Below, piece by piece: positions 1-30,829 of a DNA stretch of 30,829 nt. Position numbers and translations under genes: made by a program. Numbering within the stretch: position 1 is the stretch's first letter; every line of letters begins with the position of its first letter. Below the pieces are notes generated by a model, which saw nothing but the letters and a program-made list of their open reading frames with translations, ran no database searches and had not been told where the DNA came from. The stretch covers positions 1 to 30,829 of the forward strand of contig JAQURU010000001.1 in NCBI GenBank assembly GCA_028715435.1. The letters run 5' to 3'. Source of the stretch: Minisyncoccota bacterium. Its GTDB lineage: Bacteria; Patescibacteriota; Minisyncoccia; Minisyncoccales; CG1-02-41-26.

Positions 1-226
1 TGATGTTAGATATTGGTTTGATTGTAACAATGACGGCTCTTGGGACAGGCAATTAACAATGTATCAAGGCCCAAATTCTTCTTATACTTCTGATAATTTA
101 TGCAACTATCCCAGCAATGGCGTTTAAACTGCCAAAGTTAGGGTGGAAAGATTAGGATTGTAAGCTGAAAGCACAGCCACAATTACTGTTGGAGGTTATC
201 AGCCCCCAACCACTGGGCAGTATACT

Positions 227-835
227 TTGTCAGTTCAAAAAACAGTTCAAAATTTAACCAATGGCACTGGATTTTTGGATAGCGTTTCAGCGAATTTCGG
301 CGATGAATTGGTTTATAGGGTTGTTATTAACTCGTCTGGCTCGGTAATGGCCCCAAGCGTTTATGTGAAAGATGCCTTGCCTTCTGGCTTAACCTATATT
401 GGCAATTTAACTGTTGATGGGGTTAATGATGGCCGCAGCATAGCTAACAGCATTTTGCTTGGAGATATGCCAGTGGGTGCTTCCAAAACAATAACTTATA
501 AAGCCAGAGTGAACGCCAAAGAGTTTTTCAATTTCGGAACCAATAATATGATTAACTCGGTTTTAGTATATAACACTGGGGTTTCTATTTCTGACACGGC
601 CACAGTTAGTGTTGTTAAAACAGGCGTTGCAGGAGCTGCTACAAATATCAACACAGGCATCACAGAAACATTGTTGGGCTCTTTGTTATTGCCTTTGGGG
701 TTGGCTGCTTTATTGCTTTTCTTGTTTAAATCCCAAATTCTTGGATTTGATAAATGGGCAACTGTTAGAAAAGTAGAAACCGATAATTTCCGAGCTCAAA
801 GAAAATTAAATTCTCTTATCCAAAAACGAAAGTAA
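227..835 (+). CDS. C-terminal part of a DUF11-like surface protein with a C-terminal membrane anchor (the frame extends upstream to the window edge but contains two TAA codons)
   Basis: Pattern LSVQKTV...GDELVYRVVINSSG...VKDALPSGLTY resembles DUF11/Ig-like repeats, followed by ATNINTG, a hydrophobic helix (LLGSLLLPLGLAALLLFLF) and a basic tail. The TTG start is probably not the true start. Confidence 0.7.
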   Translation: MSVQKTVQNLTNGTGFLDSVSANFGDELVYRVVINSSGSVMAPSVYVKDALPSGLTYIGNLTVDGVNDGRSIANSILLGDMPVGASKTITYKARVNAKEFFNFGTNNMINSVLVYNTGVSISDTATVSVVKTGVAGAATNINTGITETLLGSLLLPLGLAALLLFLFKSQILGFDKWATVRKVETDNFRAQRKLNSLIQKRK

Positions 836-873
836 TATGGGTTGTGGATAAGTGGGGAAATTAAATAGAGAAA

Positions 874-912
874 CTAACTAAAAACCCTTATTTTATAGGG
901 GTTTTTAGTTAG
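874..912 (+). terminator. Intrinsic terminator-like hairpin after the surface protein gene
   Basis: CTAACTAAAAACCCT ... AGGGGTTTTTAGTTAG inverted repeat. Confidence 0.65.
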
Positions 913-933
913 CTTGAGGTGGTAGGGGAGTAG

Positions 934-962
934 TTGACAGTGGTAATGGTTGGTGCAATAAT
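934..962 (+). promoter_or_regulatory. sigma70 promoter of the mraZ/dcw operon
   Basis: TTGACA (934-939), 17 nt spacer, AATAAT (957-962). Confidence 0.6.
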
Positions 963-970
963 GGAGATGT

Positions 971-994
971 GTGGGAGGCTGTGGATAAAAGTGG
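971..994 (+). promoter_or_regulatory. MraZ autoregulatory site
   Basis: GTGG at 971, 981 and 991 (GTGG-N6 x3, 10-bp period), just downstream of the promoter and upstream of mraZ. This matches the MraZ binding-repeat architecture known from Mycoplasma and Bacillus. Confidence 0.75.
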
Positions 995-1057
995 GGATAA
1001 ACTGCCAAAAATGTGCATAACTTTAAGCTTATCCTAGACCGGGTCTAGGGACATACT

Positions 1058-1489
1058 ATGTTTTTAGGAGAATATCAATACTCAATAGATGACAAGAAAA
1101 GATTGGCTTTGCCTTTGAAATTCAGGCAGGCTTTGGGCAAGAAAGCAGTGATAACCAGGGGATTGGACAATTGCTTATTTTTATTCCCAATGAAAGATTG
1201 GCAAGTTTTAGCTGATAAATTAAGTAAGCTGCCATTATCCCAGGCCGATGCCCGAGGGTTTGCCAGAATGATGTTGGCTGGGGCAATGGAAGTATCTATT
1301 GATGCTTTGGGCAGAATTTTAATGCCAGATTACTTAAAGGATTATGCTGGGCTTTCCAAAAAAACTATAATTGCTGGGCTTTATAACCGAATTGAAATTT
1401 GGGATGAAGCTAAATGGAATATTTATAAGCAAAAAACTGAAAAAGAAGCAGGGGATATGGCCGAACGACTTAAAGAATTAGGCGTTTAA
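1058..1489 (+). CDS. mraZ: Division/cell wall cluster transcriptional repressor MraZ
   Basis: MFLGEYQYSIDDKKRLALP...IDALGRILMP...IEIWD, two AbrB-like repeats, first gene of the dcw cluster. Confidence 0.97.
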   Translation: MFLGEYQYSIDDKKRLALPLKFRQALGKKAVITRGLDNCLFLFPMKDWQVLADKLSKLPLSQADARGFARMMLAGAMEVSIDALGRILMPDYLKDYAGLSKKTIIAGLYNRIEIWDEAKWNIYKQKTEKEAGDMAERLKELGV

Positions 1490-1490
1490 T

Positions 1491-2369
1491 ATGCACATTC
1501 CAGTTTTGTTAAAAGAAGTTATCGCAAATTTAAATCCAAAACCCAATGAAAACTTTGTGGATTGCACATTCGGGTTTGGGGGGCATGCAGTTGCCATACT
1601 TGAAAAAACAGGGCCTAATGGAAAAGTTCTGGGAGTAGAGTGGGACAGGGAAAAATTAAAAATTAAAAATGAAAAATTAAAAATTGATAGGTTAGTTTTA
1701 ATTAATGATTCGTACGCTAATTTGAGAGAGATTGTTGAGAGAGAAAATTTTGGGCCGATTAATGGCGTATTGCTGGATTTGGGAATATCCTCATGGGATT
1801 TTGAAAATAGTGGCAGGGGATTCAGCTTTCAAAAAGATGAACCGCTTGATATGAGATATTCAGAAAAGCAGTTATTAACAGCCAAAGAAATTATCAATAA
1901 GTGGCCAGAAGAAGAATTAGAAAGAATTTTTAGGGAGTATGGCCAAGAGCGATTTGCTAAAAATATTGCAAGCAACATAGTAAAAATTAGGAGGCAAAAG
2001 CTGATTGGAACAACATTCCAGCTTGTGGAAATTATTAAAAAGAGTTTTCCTAAAAGTTATAAATTCGGCAAAATCCATGTAGCCACCAGAACTTTTCAGG
2101 CATTGCGGATTGCTGTTAACAATGAATTAGAAAATTTAAAAAATGTTTTGCCCCAGGCCTTAGAGGTTTTAGAAAAAGGCGGAAGAGTGGCTGTTATATC
2201 CTTTCATTCATTAGAGGATTCTATTGTAAAAAAATTTTTTAAAACTCAAGCTCAGAATAATAATTTGCAAATTTTAACTAAAAAACCAGTCGTTGCTTCT
2301 GCTATTGAAATTAAAGAAAATCCAAAAGCCAGAAGTGCGAAGTTGCGCGTGGCGCAACTAAACAATTAA
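1491..2369 (+). CDS. rsmH: 16S rRNA m4C1402 methyltransferase RsmH (MraW)
   Basis: MHIPVLLKEV, DCTFGFGGHA, LDLGISS, GFSFQKDEPLDMR, ISFHSLED, NPKARSAKLR. Confidence 0.97.
   Translation: MHIPVLLKEVIANLNPKPNENFVDCTFGFGGHAVAILEKTGPNGKVLGVEWDREKLKIKNEKLKIDRLVLINDSYANLREIVERENFGPINGVLLDLGISSWDFENSGRGFSFQKDEPLDMRYSEKQLLTAKEIINKWPEEELERIFREYGQERFAKNIASNIVKIRRQKLIGTTFQLVEIIKKSFPKSYKFGKIHVATRTFQALRIAVNNELENLKNVLPQALEVLEKGGRVAVISFHSLEDSIVKKFFKTQAQNNNLQILTKKPVVASAIEIKENPKARSAKLRVAQLNN
1651..1685 (+). repeat. Heptamer tandem repeat inside rsmH
   Basis: AAAAATT AAAAATT AAAAATG AAAAATT AAAAATT, encoding EKLKIKNEKLKI. Confidence 0.85.
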
Positions 2370-2371
2370 CG

Positions 2372-2722
2372 ATGAAAAAATTGATTAAAAAAATTATATT
2401 TATTGCTAAACTTTCCAACGAAGCTGCTAATTTACTTTGTCGAAAAATCCTTATAGCAGATTTTATTTTAGTGTCTGTTTTTTTACTTGGGCTTTATTTT
2501 TACCAAGTGCAGGATTTGGTCAAAAACAGTTATGCGTTAAATAAAATTGAGCAAGAGCTTTCAGAACAGCAAGGCCAAAGCTTGTTTTTTAGCCAACAAA
2601 CAGCTACTACTGCAGGCCTGGATAAAACTGAACAGGCAATTTTAGCTTTGAACTTTGTGAAGAATGACAGCATCAAGTATATTCCCCTAACCAATGACTA
2701 TTTGGTAAGGGTTGATAGATAG
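2372..2722 (+). CDS. Probable FtsL-like cell division protein
   Basis: Position between rsmH and ftsI, one transmembrane segment followed by a coiled-coil-like stretch. Called from synteny, not sequence identity. Confidence 0.55.
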   Translation: MKKLIKKIIFIAKLSNEAANLLCRKILIADFILVSVFLLGLYFYQVQDLVKNSYALNKIEQELSEQQGQSLFFSQQTATTAGLDKTEQAILALNFVKNDSIKYIPLTNDYLVRVDR

Positions 2723-4384
2723 TTGACAAATAAAATGCGAAAAATTCCGGCAATTTTTGTATTTGTAATTTTTATTCTTTTTGGAGCGGCTTTATTGGCT
2801 AAGCTTTTTTATTTACAGGTTATGAAAGGGGAATATTATGGGGCATTGGCTTTGGGCCAACAGATACCAGTTCAGGAAGGAAACACCAAACGGGGTGATA
2901 TATTTTTTAGCGATGGCGCAACTTTATTAGCCAAAACAAAAGTAAAGCCAATTGTTTATATTTTTCCCAATAAAATCTCAACTGAAAATCAAGAAGCAGT
3001 GACCAGAGAATTAAGCCAAATTTTGGGAGAAAGCTTGGCCACAACAACAGCTGAATTAGCTGTGGGCGCAACAATTAAGAAAGATCTCACAGAGGAACAA
3101 TTTAAAGAGCTTAAACAAAGAAATCTAAAAGGAATCTATGTTGACGAAGAACTTGTAAGAGTTTATCCTCAAAAAAAATTTGCCGGGCATTTGGTCGGTT
3201 TTGTTAATAGTGCAGGCCAGGGCCAATACGGGGTGGAAGGGTTTTATGATTCTGTTTTAAAAGGCGAACAAGTTTTAAAAGGAAACAGTTCGGTTTTTTC
3301 AATTTTAGCTTCGGCTTTTAAAGAGCCTCCAAGTAATGAGAGCGTCAGTAAAAGCGGAAAAGGTATACAGCTCACTATTGACTATAATATTCAATACGAA
3401 GCAGAAAAATTGTTAGAACAAGCTGCTCATGATTGGCAAATGGACTCTGGCCAAATTATCGTGCAGGAGCCCTCAACCGGTAAAATTTTAGCAATGGCTG
3501 TCTGGCCAGACTTTGACCCAAATCTCTATGCTAGCGAGGAGCAAGTGTCTTCTTTTACCAACCCTGCCCTACAGGCTTTATTTGAACCAGGTTCGGTTTT
3601 TAAGCCAATTACAATGGCCGCAGGCCTTGAGGAAAATTTAGTTGCTCCAGAAACAAGGTTCACGGATACGGGCGAGGTAAACGTGGGAGGGCCTTCAATT
3701 TATAACTTTGCCAAAAAAGCTTGGGGCGAGCAAAGCATGGTAGGGGTTTTGGAAAACTCTATTAACACTGGAATGGTTTTTGTGGAGCAAAAATTGGGCA
3801 AAAATCTTTTTTTAAAGTATGCTCAAAGTTTTGGCTTATTTAAAAAAACTGAAGTTGACCTAGCTGGGGAGATTTATTCTGCTAATGAAACCTTAAAAAA
3901 GGGCTATCCAAGGGATTTTGCTGTGGCGAGCTTTGGCCAAGGTATTCAAATAACTTCTTTGCAATTATTAAAAGCAATATCAGCAATTGCCAACAAGGGT
4001 TTGATGATGAGGCCGTATATTGCCCAAGCGAAAGACCCCACTTTAGAAGGCCAAGTTATTTCAGAAAACACAGCTGCCCAGCTATCAGCTATGATGGTTT
4101 CAGTTGTGGAAAACGGGGGCGGGAGAAGGGCAAAAGTTCCGGGCTATTTAGTGGCAGGCAAAACTGGAACAGCTCAAATTCCAAAGCCAACAGGAGGTTA
4201 TTATGAAGACAGAACAATTCAAAGCTTTATTGGGTTTGCCCCAGCCAACCAGCCAAGGTTTATTATTTTAGTTCGATTAGATAATCCCAAGCAATCAGAT
4301 GCAGCCAGCTCTTGCGCTGCGCCAATATTTGGCCAATTGGCCAAATATATAATTGATCTTTGGCAAGTCCCTCCAACTCAGTAA
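2723..4384 (+). CDS. ftsI: Class B penicillin-binding protein (FtsI/PBP2-3 family)
   Basis: N-terminal TM, RGDIF dimerisation motif, EPGSVFK (SxxK), SIN (SxN), GKTGTAQ (KTG). Confidence 0.9.
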   Translation: MTNKMRKIPAIFVFVIFILFGAALLAKLFYLQVMKGEYYGALALGQQIPVQEGNTKRGDIFFSDGATLLAKTKVKPIVYIFPNKISTENQEAVTRELSQILGESLATTTAELAVGATIKKDLTEEQFKELKQRNLKGIYVDEELVRVYPQKKFAGHLVGFVNSAGQGQYGVEGFYDSVLKGEQVLKGNSSVFSILASAFKEPPSNESVSKSGKGIQLTIDYNIQYEAEKLLEQAAHDWQMDSGQIIVQEPSTGKILAMAVWPDFDPNLYASEEQVSSFTNPALQALFEPGSVFKPITMAAGLEENLVAPETRFTDTGEVNVGGPSIYNFAKKAWGEQSMVGVLENSINTGMVFVEQKLGKNLFLKYAQSFGLFKKTEVDLAGEIYSANETLKKGYPRDFAVASFGQGIQITSLQLLKAISAIANKGLMMRPYIAQAKDPTLEGQVISENTAAQLSAMMVSVVENGGGRRAKVPGYLVAGKTGTAQIPKPTGGYYEDRTIQSFIGFAPANQPRFIILVRLDNPKQSDAASSCAAPIFGQLAKYIIDLWQVPPTQ

Positions 4385-4389
4385 AAGAT

Positions 4390-4418
4390 TTGACAAAAAT
4401 TTCCATATTTGCTAAATT
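4390..4418 (+). promoter_or_regulatory. sigma70 promoter, leader unit A
   Basis: TTGACA-N17-TAAATT. Confidence 0.6.
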
Positions 4419-4430
4419 AAAATTAAAGAT

Positions 4431-4523
4431 ATGAAAAAGGTTAGCCAAAAACAATTCCTTGGTTTATTGTTGGTTTTGTTATCAAAACCCCAAGCTGGGA
4501 AGGTTTTTGGCAATAAAAAGTAG
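4431..4523 (+). CDS. Putative leader peptide A (30 aa, MKKVSQKQFLGLLLVLLSKPQAGKVFGNKK)
   Basis: ATG 12 nt after the -10 element. Its 3' codons are complementary to the 5' arm of the downstream terminator. Confidence 0.55.
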   Translation: MKKVSQKQFLGLLLVLLSKPQAGKVFGNKK

Positions 4524-4547
4524 ATTAGAAAGTAATTAAAAAACTTC

Positions 4548-4579
4548 AAACCTCCCCAGTGCTGGGGAGGTTTTGTTTT
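4548..4579 (+). terminator. Attenuator terminator A
   Basis: AAACCTCCCCAG-TG-CTGGGGAGGTTT followed by a T-tract. Confidence 0.85.
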
Positions 4580-4607
4580 CTGAACGTTAATAATAAGGAG
4601 ACGGAAA

Positions 4608-5054
4608 ATGAAAGAAATTTTAGAAGTTATTGTAAGAAGAGTTGGCGAAAGAATATTCCGTGCGCCAGTTCAAGTTGTTAATTTAGAAAATAATACCTGG
4701 GTTATTGAATCAGAGGGAGTTTTCTTAACGGGCAAACTTTATCCTAGCCCCATCACCGCAACCCTTCTTATTTTTGAGGTAATTAAAGTGCAAGGCAAAC
4801 GAGAGCTGGTCGGCCTTGAATTTACCATGGAAACCGTTGAGGAAGCTATAAAGCAAGCAGGAATAACAGTATTCCATACTTCTCCGGCTGCCCTTTATGT
4901 TTCTAATCCAGAAGAAGGTGATACATGGACCATTGAATTTGAGGGCATTGCTGTGACAGGTAGGGTTTGCCCTGTTAATAAAGACCAGGTAACTTTTAAG
5001 GTCATTAAGGCCGAAGGAAAGCGACAGTTAGTCGGTCTCAAATTCACCATATAA
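4608..5054 (+). CDS. Hypothetical protein with a duplicated beta-rich domain
   Basis: SD AAGGAG, with two homologous halves (TWVIESEGVFLTGKLYP...FEVIKVQGKRELVGLEFT / TWTIEFEGIAVTGRVCP...FKVIKAEGKRQLVGLKFT). Confidence 0.8.
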   Translation: MKEILEVIVRRVGERIFRAPVQVVNLENNTWVIESEGVFLTGKLYPSPITATLLIFEVIKVQGKRELVGLEFTMETVEEAIKQAGITVFHTSPAALYVSNPEEGDTWTIEFEGIAVTGRVCPVNKDQVTFKVIKAEGKRQLVGLKFTI

Positions 5055-5130
5055 AAGCGGGAGGCTGAAGGGGCCATAACCCCACAAAGCATGGCTTTTG
5101 CTACCACAATTGCAAAAGCCCCCGCGCTTG

Positions 5131-5190
5131 TCCCGTAGAGAATTTTAACTTTTGGCTTTGCTGATAAGCAGTTAAAATTCTTCTACGGGA
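5131..5190. repeat. Long inverted repeat (REP-like or terminator)
   Basis: TCCCGTAGAGAATTTTAACT-19 nt-AGTTAAAATTCTTCTACGGGA (one bulge) followed by TTATTTTTTT. Confidence 0.8.
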
Positions 5191-5211
5191 TTATTTTTTT
5201 AGTGCAGGGGA

Positions 5212-5239
5212 TTGACAAGCAATTTTAGATGAGTATTAT
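5212..5239 (+). promoter_or_regulatory. sigma70 promoter, leader unit B
   Basis: TTGACA-N16-TATTAT. Confidence 0.65.
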
Positions 5240-5251
5240 AAATTTATAGTT

Positions 5252-5362
5252 ATGAAAACTTCGAAAACGCAAATTAACCAAAAAAGAGATTTCTTTTTCT
5301 TTTATTTCTTTTTTACCCCGATGAGGGAGGTTAGTTTGAGTTTTCTAAAAGCTAAAAAATAA
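5252..5362 (+). CDS. Putative leader peptide B (36 aa, MKTSKTQINQKRDFFFFYFFFTPMREVSLSFLKAKK)
   Basis: ATG 12 nt after the -10 element, a Phe run, and a 3' part complementary to the terminator 5' arm. Confidence 0.6.
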   Translation: MKTSKTQINQKRDFFFFYFFFTPMREVSLSFLKAKK

Positions 5363-5388
5363 AAGAAAATTAAATTTAGAAATTTCAC

Positions 5389-5427
5389 ACCAGCTTCTCT
5401 CATTGTGAGAAAGCTGGTTTTATTTTT
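5389..5427 (+). terminator. Attenuator terminator B
   Basis: ACCAGCTTCTCTCA-TTG-TGAGAAAGCTGGT followed by TTTATTTTT. Confidence 0.85.
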
Positions 5428-5469
5428 GCTCATTAAATTATTAATAGTTTTTAGAAGGGAGGTGTTTGC

Positions 5470-5655
5470 TTGATACTGATTTCAAGGCGGCAAGTCCATA
5501 TTTTTCAGGATATCAAAGATACCTTGGAAAGTCATAGGATAAAATATACAACAATTGCCACGGACAATTGTTTTATATTTTTGGTTTCAAATAACGAACG
5601 TTTGTATGCTGTGTTTGAATTACTTGACCTACTATCCGAAAGAATAGTCATATAG
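5470..5655 (+). CDS. Hypothetical protein (61 aa)
   Basis: Strong SD GGGAGGTG before TTG, directly after terminator B. Confidence 0.7.
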   Translation: MILISRRQVHIFQDIKDTLESHRIKYTTIATDNCFIFLVSNNERLYAVFELLDLLSERIVI

Positions 5656-5667
5656 GGGGGTTTTAGG

Positions 5668-5868
5668 ATGAGGAAAGAATTGTATACGGAAAGACTTTTA
5701 CGTGAAAAAGAAGAAAAGATTAGAAAAAGCCGGAGTCCGTTGCCAAGCTTAAGTAAGCCGGGCGTTGACGAGTTTGGAGCGCCACTTGATGTCTATCAAA
5801 AAAGCTACGAAACCCGTAAAGATCTTTGGAGGGCAGAGGTAAAAGATGCAAAACTTAACAATAAATAG
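5668..5868 (+). CDS. Hypothetical basic protein (66 aa)
   Basis: ORF follows the previous one by 12 nt with a purine-rich upstream sequence, and is followed by a hairpin. Confidence 0.65.
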   Translation: MRKELYTERLLREKEEKIRKSRSPLPSLSKPGVDEFGAPLDVYQKSYETRKDLWRAEVKDAKLNNK

Positions 5869-5883
5869 TTAAGTTAAAATTCA

Positions 5884-5913
5884 AGGGTAAAAGCACGTTT
5901 ATGCTTTTACCCT
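5884..5913. terminator. Perfect 12-bp hairpin closing unit B and abutting the next -35
   Basis: AGGGTAAAAGCA-CGTTTA-TGCTTTTACCCT. Confidence 0.65.
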
Positions 5914-5940
5914 TGACAGTAATTTTTATTGCGGTATCAT
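5913..5940 (+). promoter_or_regulatory. sigma70 promoter, leader unit C
   Basis: TTGACA-N16-TATCAT. Confidence 0.7.
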
Positions 5941-5952
5941 AAAATAATAAAT

Positions 5953-6036
5953 ATGAAATTCGCTCAAATTAAATCCCAATTTACTAAATACACTATTAAC
6001 TCTGGAAGGGAGATTGGTTTGAGCTTTGAAAACTAA
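5953..6036 (+). CDS. Putative leader peptide C (27 aa, MKFAQIKSQFTKYTINSGREIGLSFEN)
   Basis: ATG 12 nt after the -10 element. REIGLSF is homologous to REVSLSF of leader B. Confidence 0.6.
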   Translation: MKFAQIKSQFTKYTINSGREIGLSFEN

Positions 6037-6053
6037 TTCTTAAAACTTCAGAC

Positions 6054-6085
6054 CAGCCCCTCTTCTAAAAAGACGGGCTGTTTTT
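6054..6085 (+). terminator. Attenuator terminator C
   Basis: CAGCCCCTCTT-CTAA-AAGACGGGCTG followed by TTTTTG. Confidence 0.8.
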
Positions 6086-6142
6086 GTTCTGTTTTTGCTA
6101 TTTAACAATTTATATTCACCTTTTAATAACAGGAGGTTTTTT

Positions 6143-6340
6143 ATGGAAGAAATCAAGATTTCAAAAGCATTTCCAAAAGAAGAAAAAGAGCAAATAGAAG
6201 GAAAAATAAAAAAAGCAGCAGGCGAATGCCACTGTCATAACATTAAAATTAACTTCGGCGGTTGCTTTACAAGTATTTTAGTAGAGAATCACAAGACCAA
6301 AGATCTTCGTGCAAAACTCAAGGAAAAAGGAATAATATAA
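6143..6340 (+). CDS. Hypothetical protein (65 aa, CHCH/C motif)
   Basis: SD AGGAGG before ATG 6143. The ORF track start at 6095 is probably too early. Confidence 0.75.
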   Translation: MEEIKISKAFPKEEKEQIEGKIKKAAGECHCHNIKINFGGCFTSILVENHKTKDLRAKLKEKGII

Positions 6341-6358
6341 AAGAAAAGGAGGATTAAG

Positions 6359-6556
6359 ATGATTTCTTTGGACGATATTGGCGGAACCGAACAAGTCTTA
6401 GTTTACGAACAATTGTGCCGACAGAGTTCAGCGGTTCAAAAAAAGCTGAAATCAGCTGAAGTTAAAAACGATGTTGATGGTAAAAAAAAGTGGAAATATC
6501 ATCTTGCATCAACCCAACGAGGTATGTTGAGAGTTTTGTCAAGCATGCCTTTATAG
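6359..6556 (+). CDS. Hypothetical protein (65 aa)
   Basis: SD AGGAGG, followed by a terminator. Confidence 0.75.
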   Translation: MISLDDIGGTEQVLVYEQLCRQSSAVQKKLKSAEVKNDVDGKKKWKYHLASTQRGMLRVLSSMPL

Positions 6557-6568
6557 AACGATTATAAT

Positions 6569-6616
6569 AAACAGCGGTTAATTGATGGCCTGTGAGCACA
6601 TCAACCGCTGTTTTTA
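6569..6616 (+). terminator. Intrinsic terminator
   Basis: AAACAGCGGTT...AACCGCTGTTTTT. Confidence 0.75.
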
Positions 6617-6656
6617 CTTGTTTAAAAACCCATTTTTGCTACAATAGGTTTGATTT

Positions 6657-6729
6657 GGTCTTATCGTCTAGAGGCCTAGGACTCATGATTCTCAATCATG
6701 CAACCCGGGTTCGAATCCCGGTAAGACCG
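6657..6729 (+). tRNA. tRNA-Glu(CTC), CCA not encoded
   Basis: GGTCTTA/TAAGACC acceptor stem, CATGA-TTCTCAA-TCATG anticodon arm, CCGGG-TTCGAAT-CCCGG T arm. Confidence 0.95.
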
Positions 6730-6734
6730 CCGTT

Positions 6735-7796
6735 ATGTTAGAAACAATTATTATAATTTTATTGATTGCGCTTTTCGGCGGATTTTTAGGCTTGATTTTT
6801 TATTTAAAAAAGCAAATTGCCAGCGTGGGCCGAAAAACCGATGGGCAAAATCAGGATTTTGTTTTAAATGTTTTAAAAAACGATTTGAAAGAAATAAAAG
6901 AAGAAATAAAAGAAACCAGAGAAAAAAACTCATTGTCAATGGAAAGCCAGCTAAAAGAAAGCGCTAAAATTGTGCGGGAAGTTACTGAAAAACTAACCAA
7001 ACTTGATGAAACCAACAAGCAAGTGGTGGGGTTTGCTGAACAGCTTCAATCATTGGAAAATATTTTGAAAAATCCCAAACAAAGAGGTATTTTAGGAGAG
7101 TATTCTTTAGAAACGCTTTTAAAAAGCGGGTTCACGCCCAAAAATTACAAAATGCAGTATGAGTTTAAAGACGGGCAAATTGTGGACGCAGTTTTGTTTA
7201 TTGGGGAAAAAATAATTCCTATTGACTCCAAATTTTCTTTGGAAAATTACAATAAAATTGTTACAGAAAAAGACCAAGCCAGAAAAGAGCAATTAGAAAA
7301 GGCCTTTAAGCAGGATTTAAAAAATCGCATTGATGAAACAGCAAAATATATCAGGCCAGAAGAGGGCACTTTTGATTTTGCTTTAATGTTTATACCAGCT
7401 GAAGGCATTTATTATGATTTAATGGTTAATGAAATCGGGGCCATTAAAGCTAATACCAGGGATTTGCTGGAATACGCTGTTTGGGAGAAAAATGTTCATA
7501 TTGTATCCCCCAATTCCTTTTACGCTTATTTGCAAACTATTTTACAGGGCTTGCGGGCTTTTACAATAGAGGATTCAGCTAAGGAAATCAAAAAGAATGT
7601 TGAGATATTGGGCAAGCATTTGGGAGCATTTGACAGTTATATGCAAAAATTAGGCGGAAATTTAGGGGCAACCATTAATTGTTATAACACTGCTTATAAA
7701 GAGCTTGGCAAAATTGACAAAGATGTGGTAAAAATCACCGAAGGAGAACGCCAAATAGAGCCTTTGGCGATTGACAAACCCAGCGTTTTAGATTAA
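6735..7796 (+). CDS. rmuC: DNA recombination protein RmuC family
   Basis: N-terminal TM and coiled coil, NPKQRGILGE, PIDSKFSLENY, FALMFIPAEGIY, VSPNSFYAYL. Confidence 0.93.
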   Translation: MLETIIIILLIALFGGFLGLIFYLKKQIASVGRKTDGQNQDFVLNVLKNDLKEIKEEIKETREKNSLSMESQLKESAKIVREVTEKLTKLDETNKQVVGFAEQLQSLENILKNPKQRGILGEYSLETLLKSGFTPKNYKMQYEFKDGQIVDAVLFIGEKIIPIDSKFSLENYNKIVTEKDQARKEQLEKAFKQDLKNRIDETAKYIRPEEGTFDFALMFIPAEGIYYDLMVNEIGAIKANTRDLLEYAVWEKNVHIVSPNSFYAYLQTILQGLRAFTIEDSAKEIKKNVEILGKHLGAFDSYMQKLGGNLGATINCYNTAYKELGKIDKDVVKITEGERQIEPLAIDKPSVLD

Positions 7797-7807
7797 ACTT
7801 TGACTAT

Positions 7808-8113
7808 ATGTTAGCTGTAATTAAAACTGGCGGCAAACAATATACCGTTGAGCCAGGGAAAAAATTAAAGATAGAAAAGTTGGAAGCCGAAGTTGGCAAA
7901 GAAGTCATTTTTGACCAGGTTTTGCTTTTGGATAATGGCAAGAAATTGGAAATAGGGGAGCCATTGGTTGAGGGCGCTAAGGTAGTTGGTAAGGTTATTC
8001 AACAGGGGAAAGCTAAAAAAGTTATTGCTTTGCGCTATAAAGCCAAAAAACGGGTAAGCGTAAAAAAAGGCCACCGCCAGAAATTCACTGAGGTGGAAAT
8101 AACTAAAATATAA
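7808..8113 (+). CDS. rplU: 50S ribosomal protein L21
   Basis: MLAVIKTGGKQY...KGHRQKFTEVEITKI. Confidence 0.98.
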   Translation: MLAVIKTGGKQYTVEPGKKLKIEKLEAEVGKEVIFDQVLLLDNGKKLEIGEPLVEGAKVVGKVIQQGKAKKVIALRYKAKKRVSVKKGHRQKFTEVEITKI

Positions 8114-8134
8114 AACAGTTAATAGAGAAAAATA

Positions 8135-8163
8135 AAACGGCCTCCCCTGAGGCTCGTTTTTGT
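8135..8163. terminator. Probable bidirectional terminator between convergent genes
   Basis: AAACG-GCCTC-CCCT-GAGGC-TCGTTTT with A-tract on the left and T-tract on the right. Confidence 0.6.
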
Positions 8164-8172
8164 TTACCTTAA

Positions 8173-8484
8173 TTAAGAACCACTGTTTTTTACGAGCCAA
8201 TTTTTGTAATTCGGGAAAAAAACAACCAAATCCCAATTTGACAAATTTTCAAAGCCATCCTTTTTTCGCAAATTCGCGAGGCAGAATATCCAAAATATTG
8301 GAATAATTGTCAGCGGAAAAAGAGCCCCGGGCAACCAATTTAAAATAGGGTTCTTGATGTCTATTTTTATCATCAAGAATGCTATCAAAAAAGTAACTAA
8401 AGTGGTCGCTATAGTAGTAATTATCGTTATTTTTCGAATTCTTTTTTTGTCCTTTGTAAGTGCTTCCTCTCTTTCTTTCGGCAT
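8173..8484 (-). CDS. Hypothetical two-TM membrane protein
   Basis: SD AAGGAG on the minus strand, two hydrophobic segments, directly downstream of recR. Confidence 0.7.
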   Translation of the reverse strand: MPKEREEALTKDKKRIRKITIITTIATTLVTFLIAFLMIKIDIKNPILNWLPGALFPLTIIPIFWIFCLANLRKKDGFENLSNWDLVVFFPNYKNWLVKNSGS

Positions 8485-8503
8485 TTTATGCTCCTTTTAA
8501 AGA

Positions 8504-9109
8504 TCATTTTCGGCCTTCAAAAGCCGAAGTTATGGTTTCTTCGTCAGCGTATTCTATTTCACCGCCCAAGGGAATTCCCTGGGCGAGCTGGCTAATTTTG
8601 ATATTACACCCCTCTAACTTTCTTTTCAACCATAAAATTGTGTTTTGGCCCTCTACGGTTGAATTTAAAGCCAAAATAATTTCCTTAACGCCATTTTTTT
8701 TAATTCGTTCAATTAAAATACTAAGCCGCAGAGCAAGTTTTTGCTCTTGGGATTCTTTTTTCAAAATTGATAAAGTTCCCCCTAAAATAAAATAAAGGCC
8801 TTTGAAAGTAGCGGTTTTTTCAATGGCTTCCAAGTCAATTTCTTTTTCCACTAAACAAATAAGAGATTTATCTCTTGCTGGATTAGAGCAAATTTCGCAA
8901 ATTTCGGCTGTTTGGTTCTCGAAAAACTTTTGGCAAAGCGGACAGATTTTTATTTTGCTTTTTAAATCCTGCACTGATTTTATTAATTCATCAGTTGTTG
9001 AAGCAGGGGAGTCCAGCAGGTAAAAGACAAACCTTGCGGCGGTTTTTGGCCCAATAGTGGGGAATTTAGCAAAAATTTTTATCAGTTGTTCAATTGATGG
9101 AGCGAGCAT
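8504..9109 (-). CDS. recR: Recombination mediator RecR
   Basis: FPTIGPKTAARF HhH, CPLC...CEIC zinc finger, TOPRIM, GIPLGGEIEYADE. Confidence 0.97.
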   Translation of the reverse strand: MLAPSIEQLIKIFAKFPTIGPKTAARFVFYLLDSPASTTDELIKSVQDLKSKIKICPLCQKFFENQTAEICEICSNPARDKSLICLVEKEIDLEAIEKTATFKGLYFILGGTLSILKKESQEQKLALRLSILIERIKKNGVKEIILALNSTVEGQNTILWLKRKLEGCNIKISQLAQGIPLGGEIEYADEETITSAFEGRK

Positions 9110-9110
9110 A

Positions 9111-10478
9111 TTATAAAATACTTTCTTCTTCTGGTTCAGCTTCTTGGTAAGCGCCTTTTTCCATATTGCGGAAAGTTACCCGAGTTTCATCAAAGTATAA
9201 ATCAACTTTACCAACCGGGCCGTTTCTGTGCTTAGCAATAATAATTTCAGCTATATTTTTACGTTCGGTATTGGGTTTGTATTTGTCCTCCCTGTAAATA
9301 AACGCCACGACATCCGCATCCTGTTCTATGCTGCCGCTTTCGCGCAAGTCAGAAAGCCGCGGAATTGGAGGCATGCGGTGTTCCACTGCTCTGGATAACT
9401 GGCTTAGCACTAAAACAGGAATATTTAATTCTTTGGCAATGCCCTTTAATGCCCTGGAGTTTTCACTTACTTGCTGAACAACATTTTCAGTGTTGCCCCT
9501 TCCTTCCATTAGCTGCAAGTAATCAATTATTAAAAGCCCAAGGCCTTTATCCATTGCCAATCGCCTGGCCATTGCCCGCATTTGGATAACATTGCTGGAA
9601 GAAACATCATCAATGTAAAGAGGGGCTTGGGATAATTCAGCCATAGCTTTTTGAATTCTTTCAAAATCATTGTTTGGGCCTTGGTCAGATAATTTGCCGG
9701 TTCGCAAGCGCCACAAATCAACATCTGCTTGGGATGCAATTAAGCGGTCAATAATCTGGTCTTTGCTCATTTCCAAGCTAAAAATGCCAACAGGCAGCTT
9801 GTAATTACAGGATACGTTTTTGGCAATATCAGTTGCCAAAGCTGATTTTCCTAAGCTTGGCCTGGCAGCTAAAATAATCAAGTCAGATTTTTGCAGGCCA
9901 GCTAATAAATTATCCAAATCGCGAAAGCCAGTTGGTATGCCCCGCAAGCCGCCTTTTTGCTTTGACAATTCTTCAATTCTTTTCCAGGTTTCTTCTAAAG
10001 CATCTTTTACATGAGTAAATGATTGGGAAAGTGATTTTTGGGCAATGGAAAATATTCTTTTTTCTGCCTTGTCCAGCAAAACATCAATAGATTCAGTTTC
10101 TTGGTAAGCCAAACTCGTAATATCAGAACCAGCTGTGATTAAATCGCGTAAAATTCGTTTTTCCTGAACAGTTTTGGCATAATGCAAAATATGGCTGGCA
10201 GTTGGCACTGTGTTAATAAGGTCAGTTAAATAACTAACCCCGCCGATTTCTTCTAATTTGTTTTTTTCGCCAAGCTTTGAGGACAAACTTAACAAATCCA
10301 CAGGTTCTCTTTTGTCAAACAAATCTAAAATTGCCTCAAAAATTATTTGATGGTTGGGTTTGTAAAAATCCTTGGTCTGCAAAAAATCTGCTACTTTGTA
10401 AATAGCGTCTGTGTCAATCATTAAACAGCCCAAAAGCGATTTTTCCGCTTCAATGTTTTGAGGAGGAAGTTTGTCCAT
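9111..10478 (-). CDS. dnaB: Replicative DNA helicase DnaB (no intein)
   Basis: PPQNIEAE, AARPSLGKS Walker A, IIDYLQLM, LSQLSR, DLRESGSIEQDAD, IAKHRNGP. Confidence 0.98.
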   Translation of the reverse strand: MDKLPPQNIEAEKSLLGCLMIDTDAIYKVADFLQTKDFYKPNHQIIFEAILDLFDKREPVDLLSLSSKLGEKNKLEEIGGVSYLTDLINTVPTASHILHYAKTVQEKRILRDLITAGSDITSLAYQETESIDVLLDKAEKRIFSIAQKSLSQSFTHVKDALEETWKRIEELSKQKGGLRGIPTGFRDLDNLLAGLQKSDLIILAARPSLGKSALATDIAKNVSCNYKLPVGIFSLEMSKDQIIDRLIASQADVDLWRLRTGKLSDQGPNNDFERIQKAMAELSQAPLYIDDVSSSNVIQMRAMARRLAMDKGLGLLIIDYLQLMEGRGNTENVVQQVSENSRALKGIAKELNIPVLVLSQLSRAVEHRMPPIPRLSDLRESGSIEQDADVVAFIYREDKYKPNTERKNIAEIIIAKHRNGPVGKVDLYFDETRVTFRNMEKGAYQEAEPEEESIL

Positions 10479-10489
10479 AACTTACCGCC

Positions 10490-10518
10490 ATTTTATCCCT
10501 TTCTCTTGACAGTGTCAA
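10490..10518 (-). promoter_or_regulatory. dnaB promoter (near-leaderless), with its -35 inside a palindrome
   Basis: Minus strand TTGACA (10518-10513)-N17-TAAAAT (10495-10490), 11 nt before the ATG. Confidence 0.7.
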
Positions 10519-10569
10519 TTGAAAGGAATATCATATCTCTTGACAGTGTCAATTGAAAGGAATATCATA
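10502..10569 (+). repeat. Exact 34-bp tandem duplication of a full sigma70 promoter
   Basis: TCTCTTGACAGTGTCAATTGAAAGGAATATCATA x2. Each copy is TTGACA-N17-TATCAT and contains the palindrome TTGACAGTGTCAA. Confidence 0.95.
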
Positions 10570-10608
10570 GCAATGGCAGAAGAGATAATTTGAATAATAA
10601 GTAATAAT

Positions 10609-10680
10609 ATGTTTGGAAAAACACAAAAACTGGCAAAAACTTACCAGCTTTTGCGTTTTTCTAACAATACGCTGCAATAA
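10609..10680 (+). CDS. Possible leader peptide (23 aa, MFGKTQKLAKTYQLLRFSNNTLQ)
   Basis: Short ORF between the duplicated promoter and a terminator, with its stop codon inside the hairpin. Confidence 0.35.
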   Translation: MFGKTQKLAKTYQLLRFSNNTLQ

Positions 10681-10696
10681 GGCAGCGTATTTTTTT
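10665..10696 (+). terminator. Intrinsic terminator or attenuator
   Basis: AATACGCTGC-AATAAG-GCAGCGTATT followed by TTTTT. Confidence 0.8.
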
Positions 10697-10727
10697 GGAC
10701 CTTAAAACCTTAAAAGTGGAGGGAAAA

Positions 10728-10868
10728 ATGCAGGAAAAGAAAGAAGTTCTTGATGTGTGGGAGCTTCTTCAAGCGCTTTTTCATTGCAAGCACGATTGCC
10801 CTGGAGTTTGCTTGGAGTGTTTATTTTTTGCTGTTGCTTTTTTAATCTGGCAACAACAGGGTAAATAA
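10728..10868 (+). CDS. Small Cys-rich hydrophobic protein (46 aa, MQEKKEVLDVWELLQALFHCKHDCPGVCLECLFFAVAFLIWQQQGK)
   Basis: SD GGAGGG before ATG. It is below the ORF-track size cutoff and more plausible than the antisense 61-aa ORF. Confidence 0.6.
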   Translation: MQEKKEVLDVWELLQALFHCKHDCPGVCLECLFFAVAFLIWQQQGK

Positions 10869-10875
10869 AAAAACA

Positions 10876-10903
10876 GCCTATTCCCATGGAGAAGGAATAG
10901 GCT
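10876..10903. terminator. Hairpin upstream of the nuclease-primase gene
   Basis: AGCCTATTCC ... GGAATAGGCT perfect 10-bp inverted repeat with an A-tract on the left. Confidence 0.5.
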
Positions 10904-11054
10904 TCTTGACTTTATTGTTGTATCTATGGGAGAATACTTTAAATTTGTTTCTTTGAAAAATAATATGGATTGCGTAAATTCATATTCATAGCTTTATCAT
11001 TTTATTGTTTGATTTTACTGGTTGTACAGATAGATTGAAGGGAGATGAATAATA

Positions 11055-13658
11055 ATGGCTGAGCAATTGAATTTGTTTAGAAATACTCAAAAACTTCTAG
11101 ACGACGTAAAAGTTAGCGACGAACTGCAGTTGTGGTCTTTTATTGCTGGCGATACTATTTTAAACGATTGTTTAGACAATCTTTTAGGAAGCGGCTTGCT
11201 TAACTCTGATGAGGAAGCACTCGATTTTTTGGATAATTTTGTTTCCAAGAAGTTAATTGATTTTGATATTTCTTATCGACAAGATGTAGCGAGAAGCGGA
11301 AGAGCGAAACGTAAAGTACCAGGTGTTTTATATGGCAAAGGAACTGTCCAACAGCCGCTTGAATTAAGATTGGGATCGTTGAGTCACGCGTTAATCTTAA
11401 ACCTTTTAGAAGGTAGTTTCCCTGGATTAGCATCAGAGCAGTTAGATTTGTCATTTCCGGCAAAGAGGCTTGACCTTTTTTCCACTAATTGCCTTAATCT
11501 TTGCAGCGTGGAACCGATTTTTTGGAATAAAGGGCAAAGCCACTTTTACTTTTCCGGATTGAAACCTTCAGAACAAGCAAGGGAAATAGAAGATTTGGTT
11601 GGCGAGATGGGCCAATTAGCTTCATTGCCCGTGTGGTCTGGCTACTACAGAAAATCTCAATCATTACTACGATGGCTAAAGGCCTCTCTTATTCCTTTGG
11701 TTGGGAATAATTTTATTGAAAGTCTTTTTACGCCTCAAACCGGAGAAATGTATGAAGAGTATTTAATGTTTCTTACCGCTCTGATTTGGGGTCGGGCAGT
11801 AGCTGACGCCATTAGAAGCAAGGAAATCGGAGAATCACCGAAGATTATCTTTAAAGAAGTTGATATTCTTTCTTCTTACGATTTCGGTATGCACGGAGGA
11901 AGGGCTGACGGCTTCGAAGTTCTTATTAGCGAAGAGCATCGTCAAAAACTCTCCACTTTAAAAGGTTTAACAGCCGGTCAGTTATTAAAATCAGCTTTTG
12001 ATCTTTTTGGCGATAATTTTAGCATAAAGCCAATTGACCTGAAAATTAGCGTAGGTGATTTCGGAACTGGTAAAGCCATGGAAGAATATAAGGCGTCAGA
12101 GCCATTGCTTCGTCATAGACAACAACTTGAGCAGTATATTTTCTTGACTACGTTTTCTTGGTACCTTTCTTTGTGCGGACATAAAGGTTATGTTTTAGCA
12201 AAAGATGAGGATATTTGGGACATCTGTAGCAAAGTTTACGAAGGGAATTTGTTATATTATTTTCCTGAAGGCCAAAGAGAGTTTGAGGTTCTCTTGCCTT
12301 CTGACGAACAAAGAGACCTTTTTGTCAAAAGATTGGTATTTAAGTGGAGACAAGCAGAAATATCTGCCAAATTAAGAATTGTTGACTCTGCTGTAGCAAA
12401 TTGTCTTGGCAGAGTGAGGACTGCAAAAAAAATAGTAAAGACAACTCCGCCAAAACAGAAAGAAAAAAATCTTGAGGCAAAACAACTTTTCTTTGAAATA
12501 CTGGACCGTTATCGGCATTTTGTTGATGTAGAAAAAAAGCTTGAAATAGTAGGGGAGACAAAGAAAGGCGACCCAATTTTCTTGCTTCGTTTGAGAAAAG
12601 AAGAAATACCTGAGAACGGGTTTATTTCTTGCCCATTTCCAGACCATCTTGACGTCAATCCTTCAACTCATTTGTGGCCCAATGGAAGATTTTATTGTTT
12701 CTCTTGTGGCCGTGGAGGATTTTATGAAGTTGATGATAATAACATAAACGTCAATGGAAGTTCGATCTGGCAGCTGGGAGTTCAGCGAAGCAATTTGAAA
12801 AAAACCCAATCTTTAGTTATCCCAGAAAGACACCATGAAGTTCTTTCGTTAGTTCAACAAAATTTGCAGAAAGGTTTTCGCAGAAGCCCGGCAGAAAAAT
12901 ATCTAGAGGCTAAAAGGAATATAAATCCAGAATTAGCCTTTCAATACGGTGCTGGCTATGCTGATACAAATATAGTTTTTAATTTATTGTCAGCAGGTTT
13001 AACCTTTAAAGAATTAGTTCATTTCGGGCTAGTCGGGTTTTCTTCAAATGCTTCTCCCACAAGCATTTTTGTTCGTCAGCTTTTGAAGATTGCCAGAGAG
13101 AACGAATTGAAAATAGAGAAAAAAGGGTTAAAAGGCGAAACTGTTGTATCTTGGCCTTACGATGTTTTAGCAGGAAGGGTTACGTTTCCGTTAATGCTTG
13201 GTGGAAAAATAACTAATCTTTATACTCGAGATATCTTAGGCAGATCAAAACGCCTTGCGAATAGAAAGTTGAGTGTTGAATATACGAAAATTCCCCATGG
13301 AGGATTTAACAGCCAGATACTTTCCGATTCTTCAGTCCAAGAGATTATTGTAACTGAAGCGGTAATAGATGATTTGACGTTAAAACAACTTGGCTGGTCT
13401 GATTCAATGGCTATGATCGGTCTTAATAATGCGGTTTTGCTTGAGAATCTTTTGGCTTCTGGTAAAGAAGTTATTTGGGCGCTAGATTTTGACGAAGCTG
13501 GCAGAAAGCAAACCGAAAAAATGATAGAAAGATGCAAAAAAGCAGGTGTAAAGTCATCTGATTTTACGTCTATCTTTTTTGGAAGATATCCTTCGGCCAA
13601 GAATTATGATGATTATAATTCTTGGTGGCAAAGAGAAGGTTATAAAAGAAAAAAATAG
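11055..13658 (+). CDS. PD-(D/E)xK (RecB/Cas4-like) nuclease - CHC2 zinc finger - DnaG-type TOPRIM primase fusion
   Basis: GSLSH(111), GGRAD(285), ID(328)LK, Q(357)LEQY(361); C(526)PFPDH...C(548)FSC; YLEAKRNI..YGAGY, GRVTFP, TE(768)AVID, LD(811)FD(813)EAG, KNYDD. SD GAAGGGAG. Confidence 0.8.
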   Translation: MAEQLNLFRNTQKLLDDVKVSDELQLWSFIAGDTILNDCLDNLLGSGLLNSDEEALDFLDNFVSKKLIDFDISYRQDVARSGRAKRKVPGVLYGKGTVQQPLELRLGSLSHALILNLLEGSFPGLASEQLDLSFPAKRLDLFSTNCLNLCSVEPIFWNKGQSHFYFSGLKPSEQAREIEDLVGEMGQLASLPVWSGYYRKSQSLLRWLKASLIPLVGNNFIESLFTPQTGEMYEEYLMFLTALIWGRAVADAIRSKEIGESPKIIFKEVDILSSYDFGMHGGRADGFEVLISEEHRQKLSTLKGLTAGQLLKSAFDLFGDNFSIKPIDLKISVGDFGTGKAMEEYKASEPLLRHRQQLEQYIFLTTFSWYLSLCGHKGYVLAKDEDIWDICSKVYEGNLLYYFPEGQREFEVLLPSDEQRDLFVKRLVFKWRQAEISAKLRIVDSAVANCLGRVRTAKKIVKTTPPKQKEKNLEAKQLFFEILDRYRHFVDVEKKLEIVGETKKGDPIFLLRLRKEEIPENGFISCPFPDHLDVNPSTHLWPNGRFYCFSCGRGGFYEVDDNNINVNGSSIWQLGVQRSNLKKTQSLVIPERHHEVLSLVQQNLQKGFRRSPAEKYLEAKRNINPELAFQYGAGYADTNIVFNLLSAGLTFKELVHFGLVGFSSNASPTSIFVRQLLKIARENELKIEKKGLKGETVVSWPYDVLAGRVTFPLMLGGKITNLYTRDILGRSKRLANRKLSVEYTKIPHGGFNSQILSDSSVQEIIVTEAVIDDLTLKQLGWSDSMAMIGLNNAVLLENLLASGKEVIWALDFDEAGRKQTEKMIERCKKAGVKSSDFTSIFFGRYPSAKNYDDYNSWWQREGYKRKK

Positions 13659-13690
13659 CCCATTCCCGAGGAGGAGGAATGGGCTTTATT
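13656..13690. terminator. Bidirectional terminator between the nuclease-primase gene and cysS
   Basis: AGCCCATTCC-CGAGGAGGA-GGAATGGGCT followed by a T-tract. Confidence 0.75.
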
Positions 13691-15088
13691 TTATTTTTTA
13701 ATAATTTTTGGGCCAGTGGAAGTGTCTTCCACTAAATAGCCCAAATTTTCTATTTTTTGTCGAATTTCGTCAGCTTTTTGCCAATCTTTGGCTTGGCGGT
13801 ACTTTTCTCTTTGTTCTGCTAATTCTAAAATTTCTTTAGGAATTTCCTGTTTTTCTTTAGCTTTTTTAAAATCTAAAAATAAAAATATTTTGTTTATTTC
13901 TTTCAAAAAATTTAAGATTTTTTTGGCTTGATTGATGGCCAGTTCGTTTTTAGCAATTTGCTCGTTAGCTAAGCTAACTATTTCAAACAGCACTGCCTTG
14001 GCTTTGGGCGTGTTAAAATCGTCTTCCAAGGCCTGCCAAAACCTATCTTGTAATTCATTAAAAGCGGTAAAGACCAGCCCTTTACCATTTTTATTTATAT
14101 TTTGCAGTTCTGCAGCAAGGTTTTGCAGCTTTTCAACATTGGTTTTGGCTTCATTAACAGCCGTATCCTTTAAATCAATAGGGGAGCGGTAATGGCTGGA
14201 AAAGATAAACATCCGCAAAACTTGGGGCGAATTTTCTTTTCTAAAATCTCTTATGGTTGTAAAATTACCAAGCGATTTGCTCATTTTTTGGCCATCAACA
14301 GTTAAAAAGCCAGTGTGCATCCAATACTTAACCAAAGGAGATTTACCAGAAATTGCTTCCATTTGAGCGATTTCAGCTTCATGGTGGGGGAATATCAAGT
14401 CCCTAGCGCCTCCGTGAATATCGTATTGCGCCCCAAAGTATTTTTCAGTGATGGCAGTGTCTTCAATATGCCAGCCTGGCCTCCCTTTTCCCCATGGGCT
14501 AGGCCATGTTGGCTCACCCTCTTTAGATATTTTCCACAAGCAAAAGTCTGCTTTGTTTTTCTTTTCTATGCCCTCGTCGATTCTAGAGGTTCCATCTTCT
14601 GCAGCTTCCGCAGTTCGGCCTGAAAGCTTGCCGTATTCTTTAAATTTTGACACGTCGTAATAAATGCCATCAGTTGCTTGATAAGCAAATCCCTTGGCTA
14701 AAAGCCGTTCCACTTGGCTGATAATTTCTTTAATATGCTCAGTGGCTCGGGCGTATTTATTAATGCTTTTAATTTGCAAAACCTGCATGTCAGTCATATA
14801 CTCTTTTTCAAATTGTTTGGCCAATTCCTTTGGGCTGATATTTTTTTCTTTAGCTCTTTGAATTATTTTATCGTCAATATCAGTGATATTTTGCAAATAA
14901 AAAACATCAAACTTGAAATATTTTAAGTAATTCACAAACATATCAAAGGCCACGTAAGTTCTGGCATGGCCTACGTGCGAATAATCATAAACAGTTGGCC
15001 CGCAAACAAAAAGATTTATCTTGTCTTTTTTAATAGGGGATAAGGGCTCAATTTTGCTTGATAAGGTATTATAAATTTTAATTGGCAT
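13691..15088 (-). CDS. cysS: Cysteine-tRNA ligase
   Basis: CGPTVYDYSHVGHAR, GRPGWHIE, DIHGGARDLIFPHHEAE, KMSKSLGN. Confidence 0.98.
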   Translation of the reverse strand: MPIKIYNTLSSKIEPLSPIKKDKINLFVCGPTVYDYSHVGHARTYVAFDMFVNYLKYFKFDVFYLQNITDIDDKIIQRAKEKNISPKELAKQFEKEYMTDMQVLQIKSINKYARATEHIKEIISQVERLLAKGFAYQATDGIYYDVSKFKEYGKLSGRTAEAAEDGTSRIDEGIEKKNKADFCLWKISKEGEPTWPSPWGKGRPGWHIEDTAITEKYFGAQYDIHGGARDLIFPHHEAEIAQMEAISGKSPLVKYWMHTGFLTVDGQKMSKSLGNFTTIRDFRKENSPQVLRMFIFSSHYRSPIDLKDTAVNEAKTNVEKLQNLAAELQNINKNGKGLVFTAFNELQDRFWQALEDDFNTPKAKAVLFEIVSLANEQIAKNELAINQAKKILNFLKEINKIFLFLDFKKAKEKQEIPKEILELAEQREKYRQAKDWQKADEIRQKIENLGYLVEDTSTGPKIIKK

Positions 15089-15100
15089 AGAAGTTCAATT

Positions 15101-15151
15101 ATTATAAACCTTTTTTCACAGATTGCCAAACTATTTTTAAACTGATAAAGT
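15101..15151. promoter_or_regulatory. Overlapping divergent promoters (cysS and the accessory islet)
   Basis: Minus strand TTGGCA-N17-TATAAT (12 nt before the cysS ATG); plus strand TTGCCA (15123)-N17-TAAAGT. Confidence 0.55.
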
Positions 15152-15203
15152 TATGTAAAGCAGCTTCTTGAATGTTTTTTAACAATTTACAAAGGAGCAA
15201 GGC

Positions 15204-15425
15204 ATGCATGAGACAAGAAAAATTATAATAAATGGAAATAACCTTGAAATTTGGCAAGATGGCTCGCGTGATGAAAAAATTATAGCTGTTATTGCCTTGA
15301 CAGAAGAAGAAGCACTGATAGATTGTTTAGGGGATAGTTCTATTGTAGGGTTATTGTTAAAGTTTTTTGATGCTGGTAAAAAAGAAGGAGTGCGAGAGCA
15401 TAAGCATCCAGTCCTTAAAGCTTGA
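15204..15425 (+). CDS. Hypothetical protein (73 aa)
   Basis: SD AAAGGAG, plausible ORF. Confidence 0.7.
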   Translation: MHETRKIIINGNNLEIWQDGSRDEKIIAVIALTEEEALIDCLGDSSIVGLLLKFFDAGKKEGVREHKHPVLKA

Positions 15426-15449
15426 CTTTTCCTGGATACATGCTATAAT
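15422..15449 (+). promoter_or_regulatory. sigma70 promoter with extended -10
   Basis: TTGACT-N16-(TGC)TATAAT. Confidence 0.65.
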
Positions 15450-15505
15450 ATAGATAAAGAAATTTTATAATTTATTAAATTTTTGCTCAAAAGGAGGTGA
15501 AAATA

Positions 15506-15634
15506 ATGTATTTTGAGCATAAAGGAAAGATCGGGTTGGTTATTGCCGTTTTAACGGCAATAACCCTTTGGTCCGTACTTACGTACGGGCCAGCCCGGGA
15601 ATTCGTATTGGCCTGCCTTATAATACTTCAATAA
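15506..15634 (+). CDS. Small hydrophobic protein (42 aa, MYFEHKGKIGLVIAVLTAITLWSVLTYGPAREFVLACLIILQ), type I toxin-like
   Basis: Perfect SD AAGGAGGTGA, own promoter and terminator, hairpin-rich coding sequence. Confidence 0.65.
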   Translation: MYFEHKGKIGLVIAVLTAITLWSVLTYGPAREFVLACLIILQ

Positions 15635-15650
15635 ATATTTTAAGGCAGGC

Positions 15651-15689
15651 AAAAGGGCAATGGAACTGCACATTCCAAAGCTCTTTTTG
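15651..15689 (+). terminator. Intrinsic terminator
   Basis: AAAAGGGC-AATGGAA-loop-TTCCAAA-GCTCTTTTT. Confidence 0.6.
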
Positions 15690-15781
15690 TTTGCAGCAAA
15701 ACTTGATTTTCGCAAGAAAAGGATGTAAATCTAAAATCAGAGTTAAATAACTTAAAAATTTTGATTCGAAAGGAGCTGGCT

Positions 15782-15994
15782 ATGCAATACGTTGTAGTTC
15801 GTAATAATGACGGAACGATAGCAACTTTCTTATCGGCTGATTTTGAAAATCGTATTTTTAGTTTATCAAATGTTTCTTTGGAGACCAAAACTATTCCAGA
15901 CAATCTTAAAGATTTGCCAAAAGAAGAGATGAGGAAAAAACTTTGGGATTTAGAAAATTACCAGGAGGAGAAAATAAGAAGTGGTGATTCTTAA
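15782..15994 (+). CDS. Hypothetical protein (70 aa)
   Basis: SD AAAGGAG before ATG 15782. The ORF track uses an upstream TTG. Confidence 0.7.
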   Translation: MQYVVVRNNDGTIATFLSADFENRIFSLSNVSLETKTIPDNLKDLPKEEMRKKLWDLENYQEEKIRSGDS

Positions 15995-16160
15995 AATTAA
16001 AAGGTGGCTTTTGTGGGTGCCTGTGCTGCTGTTTTTTGGAGCTCCTGTTATCTTTTGGGCAGTAATTGTTGTTTTTAAAAAAATACCCAAAAGAAGGAAG
16101 GGGAGGAAAGAAAAACAGGAGTCCTGGCACTCTTGGTGGTGGTATATTAAGAAACAATAA
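15981..16160 (+). CDS. Small single-TM protein (59 aa) with a Trp-rich C-terminus
   Basis: GTG start overlapping the previous stop, translating as MVILKIKRWLLWVPVLLFFGAPVIFWAVIVVFKKNTQKKEGRKEKQESWHSWWWYIKKQ. Confidence 0.5.
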   Translation: MVILKIKRWLLWVPVLLFFGAPVIFWAVIVVFKKIPKRRKGRKEKQESWHSWWWYIKKQ

Positions 16161-16239
16161 ATTTTAGCGGAGTTTCTATTGAAACCCCGCAATTTTTTTA
16201 TCTTGCTAAAAAATCAATGAAAAGTTAAGATATTATAAT

Positions 16240-17406
16240 ATGAATTTAGTATTATATCGAAAATACAGGCCAAAGACCTTTGCTGAAGTTGTGGGCCAGG
16301 GGCCAATTATCCAAACCTTAACCAATGCCATTGCCAAAAATATGATTGGCCACGGATATTTGTTTTCTGGGTCGCATGGCTGTGGCAAAACATCAGTGGC
16401 TCGGCTGTTCGCTAAATCCATAAATTGCCAAAACAGAAAAGATGGCGAATTTGAGCCTTGCAATAAATGCGAATCTTGTTTGGAAATAAACCAAGGCAAT
16501 GCCATTGACTTGATTGAAATTGATGCTGCCTCAAATCGGGGCATTGATGAAATGAGGGAACTGAAAGAGGGGATAAGGTTCAGGCCAGTGAAGTCAAAAT
16601 ACAAGGTTTTTATTATTGATGAAGCCCATCAATTAACCAAAGAAGCAGCCAATGCTTTATTGAAAACATTAGAAGAGCCCCCAGCTCATGCTGTTTTTAT
16701 TTTAGCCACAACAGAGCTTCATAAAATGATTCCAACCATTCAATCTCGCTGCCAGCAATTTAGCTTTAGAAAGCTGAAATTACCCGAGTTGGTTGGCCGT
16801 TTAGAGCATATTTTAAAACAAGAAAAGATTAAATTTGAAAAAGCAGCTTTGGAAATGATTGCTCAAAAAGCCAGCGGCAGTGTTAGGGATGCAGAAACCC
16901 TGCTTGACCAAGCAATAAGTTTTAGCGGTTGCGAGCCCGCTCGCAACGCTTCACAAGCAGGCTCGCGTAGCGATGCGGGCGAGGGAGTGTTAAAAACAGA
17001 AATTGTCCAAGCGATTTTGGGTGTGGCTGATAAAACAGCTATCTTTAATTTTTTGGATTTTTTGCAAAATAAAAATGCTAAAAGCGCTTTTGAGCTTTTA
17101 ACTGAATTAAGGTTTTCCGGAGTTGACCTAAAAGAGTTTGTTGGGGATTTAATTGAGCACTTGAGAGAGGCCTTGTTTTTGAAAATTGACCCAAACCAAG
17201 AAAGCGCATTGGTTTTGGTGTTCACTGCTGAAGAAAAAGCTAAACTGCTGAACTTAGCCCAAAAATACACAGAGCAGGAATTAAAAAATATCATTGATTT
17301 GTTTATGACAGCGGAAAATAAAATGAAATATGCTTCAATTATCCAGCTTCCCTTGGAATTAGCCGTGGTTGACTGCTGTTTTGGGAGCAACTTGAATAAC
17401 AAGTAA
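16240..17406 (+). CDS. dnaX: DNA polymerase III subunit gamma/tau (short form)
   Basis: VLYRKYRPKTFAEVVGQ, GSHGCGKT, CNKCESC, EIDAASNRG, IIDEAH, LLKTLEEPP, TIQSRCQ. Confidence 0.97.
   Translation: MNLVLYRKYRPKTFAEVVGQGPIIQTLTNAIAKNMIGHGYLFSGSHGCGKTSVARLFAKSINCQNRKDGEFEPCNKCESCLEINQGNAIDLIEIDAASNRGIDEMRELKEGIRFRPVKSKYKVFIIDEAHQLTKEAANALLKTLEEPPAHAVFILATTELHKMIPTIQSRCQQFSFRKLKLPELVGRLEHILKQEKIKFEKAALEMIAQKASGSVRDAETLLDQAISFSGCEPARNASQAGSRSDAGEGVLKTEIVQAILGVADKTAIFNFLDFLQNKNAKSAFELLTELRFSGVDLKEFVGDLIEHLREALFLKIDPNQESALVLVFTAEEKAKLLNLAQKYTEQELKNIIDLFMTAENKMKYASIIQLPLELAVVDCCFGSNLNNK
16928..16983. repeat. GC-rich palindromic element inserted in frame within dnaX
   Basis: GCCCGCTCGCAACGC...GCGTAGCGATGCGGGC imperfect inverted repeat, encoding about CEPARNASQAGSRSDAG. 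Confidence 0.75.
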
Positions 17407-17409
17407 TTC

Positions 17410-17440
17410 TATGTTAACTTGATATAGGTAGGTTAACATA
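17410..17440. promoter_or_regulatory. Probable operator of the HTH-Doc module
   Basis: TATGTTAAC-N13-GTTAACATA perfect 9-bp inverted repeat directly upstream of the HTH gene. Confidence 0.55.
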
Positions 17441-17449
17441 GAAATATGT

Positions 17450-17704
17450 ATGGACAAAATGTTTGTTTCCACAAATGAATTAGCCAAAATGCTTGGCATA
17501 AGCCGAATCGCAGTTTATAAGCAAATAAGAAGCGGAAAAATAAAAGCCACCAAAAGGGGCAGAAATTTTTTTATTGAGCGGAGTGATTTAAATAATATTT
17601 TTAAAAACACACTCACTGAAAAAGAAAAAACAGAAATTAAAAAAGCAGTTCAAAAAACAGTTCAAGATTTTGGCGAAACCTTAAGATTGCTTGGCAAAAC
17701 ATAA
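17450..17704 (+). CDS. Excisionase-like (HTH_17) helix-turn-helix protein, probable antitoxin or regulator
   Basis: FVSTNELAKMLGISRIAVYKQIRSGKIKATKRGRNFFI, immediately upstream of the Fic/Doc gene. Confidence 0.85.
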   Translation: MDKMFVSTNELAKMLGISRIAVYKQIRSGKIKATKRGRNFFIERSDLNNIFKNTLTEKEKTEIKKAVQKTVQDFGETLRLLGKT

Positions 17705-17709
17705 ATAAT

Positions 17710-18132
17710 ATGATAGAAATTTTATCAATTATAGAAGTGGAAGCAATCGCTTTTGAATTAGCTAGAGAATTGCTTAGCTTTGACGAACATATTCCTGAAT
17801 TTTCAACCCGTTTCCCTAATGTTTTGGAAAGCTGCTTATTAACGCCATTTCAGACATTTTCCAAAAAACCTCTTTATAAGGGTTTATTAGGAAAAGCGGC
17901 TATCCTTTTTTATTTATTGATAAAAAACCATCCTTTTCAAAACGGCAACAAAAGAATAGCCATTACCGCATTGCTGGCCTTTTTTTATAAAAACAAAAAA
18001 TGGCTGGAGGTTGACACAAAAGAGTTTTATAATTTCGCTATTTGGGTAGCGCAAAGCCCAAGGCAGTTAAAAGATGAAACAGTTATGGCTATTGAAAAAT
18101 TTTTAAAAACGCACACAGTAAGCTTAAAGTAA
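17710..18132 (+). CDS. Fic/Doc (death-on-curing) family toxin
   Basis: KAAILFYLLIKNHPFQNGNKR Fic/Doc motif. Confidence 0.92.
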   Translation: MIEILSIIEVEAIAFELARELLSFDEHIPEFSTRFPNVLESCLLTPFQTFSKKPLYKGLLGKAAILFYLLIKNHPFQNGNKRIAITALLAFFYKNKKWLEVDTKEFYNFAIWVAQSPRQLKDETVMAIEKFLKTHTVSLK

Positions 18133-18136
18133 TTAT

Positions 18137-18207
18137 TGCGGGGTCGTCTAATGGTAGGACCACGGACTTTGAATCCGTTTATCTAAGTTCGACTCTTAGC
18201 CCCGCAG
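18137..18207 (+). tRNA. tRNA-Gln(TTG), CCA not encoded
   Basis: TGCGGGG/CCCCGCA acceptor stem, ACGGA-CTTTGAA-TCCGT anticodon arm, CTAAG-TTCGACT-CTTAG T arm. Confidence 0.93.
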
Positions 18208-18252
18208 CACTTCAACTCGCTTCATCCAAAAAAAGAAGCAAAGTATATTAAT

Positions 18253-19101
18253 ATGGAAAATGTGATTATTACAAACCAAGAGAAGTTTGAGCAAATAAAA
18301 GCAGCGATGAAGAAAAGTGGGGCAAATAGTCTGCATGTTTTAGCTGATTTTGACCGCACTTTAACCAAAATGTTTGTTAATGGTAAAAAAGTTTGGTCGT
18401 TAATGGGGGTTTTGCGCGAAACCGATATTTTGCCCCAAGAATATAATATAAACACCCAAGAGCTTTTTAATTATTACCAGCCCATGGAAGCAGACCCTTT
18501 AAGTGCTAAAGAAGAAAAGAAAAAATTAATGGATGAGTGGTGGACAAAAGCGTTTAGTTTAATGATTGAGTTTGGCTTTAATAAAAGCCATTTGCAAAAA
18601 ATTATTAACGCAAAAATGATTGCATTCAGAGAGCAAGCCGGAGATTTTTTTAATATTTTAAAGCACAAAAATATTCCATTAGTGGTTATGTCAGCTTCTG
18701 GGGTGGGGGAGGCAATTAAGCTAACTTTTGAACAAAACAATTTTTTATTTGACAATATTTTTATAATTTCTAATTCTTTTGAGTGGAGCGAACAGGGGGT
18801 TGCCATAAAGCCAAAACTGCCCATAATCCACAGCTTAAATAAAGACGAAACTTTAGTGGCTGATTTTCCTGAAATTTTTACTAAAGTAAAAAACCGCAAA
18901 AATGTTATTTTGCTTGGGGATAATGCAGAGGACGTGGCAATGGTTGAAGGATTTGAATATGATAATTTAATAAAAATCGGGTTTTTGAACGAAAATGTTG
19001 AGGAAAATTTAGAGCTTTACAAACAAAATTTTGATGTTATAATAACCCACGATGGCTCAATGGAATTTATCAATGAGCTGTTATTAGAAATCGCAAATTA
19101 A
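18253..19101 (+). CDS. HAD-family pyrimidine 5'-nucleotidase (cN-III/NT5C3-like)
   Basis: LHVLADFDRTLT (DxD), VMSASGVG, IISN, IIHSLNK, NVILLGD, LIKIGFLN, FDVII. Confidence 0.85.
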   Translation: MENVIITNQEKFEQIKAAMKKSGANSLHVLADFDRTLTKMFVNGKKVWSLMGVLRETDILPQEYNINTQELFNYYQPMEADPLSAKEEKKKLMDEWWTKAFSLMIEFGFNKSHLQKIINAKMIAFREQAGDFFNILKHKNIPLVVMSASGVGEAIKLTFEQNNFLFDNIFIISNSFEWSEQGVAIKPKLPIIHSLNKDETLVADFPEIFTKVKNRKNVILLGDNAEDVAMVEGFEYDNLIKIGFLNENVEENLELYKQNFDVIITHDGSMEFINELLLEIAN

Positions 19102-19185
19102 AAATTAGGATATTAGTTTGTAGCAAGCAAATTGTTTAATTTTCAATTAAATAATTTAATTGTTGTAAAAACAGGAGATGAGAAA

Positions 19186-19419
19186 ATGGGCAAAAACGAA
19201 AAAATCATTAAAAGGGAACAAGTGGGGAAGGGGCCTCACGGAGAGGCGATTTTTCACCTTGTATTGCAGGAAAAGCAAGGAGTTTTTCAACATATCCTTG
19301 GATGCCCGGATTTAAAAAGAGCATTTGAAATCAAAGGGCAAAACCAAGAATATCTTCCCCAAACAAAATTGGACAAAGATGTCCTTGCGTTTCGGGAAAT
19401 ATTAGAAGCGGGGAGTTAA
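19186..19419 (+). CDS. Hypothetical protein (77 aa)
   Basis: SD AGGAG before ATG 19186, followed by a terminator. Confidence 0.65.
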   Translation: MGKNEKIIKREQVGKGPHGEAIFHLVLQEKQGVFQHILGCPDLKRAFEIKGQNQEYLPQTKLDKDVLAFREILEAGS

Positions 19420-19434
19420 AATGTTTTGCACAAA

Positions 19435-19477
19435 AAATGCCAGGTTGCAAGAAAGCGAACCTGGCATTTGCTTTTTT
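19435..19477 (+). terminator. Intrinsic terminator
   Basis: AAATGCCAGGTT...AACCTGGCATTT followed by GCTTTTTT. Confidence 0.8.
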
Positions 19478-19516
19478 ACAGTGCTAAAATGAATTTAAAC
19501 AAACCCCTAATCTCAA

Positions 19517-19544
19517 TTTTGCATTTTGACTTTTGCATTTTGAG
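19517..19544. repeat. Heptamer tandem repeat
   Basis: TTTTGCA TTTTGAC TTTTGCA TTTTGAG. Confidence 0.8.
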
Positions 19545-19552
19545 TCATTTTT

Positions 19553-19630
19553 ATGGATATCTATAAACTAATGTCGGCCTTAATTTTGCTTATTGCTCTT
19601 GCTTCTGTGATCTCTTTTATTGTAAAGTAA
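19553..19630 (+). CDS. Possible 25-aa single-TM peptide (MDIYKLMSALILLIALASVISFIVK)
   Basis: Entirely hydrophobic core and no SD. It could be a chance ORF. Confidence 0.3.
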   Translation: MDIYKLMSALILLIALASVISFIVK

Positions 19631-19658
19631 AATAAAGGTCATAAAATAATTCATTTAT

Positions 19659-20408
19659 ATGAAAAAAAATAATTTTTTGAAAATTTTTATTTGCTTTTTA
19701 GCGATTATTTTGCTTATTGCCGGTTTGGCTGGAAGCAGTGTTTTAGCAAAAAGCAATAAGGATGAAAAAGATGTAAGAGTAAAAGTTTTTGTGCATTATC
19801 CTCGTCCAGATGGAGGGAAGCCACAAAAATCAGCTTGTTTGGATACTGTTAATGACCAAATAGAAAATTATGGCTTAGTTGGCTGGAAATTGCCAAGTAG
19901 CACAATTTCTTTTAGTGTTAACTATAGTTCCAAACCATTAAATATGTCGAATGAAAACGTGAAGTCAGCAATAACAAATGCCTTTCAAACCTGGGAAACA
20001 AGCGATGTAAACTTTCAAGAAGGCGCGGCCAGCAGTGTTGCACGCTATCAATACGATGGCGTTAATTTAGTGGCTTGGGGCAGTGTGCCCAATAACGCTA
20101 TTGCTGTTACCTATACCTGGTATTATCCGAATACTGGGCAATGGGTTGAGTCAGATACAATTTTAAACAAAAAATTGAAATGGGCTTGGACTGAATATTT
20201 AGGTGATGACTGCGCAGGAGCACCCAATGCCTATGACATTCAAAATATCATGACGCATGAAAACGGCCATTGGGCTGGTCTTGATGATCTTTATAGCTCT
20301 GCTAGCCGTGATTTAACAATGTATGGCTATGGCATGCCCAGCGAGTTGAAAAAAGACACTTTGGGCCTGGGAGACACTTTGGGCTTAGGTGTTCTTTATG
20401 GAGATTAG
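19659..20408 (+). CDS. Secreted matrixin-family (M10-like) zinc metalloprotease
   Basis: Signal peptide, YDGVNLVAWG, HENGHWAGLDD zinc motif, LTMYGY Met-turn. Confidence 0.85.
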   Translation: MKKNNFLKIFICFLAIILLIAGLAGSSVLAKSNKDEKDVRVKVFVHYPRPDGGKPQKSACLDTVNDQIENYGLVGWKLPSSTISFSVNYSSKPLNMSNENVKSAITNAFQTWETSDVNFQEGAASSVARYQYDGVNLVAWGSVPNNAIAVTYTWYYPNTGQWVESDTILNKKLKWAWTEYLGDDCAGAPNAYDIQNIMTHENGHWAGLDDLYSSASRDLTMYGYGMPSELKKDTLGLGDTLGLGVLYGD

Positions 20409-20421
20409 TGATTTTCTCATT

Positions 20422-20457
20422 ATCCAGAACTCCAGCACTTGTTGCTGGAGTTTTTGG
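20422..20457 (+). terminator. Intrinsic terminator
   Basis: AACTCCAGCA-CTTGT-TGCTGGAGTT followed by TTTT. Confidence 0.75.
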
Positions 20458-20481
20458 GTGTAAAATACAAATAAGAACTTT

Positions 20482-21693
20482 ATGGACGAGCAAAATAAAA
20501 AATCTCCATTAGCTGATAGGATGCGGCCAAAAAATTTAGAGGAGTTTTTGGGTCAAGATGAAATTGTGGGCCAAGGCAAAATGTTAAGATTGGCAATTAG
20601 CCAAGATAAAGTGCCTTCAATAATTTTTTGGGGGCCCCCAGGCAGCGGCAAAACAACATTGGCTAGGATTATTGCAAATGCTACTAAGGCAGATTTTATT
20701 CAAATGAGCGCTGTTTCATCTGGTCTCAAGGATTTAAGGGAAATTATTAAAAGAGCCAAAGAAAATGAATGGCAAAACAAAAGAACTATTTTATTTATTG
20801 ATGAAATCCACCGTTGGAACAAAACCCAGCAAGACGGGCTTTTGCCCCATGTAGAAAAAGGGCTGATAACTTTAATTGGCGCTACAACCGAAAACCCAAG
20901 CTTTGAAGTGCGAGGCGCTTTGTTATCAAGGTGTCGCGTTTTTGTTTTAAAACAATTAACTCAAAGCCAAATTACCGCTATTGTTCAAAGAGCTATTAAG
21001 GATAAAGAAAATGGATTGGGAAAATTTAATTTGAAGCTGGAGAAAGGCGTTTTAGAAAAAATCAGCCAAATGTCCAACGGCGACCCCAGAACCGCTTTAA
21101 ATGTTTTAGAATACGCTGCTAGTTTATCAAACAATATTACTTTTGACATTATTAAAGAAGCATTTCAAAAATCCTATTTATTCTATGATAAAGGCGGGGA
21201 TGAGCATTATAATATTATATCTGCTTTGCACAAATCAATGCGGGGAGGAGATGCAGATGCGGCCTTATATTGGCTAGCTAGAATGTTAGAGGCAGGAGAG
21301 GACCCTTTGTATGTGGCCCGTAGAATTGTGCGCTTTGCTTGTGAAGACATTGGCTTGGCAAATTCCCGGGCTTTGGAACAGGCCGTGGCAGCTTACAATG
21401 CCTGCCATTTTATTGGCTTGCCTGAATGTAATGTGATTTTAGCTCAAGCAGTTGTCTATATGGCCAAGTGCAAAAAATCAAACGAGCTTTATGTGGCTTA
21501 TGGCAAGGCCCAAAAAGATGTAGAGGATTTTGGCAATTTGCCCGTGCCTTTGCATATCCGCAATGCGCCAACCAAGTTAATGAAAAATTTGGGTTATGGG
21601 GCTGATTACAAATACAGCCCAGATTTTGATTATCAAGAGCAACAGGACTACTTGCCTAACCAATTAAAAAACCGCAAATATTTAAAATATTAA
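20482..21693 (+). CDS. rarA: Replication-associated recombination protein A (RarA/MgsA)
   Basis: PLADRMRP, WGPPGSGKTT, FIDEIHR, GATTENPSF, HYNIISALHKS, EDIGLA, VPLHIRNAPT. Confidence 0.96.
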   Translation: MDEQNKKSPLADRMRPKNLEEFLGQDEIVGQGKMLRLAISQDKVPSIIFWGPPGSGKTTLARIIANATKADFIQMSAVSSGLKDLREIIKRAKENEWQNKRTILFIDEIHRWNKTQQDGLLPHVEKGLITLIGATTENPSFEVRGALLSRCRVFVLKQLTQSQITAIVQRAIKDKENGLGKFNLKLEKGVLEKISQMSNGDPRTALNVLEYAASLSNNITFDIIKEAFQKSYLFYDKGGDEHYNIISALHKSMRGGDADAALYWLARMLEAGEDPLYVARRIVRFACEDIGLANSRALEQAVAAYNACHFIGLPECNVILAQAVVYMAKCKKSNELYVAYGKAQKDVEDFGNLPVPLHIRNAPTKLMKNLGYGADYKYSPDFDYQEQQDYLPNQLKNRKYLKY

Positions 21694-21696
21694 ATT

Positions 21697-23571
21697 ATGG
21701 AGAAAATTTGGAAAAAAATAAATTCTTTTTCGTTTAGATTAGTTTTTAATATTGTTTTGGCTGTTATTATTGGCTTAGCTTTAATTTTGCATTTTTTGGG
21801 CTGGGATTTTAGCCAGAAAATTTTTATCCTTTTTTCTTTTTTAGGCCTTTTACCGGTTATCAAAAGCGCTGTTTTAGCTTTATTGAAAAAGAAGTTAACC
21901 ATTGATTTGTTGGCTAGTATTGCTTTAATTTTTGCTTTTATATCCCAGGAATGGCATTCAGCTGCTTTTATTTGCTTAATGTTGGCTTTTGCCAGGATAT
22001 TTGCTTTATGGACAGACAAAAAAGCCCAGCATATTCTAGAGCATTTATTAAAATATCAGCCCAATAAAGTTAAAGTGCAGAGAAACAACCAAACATTAGA
22101 GATTTCCTTAAACCAGCTGTTAGCGGGGGACTTAATGGTTATTGAATCTGGCGATAGGATACCAGCTGACGGGCAAGTGGTTTCAGGCCAAGCTAGTATT
22201 AACGAAGCAACCATTACAGGTGAAAGCGAGCCAGTTATGAAAACAATTGGCGATAGTGTTTTAAGTTCAACTTTAAACGAAAGCGGCTCTTTGCTGGTTA
22301 AAGCTCAAAGAATCGGCAAAGACAGCACTGTGGAGAAAATTATTTCTTTAGTAAGCGAAGCTTCGGGCAAAAAAAGCCAAAGCGAAAGGATGTCTGACAA
22401 GTTTACTGCTTGGTATATTGCGATCACTTTATTAGCTGGCCTGTTATTATTTTTACTTTTAAAAAATACTGATTTAGTGCTGTCAATTTTATTAGTTACT
22501 TGCGCTGATGATATTGCTGTGGCTGTTCCCTTAGGATTTACGTTAGCTATTGCTAAGGGGGCTAAAATGGGAGTTTTAATTAAAGGCGGGGGCGTGGTAG
22601 AGAATTTAGCTAAAATTAAATATTTTATGACCGATAAAACCGGCACTTTAACTTTTGGCAGACCCAAAATAATGAAAGCCCAATTCTTTGAAAACATCAG
22701 CGAATCAAATTTTTTCCAAGTTGTTGGCGCCACAGCAGCAAATTCCCATCACGCATTTAGCAAAGCAGCTATAAAATACCTAAAAGACAGGCGTTTTGCT
22801 ATTGAGTCGCCTGATGATTTTTTAGAAAAGCCAGGCGAGGGAATAATTGTAAAAAAGAATGGCGATAGTATAGCAGCGGGCAATTTGAATTTTTTACAAA
22901 AAAATGGATTTTCAGCTATGAAAGGCCAAATAGATTTATTCCAACAAGCCCAGCAAAAAGGTTATAGCACTGTGCTTTATGGTAAAAATAAACAAATTGT
23001 GGGTTTTTTAGCCTTTGAAGACGAAATAAGGCCTTTTGCTAAAGAACTTTTAATACAAACAAGGCAATTAGGAGTAAAAAAGTGGTACATGTTAACAGGT
23101 GATAATGAGAAATCAGCTATTAAAGTGGCTAAAGAATTAGGGTTTGATAATTTTAGATCAGGGCTGAAGCCCCAAGACAAGGTAAAAATTATTGAACAGT
23201 TTAAAAAGCAAAATAAGGGTGTTTTAGCAATGATGGGGGATGGAGTTAATGATGCTGCTGCTCTGGCTTTAGCTGACGTTAGCATTGCCATGGGAAAGGG
23301 AGGAAGCGATGCCTCGGTGGAAGCTTCTGATGTTGCTTTAATGAAAGACAAGCTGAAAAAAGTTCCCCAGATTATTGATTTTAGCCAGCAAGCTGTTGCA
23401 ATTATTAAGCATAATTTTTGGCTTTGGGGCGTTTTAAATGCAATTGGCTTAACATTAGTGTTTGCTGGAGTTTTAAACCCAATGACTGCTGCTTTGTATA
23501 ACTTTACTACTGACTTTATCCCTATTTTAAATGTGTTTAGAATAAGTTTTCTAAAAAAGTCAAGTCCCTAA
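21697..23571 (+). CDS. P1B-type (heavy-metal family) P-type ATPase with atypical membrane motifs
   Basis: ITGES, DKTGTLT, MLTGD, GDGVNDA; TCADDIA in place of CPC; no N-terminal metal-binding domain. Confidence 0.88.
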   Translation: MEKIWKKINSFSFRLVFNIVLAVIIGLALILHFLGWDFSQKIFILFSFLGLLPVIKSAVLALLKKKLTIDLLASIALIFAFISQEWHSAAFICLMLAFARIFALWTDKKAQHILEHLLKYQPNKVKVQRNNQTLEISLNQLLAGDLMVIESGDRIPADGQVVSGQASINEATITGESEPVMKTIGDSVLSSTLNESGSLLVKAQRIGKDSTVEKIISLVSEASGKKSQSERMSDKFTAWYIAITLLAGLLLFLLLKNTDLVLSILLVTCADDIAVAVPLGFTLAIAKGAKMGVLIKGGGVVENLAKIKYFMTDKTGTLTFGRPKIMKAQFFENISESNFFQVVGATAANSHHAFSKAAIKYLKDRRFAIESPDDFLEKPGEGIIVKKNGDSIAAGNLNFLQKNGFSAMKGQIDLFQQAQQKGYSTVLYGKNKQIVGFLAFEDEIRPFAKELLIQTRQLGVKKWYMLTGDNEKSAIKVAKELGFDNFRSGLKPQDKVKIIEQFKKQNKGVLAMMGDGVNDAAALALADVSIAMGKGGSDASVEASDVALMKDKLKKVPQIIDFSQQAVAIIKHNFWLWGVLNAIGLTLVFAGVLNPMTAALYNFTTDFIPILNVFRISFLKKSSP

Positions 23572-23574
23572 GGG

Positions 23575-23603
23575 TTGACCTGTTGCCAGTAAAACAATAA
23601 ACT
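23575..23603 (+). promoter_or_regulatory. Probable promoter of the V/A-ATPase operon
   Basis: TTGACC-N17-TAAACT. Confidence 0.5.
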
Positions 23604-23639
23604 GATATAGTTATTACTTAGCTTGCGGTTTTATTTTTT

Positions 23640-23664
23640 AATTCCGCGGCTTAGCCGTGGAATT
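23640..23664. repeat. GC-rich hairpin in the V/A-ATPase 5' leader
   Basis: AATTCCGCGGC-TTA-GCCGTGGAATT. Confidence 0.7.
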
Positions 23665-23688
23665 TTCTATTTTATTAAATTTAAATTT

Positions 23689-23997
23689 ATGAGTGAACTA
23701 TCTTTGGTTTTGCAAAAAGAACAGGAAATAAAAGAAAAAATAGAGGCTGCCAAAAAAGAAGCGGATTTAATTTTACAGGAGAAAAAAGCTCAATTAGAAA
23801 AAAAGCTTGGCAGTGTTTCGTTAAAATCCAACAAAGCTGAACAATTAAGGCTTGTGAAAGAAGAAAAATTCCAAGCCTTAGAAACATTATTTCAAGAAAA
23901 AAACAGGAAGGCGCTTAATGAGTTATCGGAAATTAAAAAAGCAAAGTTTAATACAGCTGTTAATTATTTAACAGAAAAGATTTTATGCTTAAAATAG
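23689..23997 (+). CDS. V/A-type ATPase peripheral stalk subunit H/G
   Basis: Charged coiled coil (EQEIKEKIEAAKKEADLIL), first gene of the operon. ATG 23689 is preferred over the ORF-track start. Confidence 0.75.
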   Translation: MSELSLVLQKEQEIKEKIEAAKKEADLILQEKKAQLEKKLGSVSLKSNKAEQLRLVKEEKFQALETLFQEKNRKALNELSEIKKAKFNTAVNYLTEKILCLK

Positions 23998-25907
23998 CCA
24001 AAAAGTATATTTTAGCTTTCCCCAAAGAAGACCAAGGCAAAATATCAGCCGTTATTGCAAAAGCTGGTTGTTTTGAGATTATTGAAACCAGCAAGGAAAT
24101 TCAAGAGGAGAATATTTTGAAAAACTTACAGGAAACAGATTATAAATTAGCCACTATGGACTTTGCCATTAGCTACTTAACCTCTTTTGCTAAAAAGGTT
24201 TCTTTTGCTTCTAAACTTAGCAATTCTAAAAAATTAATTAGCGCTTCCTCTTTAAGCCAATCTGAACAGAAAAGCATTTTCCAAACAGCTAAAAGAATAG
24301 AAAAAATTGAGAAAAAATTAGATATCTTAAAAAAAGAAGAAAAGAATGCTCAAGAAGGTTTTATGGAACTTGAAAAGTTTAATGGTTTGTTATTTGCGCC
24401 CCAGGATACTGACCTAACTTTTTTCTTAGTAGTGGCAGTGGCTAACACTCAAAAAGAGAAATTTGAACTTTTAGTAACAGAGCATCAATTGTTTCAAAAA
24501 TTTTTAAGCGAGTTTCAATCAAAGCAAACTTATTTAATAGTTGGGCTAAAAGAAAACAAAGAGCAGGTTATTTCAGCTATTAAAGCCCAAAAAGGCGAGG
24601 TTGTTGTTTATAATTTTGAACAAACCCCGCATCAAGAAAGAGCTTTACTTCAAGCTAAAGTTGAAGAAACTGTTAACACAATAAAAGCATTGAAGCAAGA
24701 ACTTAGCTTAATGGCACAAGATATTGAAAAGTTTAAGCTTTATAGGGATATTTTAGAGCTTGAAAAAATAAATTGGGAGATAAAAAACAAAACACTATTA
24801 AAAGGAGTTTTAGATTATATTGTTTTTTGGGGATACGACAGAGAAACAAAAAAATTAAAAGAGGACCTTTCTTTGATTAATCAAGATGTTCAGTTAATAG
24901 AATCTTCCTTAGAAAAAGGAGAGGAGCCAAAAGTGGTTTTAGAAAACCATAAGCTAATCAGGCCCTTTCAATACGTTACTGAAATTTTTGGAATGCCCAA
25001 ACCAGGGGAAGTAGACCCAACTCCTTATTTAGCTTTTTTCTTTATATTATTCTTTGGAGTTTGTTTAACAGACGCTGGCTATGGAATTTTGCTTATGGCC
25101 TTTACTGTACTGCCTTTGCTTTTTTTAAAAAACATGTTTGGAGATACCAAGCTTTTAAAACTTCTTTTTTACGGAGGAGTTTCCACTTTTGTTTTAGGAA
25201 TTTTATTTGGCAGTTATTTTGGCGCATCTGCTGCCACTTTGCAAAAAATTCCCTTTCTTTACAAATTAAAGGCCATAGATCCCATTGAGGATACAGTTCT
25301 GTTTATGGGGCTTTCTTTTGGCATTGGATATCTGCAAGTGGCTTTTGCACAAGTAGTTAAAATGATTACAGGGCAAAAAGGAAAAAACAAAGAAATGTTT
25401 ATTAACGGCTTATCTTGGTTGATTTTTTATATTGCCTTGATCGTTTTTATAGGCGCTAAATTAAAATTACCCCAGCTTCAACTTACAGCTACAATTTTTT
25501 TAGTTGGGGCAATAGGATTTTTAATGATAGGGGAATCGTTTGGTCAGAAAATCTTTTTAAAACCGTTGGTTGGTGGCATAAAAATTTTACAAGGAATTAT
25601 TGGAACAATGTCAGATGTTCTATCTTACTCTCGATTAGTGGCATTGGGCCTCTCAACAGCCGTAATTGCTTTGATTGTGAACCAGATTGCTTTTTTATTG
25701 GGAAGTATGGTACCCTATGTGGGTTGGGTTTTAACGGTTTTGGTTTTGATTGGCGGGCATCTGTTCAACTTAGGGATTAATGCTTTAGGTTCTTTTATCC
25801 ATTCAGGCAGGTTGCAATTTGTGGAATTTTTCCCTAAATTTTTGGAAGGAGGAGGTAAAAGATTTAATCCAATAAGGCCAAATTTAAAATATAGTCGCAT
25901 TGAATAA
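23985..25907 (+). CDS. atpI: V/A-type ATPase subunit I (a)
   Basis: EVDPTP, FFGVCLTDAGYG, SDVLSYSRLVALGL, HSGRLQFVEFF. Confidence 0.95.
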   Translation: MLKIAKKYILAFPKEDQGKISAVIAKAGCFEIIETSKEIQEENILKNLQETDYKLATMDFAISYLTSFAKKVSFASKLSNSKKLISASSLSQSEQKSIFQTAKRIEKIEKKLDILKKEEKNAQEGFMELEKFNGLLFAPQDTDLTFFLVVAVANTQKEKFELLVTEHQLFQKFLSEFQSKQTYLIVGLKENKEQVISAIKAQKGEVVVYNFEQTPHQERALLQAKVEETVNTIKALKQELSLMAQDIEKFKLYRDILELEKINWEIKNKTLLKGVLDYIVFWGYDRETKKLKEDLSLINQDVQLIESSLEKGEEPKVVLENHKLIRPFQYVTEIFGMPKPGEVDPTPYLAFFFILFFGVCLTDAGYGILLMAFTVLPLLFLKNMFGDTKLLKLLFYGGVSTFVLGILFGSYFGASAATLQKIPFLYKLKAIDPIEDTVLFMGLSFGIGYLQVAFAQVVKMITGQKGKNKEMFINGLSWLIFYIALIVFIGAKLKLPQLQLTATIFLVGAIGFLMIGESFGQKIFLKPLVGGIKILQGIIGTMSDVLSYSRLVALGLSTAVIALIVNQIAFLLGSMVPYVGWVLTVLVLIGGHLFNLGINALGSFIHSGRLQFVEFFPKFLEGGGKRFNPIRPNLKYSRIE

Positions 25908-25917
25908 AAAAATAATG

Positions 25918-25978
25918 TTCAACTTTCAATTTTCAACTTTCAAATTAAAATCTTGAATCTTGAATCTTGAATCTTGAA
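25918..25978. repeat. Paired heptamer arrays (TTCAAnn x4, TCTTGAA x4)
   Basis: TTCAACT TTCAATT TTCAACT TTCAAAT, 5 nt, then TCTTGAA x4. Confidence 0.9.
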
Positions 25979-25987
25979 TCAAAAATT

Positions 25988-26458
25988 ATGATCGGTTTAT
26001 TTCTAGCAATAGCCGGAGCAGCATTATGCGTTGCTTTAGCTGGCATCGGCTCAATTATCGGCGTGGGCCGGGCTGGGCAAGCAGGTTCGGGAGTAGTTTC
26101 TGAAGAACCAGAAAAGTTTGGAAAGGTCTTGTTGCTTCAAGCATTGCCTTCCACCCAAGGCATTTACGGGTTTATTGGTACTTTTTGGGTTATTATTAAA
26201 CTCGGGCTTTTAGGCGGAAATGCGCCTGATATTGCCTGGCAAACTGGCTTGATGATTTTCGCTGCTTGTTTGCCTGTGGCTGTGAACGGTTTAATTTCAG
26301 GTATATTTCAATCCAAAGTTTCGGTTTCTGGCATGAATATTTTAGTTAAACAGCCCCAAGATGCAGGCAAGGGCGTAATTATGGCTGCTATGGTTGAAAC
26401 ATATGCAGTTTTAGGGCTTTTAGCTACTATTTTATTGATTCAAGGCATTAAAATTTAA
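25988..26458 (+). CDS. atpK: V/A-type ATPase subunit K (4-TM proteolipid, Na+-type signature)
   Basis: QALPSTQGIYG, IFQ, MVETYAVLG. True start is ATG 25988; the TTG start in the ORF track lies in the repeat. Confidence 0.95.
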   Translation: MIGLFLAIAGAALCVALAGIGSIIGVGRAGQAGSGVVSEEPEKFGKVLLLQALPSTQGIYGFIGTFWVIIKLGLLGGNAPDIAWQTGLMIFAACLPVAVNGLISGIFQSKVSVSGMNILVKQPQDAGKGVIMAAMVETYAVLGLLATILLIQGIKI

Positions 26459-26460
26459 TT

Positions 26461-27009
26461 ATGGTTGATAATATTTTAAAAGCCGTAGACAAGAAAGCCC
26501 ACGAGCAAGTTGCTAAGATTCTTCAAGAAAAAGAGAGGGCTATTTTAGCTTTAGAAGAGGAATACAGTTTTGCTATCAAAGCCAAAGAAAACCTGCAGGA
26601 AGAGTTAGAGCAAAGAAGAACTGTTAAAGAAGTTGAAGATTTTGAAAAAATGTTGGCCCTTAGGTTAAATTTCAAAATGCAGGAAGAAAAAAACAGTATT
26701 ATAAAAGCAGTATACCAAAAAGCCCAGGAAAACATTTCTAATCTTAATGATGCTGAATTTAAAAAACTCATCAAGCATTTGATTTCTTACGTGCCAAAAA
26801 ATTCAAAAGGCCGAATTGAAGCAGGGGAGAAAACAGCTAAAGTATTACATAGCTTTTTGAACAGCGAAATCAAGATAGAAGATGGCCTGCAAGAAGAGGG
26901 CTTCATTTTTAAGTCCCATGATATTGAGGTTGATTTAAGGATTTCGCAAGTTCTCTTTCAGTTGCAACAAACTGTTAACCCTGAATTAATTAAAATTCTT
27001 TTCTTGTGA
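26461..27009 (+). CDS. atpE: V/A-type ATPase subunit E
   Basis: Operon position, coiled coil followed by a globular C-terminus (EGFIFKSHDIEVDL). Confidence 0.8.
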   Translation: MVDNILKAVDKKAHEQVAKILQEKERAILALEEEYSFAIKAKENLQEELEQRRTVKEVEDFEKMLALRLNFKMQEEKNSIIKAVYQKAQENISNLNDAEFKKLIKHLISYVPKNSKGRIEAGEKTAKVLHSFLNSEIKIEDGLQEEGFIFKSHDIEVDLRISQVLFQLQQTVNPELIKILFL

Positions 27010-27013
27010 AAAC

Positions 27014-27970
27014 ATGTATGAATTTGCCACAGGAGTTATAAATGTTTGGGAAAAAAGGCTTTTGAGCATCAATGACCAGGAAAGAATGTTAAAAGCTCCA
27101 GATAGAGCGAGCGCTTTTATTGTTTTGTTTGACACTGACCTTGGAGAAATAATTGCTGGCAACATGCAAAAAAATCTTGAGGATATTTTTCTGGAGGATT
27201 TAAAAGCTCTAAAAAGAAAATTAAGTTATATTTTAGACGATAAAGAACTTTTAGAAAGTTTTTTACTTTTAAAATTTGATGCTTTTAATTTAAAGGCTTT
27301 CTTAAAAAAGAAGTTTTTAGGGGATGAGGCAAAAAAATTTAAACCTTTTGAATTTTCTCTAGAGCCAGCAGAAAATATTTTAACAGAAAAATGTTTGAAT
27401 CCACATGTTCAGAAGCTTGTTAATGAAGCGCTTCGGGCTCTAAACAATAATAAGGCGAGCGGCTATTTAATTAACTCTCAAGCAATTGAAGCAGCGGTTG
27501 ATAGAGCTTATTTCAATATAAAATCAACAATAGCTAAAAAAGAAAAAGCTTTATTGGAGATGGTTGCTTTGGAAATAGATGTGGCGAACTTAAGAAGTTT
27601 CCTGGGTAAAGAAATAGAACCGTTTTTAACAGGTGGAAACTTAACTGTTTCCCAAATCGAAAGCTTGGCTAACAGAAAAGAGGAAAATATCAGCAGCAAT
27701 TTAAAGAAGTTTTTAGAAGTTTTGGAGCTTTCTTTTTTACTTGACGAAAGCCAAAGCCACCACACAAAAGCTACATTAGAGAAAAAGCTTGATAGCTATA
27801 TTGCTAAAAAAATATTCCAAAAAGAAAAAGAGAAAGGAAGCGGCATTGAGAAAGTTTTAGCTTTTTTTCAAAGAAAGATGAATAGTTATGCCAACATAAG
27901 GTTGATCTTATTTGCTAAAGAAAACGGTTTGTCTGTTTCAGAAATTGAAGGTTCTCTTTTACCATTATGA
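27014..27970 (+). CDS. atpC: V/A-type ATPase subunit C (d)
   Basis: Operon position, YEFATGVINVWEKRLL, EIDVANL, NIRLILFAK. Confidence 0.8.
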   Translation: MYEFATGVINVWEKRLLSINDQERMLKAPDRASAFIVLFDTDLGEIIAGNMQKNLEDIFLEDLKALKRKLSYILDDKELLESFLLLKFDAFNLKAFLKKKFLGDEAKKFKPFEFSLEPAENILTEKCLNPHVQKLVNEALRALNNNKASGYLINSQAIEAAVDRAYFNIKSTIAKKEKALLEMVALEIDVANLRSFLGKEIEPFLTGGNLTVSQIESLANRKEENISSNLKKFLEVLELSFLLDESQSHHTKATLEKKLDSYIAKKIFQKEKEKGSGIEKVLAFFQRKMNSYANIRLILFAKENGLSVSEIEGSLLPL

Positions 27971-28278
27971 AGATAGGAATTTTAGGCAACAACAAATCAG
28001 TTTTGGCTTTTGGCGCTTTGGGTGTTGAAACTTTTGGCGTGTCTAATAAAGAAGAATTGCTTTTGGCAATTGAAAATATAAAAGCAAGTGAGCTGGCTAT
28101 TTTATTAATTAGTGAAGAAATTGCTCAAAGTTTTAATGCAGAAATACAAGGCCTTTTCCAGCAAACCCTGCCAGCTTGCCTGGTTATACCAGGCATTAAT
28201 AAAGATTCTTCAAAAGCGCGTGAAGGCCTTAAGAAAATTTTAGAACGGGCTTTGGGAAGTGAAAATTTTATAAACTAA
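27967..28278 (+). CDS. atpF: V/A-type ATPase subunit F
   Basis: MKIGILG..VLAFGALGV, ILLISE, LVIPG, ILERALG. Confidence 0.92.
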   Translation: MKIGILGNNKSVLAFGALGVETFGVSNKEELLLAIENIKASELAILLISEEIAQSFNAEIQGLFQQTLPACLVIPGINKDSSKAREGLKKILERALGSENFIN

Positions 28279-28302
28279 AAATTTTAAACATTTATTAAAT
28301 AT

Positions 28303-30063
28303 ATGGAGGAACAAAAAGAAAAAATAGGAAAAATTATAAAAGTAGCAGGGCCTTTAGTGGTGGCTAAAGGAATTGAAGATGCTCAAATGTATGAGGTGGT
28401 CAAGGTTGGCAATGAAAAAATTATTGGAGAAGTTATTAGAATAAAAGGCAATGATGTTTATATCCAAGTATATGAAGAAACATCAGGTATTGGCCCTGGA
28501 GAGCCGGTTTACTTAACGGGTGATCCTTTAACAGTTGAATTAGGGCCTGGTTTGATTGCTAATATTTACGATGGCATTCAAAGGCCACTGAAAGATTTAG
28601 CCAAAAAATCAGGAAATTTTATTGCTAGGGGCATTGAAAGCATGGCTTTGGACAAAGAAAAAGAATGGATTTTTGTTCCCCAAAAAAAAGAGGGTGATGA
28701 AATTGAGCCTGGCGACATTTTAGGAGAAGTGAAAGAAACTGAATTGTTAAGCCACAAAATTATGGCCCCTCCTTTTTTTAAAAAAGGCATTATAAGTTCA
28801 ATTGTTCCTAAGGGCAATTACACGATTTCTCAAACAATCGCTGAAGTAAAAACGGAAAGTAATAAAAAAATAAATATTTGCTTAAGTCATAAATGGCCCA
28901 TTAGAAACCCCAGGCCGATTAACAAAAAATTAACCCCTTCTTTAGGGTTAATAACTGGGCAAAGGGTTATTGATATGTTTTTTCCAATTGCCAAAGGGGG
29001 AGCGGGCTGTGTGCCAGGGCCTTTTGGGTCGGGTAAAACAGTGGTTCAGCACCAATTAGCAAAATGGTCGGATGCTGATGTGATTATTTTTGTTGGTTGC
29101 GGGGAAAGGGGAAATGAAATGACCGATTTGCTTATGGAGTTTCCTGAATTAAGCGACCCCAAAACCGGCCGGCCTTTAATGGAAAGAACTGTTTTGGTAG
29201 CCAACACTTCTAATATGCCTGTGGCGGCCCGCGAGGCCTCGGTTTACACAGGCATAACCATAGCTGAATATTTCAGGGATATGGGATATTCAGTGGTCTT
29301 GTTGGCTGATTCCACCTCAAGGTGGGCAGAAGCCTTAAGAGAAATTTCCGGCAGATTAGAAGAAATGCCAGGAGACGAGGGCTACCCAGCTTATCTTGGT
29401 TCTCGAACTGCGGCTTTTTATGAAAGGGCAGGATATGTACAATGCCTAGGACAAGATAAAAGAGAGGGATTTTTAACCGTTGTGGGGGCAGTTTCCCCTC
29501 CAGGGGGAGATTTATCAGAACCAGTTACTCAAAATACCCTAAGGGTAACCAAAGTTTTTTGGGCATTAGACGCTTCTTTAGCTTACAAGCGCCATTTTCC
29601 AGCTATCAATTGGTTAAACAGCTATTCTTTATACGAAGATAATTTAAAAGATTTTTTTGATAAGCAAGGCGGAGCAAACTTTACTGAATTTCGGAAAAAA
29701 GCAATGGCTATTTTGCAGAAAGAAGCTGAACTGCAAGAAATCGTCCGTTTAGTTGGCATTGAGGCCTTATCTCAAAAAGATCAGTTTTTGCTTGAAGTTA
29801 GCCGCATTATTAGAGAAGATTTATTGCATCAAAATGCTTTTTTGGATGTTGATTCTTTTACTTCTTTAAAAAAGCAATACTTAATGGTAAAAGCAATTAT
29901 TGACATTTTCAAAAAAGGCGAGGAAGCTATTAGCCAAGGGAAAACTGCTAAGGATATTTTAAGCCCGTCTTTAAAAGATAAAATTTCTAAAATGAAATTT
30001 ATCCAAGAACAGGGCATAGAGCAGTTTGTTTTGCTTACGCAGGAAATAGAGCAAATTATTTAA
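28303..30063 (+). CDS. atpA: V/A-type ATPase catalytic subunit A (no intein)
   Basis: [48 protein letters not shown]. Confidence 0.98.
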
Positions 30064-30071
30064 TCAACTAT

Positions 30072-30829
30072 ATGTTAAAAACCTATAAAACAATTAAAGA
30101 GGCGGCAGGGCCTTTGGTGGTAGTTGAAGGAGTAGAGAATATCAAATATGAAGAAATGGTGGAAATTGAAATGCAAAACGGCCAAATAAAAAGAGGGCGG
30201 GTTTTGGAAGCATCAGAGGATACAGCAATTATTCAGGTGTTTGAAGATATCAGGGGCTTGAATTTAAGGGATTCCAAAGCTAAGTTTTTAGCTAAAACAA
30301 TGAAGTTGGGGGTTTCTTTTGATATGGTGGGCAGAATTTTTGATGGTGCGGGCAGGCCCAAAGATAACGGCCCAGAAATCATGGCAGAAAAATATTTAGA
30401 TATAAACGGTTCACCCATAAACCCGTTTTCCAGAGAATATCCTAATGACTTTATTCAAACTGGCATTTCCACTATTGATGGGCTTAACACTTTAGTTAGA
30501 GGGCAAAAGTTGCCTATTTTTTCAGCAGCAGGCCTGCCTCATGCTATGGTTGCTTCTCAAATTGCTAGGCAAGCTAAAGTTTTAACCAAAGCTGGGCTTA
30601 GCTCTGGCAAAAATGAAAAAGGAGAGGTTGAAAAATTTTCTGTGGTTTTTGGAGCCATGGGCATTACATTTGAAGAAGCCCAATTTTTTCTTGACGAATT
30701 TAAAAAAACCGGAGCCTTAGAAAAAGCAGTTGTTTTTATTAATTTAGCCAGCGATCCTGTGGTGGAAAGAATTACTTTGCCAAGAATTGCTCTAACAGCC
30801 GCTGAATTTTTAGCTTTTGAAAAAGACAC
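30072..30829 (+). CDS. atpB: V/A-type ATPase subunit B (3' truncated by the window edge)
   Basis: Read manually, absent from the ORF track: [20 protein letters not shown]...[29 protein letters not shown]...[14 protein letters not shown]. Confidence 0.97.

Follow-up and report, generated by a model that had tools for sequence, protein, structure and literature searches.

Three paralogous units with the features of leader-peptide attenuators precede orphan small genes in a Minisyncoccota bacterium

Introduction

Three consecutive units on the forward strand of the window (the whole stretch analysed here, 30,829 nucleotides from a Minisyncoccota bacterium) each place a short ORF and a terminator ahead of small genes that encode orphan proteins. 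They raise the question of whether a ribosome translating the short ORF decides if these genes are transcribed, and which signal it would sense. An earlier note on this DNA had read them as trp-type attenuators, in an organism with no visible amino-acid biosynthesis. Next to nothing is known about regulation in candidate-phyla-radiation bacteria, and our literature search found no paper on a family of this type in Patescibacteria, nor on leader-peptide attenuation in candidate-phyla-radiation bacteria. The sequencing runs that hold the locus are DNA runs from a landfill metagenome only; no RNA run is listed.

Results

Anatomy and specificity of the three units

Units A (4390-4580), B (5212-5427) and C (5913-6092; window coordinates, + strand throughout) follow a common plan: a strong sigma-70-type promoter, an ATG, an ORF of 27-36 codons, three mutually exclusive helices and a U-tailed terminator, with SD-led small genes and a further terminator downstream. 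Every element that the earlier note had listed for this architecture was found where it had been placed. The three promoters are the best of the ten promoter-like sites listed by a scan of positions 4000-7000: TTGACA, 17 nt and TG-TAAATT in A (4390-4418), TTGACA, 16 nt and TATTAT in B (5212-5239), and TTGACA, 16 nt and TATCAT in C (5913-5940). The -35 of unit C sits within the 3' arm of the preceding terminator. The distance from -10 to ATG, claimed to be 12 nt, is exactly that for all three start codons (4431, 5252 and 5953), which open leader ORFs of 30 codons in A (4431-4523), 36 in B (5252-5362) and 27 in C (5953-6036). The putative sensor stretches are Leu-rich in A (LGLLLVLL, 4458-4481), a Phe/Tyr run in B (FFFFYFFF, 5291-5314) and Thr-rich in C (FTKYTI, 5980-5997).

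Four regions can be defined in each unit. Region 1 lies in the early codons (A, 4444-4459; B, 5263-5279; C, 5961-5977); in A it is the 5' strand of an anti-antiterminator whose partner is 4497-4511, in B its partner is 5329-5345, and in C its partner is region 2. Region 2 (A, 4495-4511; B, 5323-5349; C, 6006-6032) is common to helix 1:2 and to the antiterminator, helix 2:3, of which it is the 5' strand. Region 3 comprises a lead-in and the 5' arm of the terminator, and region 4 completes the terminator, helix 3:4. In A this segment spans 4541-4580, with the 5' arm at 4548-4558, the hairpin, found by a terminator scan, at 4548-4573, and a U tract; in B it spans 5375-5427 (region 3, 5375-5401; hairpin, 5390-5417; U tract, 5418-5427), and in C 6038-6092 (region 3, 6038-6064; hairpin, 6054-6080; U tract). 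The hairpins have energies of -14 to -18 kcal/mol (B, -16; C, -14) and are followed by T-rich tails, so that each unit carries a predicted intrinsic terminator ahead of its downstream genes.

These genes, the cargo, are an SD-bearing ORF for a 148-aa orphan protein in A (4608-5054, with its own terminator at ~5128-5190), two SD-led ORFs in B (5470-5868: 61 aa at 5470-5655, with a TTG start, and 66 aa at 5668-5868, followed by a terminator at 5881-5916) and two SD-led ORFs of 65 aa each in C (6143-6556: 6143-6340 and 6359-6556, followed by a terminator at ~6573-6612). The 148-aa protein consists of two ~70-aa repeats, with a dN/dS of 0.13-0.17 (0.13-0.36 over the cargo ORFs), and for it and the 61-aa protein nothing usable came from Pfam, a homologue search or the ESM Atlas. 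The second cargo C ORF has a homologue in another genus, behind the same leader type.

The units stand out in the genome. The lead-in AAAYTTCANACC, rightly described as conserved, occurs only four times in the 694 kb (both strands), three of them in units A, B and C. When the genome was scanned for the complete combination of a promoter, an ATG 9-14 nt beyond the -10, an ORF of 10-50 codons and a terminator at most 110 nt away, five sites emerged, among them the same three units. One candidate from this heuristic scan, with 13 codons on the minus strand at 29566, looks spurious, and a fourth 'leader' at 10540-10700 falls outside the family.

Alternative helices, folding and covariation

The pairing between the end of each leader ORF and its own terminator arm was recounted. 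For unit A, 4495-4506 with 4548-4559 gives the 11/12 reported before, and for B and C, where such pairing had also been claimed, the antiterminator has 24/27 and 22/27 pairs, G-U counted. The arms have indeed diverged between units while the pairing is kept, and among orthologues the terminator arms likewise vary yet remain complementary. The earlier note had also proposed a competing upstream hairpin; a competitor does exist, but the main one is the long-range helix 1:2, in which leader codons ~4-10 pair with region 2, conserved with covariation, and the small local hairpin is less important. This local hairpin, AAAACC/GGTTTT, fits, by eye, the wobble changes seen in orthologues.

The minimum-energy fold contains helix 1:2 and the terminator in 13 of 13 copies (the units and their orthologues, see below). 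The helices 1:2, 2:3 and 3:4 have energies of -21.1 (duplex), -17.6 and -23.9 kcal/mol in A, while helices 2:3 and 3:4 have -26.8 and -17.9 kcal/mol in B, and -19.6 and -15.1 kcal/mol in C; in B and C the antiterminator exceeds helix 1:2 in stability. Full-length equilibrium folds form the terminator almost always, whatever is masked. The folding with a masked ribosome footprint that had been suggested was carried out on nascent RNA: a ribosome on the run codons leaves helix 2:3 intact, with 10-12 nt of the terminator 5' arm held in the antiterminator, and a ribosome over region 2 abolishes the antiterminator. In a simple footprint model, region 2 of unit A stays uncovered when the ribosome sits on the stop codon. 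Since equilibrium folds favour the terminator, and since the antiterminator outweighs helix 1:2 in B and C, such a switch would have to be kinetic.

One MAFFT alignment of all 13 copies was of too low quality for RNAalifold (seven terminator pairs recovered, no others), and the helices were therefore set by hand on an alignment of B and C. In nine sequences helix 1:2 is 92% paired, and helix 2:3 is 85% paired with five compensatory pairs; none of 500 shuffles equalled this. In 29 sequences, helix 2:3 is 88.5% paired with compensatory changes at 18 of 27 pairs, and helix 1:2, which was absent from the model, is 85.8% paired with seven compensatory pairs (again 0/500 shuffles). Slid control helices are 24-62% paired. 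In A, region 2 is invariant in four genomes, and helix 1:2 shows a compensatory series in region 1 and its partner, from GCC/GGC through ATC/GGT to ATC/GAT. The mutually exclusive helices of an attenuator are thus present, with covariation.

Conservation of the leader ORFs

Orthologues of A, B and C occur in three genomes of the same genus, and of B also in another genus; in all 13 copies the ORFs are open, and indels are of 3 nt and in frame. ORF A, in four genomes, shows in-frame indels, TTA/TTG swaps and one TCA-to-AGC Ser change, and the Phe/Tyr run of ORF B is kept in five genomes with TTT/TTC swaps. The leaders are 77-82% identical, to be compared with saturated synonymous sites (dS>1) in the same genome pairs. 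Changes by codon position over the whole leader ORFs are 24/34/43, a modest third-position excess. The peptides are conserved only in the run and in the RNA-constrained ends, and in several copies region 2 is in another reading frame or contains the stop codon, so that region 2 appears to be constrained as RNA. Beyond the orthologues, an ATG stands at the aligned position in nearly all covariance-model matches examined; in those with a recognisable promoter it usually follows the -10 by 9-12 nt. Its frame is open into or through region 2. The ATG spacing, the length of 27-36 codons and the 13 open copies are those expected of the short 5' ORF of a leader-peptide system.

Distribution of the RNA element

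A covariance-model search, as had been proposed, yielded further copies and covariation (29 sequences aligned). The element was detected in 17 of 39 genomes of the same family and in 10 of ~148 from the rest of the order, and was not found in ~145 genomes from other orders of the class. The earlier suspicion that this is no named RNA family held: tRNAs apart, nothing in the window matches Rfam at gathering score. Phe_leader (RF01859) falls short of its gathering score of 55 bits, with 37.3 for A and 25.5 for B, values that reflect generic attenuator shape only. Leu, Thr, His and Trp leader families gave no Rfam match at E<=10, and among T-box, riboswitch and protein-binding leader families (PyrR or TRAP type) the one hit was PyrR at 20.5 bits (E=9). 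Judged by these searches, A, B and C appear to represent a family of RNAs in ultra-small Patescibacteria that is not yet catalogued.

Codon runs and the genes they precede

Midway along the peptide, the 29 copies carry an exchangeable codon run (Phe, Phe/Tyr, Trp, Leu, Cys or Thr-rich), which lies, in A and B too, in the loop that separates region 1 from region 2. Stalling there would free the antiterminator in A and B; the argument is weaker for C, because C has a Thr-rich stretch and no clean run. In one genome of the same genus an orthologous Phe leader precedes aroA-aroK-aroC-aminotransferase-tyrA/pheA, a full aro/phe/tyr operon. Leaders with a Phe/Tyr run precede DAHP synthase in four related genomes and, in relatives, also EPSP synthase, chorismate synthase, aminotransferases with a prephenate dehydrogenase/dehydratase fusion, and DeoC-type aldolases, while WW and WWW leaders precede trpB-trpA. 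A unit A-type leader in a same-genus genome precedes a protein of unknown function and an M20 peptidase. The view that this organism has no visible amino-acid biosynthesis is borne out for the aromatic-pathway genes searched for, none of which was found in the window's genome (694 kb, 95% complete). The match between run and pathway, seen for Phe/Tyr and Trp, thus rests on the relatives, since the cargo in the window's genome is non-biosynthetic. Such a match is typical of the classical attenuators but is no defining trait of the mechanism (compare whiB7, below).

Discussion

We propose that the three units are paralogues of one another and act as ribosome-dependent (leader-peptide) transcription attenuators, a reading that the open ORFs, the covarying helices, the run/pathway match in relatives and the lack of a matching Rfam family make highly probable, in agreement with the trp-type logic first suggested for the locus. 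We infer the transcription start, the stalling and the conditional read-through from the sequence. Transcription would start a few nt before the ATG, giving a near-leaderless mRNA, so that a ribosome could load once the 5' end emerges. If no ribosome stalls, region 1 would pair with region 2, leaving region 3 free for region 4; the terminator would form and transcription would end before the cargo. A ribosome running on over region 2 would have the same outcome. A ribosome stalled on the run codons would occupy region 1, and region 2 would then pair with region 3, capturing the lead-in and the terminator 5' arm, so that the terminator would be blocked and the cargo transcribed. The runs sensed would be Leu in A, Phe/Tyr in B and, in C, a Thr-rich stretch of uncertain specificity.

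The units could instead be self-contained small genes, producing a peptide or small RNA that acts in trans, with the downstream ORFs expressed independently or by leakage. Each unit is indeed complete in itself, from promoter to terminator, conservation is higher in the leaders than in the cargo, and a precedent exists in Sinorhizobium meliloti, where the terminated trpL leader RNA, rnTrpL, and the peptide, peTrpL, have trans roles (PMC6614838, PMC7298713). However, the intervals that separate the leader terminators from the cargo (4581-4607, 5428-5469 and 6093-6142) contain, on the + strand, not one of the ten listed promoter-like sites of positions 4000-7000, a conserved antiterminator that sequesters the terminator 5' arm would be purposeless in a simple small gene, and the same leaders stand directly ahead of biosynthetic operons in relatives; this explanation is therefore improbable. 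A trans role could exist alongside control in cis, and the better conservation of the leaders than of the cargo makes roles like those in S. meliloti possible.

We consider it slightly less probable again that the terminator/antiterminator switch is set by a protein, an uncharged tRNA or a small ligand, the small ORF being incidental. Such a switch would fit the conservation of regions 2 and 3 as RNA, the differing frame of region 2 in some copies and the lack of a clear codon run in unit C, but it would leave unexplained the aligned ATG in nearly all copies with a frame open into or through region 2, the in-frame indels, and the single-amino-acid runs placed exactly in the variable loop and matching the downstream pathway; nor did Rfam give a T-box, riboswitch or protein-binding leader match. 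Least probable is that the leaders are relics of lost biosynthetic operons that regulate nothing useful now, as the failure to find aromatic genes here and the full operon behind the orthologous Phe leader might suggest, given that promoter, ATG spacing, ORF, run and helices are intact in three genomes sharing the small-ORF arrangement, that the leaders are far more conserved than saturated synonymous sites, that the cargo ORFs have dN/dS values of 0.13-0.36, and that one cargo family recurs in another genus after a leader of the same type.

Ribosome-dependent attenuation, the reading we prefer, is a classical mechanism; the RNA family is absent from Rfam. The Escherichia coli pheL-pheA and pheM-pheST attenuators have a Phe-run ORF, alternative helices 1:2, 2:3 and 3:4, and an intrinsic terminator (PMC3082878, PMC11802643). 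The present units share with them a Phe run (in B), three helices and a terminator, and in relatives leaders of this type stand ahead of genes for Phe/Tyr synthesis. They differ in that A and B score below the Rfam threshold (37 and 25 against 55 bits), the leader mRNA is predicted to be near-leaderless, the ORF does not end ahead of region 2 but continues through it, and the cargo of the Phe/Tyr unit of the window is two orphan small proteins. E. coli leuL is the leader of the leu operon, leuABCD; unit A resembles it in having a Leu-codon run in the loop before the antiterminator strand, but its cargo is a 148-aa orphan. The aroR leader of Corynebacterium glutamicum is outlined in PMC11802643 as containing Phe/Tyr codons at which stalling controls aroF (DAHP synthase). 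DAHP synthase is also the target in four related Patescibacteria genomes, whereas aroR, likened here by description, is a single unit from another phylum and the A/B/C type is a family of paralogues whose runs can be exchanged. In function, the arrangement in the window, an amino-acid-biased upstream ORF with a terminator and a non-biosynthetic target, is best compared with the mycobacterial whiB7 attenuator, in which starvation is sensed by stalling in an Ala-rich upstream ORF and the target is a stress gene (PMC10274678). That target is a known transcription factor, whereas here three units with differing runs precede orphan small proteins.

In this genome, where none of the aromatic genes searched for was found, we infer that low charged tRNA induces small proteins. 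A plausible but tentative extension is that this genome has retained leader sensors of the biosynthetic type, or recruited them, to form a small regulon for amino-acid supply, in which low charged tRNA-Leu, low charged tRNA-Phe/Tyr and a third signal would each induce their own fast-evolving small proteins, perhaps for starvation or host interaction, with the terminated leader RNAs or peptides, abundant on this view, perhaps acting in trans. The translation-stress regulon suggested earlier is likewise tentative. If this is true, the shared scaffold would be a modular sensor, re-targeted in evolution by changing run and cargo. A response to amino-acid shortage matters in an organism that must get its amino acids from outside, and the units would offer a first clue to the function of five orphan small proteins, which are probably made under shortage of particular amino acids. 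The codon run would serve as a label, readable in the sequence (Leu, Phe/Tyr, Trp, Cys and others), of the signal that controls the downstream gene, and the scaffold with its exchangeable runs would be a natural compact design for amino-acid-responsive switches. More generally, the family implies tight coupling of transcription and translation, from near-leaderless mRNAs, in these organisms.

Results and discussion

Units A (4390-4580), B (5212-5427) and C (5913-6092) are three transcription units that lie between ftsI (2723-4384; penicillin-binding protein, Pfam) and a tRNA gene followed by rmuC and rplU. Their promoters are the three best sigma-70-type matches of the region, one per unit, and exactly 12 nt separate the -10 element from the ATG in each of them, so that the leader mRNA would have a few untranslated nucleotides at most and no Shine-Dalgarno sequence (SD). 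After the leader ORFs (30, 36 and 27 codons in A, B and C) come a conserved lead-in, a U-tailed hairpin and then small genes with an SD, here called cargo, which end in their own terminator. The strict lead-in occurs four times in the 694-kb genome, three times inside these units, and three of the five sites that have the full architecture genome-wide are units A, B and C. The rank of the promoters, the ATG spacing, the rarity of the lead-in and the genome-wide count show that the three-unit architecture described in the earlier note is genuine rather than due to chance. The terminator of cargo B (5881-5916), a hairpin of 15-16 bp, scores as a terminator on both strands, and its 3' arm includes the TTGACA that serves unit C as -35 element. 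The region 10500-10700 was rejected as a further member: its duplicated promoter, the two successive ORFs (6 and then 23 codons) and the terminator, which stand before a small ORF at 10728, are unrelated to the three units and include no run of codons for a sensed amino acid.

When 61 related genomes were searched at the DNA level, three of the same genus gave matches, for the leaders only (72-82% identity) and not for the downstream genes; leader B was also matched in one other genus. All aligned leader ORFs are still open, their indels are of 3 nt, and they exchange TTA/TTG, TTT/TTC and even the serine codons TCA/AGC. Because synonymous sites of neighbouring genes are saturated between the same genomes (dS above 1), these alignments show strong constraint on the leaders at the nucleotide level.

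The RNA can be described as four strands, regions 1 to 4, forming helices 1:2 (anti-antiterminator), 2:3 (antiterminator) and 3:4 (terminator). All 13 copies have as their minimum-energy fold the terminator plus a long-range pairing of the early codons (region 1) with the last ones (region 2); the alternative partner of region 2 is region 3, i.e. the lead-in and the terminator 5' arm. In a 9-sequence alignment of B and C types, helix 1:2 is 92% paired and helix 2:3 85% paired with five compensatory pairs, a value that none of 500 shuffles equalled. Helix 2:3 also served to build a covariance model, and in the resulting 29-sequence alignment it is 88.5% paired with compensatory changes at 18 of 27 pairs, figures biased upward as the alignment was fitted to it. 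Helix 1:2, which lies outside the model, is 85.8% paired in these 29 sequences, with seven compensatory pairs and 21 compensated cells, and 0/500 shuffles reached this. Family A follows the same logic, with the compensatory series GCC/GGC, ATC/GGT and ATC/GAT in helix 1:2.

Two parts of the peptide recur across the model matches: at the N terminus a stretch like M-K-S-Q-T-N, corresponding to region 1, and at the C terminus one like K-E-V-(S/G)-L-S-F-L, corresponding to region 2. Region 2 is conserved as RNA, since in several copies the frame ends within it or reads it in another frame. The codon run occupies the loop between the two regions, and this middle part of the peptide is variable (Phe runs, Phe/Tyr alternations, mixed aromatic, Leu runs, WW, CCC, or Thr/Lys/Ser-rich). 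These comparisons argue that the leader peptide is a sensor and not a conserved protein.

Model matches were found in 17 of 39 genomes in the family to which the window belongs (11 of 28 genera) and, in the order's other families, in 10 of about 148; a sample of about 145 from the class's other orders gave none. The named relatives are Patescibacteria MAGs, one of them a Candidatus Gribaldobacteria genome; the source of the window's DNA is a landfill metagenome. Matches are often clustered, with seven on one contig of the related genome G030, where at least five leader units lie within 2 kb (L050:4393-6404) and a Leu/Val-rich unit and a Leu-run unit stand back to back with no gene between, as attenuators in series. 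In many leader promoters outside the window's genus (loci L050, L051, L052, L053, L054, L030, L064 and L065) a DnaA box-like motif, TTTTCCACAG or TTATCCACA, is found about 10 nt upstream of the -35; it is absent from units A, B and C.

In several relatives the run corresponds to the pathway downstream. In G001, of the same genus, the leader B orthologue precedes a 73-codon ORF, EPSP synthase, shikimate kinase, chorismate synthase, a class IV aminotransferase, an ORF that by eye resembles chorismate mutase, and a prephenate dehydrogenase/dehydratase-ACT fusion. Behind other leaders with an aromatic run lie DAHP synthase (four genomes), EPSP and chorismate synthases, two aminotransferases with a prephenate dehydrogenase/dehydratase fusion, and DeoC/LacD-type aldolases (four genomes), which may catalyse the first steps of an alternative shikimate route. 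trpB-trpA is preceded by a WW leader and, separately, by a WWW leader of a different RNA subtype. The latter (L052:7699-7905), which the model does not match, has three consecutive Trp codons, the same short promoter spacing and a terminator, and lies upstream of a 58-aa ORF, trpB and trpA. Of the arguments for translation of the run as the sensed event, the correspondence between run and pathway is the strongest. The G001 operon may sit on a mobile island, as the three leaders there (L016:56-5573) are not in the ftsI-rmuC interval and adjoin a TraG/VirD4-like coupling protein and an rve-type integrase.

Duplex energies of helices 1:2, 2:3 and 3:4 are -21.1, -17.6 and -23.9 kcal/mol in unit A, -19.8, -26.8 and -17.9 in unit B, and -20.8, -19.6 and -15.1 in unit C. 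Nascent RNA was folded as far as the terminator loop, with 30 nt masked for the ribosome. With the A site at codons 1-15 (A), 1-20 (B) or 1-15 (C), which reach up to the run, 9-12 nt of the terminator's 5' arm stayed in the antiterminator; with the mask over region 2 the antiterminator was lost. A ribosome stalled at the run would thus allow the antiterminator and one over region 2 would prevent it, as in the classical model. The decision would have to be kinetic, because the full-length RNA at equilibrium almost always prefers the terminator. Given these modelled folds, the run/pathway match and helix covariation, the earlier reading of the three units as trp-type, ribosome-dependent attenuators is very probably right. 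The mechanism is that of enterobacterial pheL/pheM, leuL and trpL and of Corynebacterium aroR (PMC3082878; PMC11802643), but differs in having a leader ORF that continues across region 2 and an mRNA predicted to be near-leaderless. Units A, B and C did not fall into any Rfam family at gathering score, and a full-text literature search found no paper joining leader peptide, attenuation and Patescibacteria or candidate phyla radiation; they are a new RNA family, with the classical mechanism in altered form.

The window's genome, 95% complete, has no family members other than these three units. tblastn with the relatives' enzymes found in it no aroA, aroK or aroC, DAHP synthase, DeoC-type aldolase, TrpA/B or prephenate enzymes. 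Its contig C4 (8453-13782) encodes an HMGL-like protein and a class I/II aminotransferase, near which no leader of this family was found. The cargo in the window consists of a 148-aa two-repeat orphan protein (4608-5054) and four ORFs of 61-66 aa. The 148-aa protein is an internal tandem duplication of a unit of about 70 aa, and 5.8 billion protein clusters contained a single distant homologue of it. The cargo genes carry SDs, orthologues of them are present in the two genomes of the same synteny, their dN/dS is 0.13-0.36 (a rough estimate, dS being saturated), and one of the ORFs recurs in another genus after the same Thr-rich leader type. From these properties they look like real, fast-evolving genes whose function is predicted by no match. 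whiB7 (PMC10274678) is a known case of a gene outside biosynthesis that is controlled by an amino-acid-biased uORF, and S. meliloti (PMC6614838, PMC7298713) offers a precedent for trans-acting attenuator products. The most interesting point is the role of the orphan cargo in a genome that apparently lacks aromatic amino-acid synthesis.
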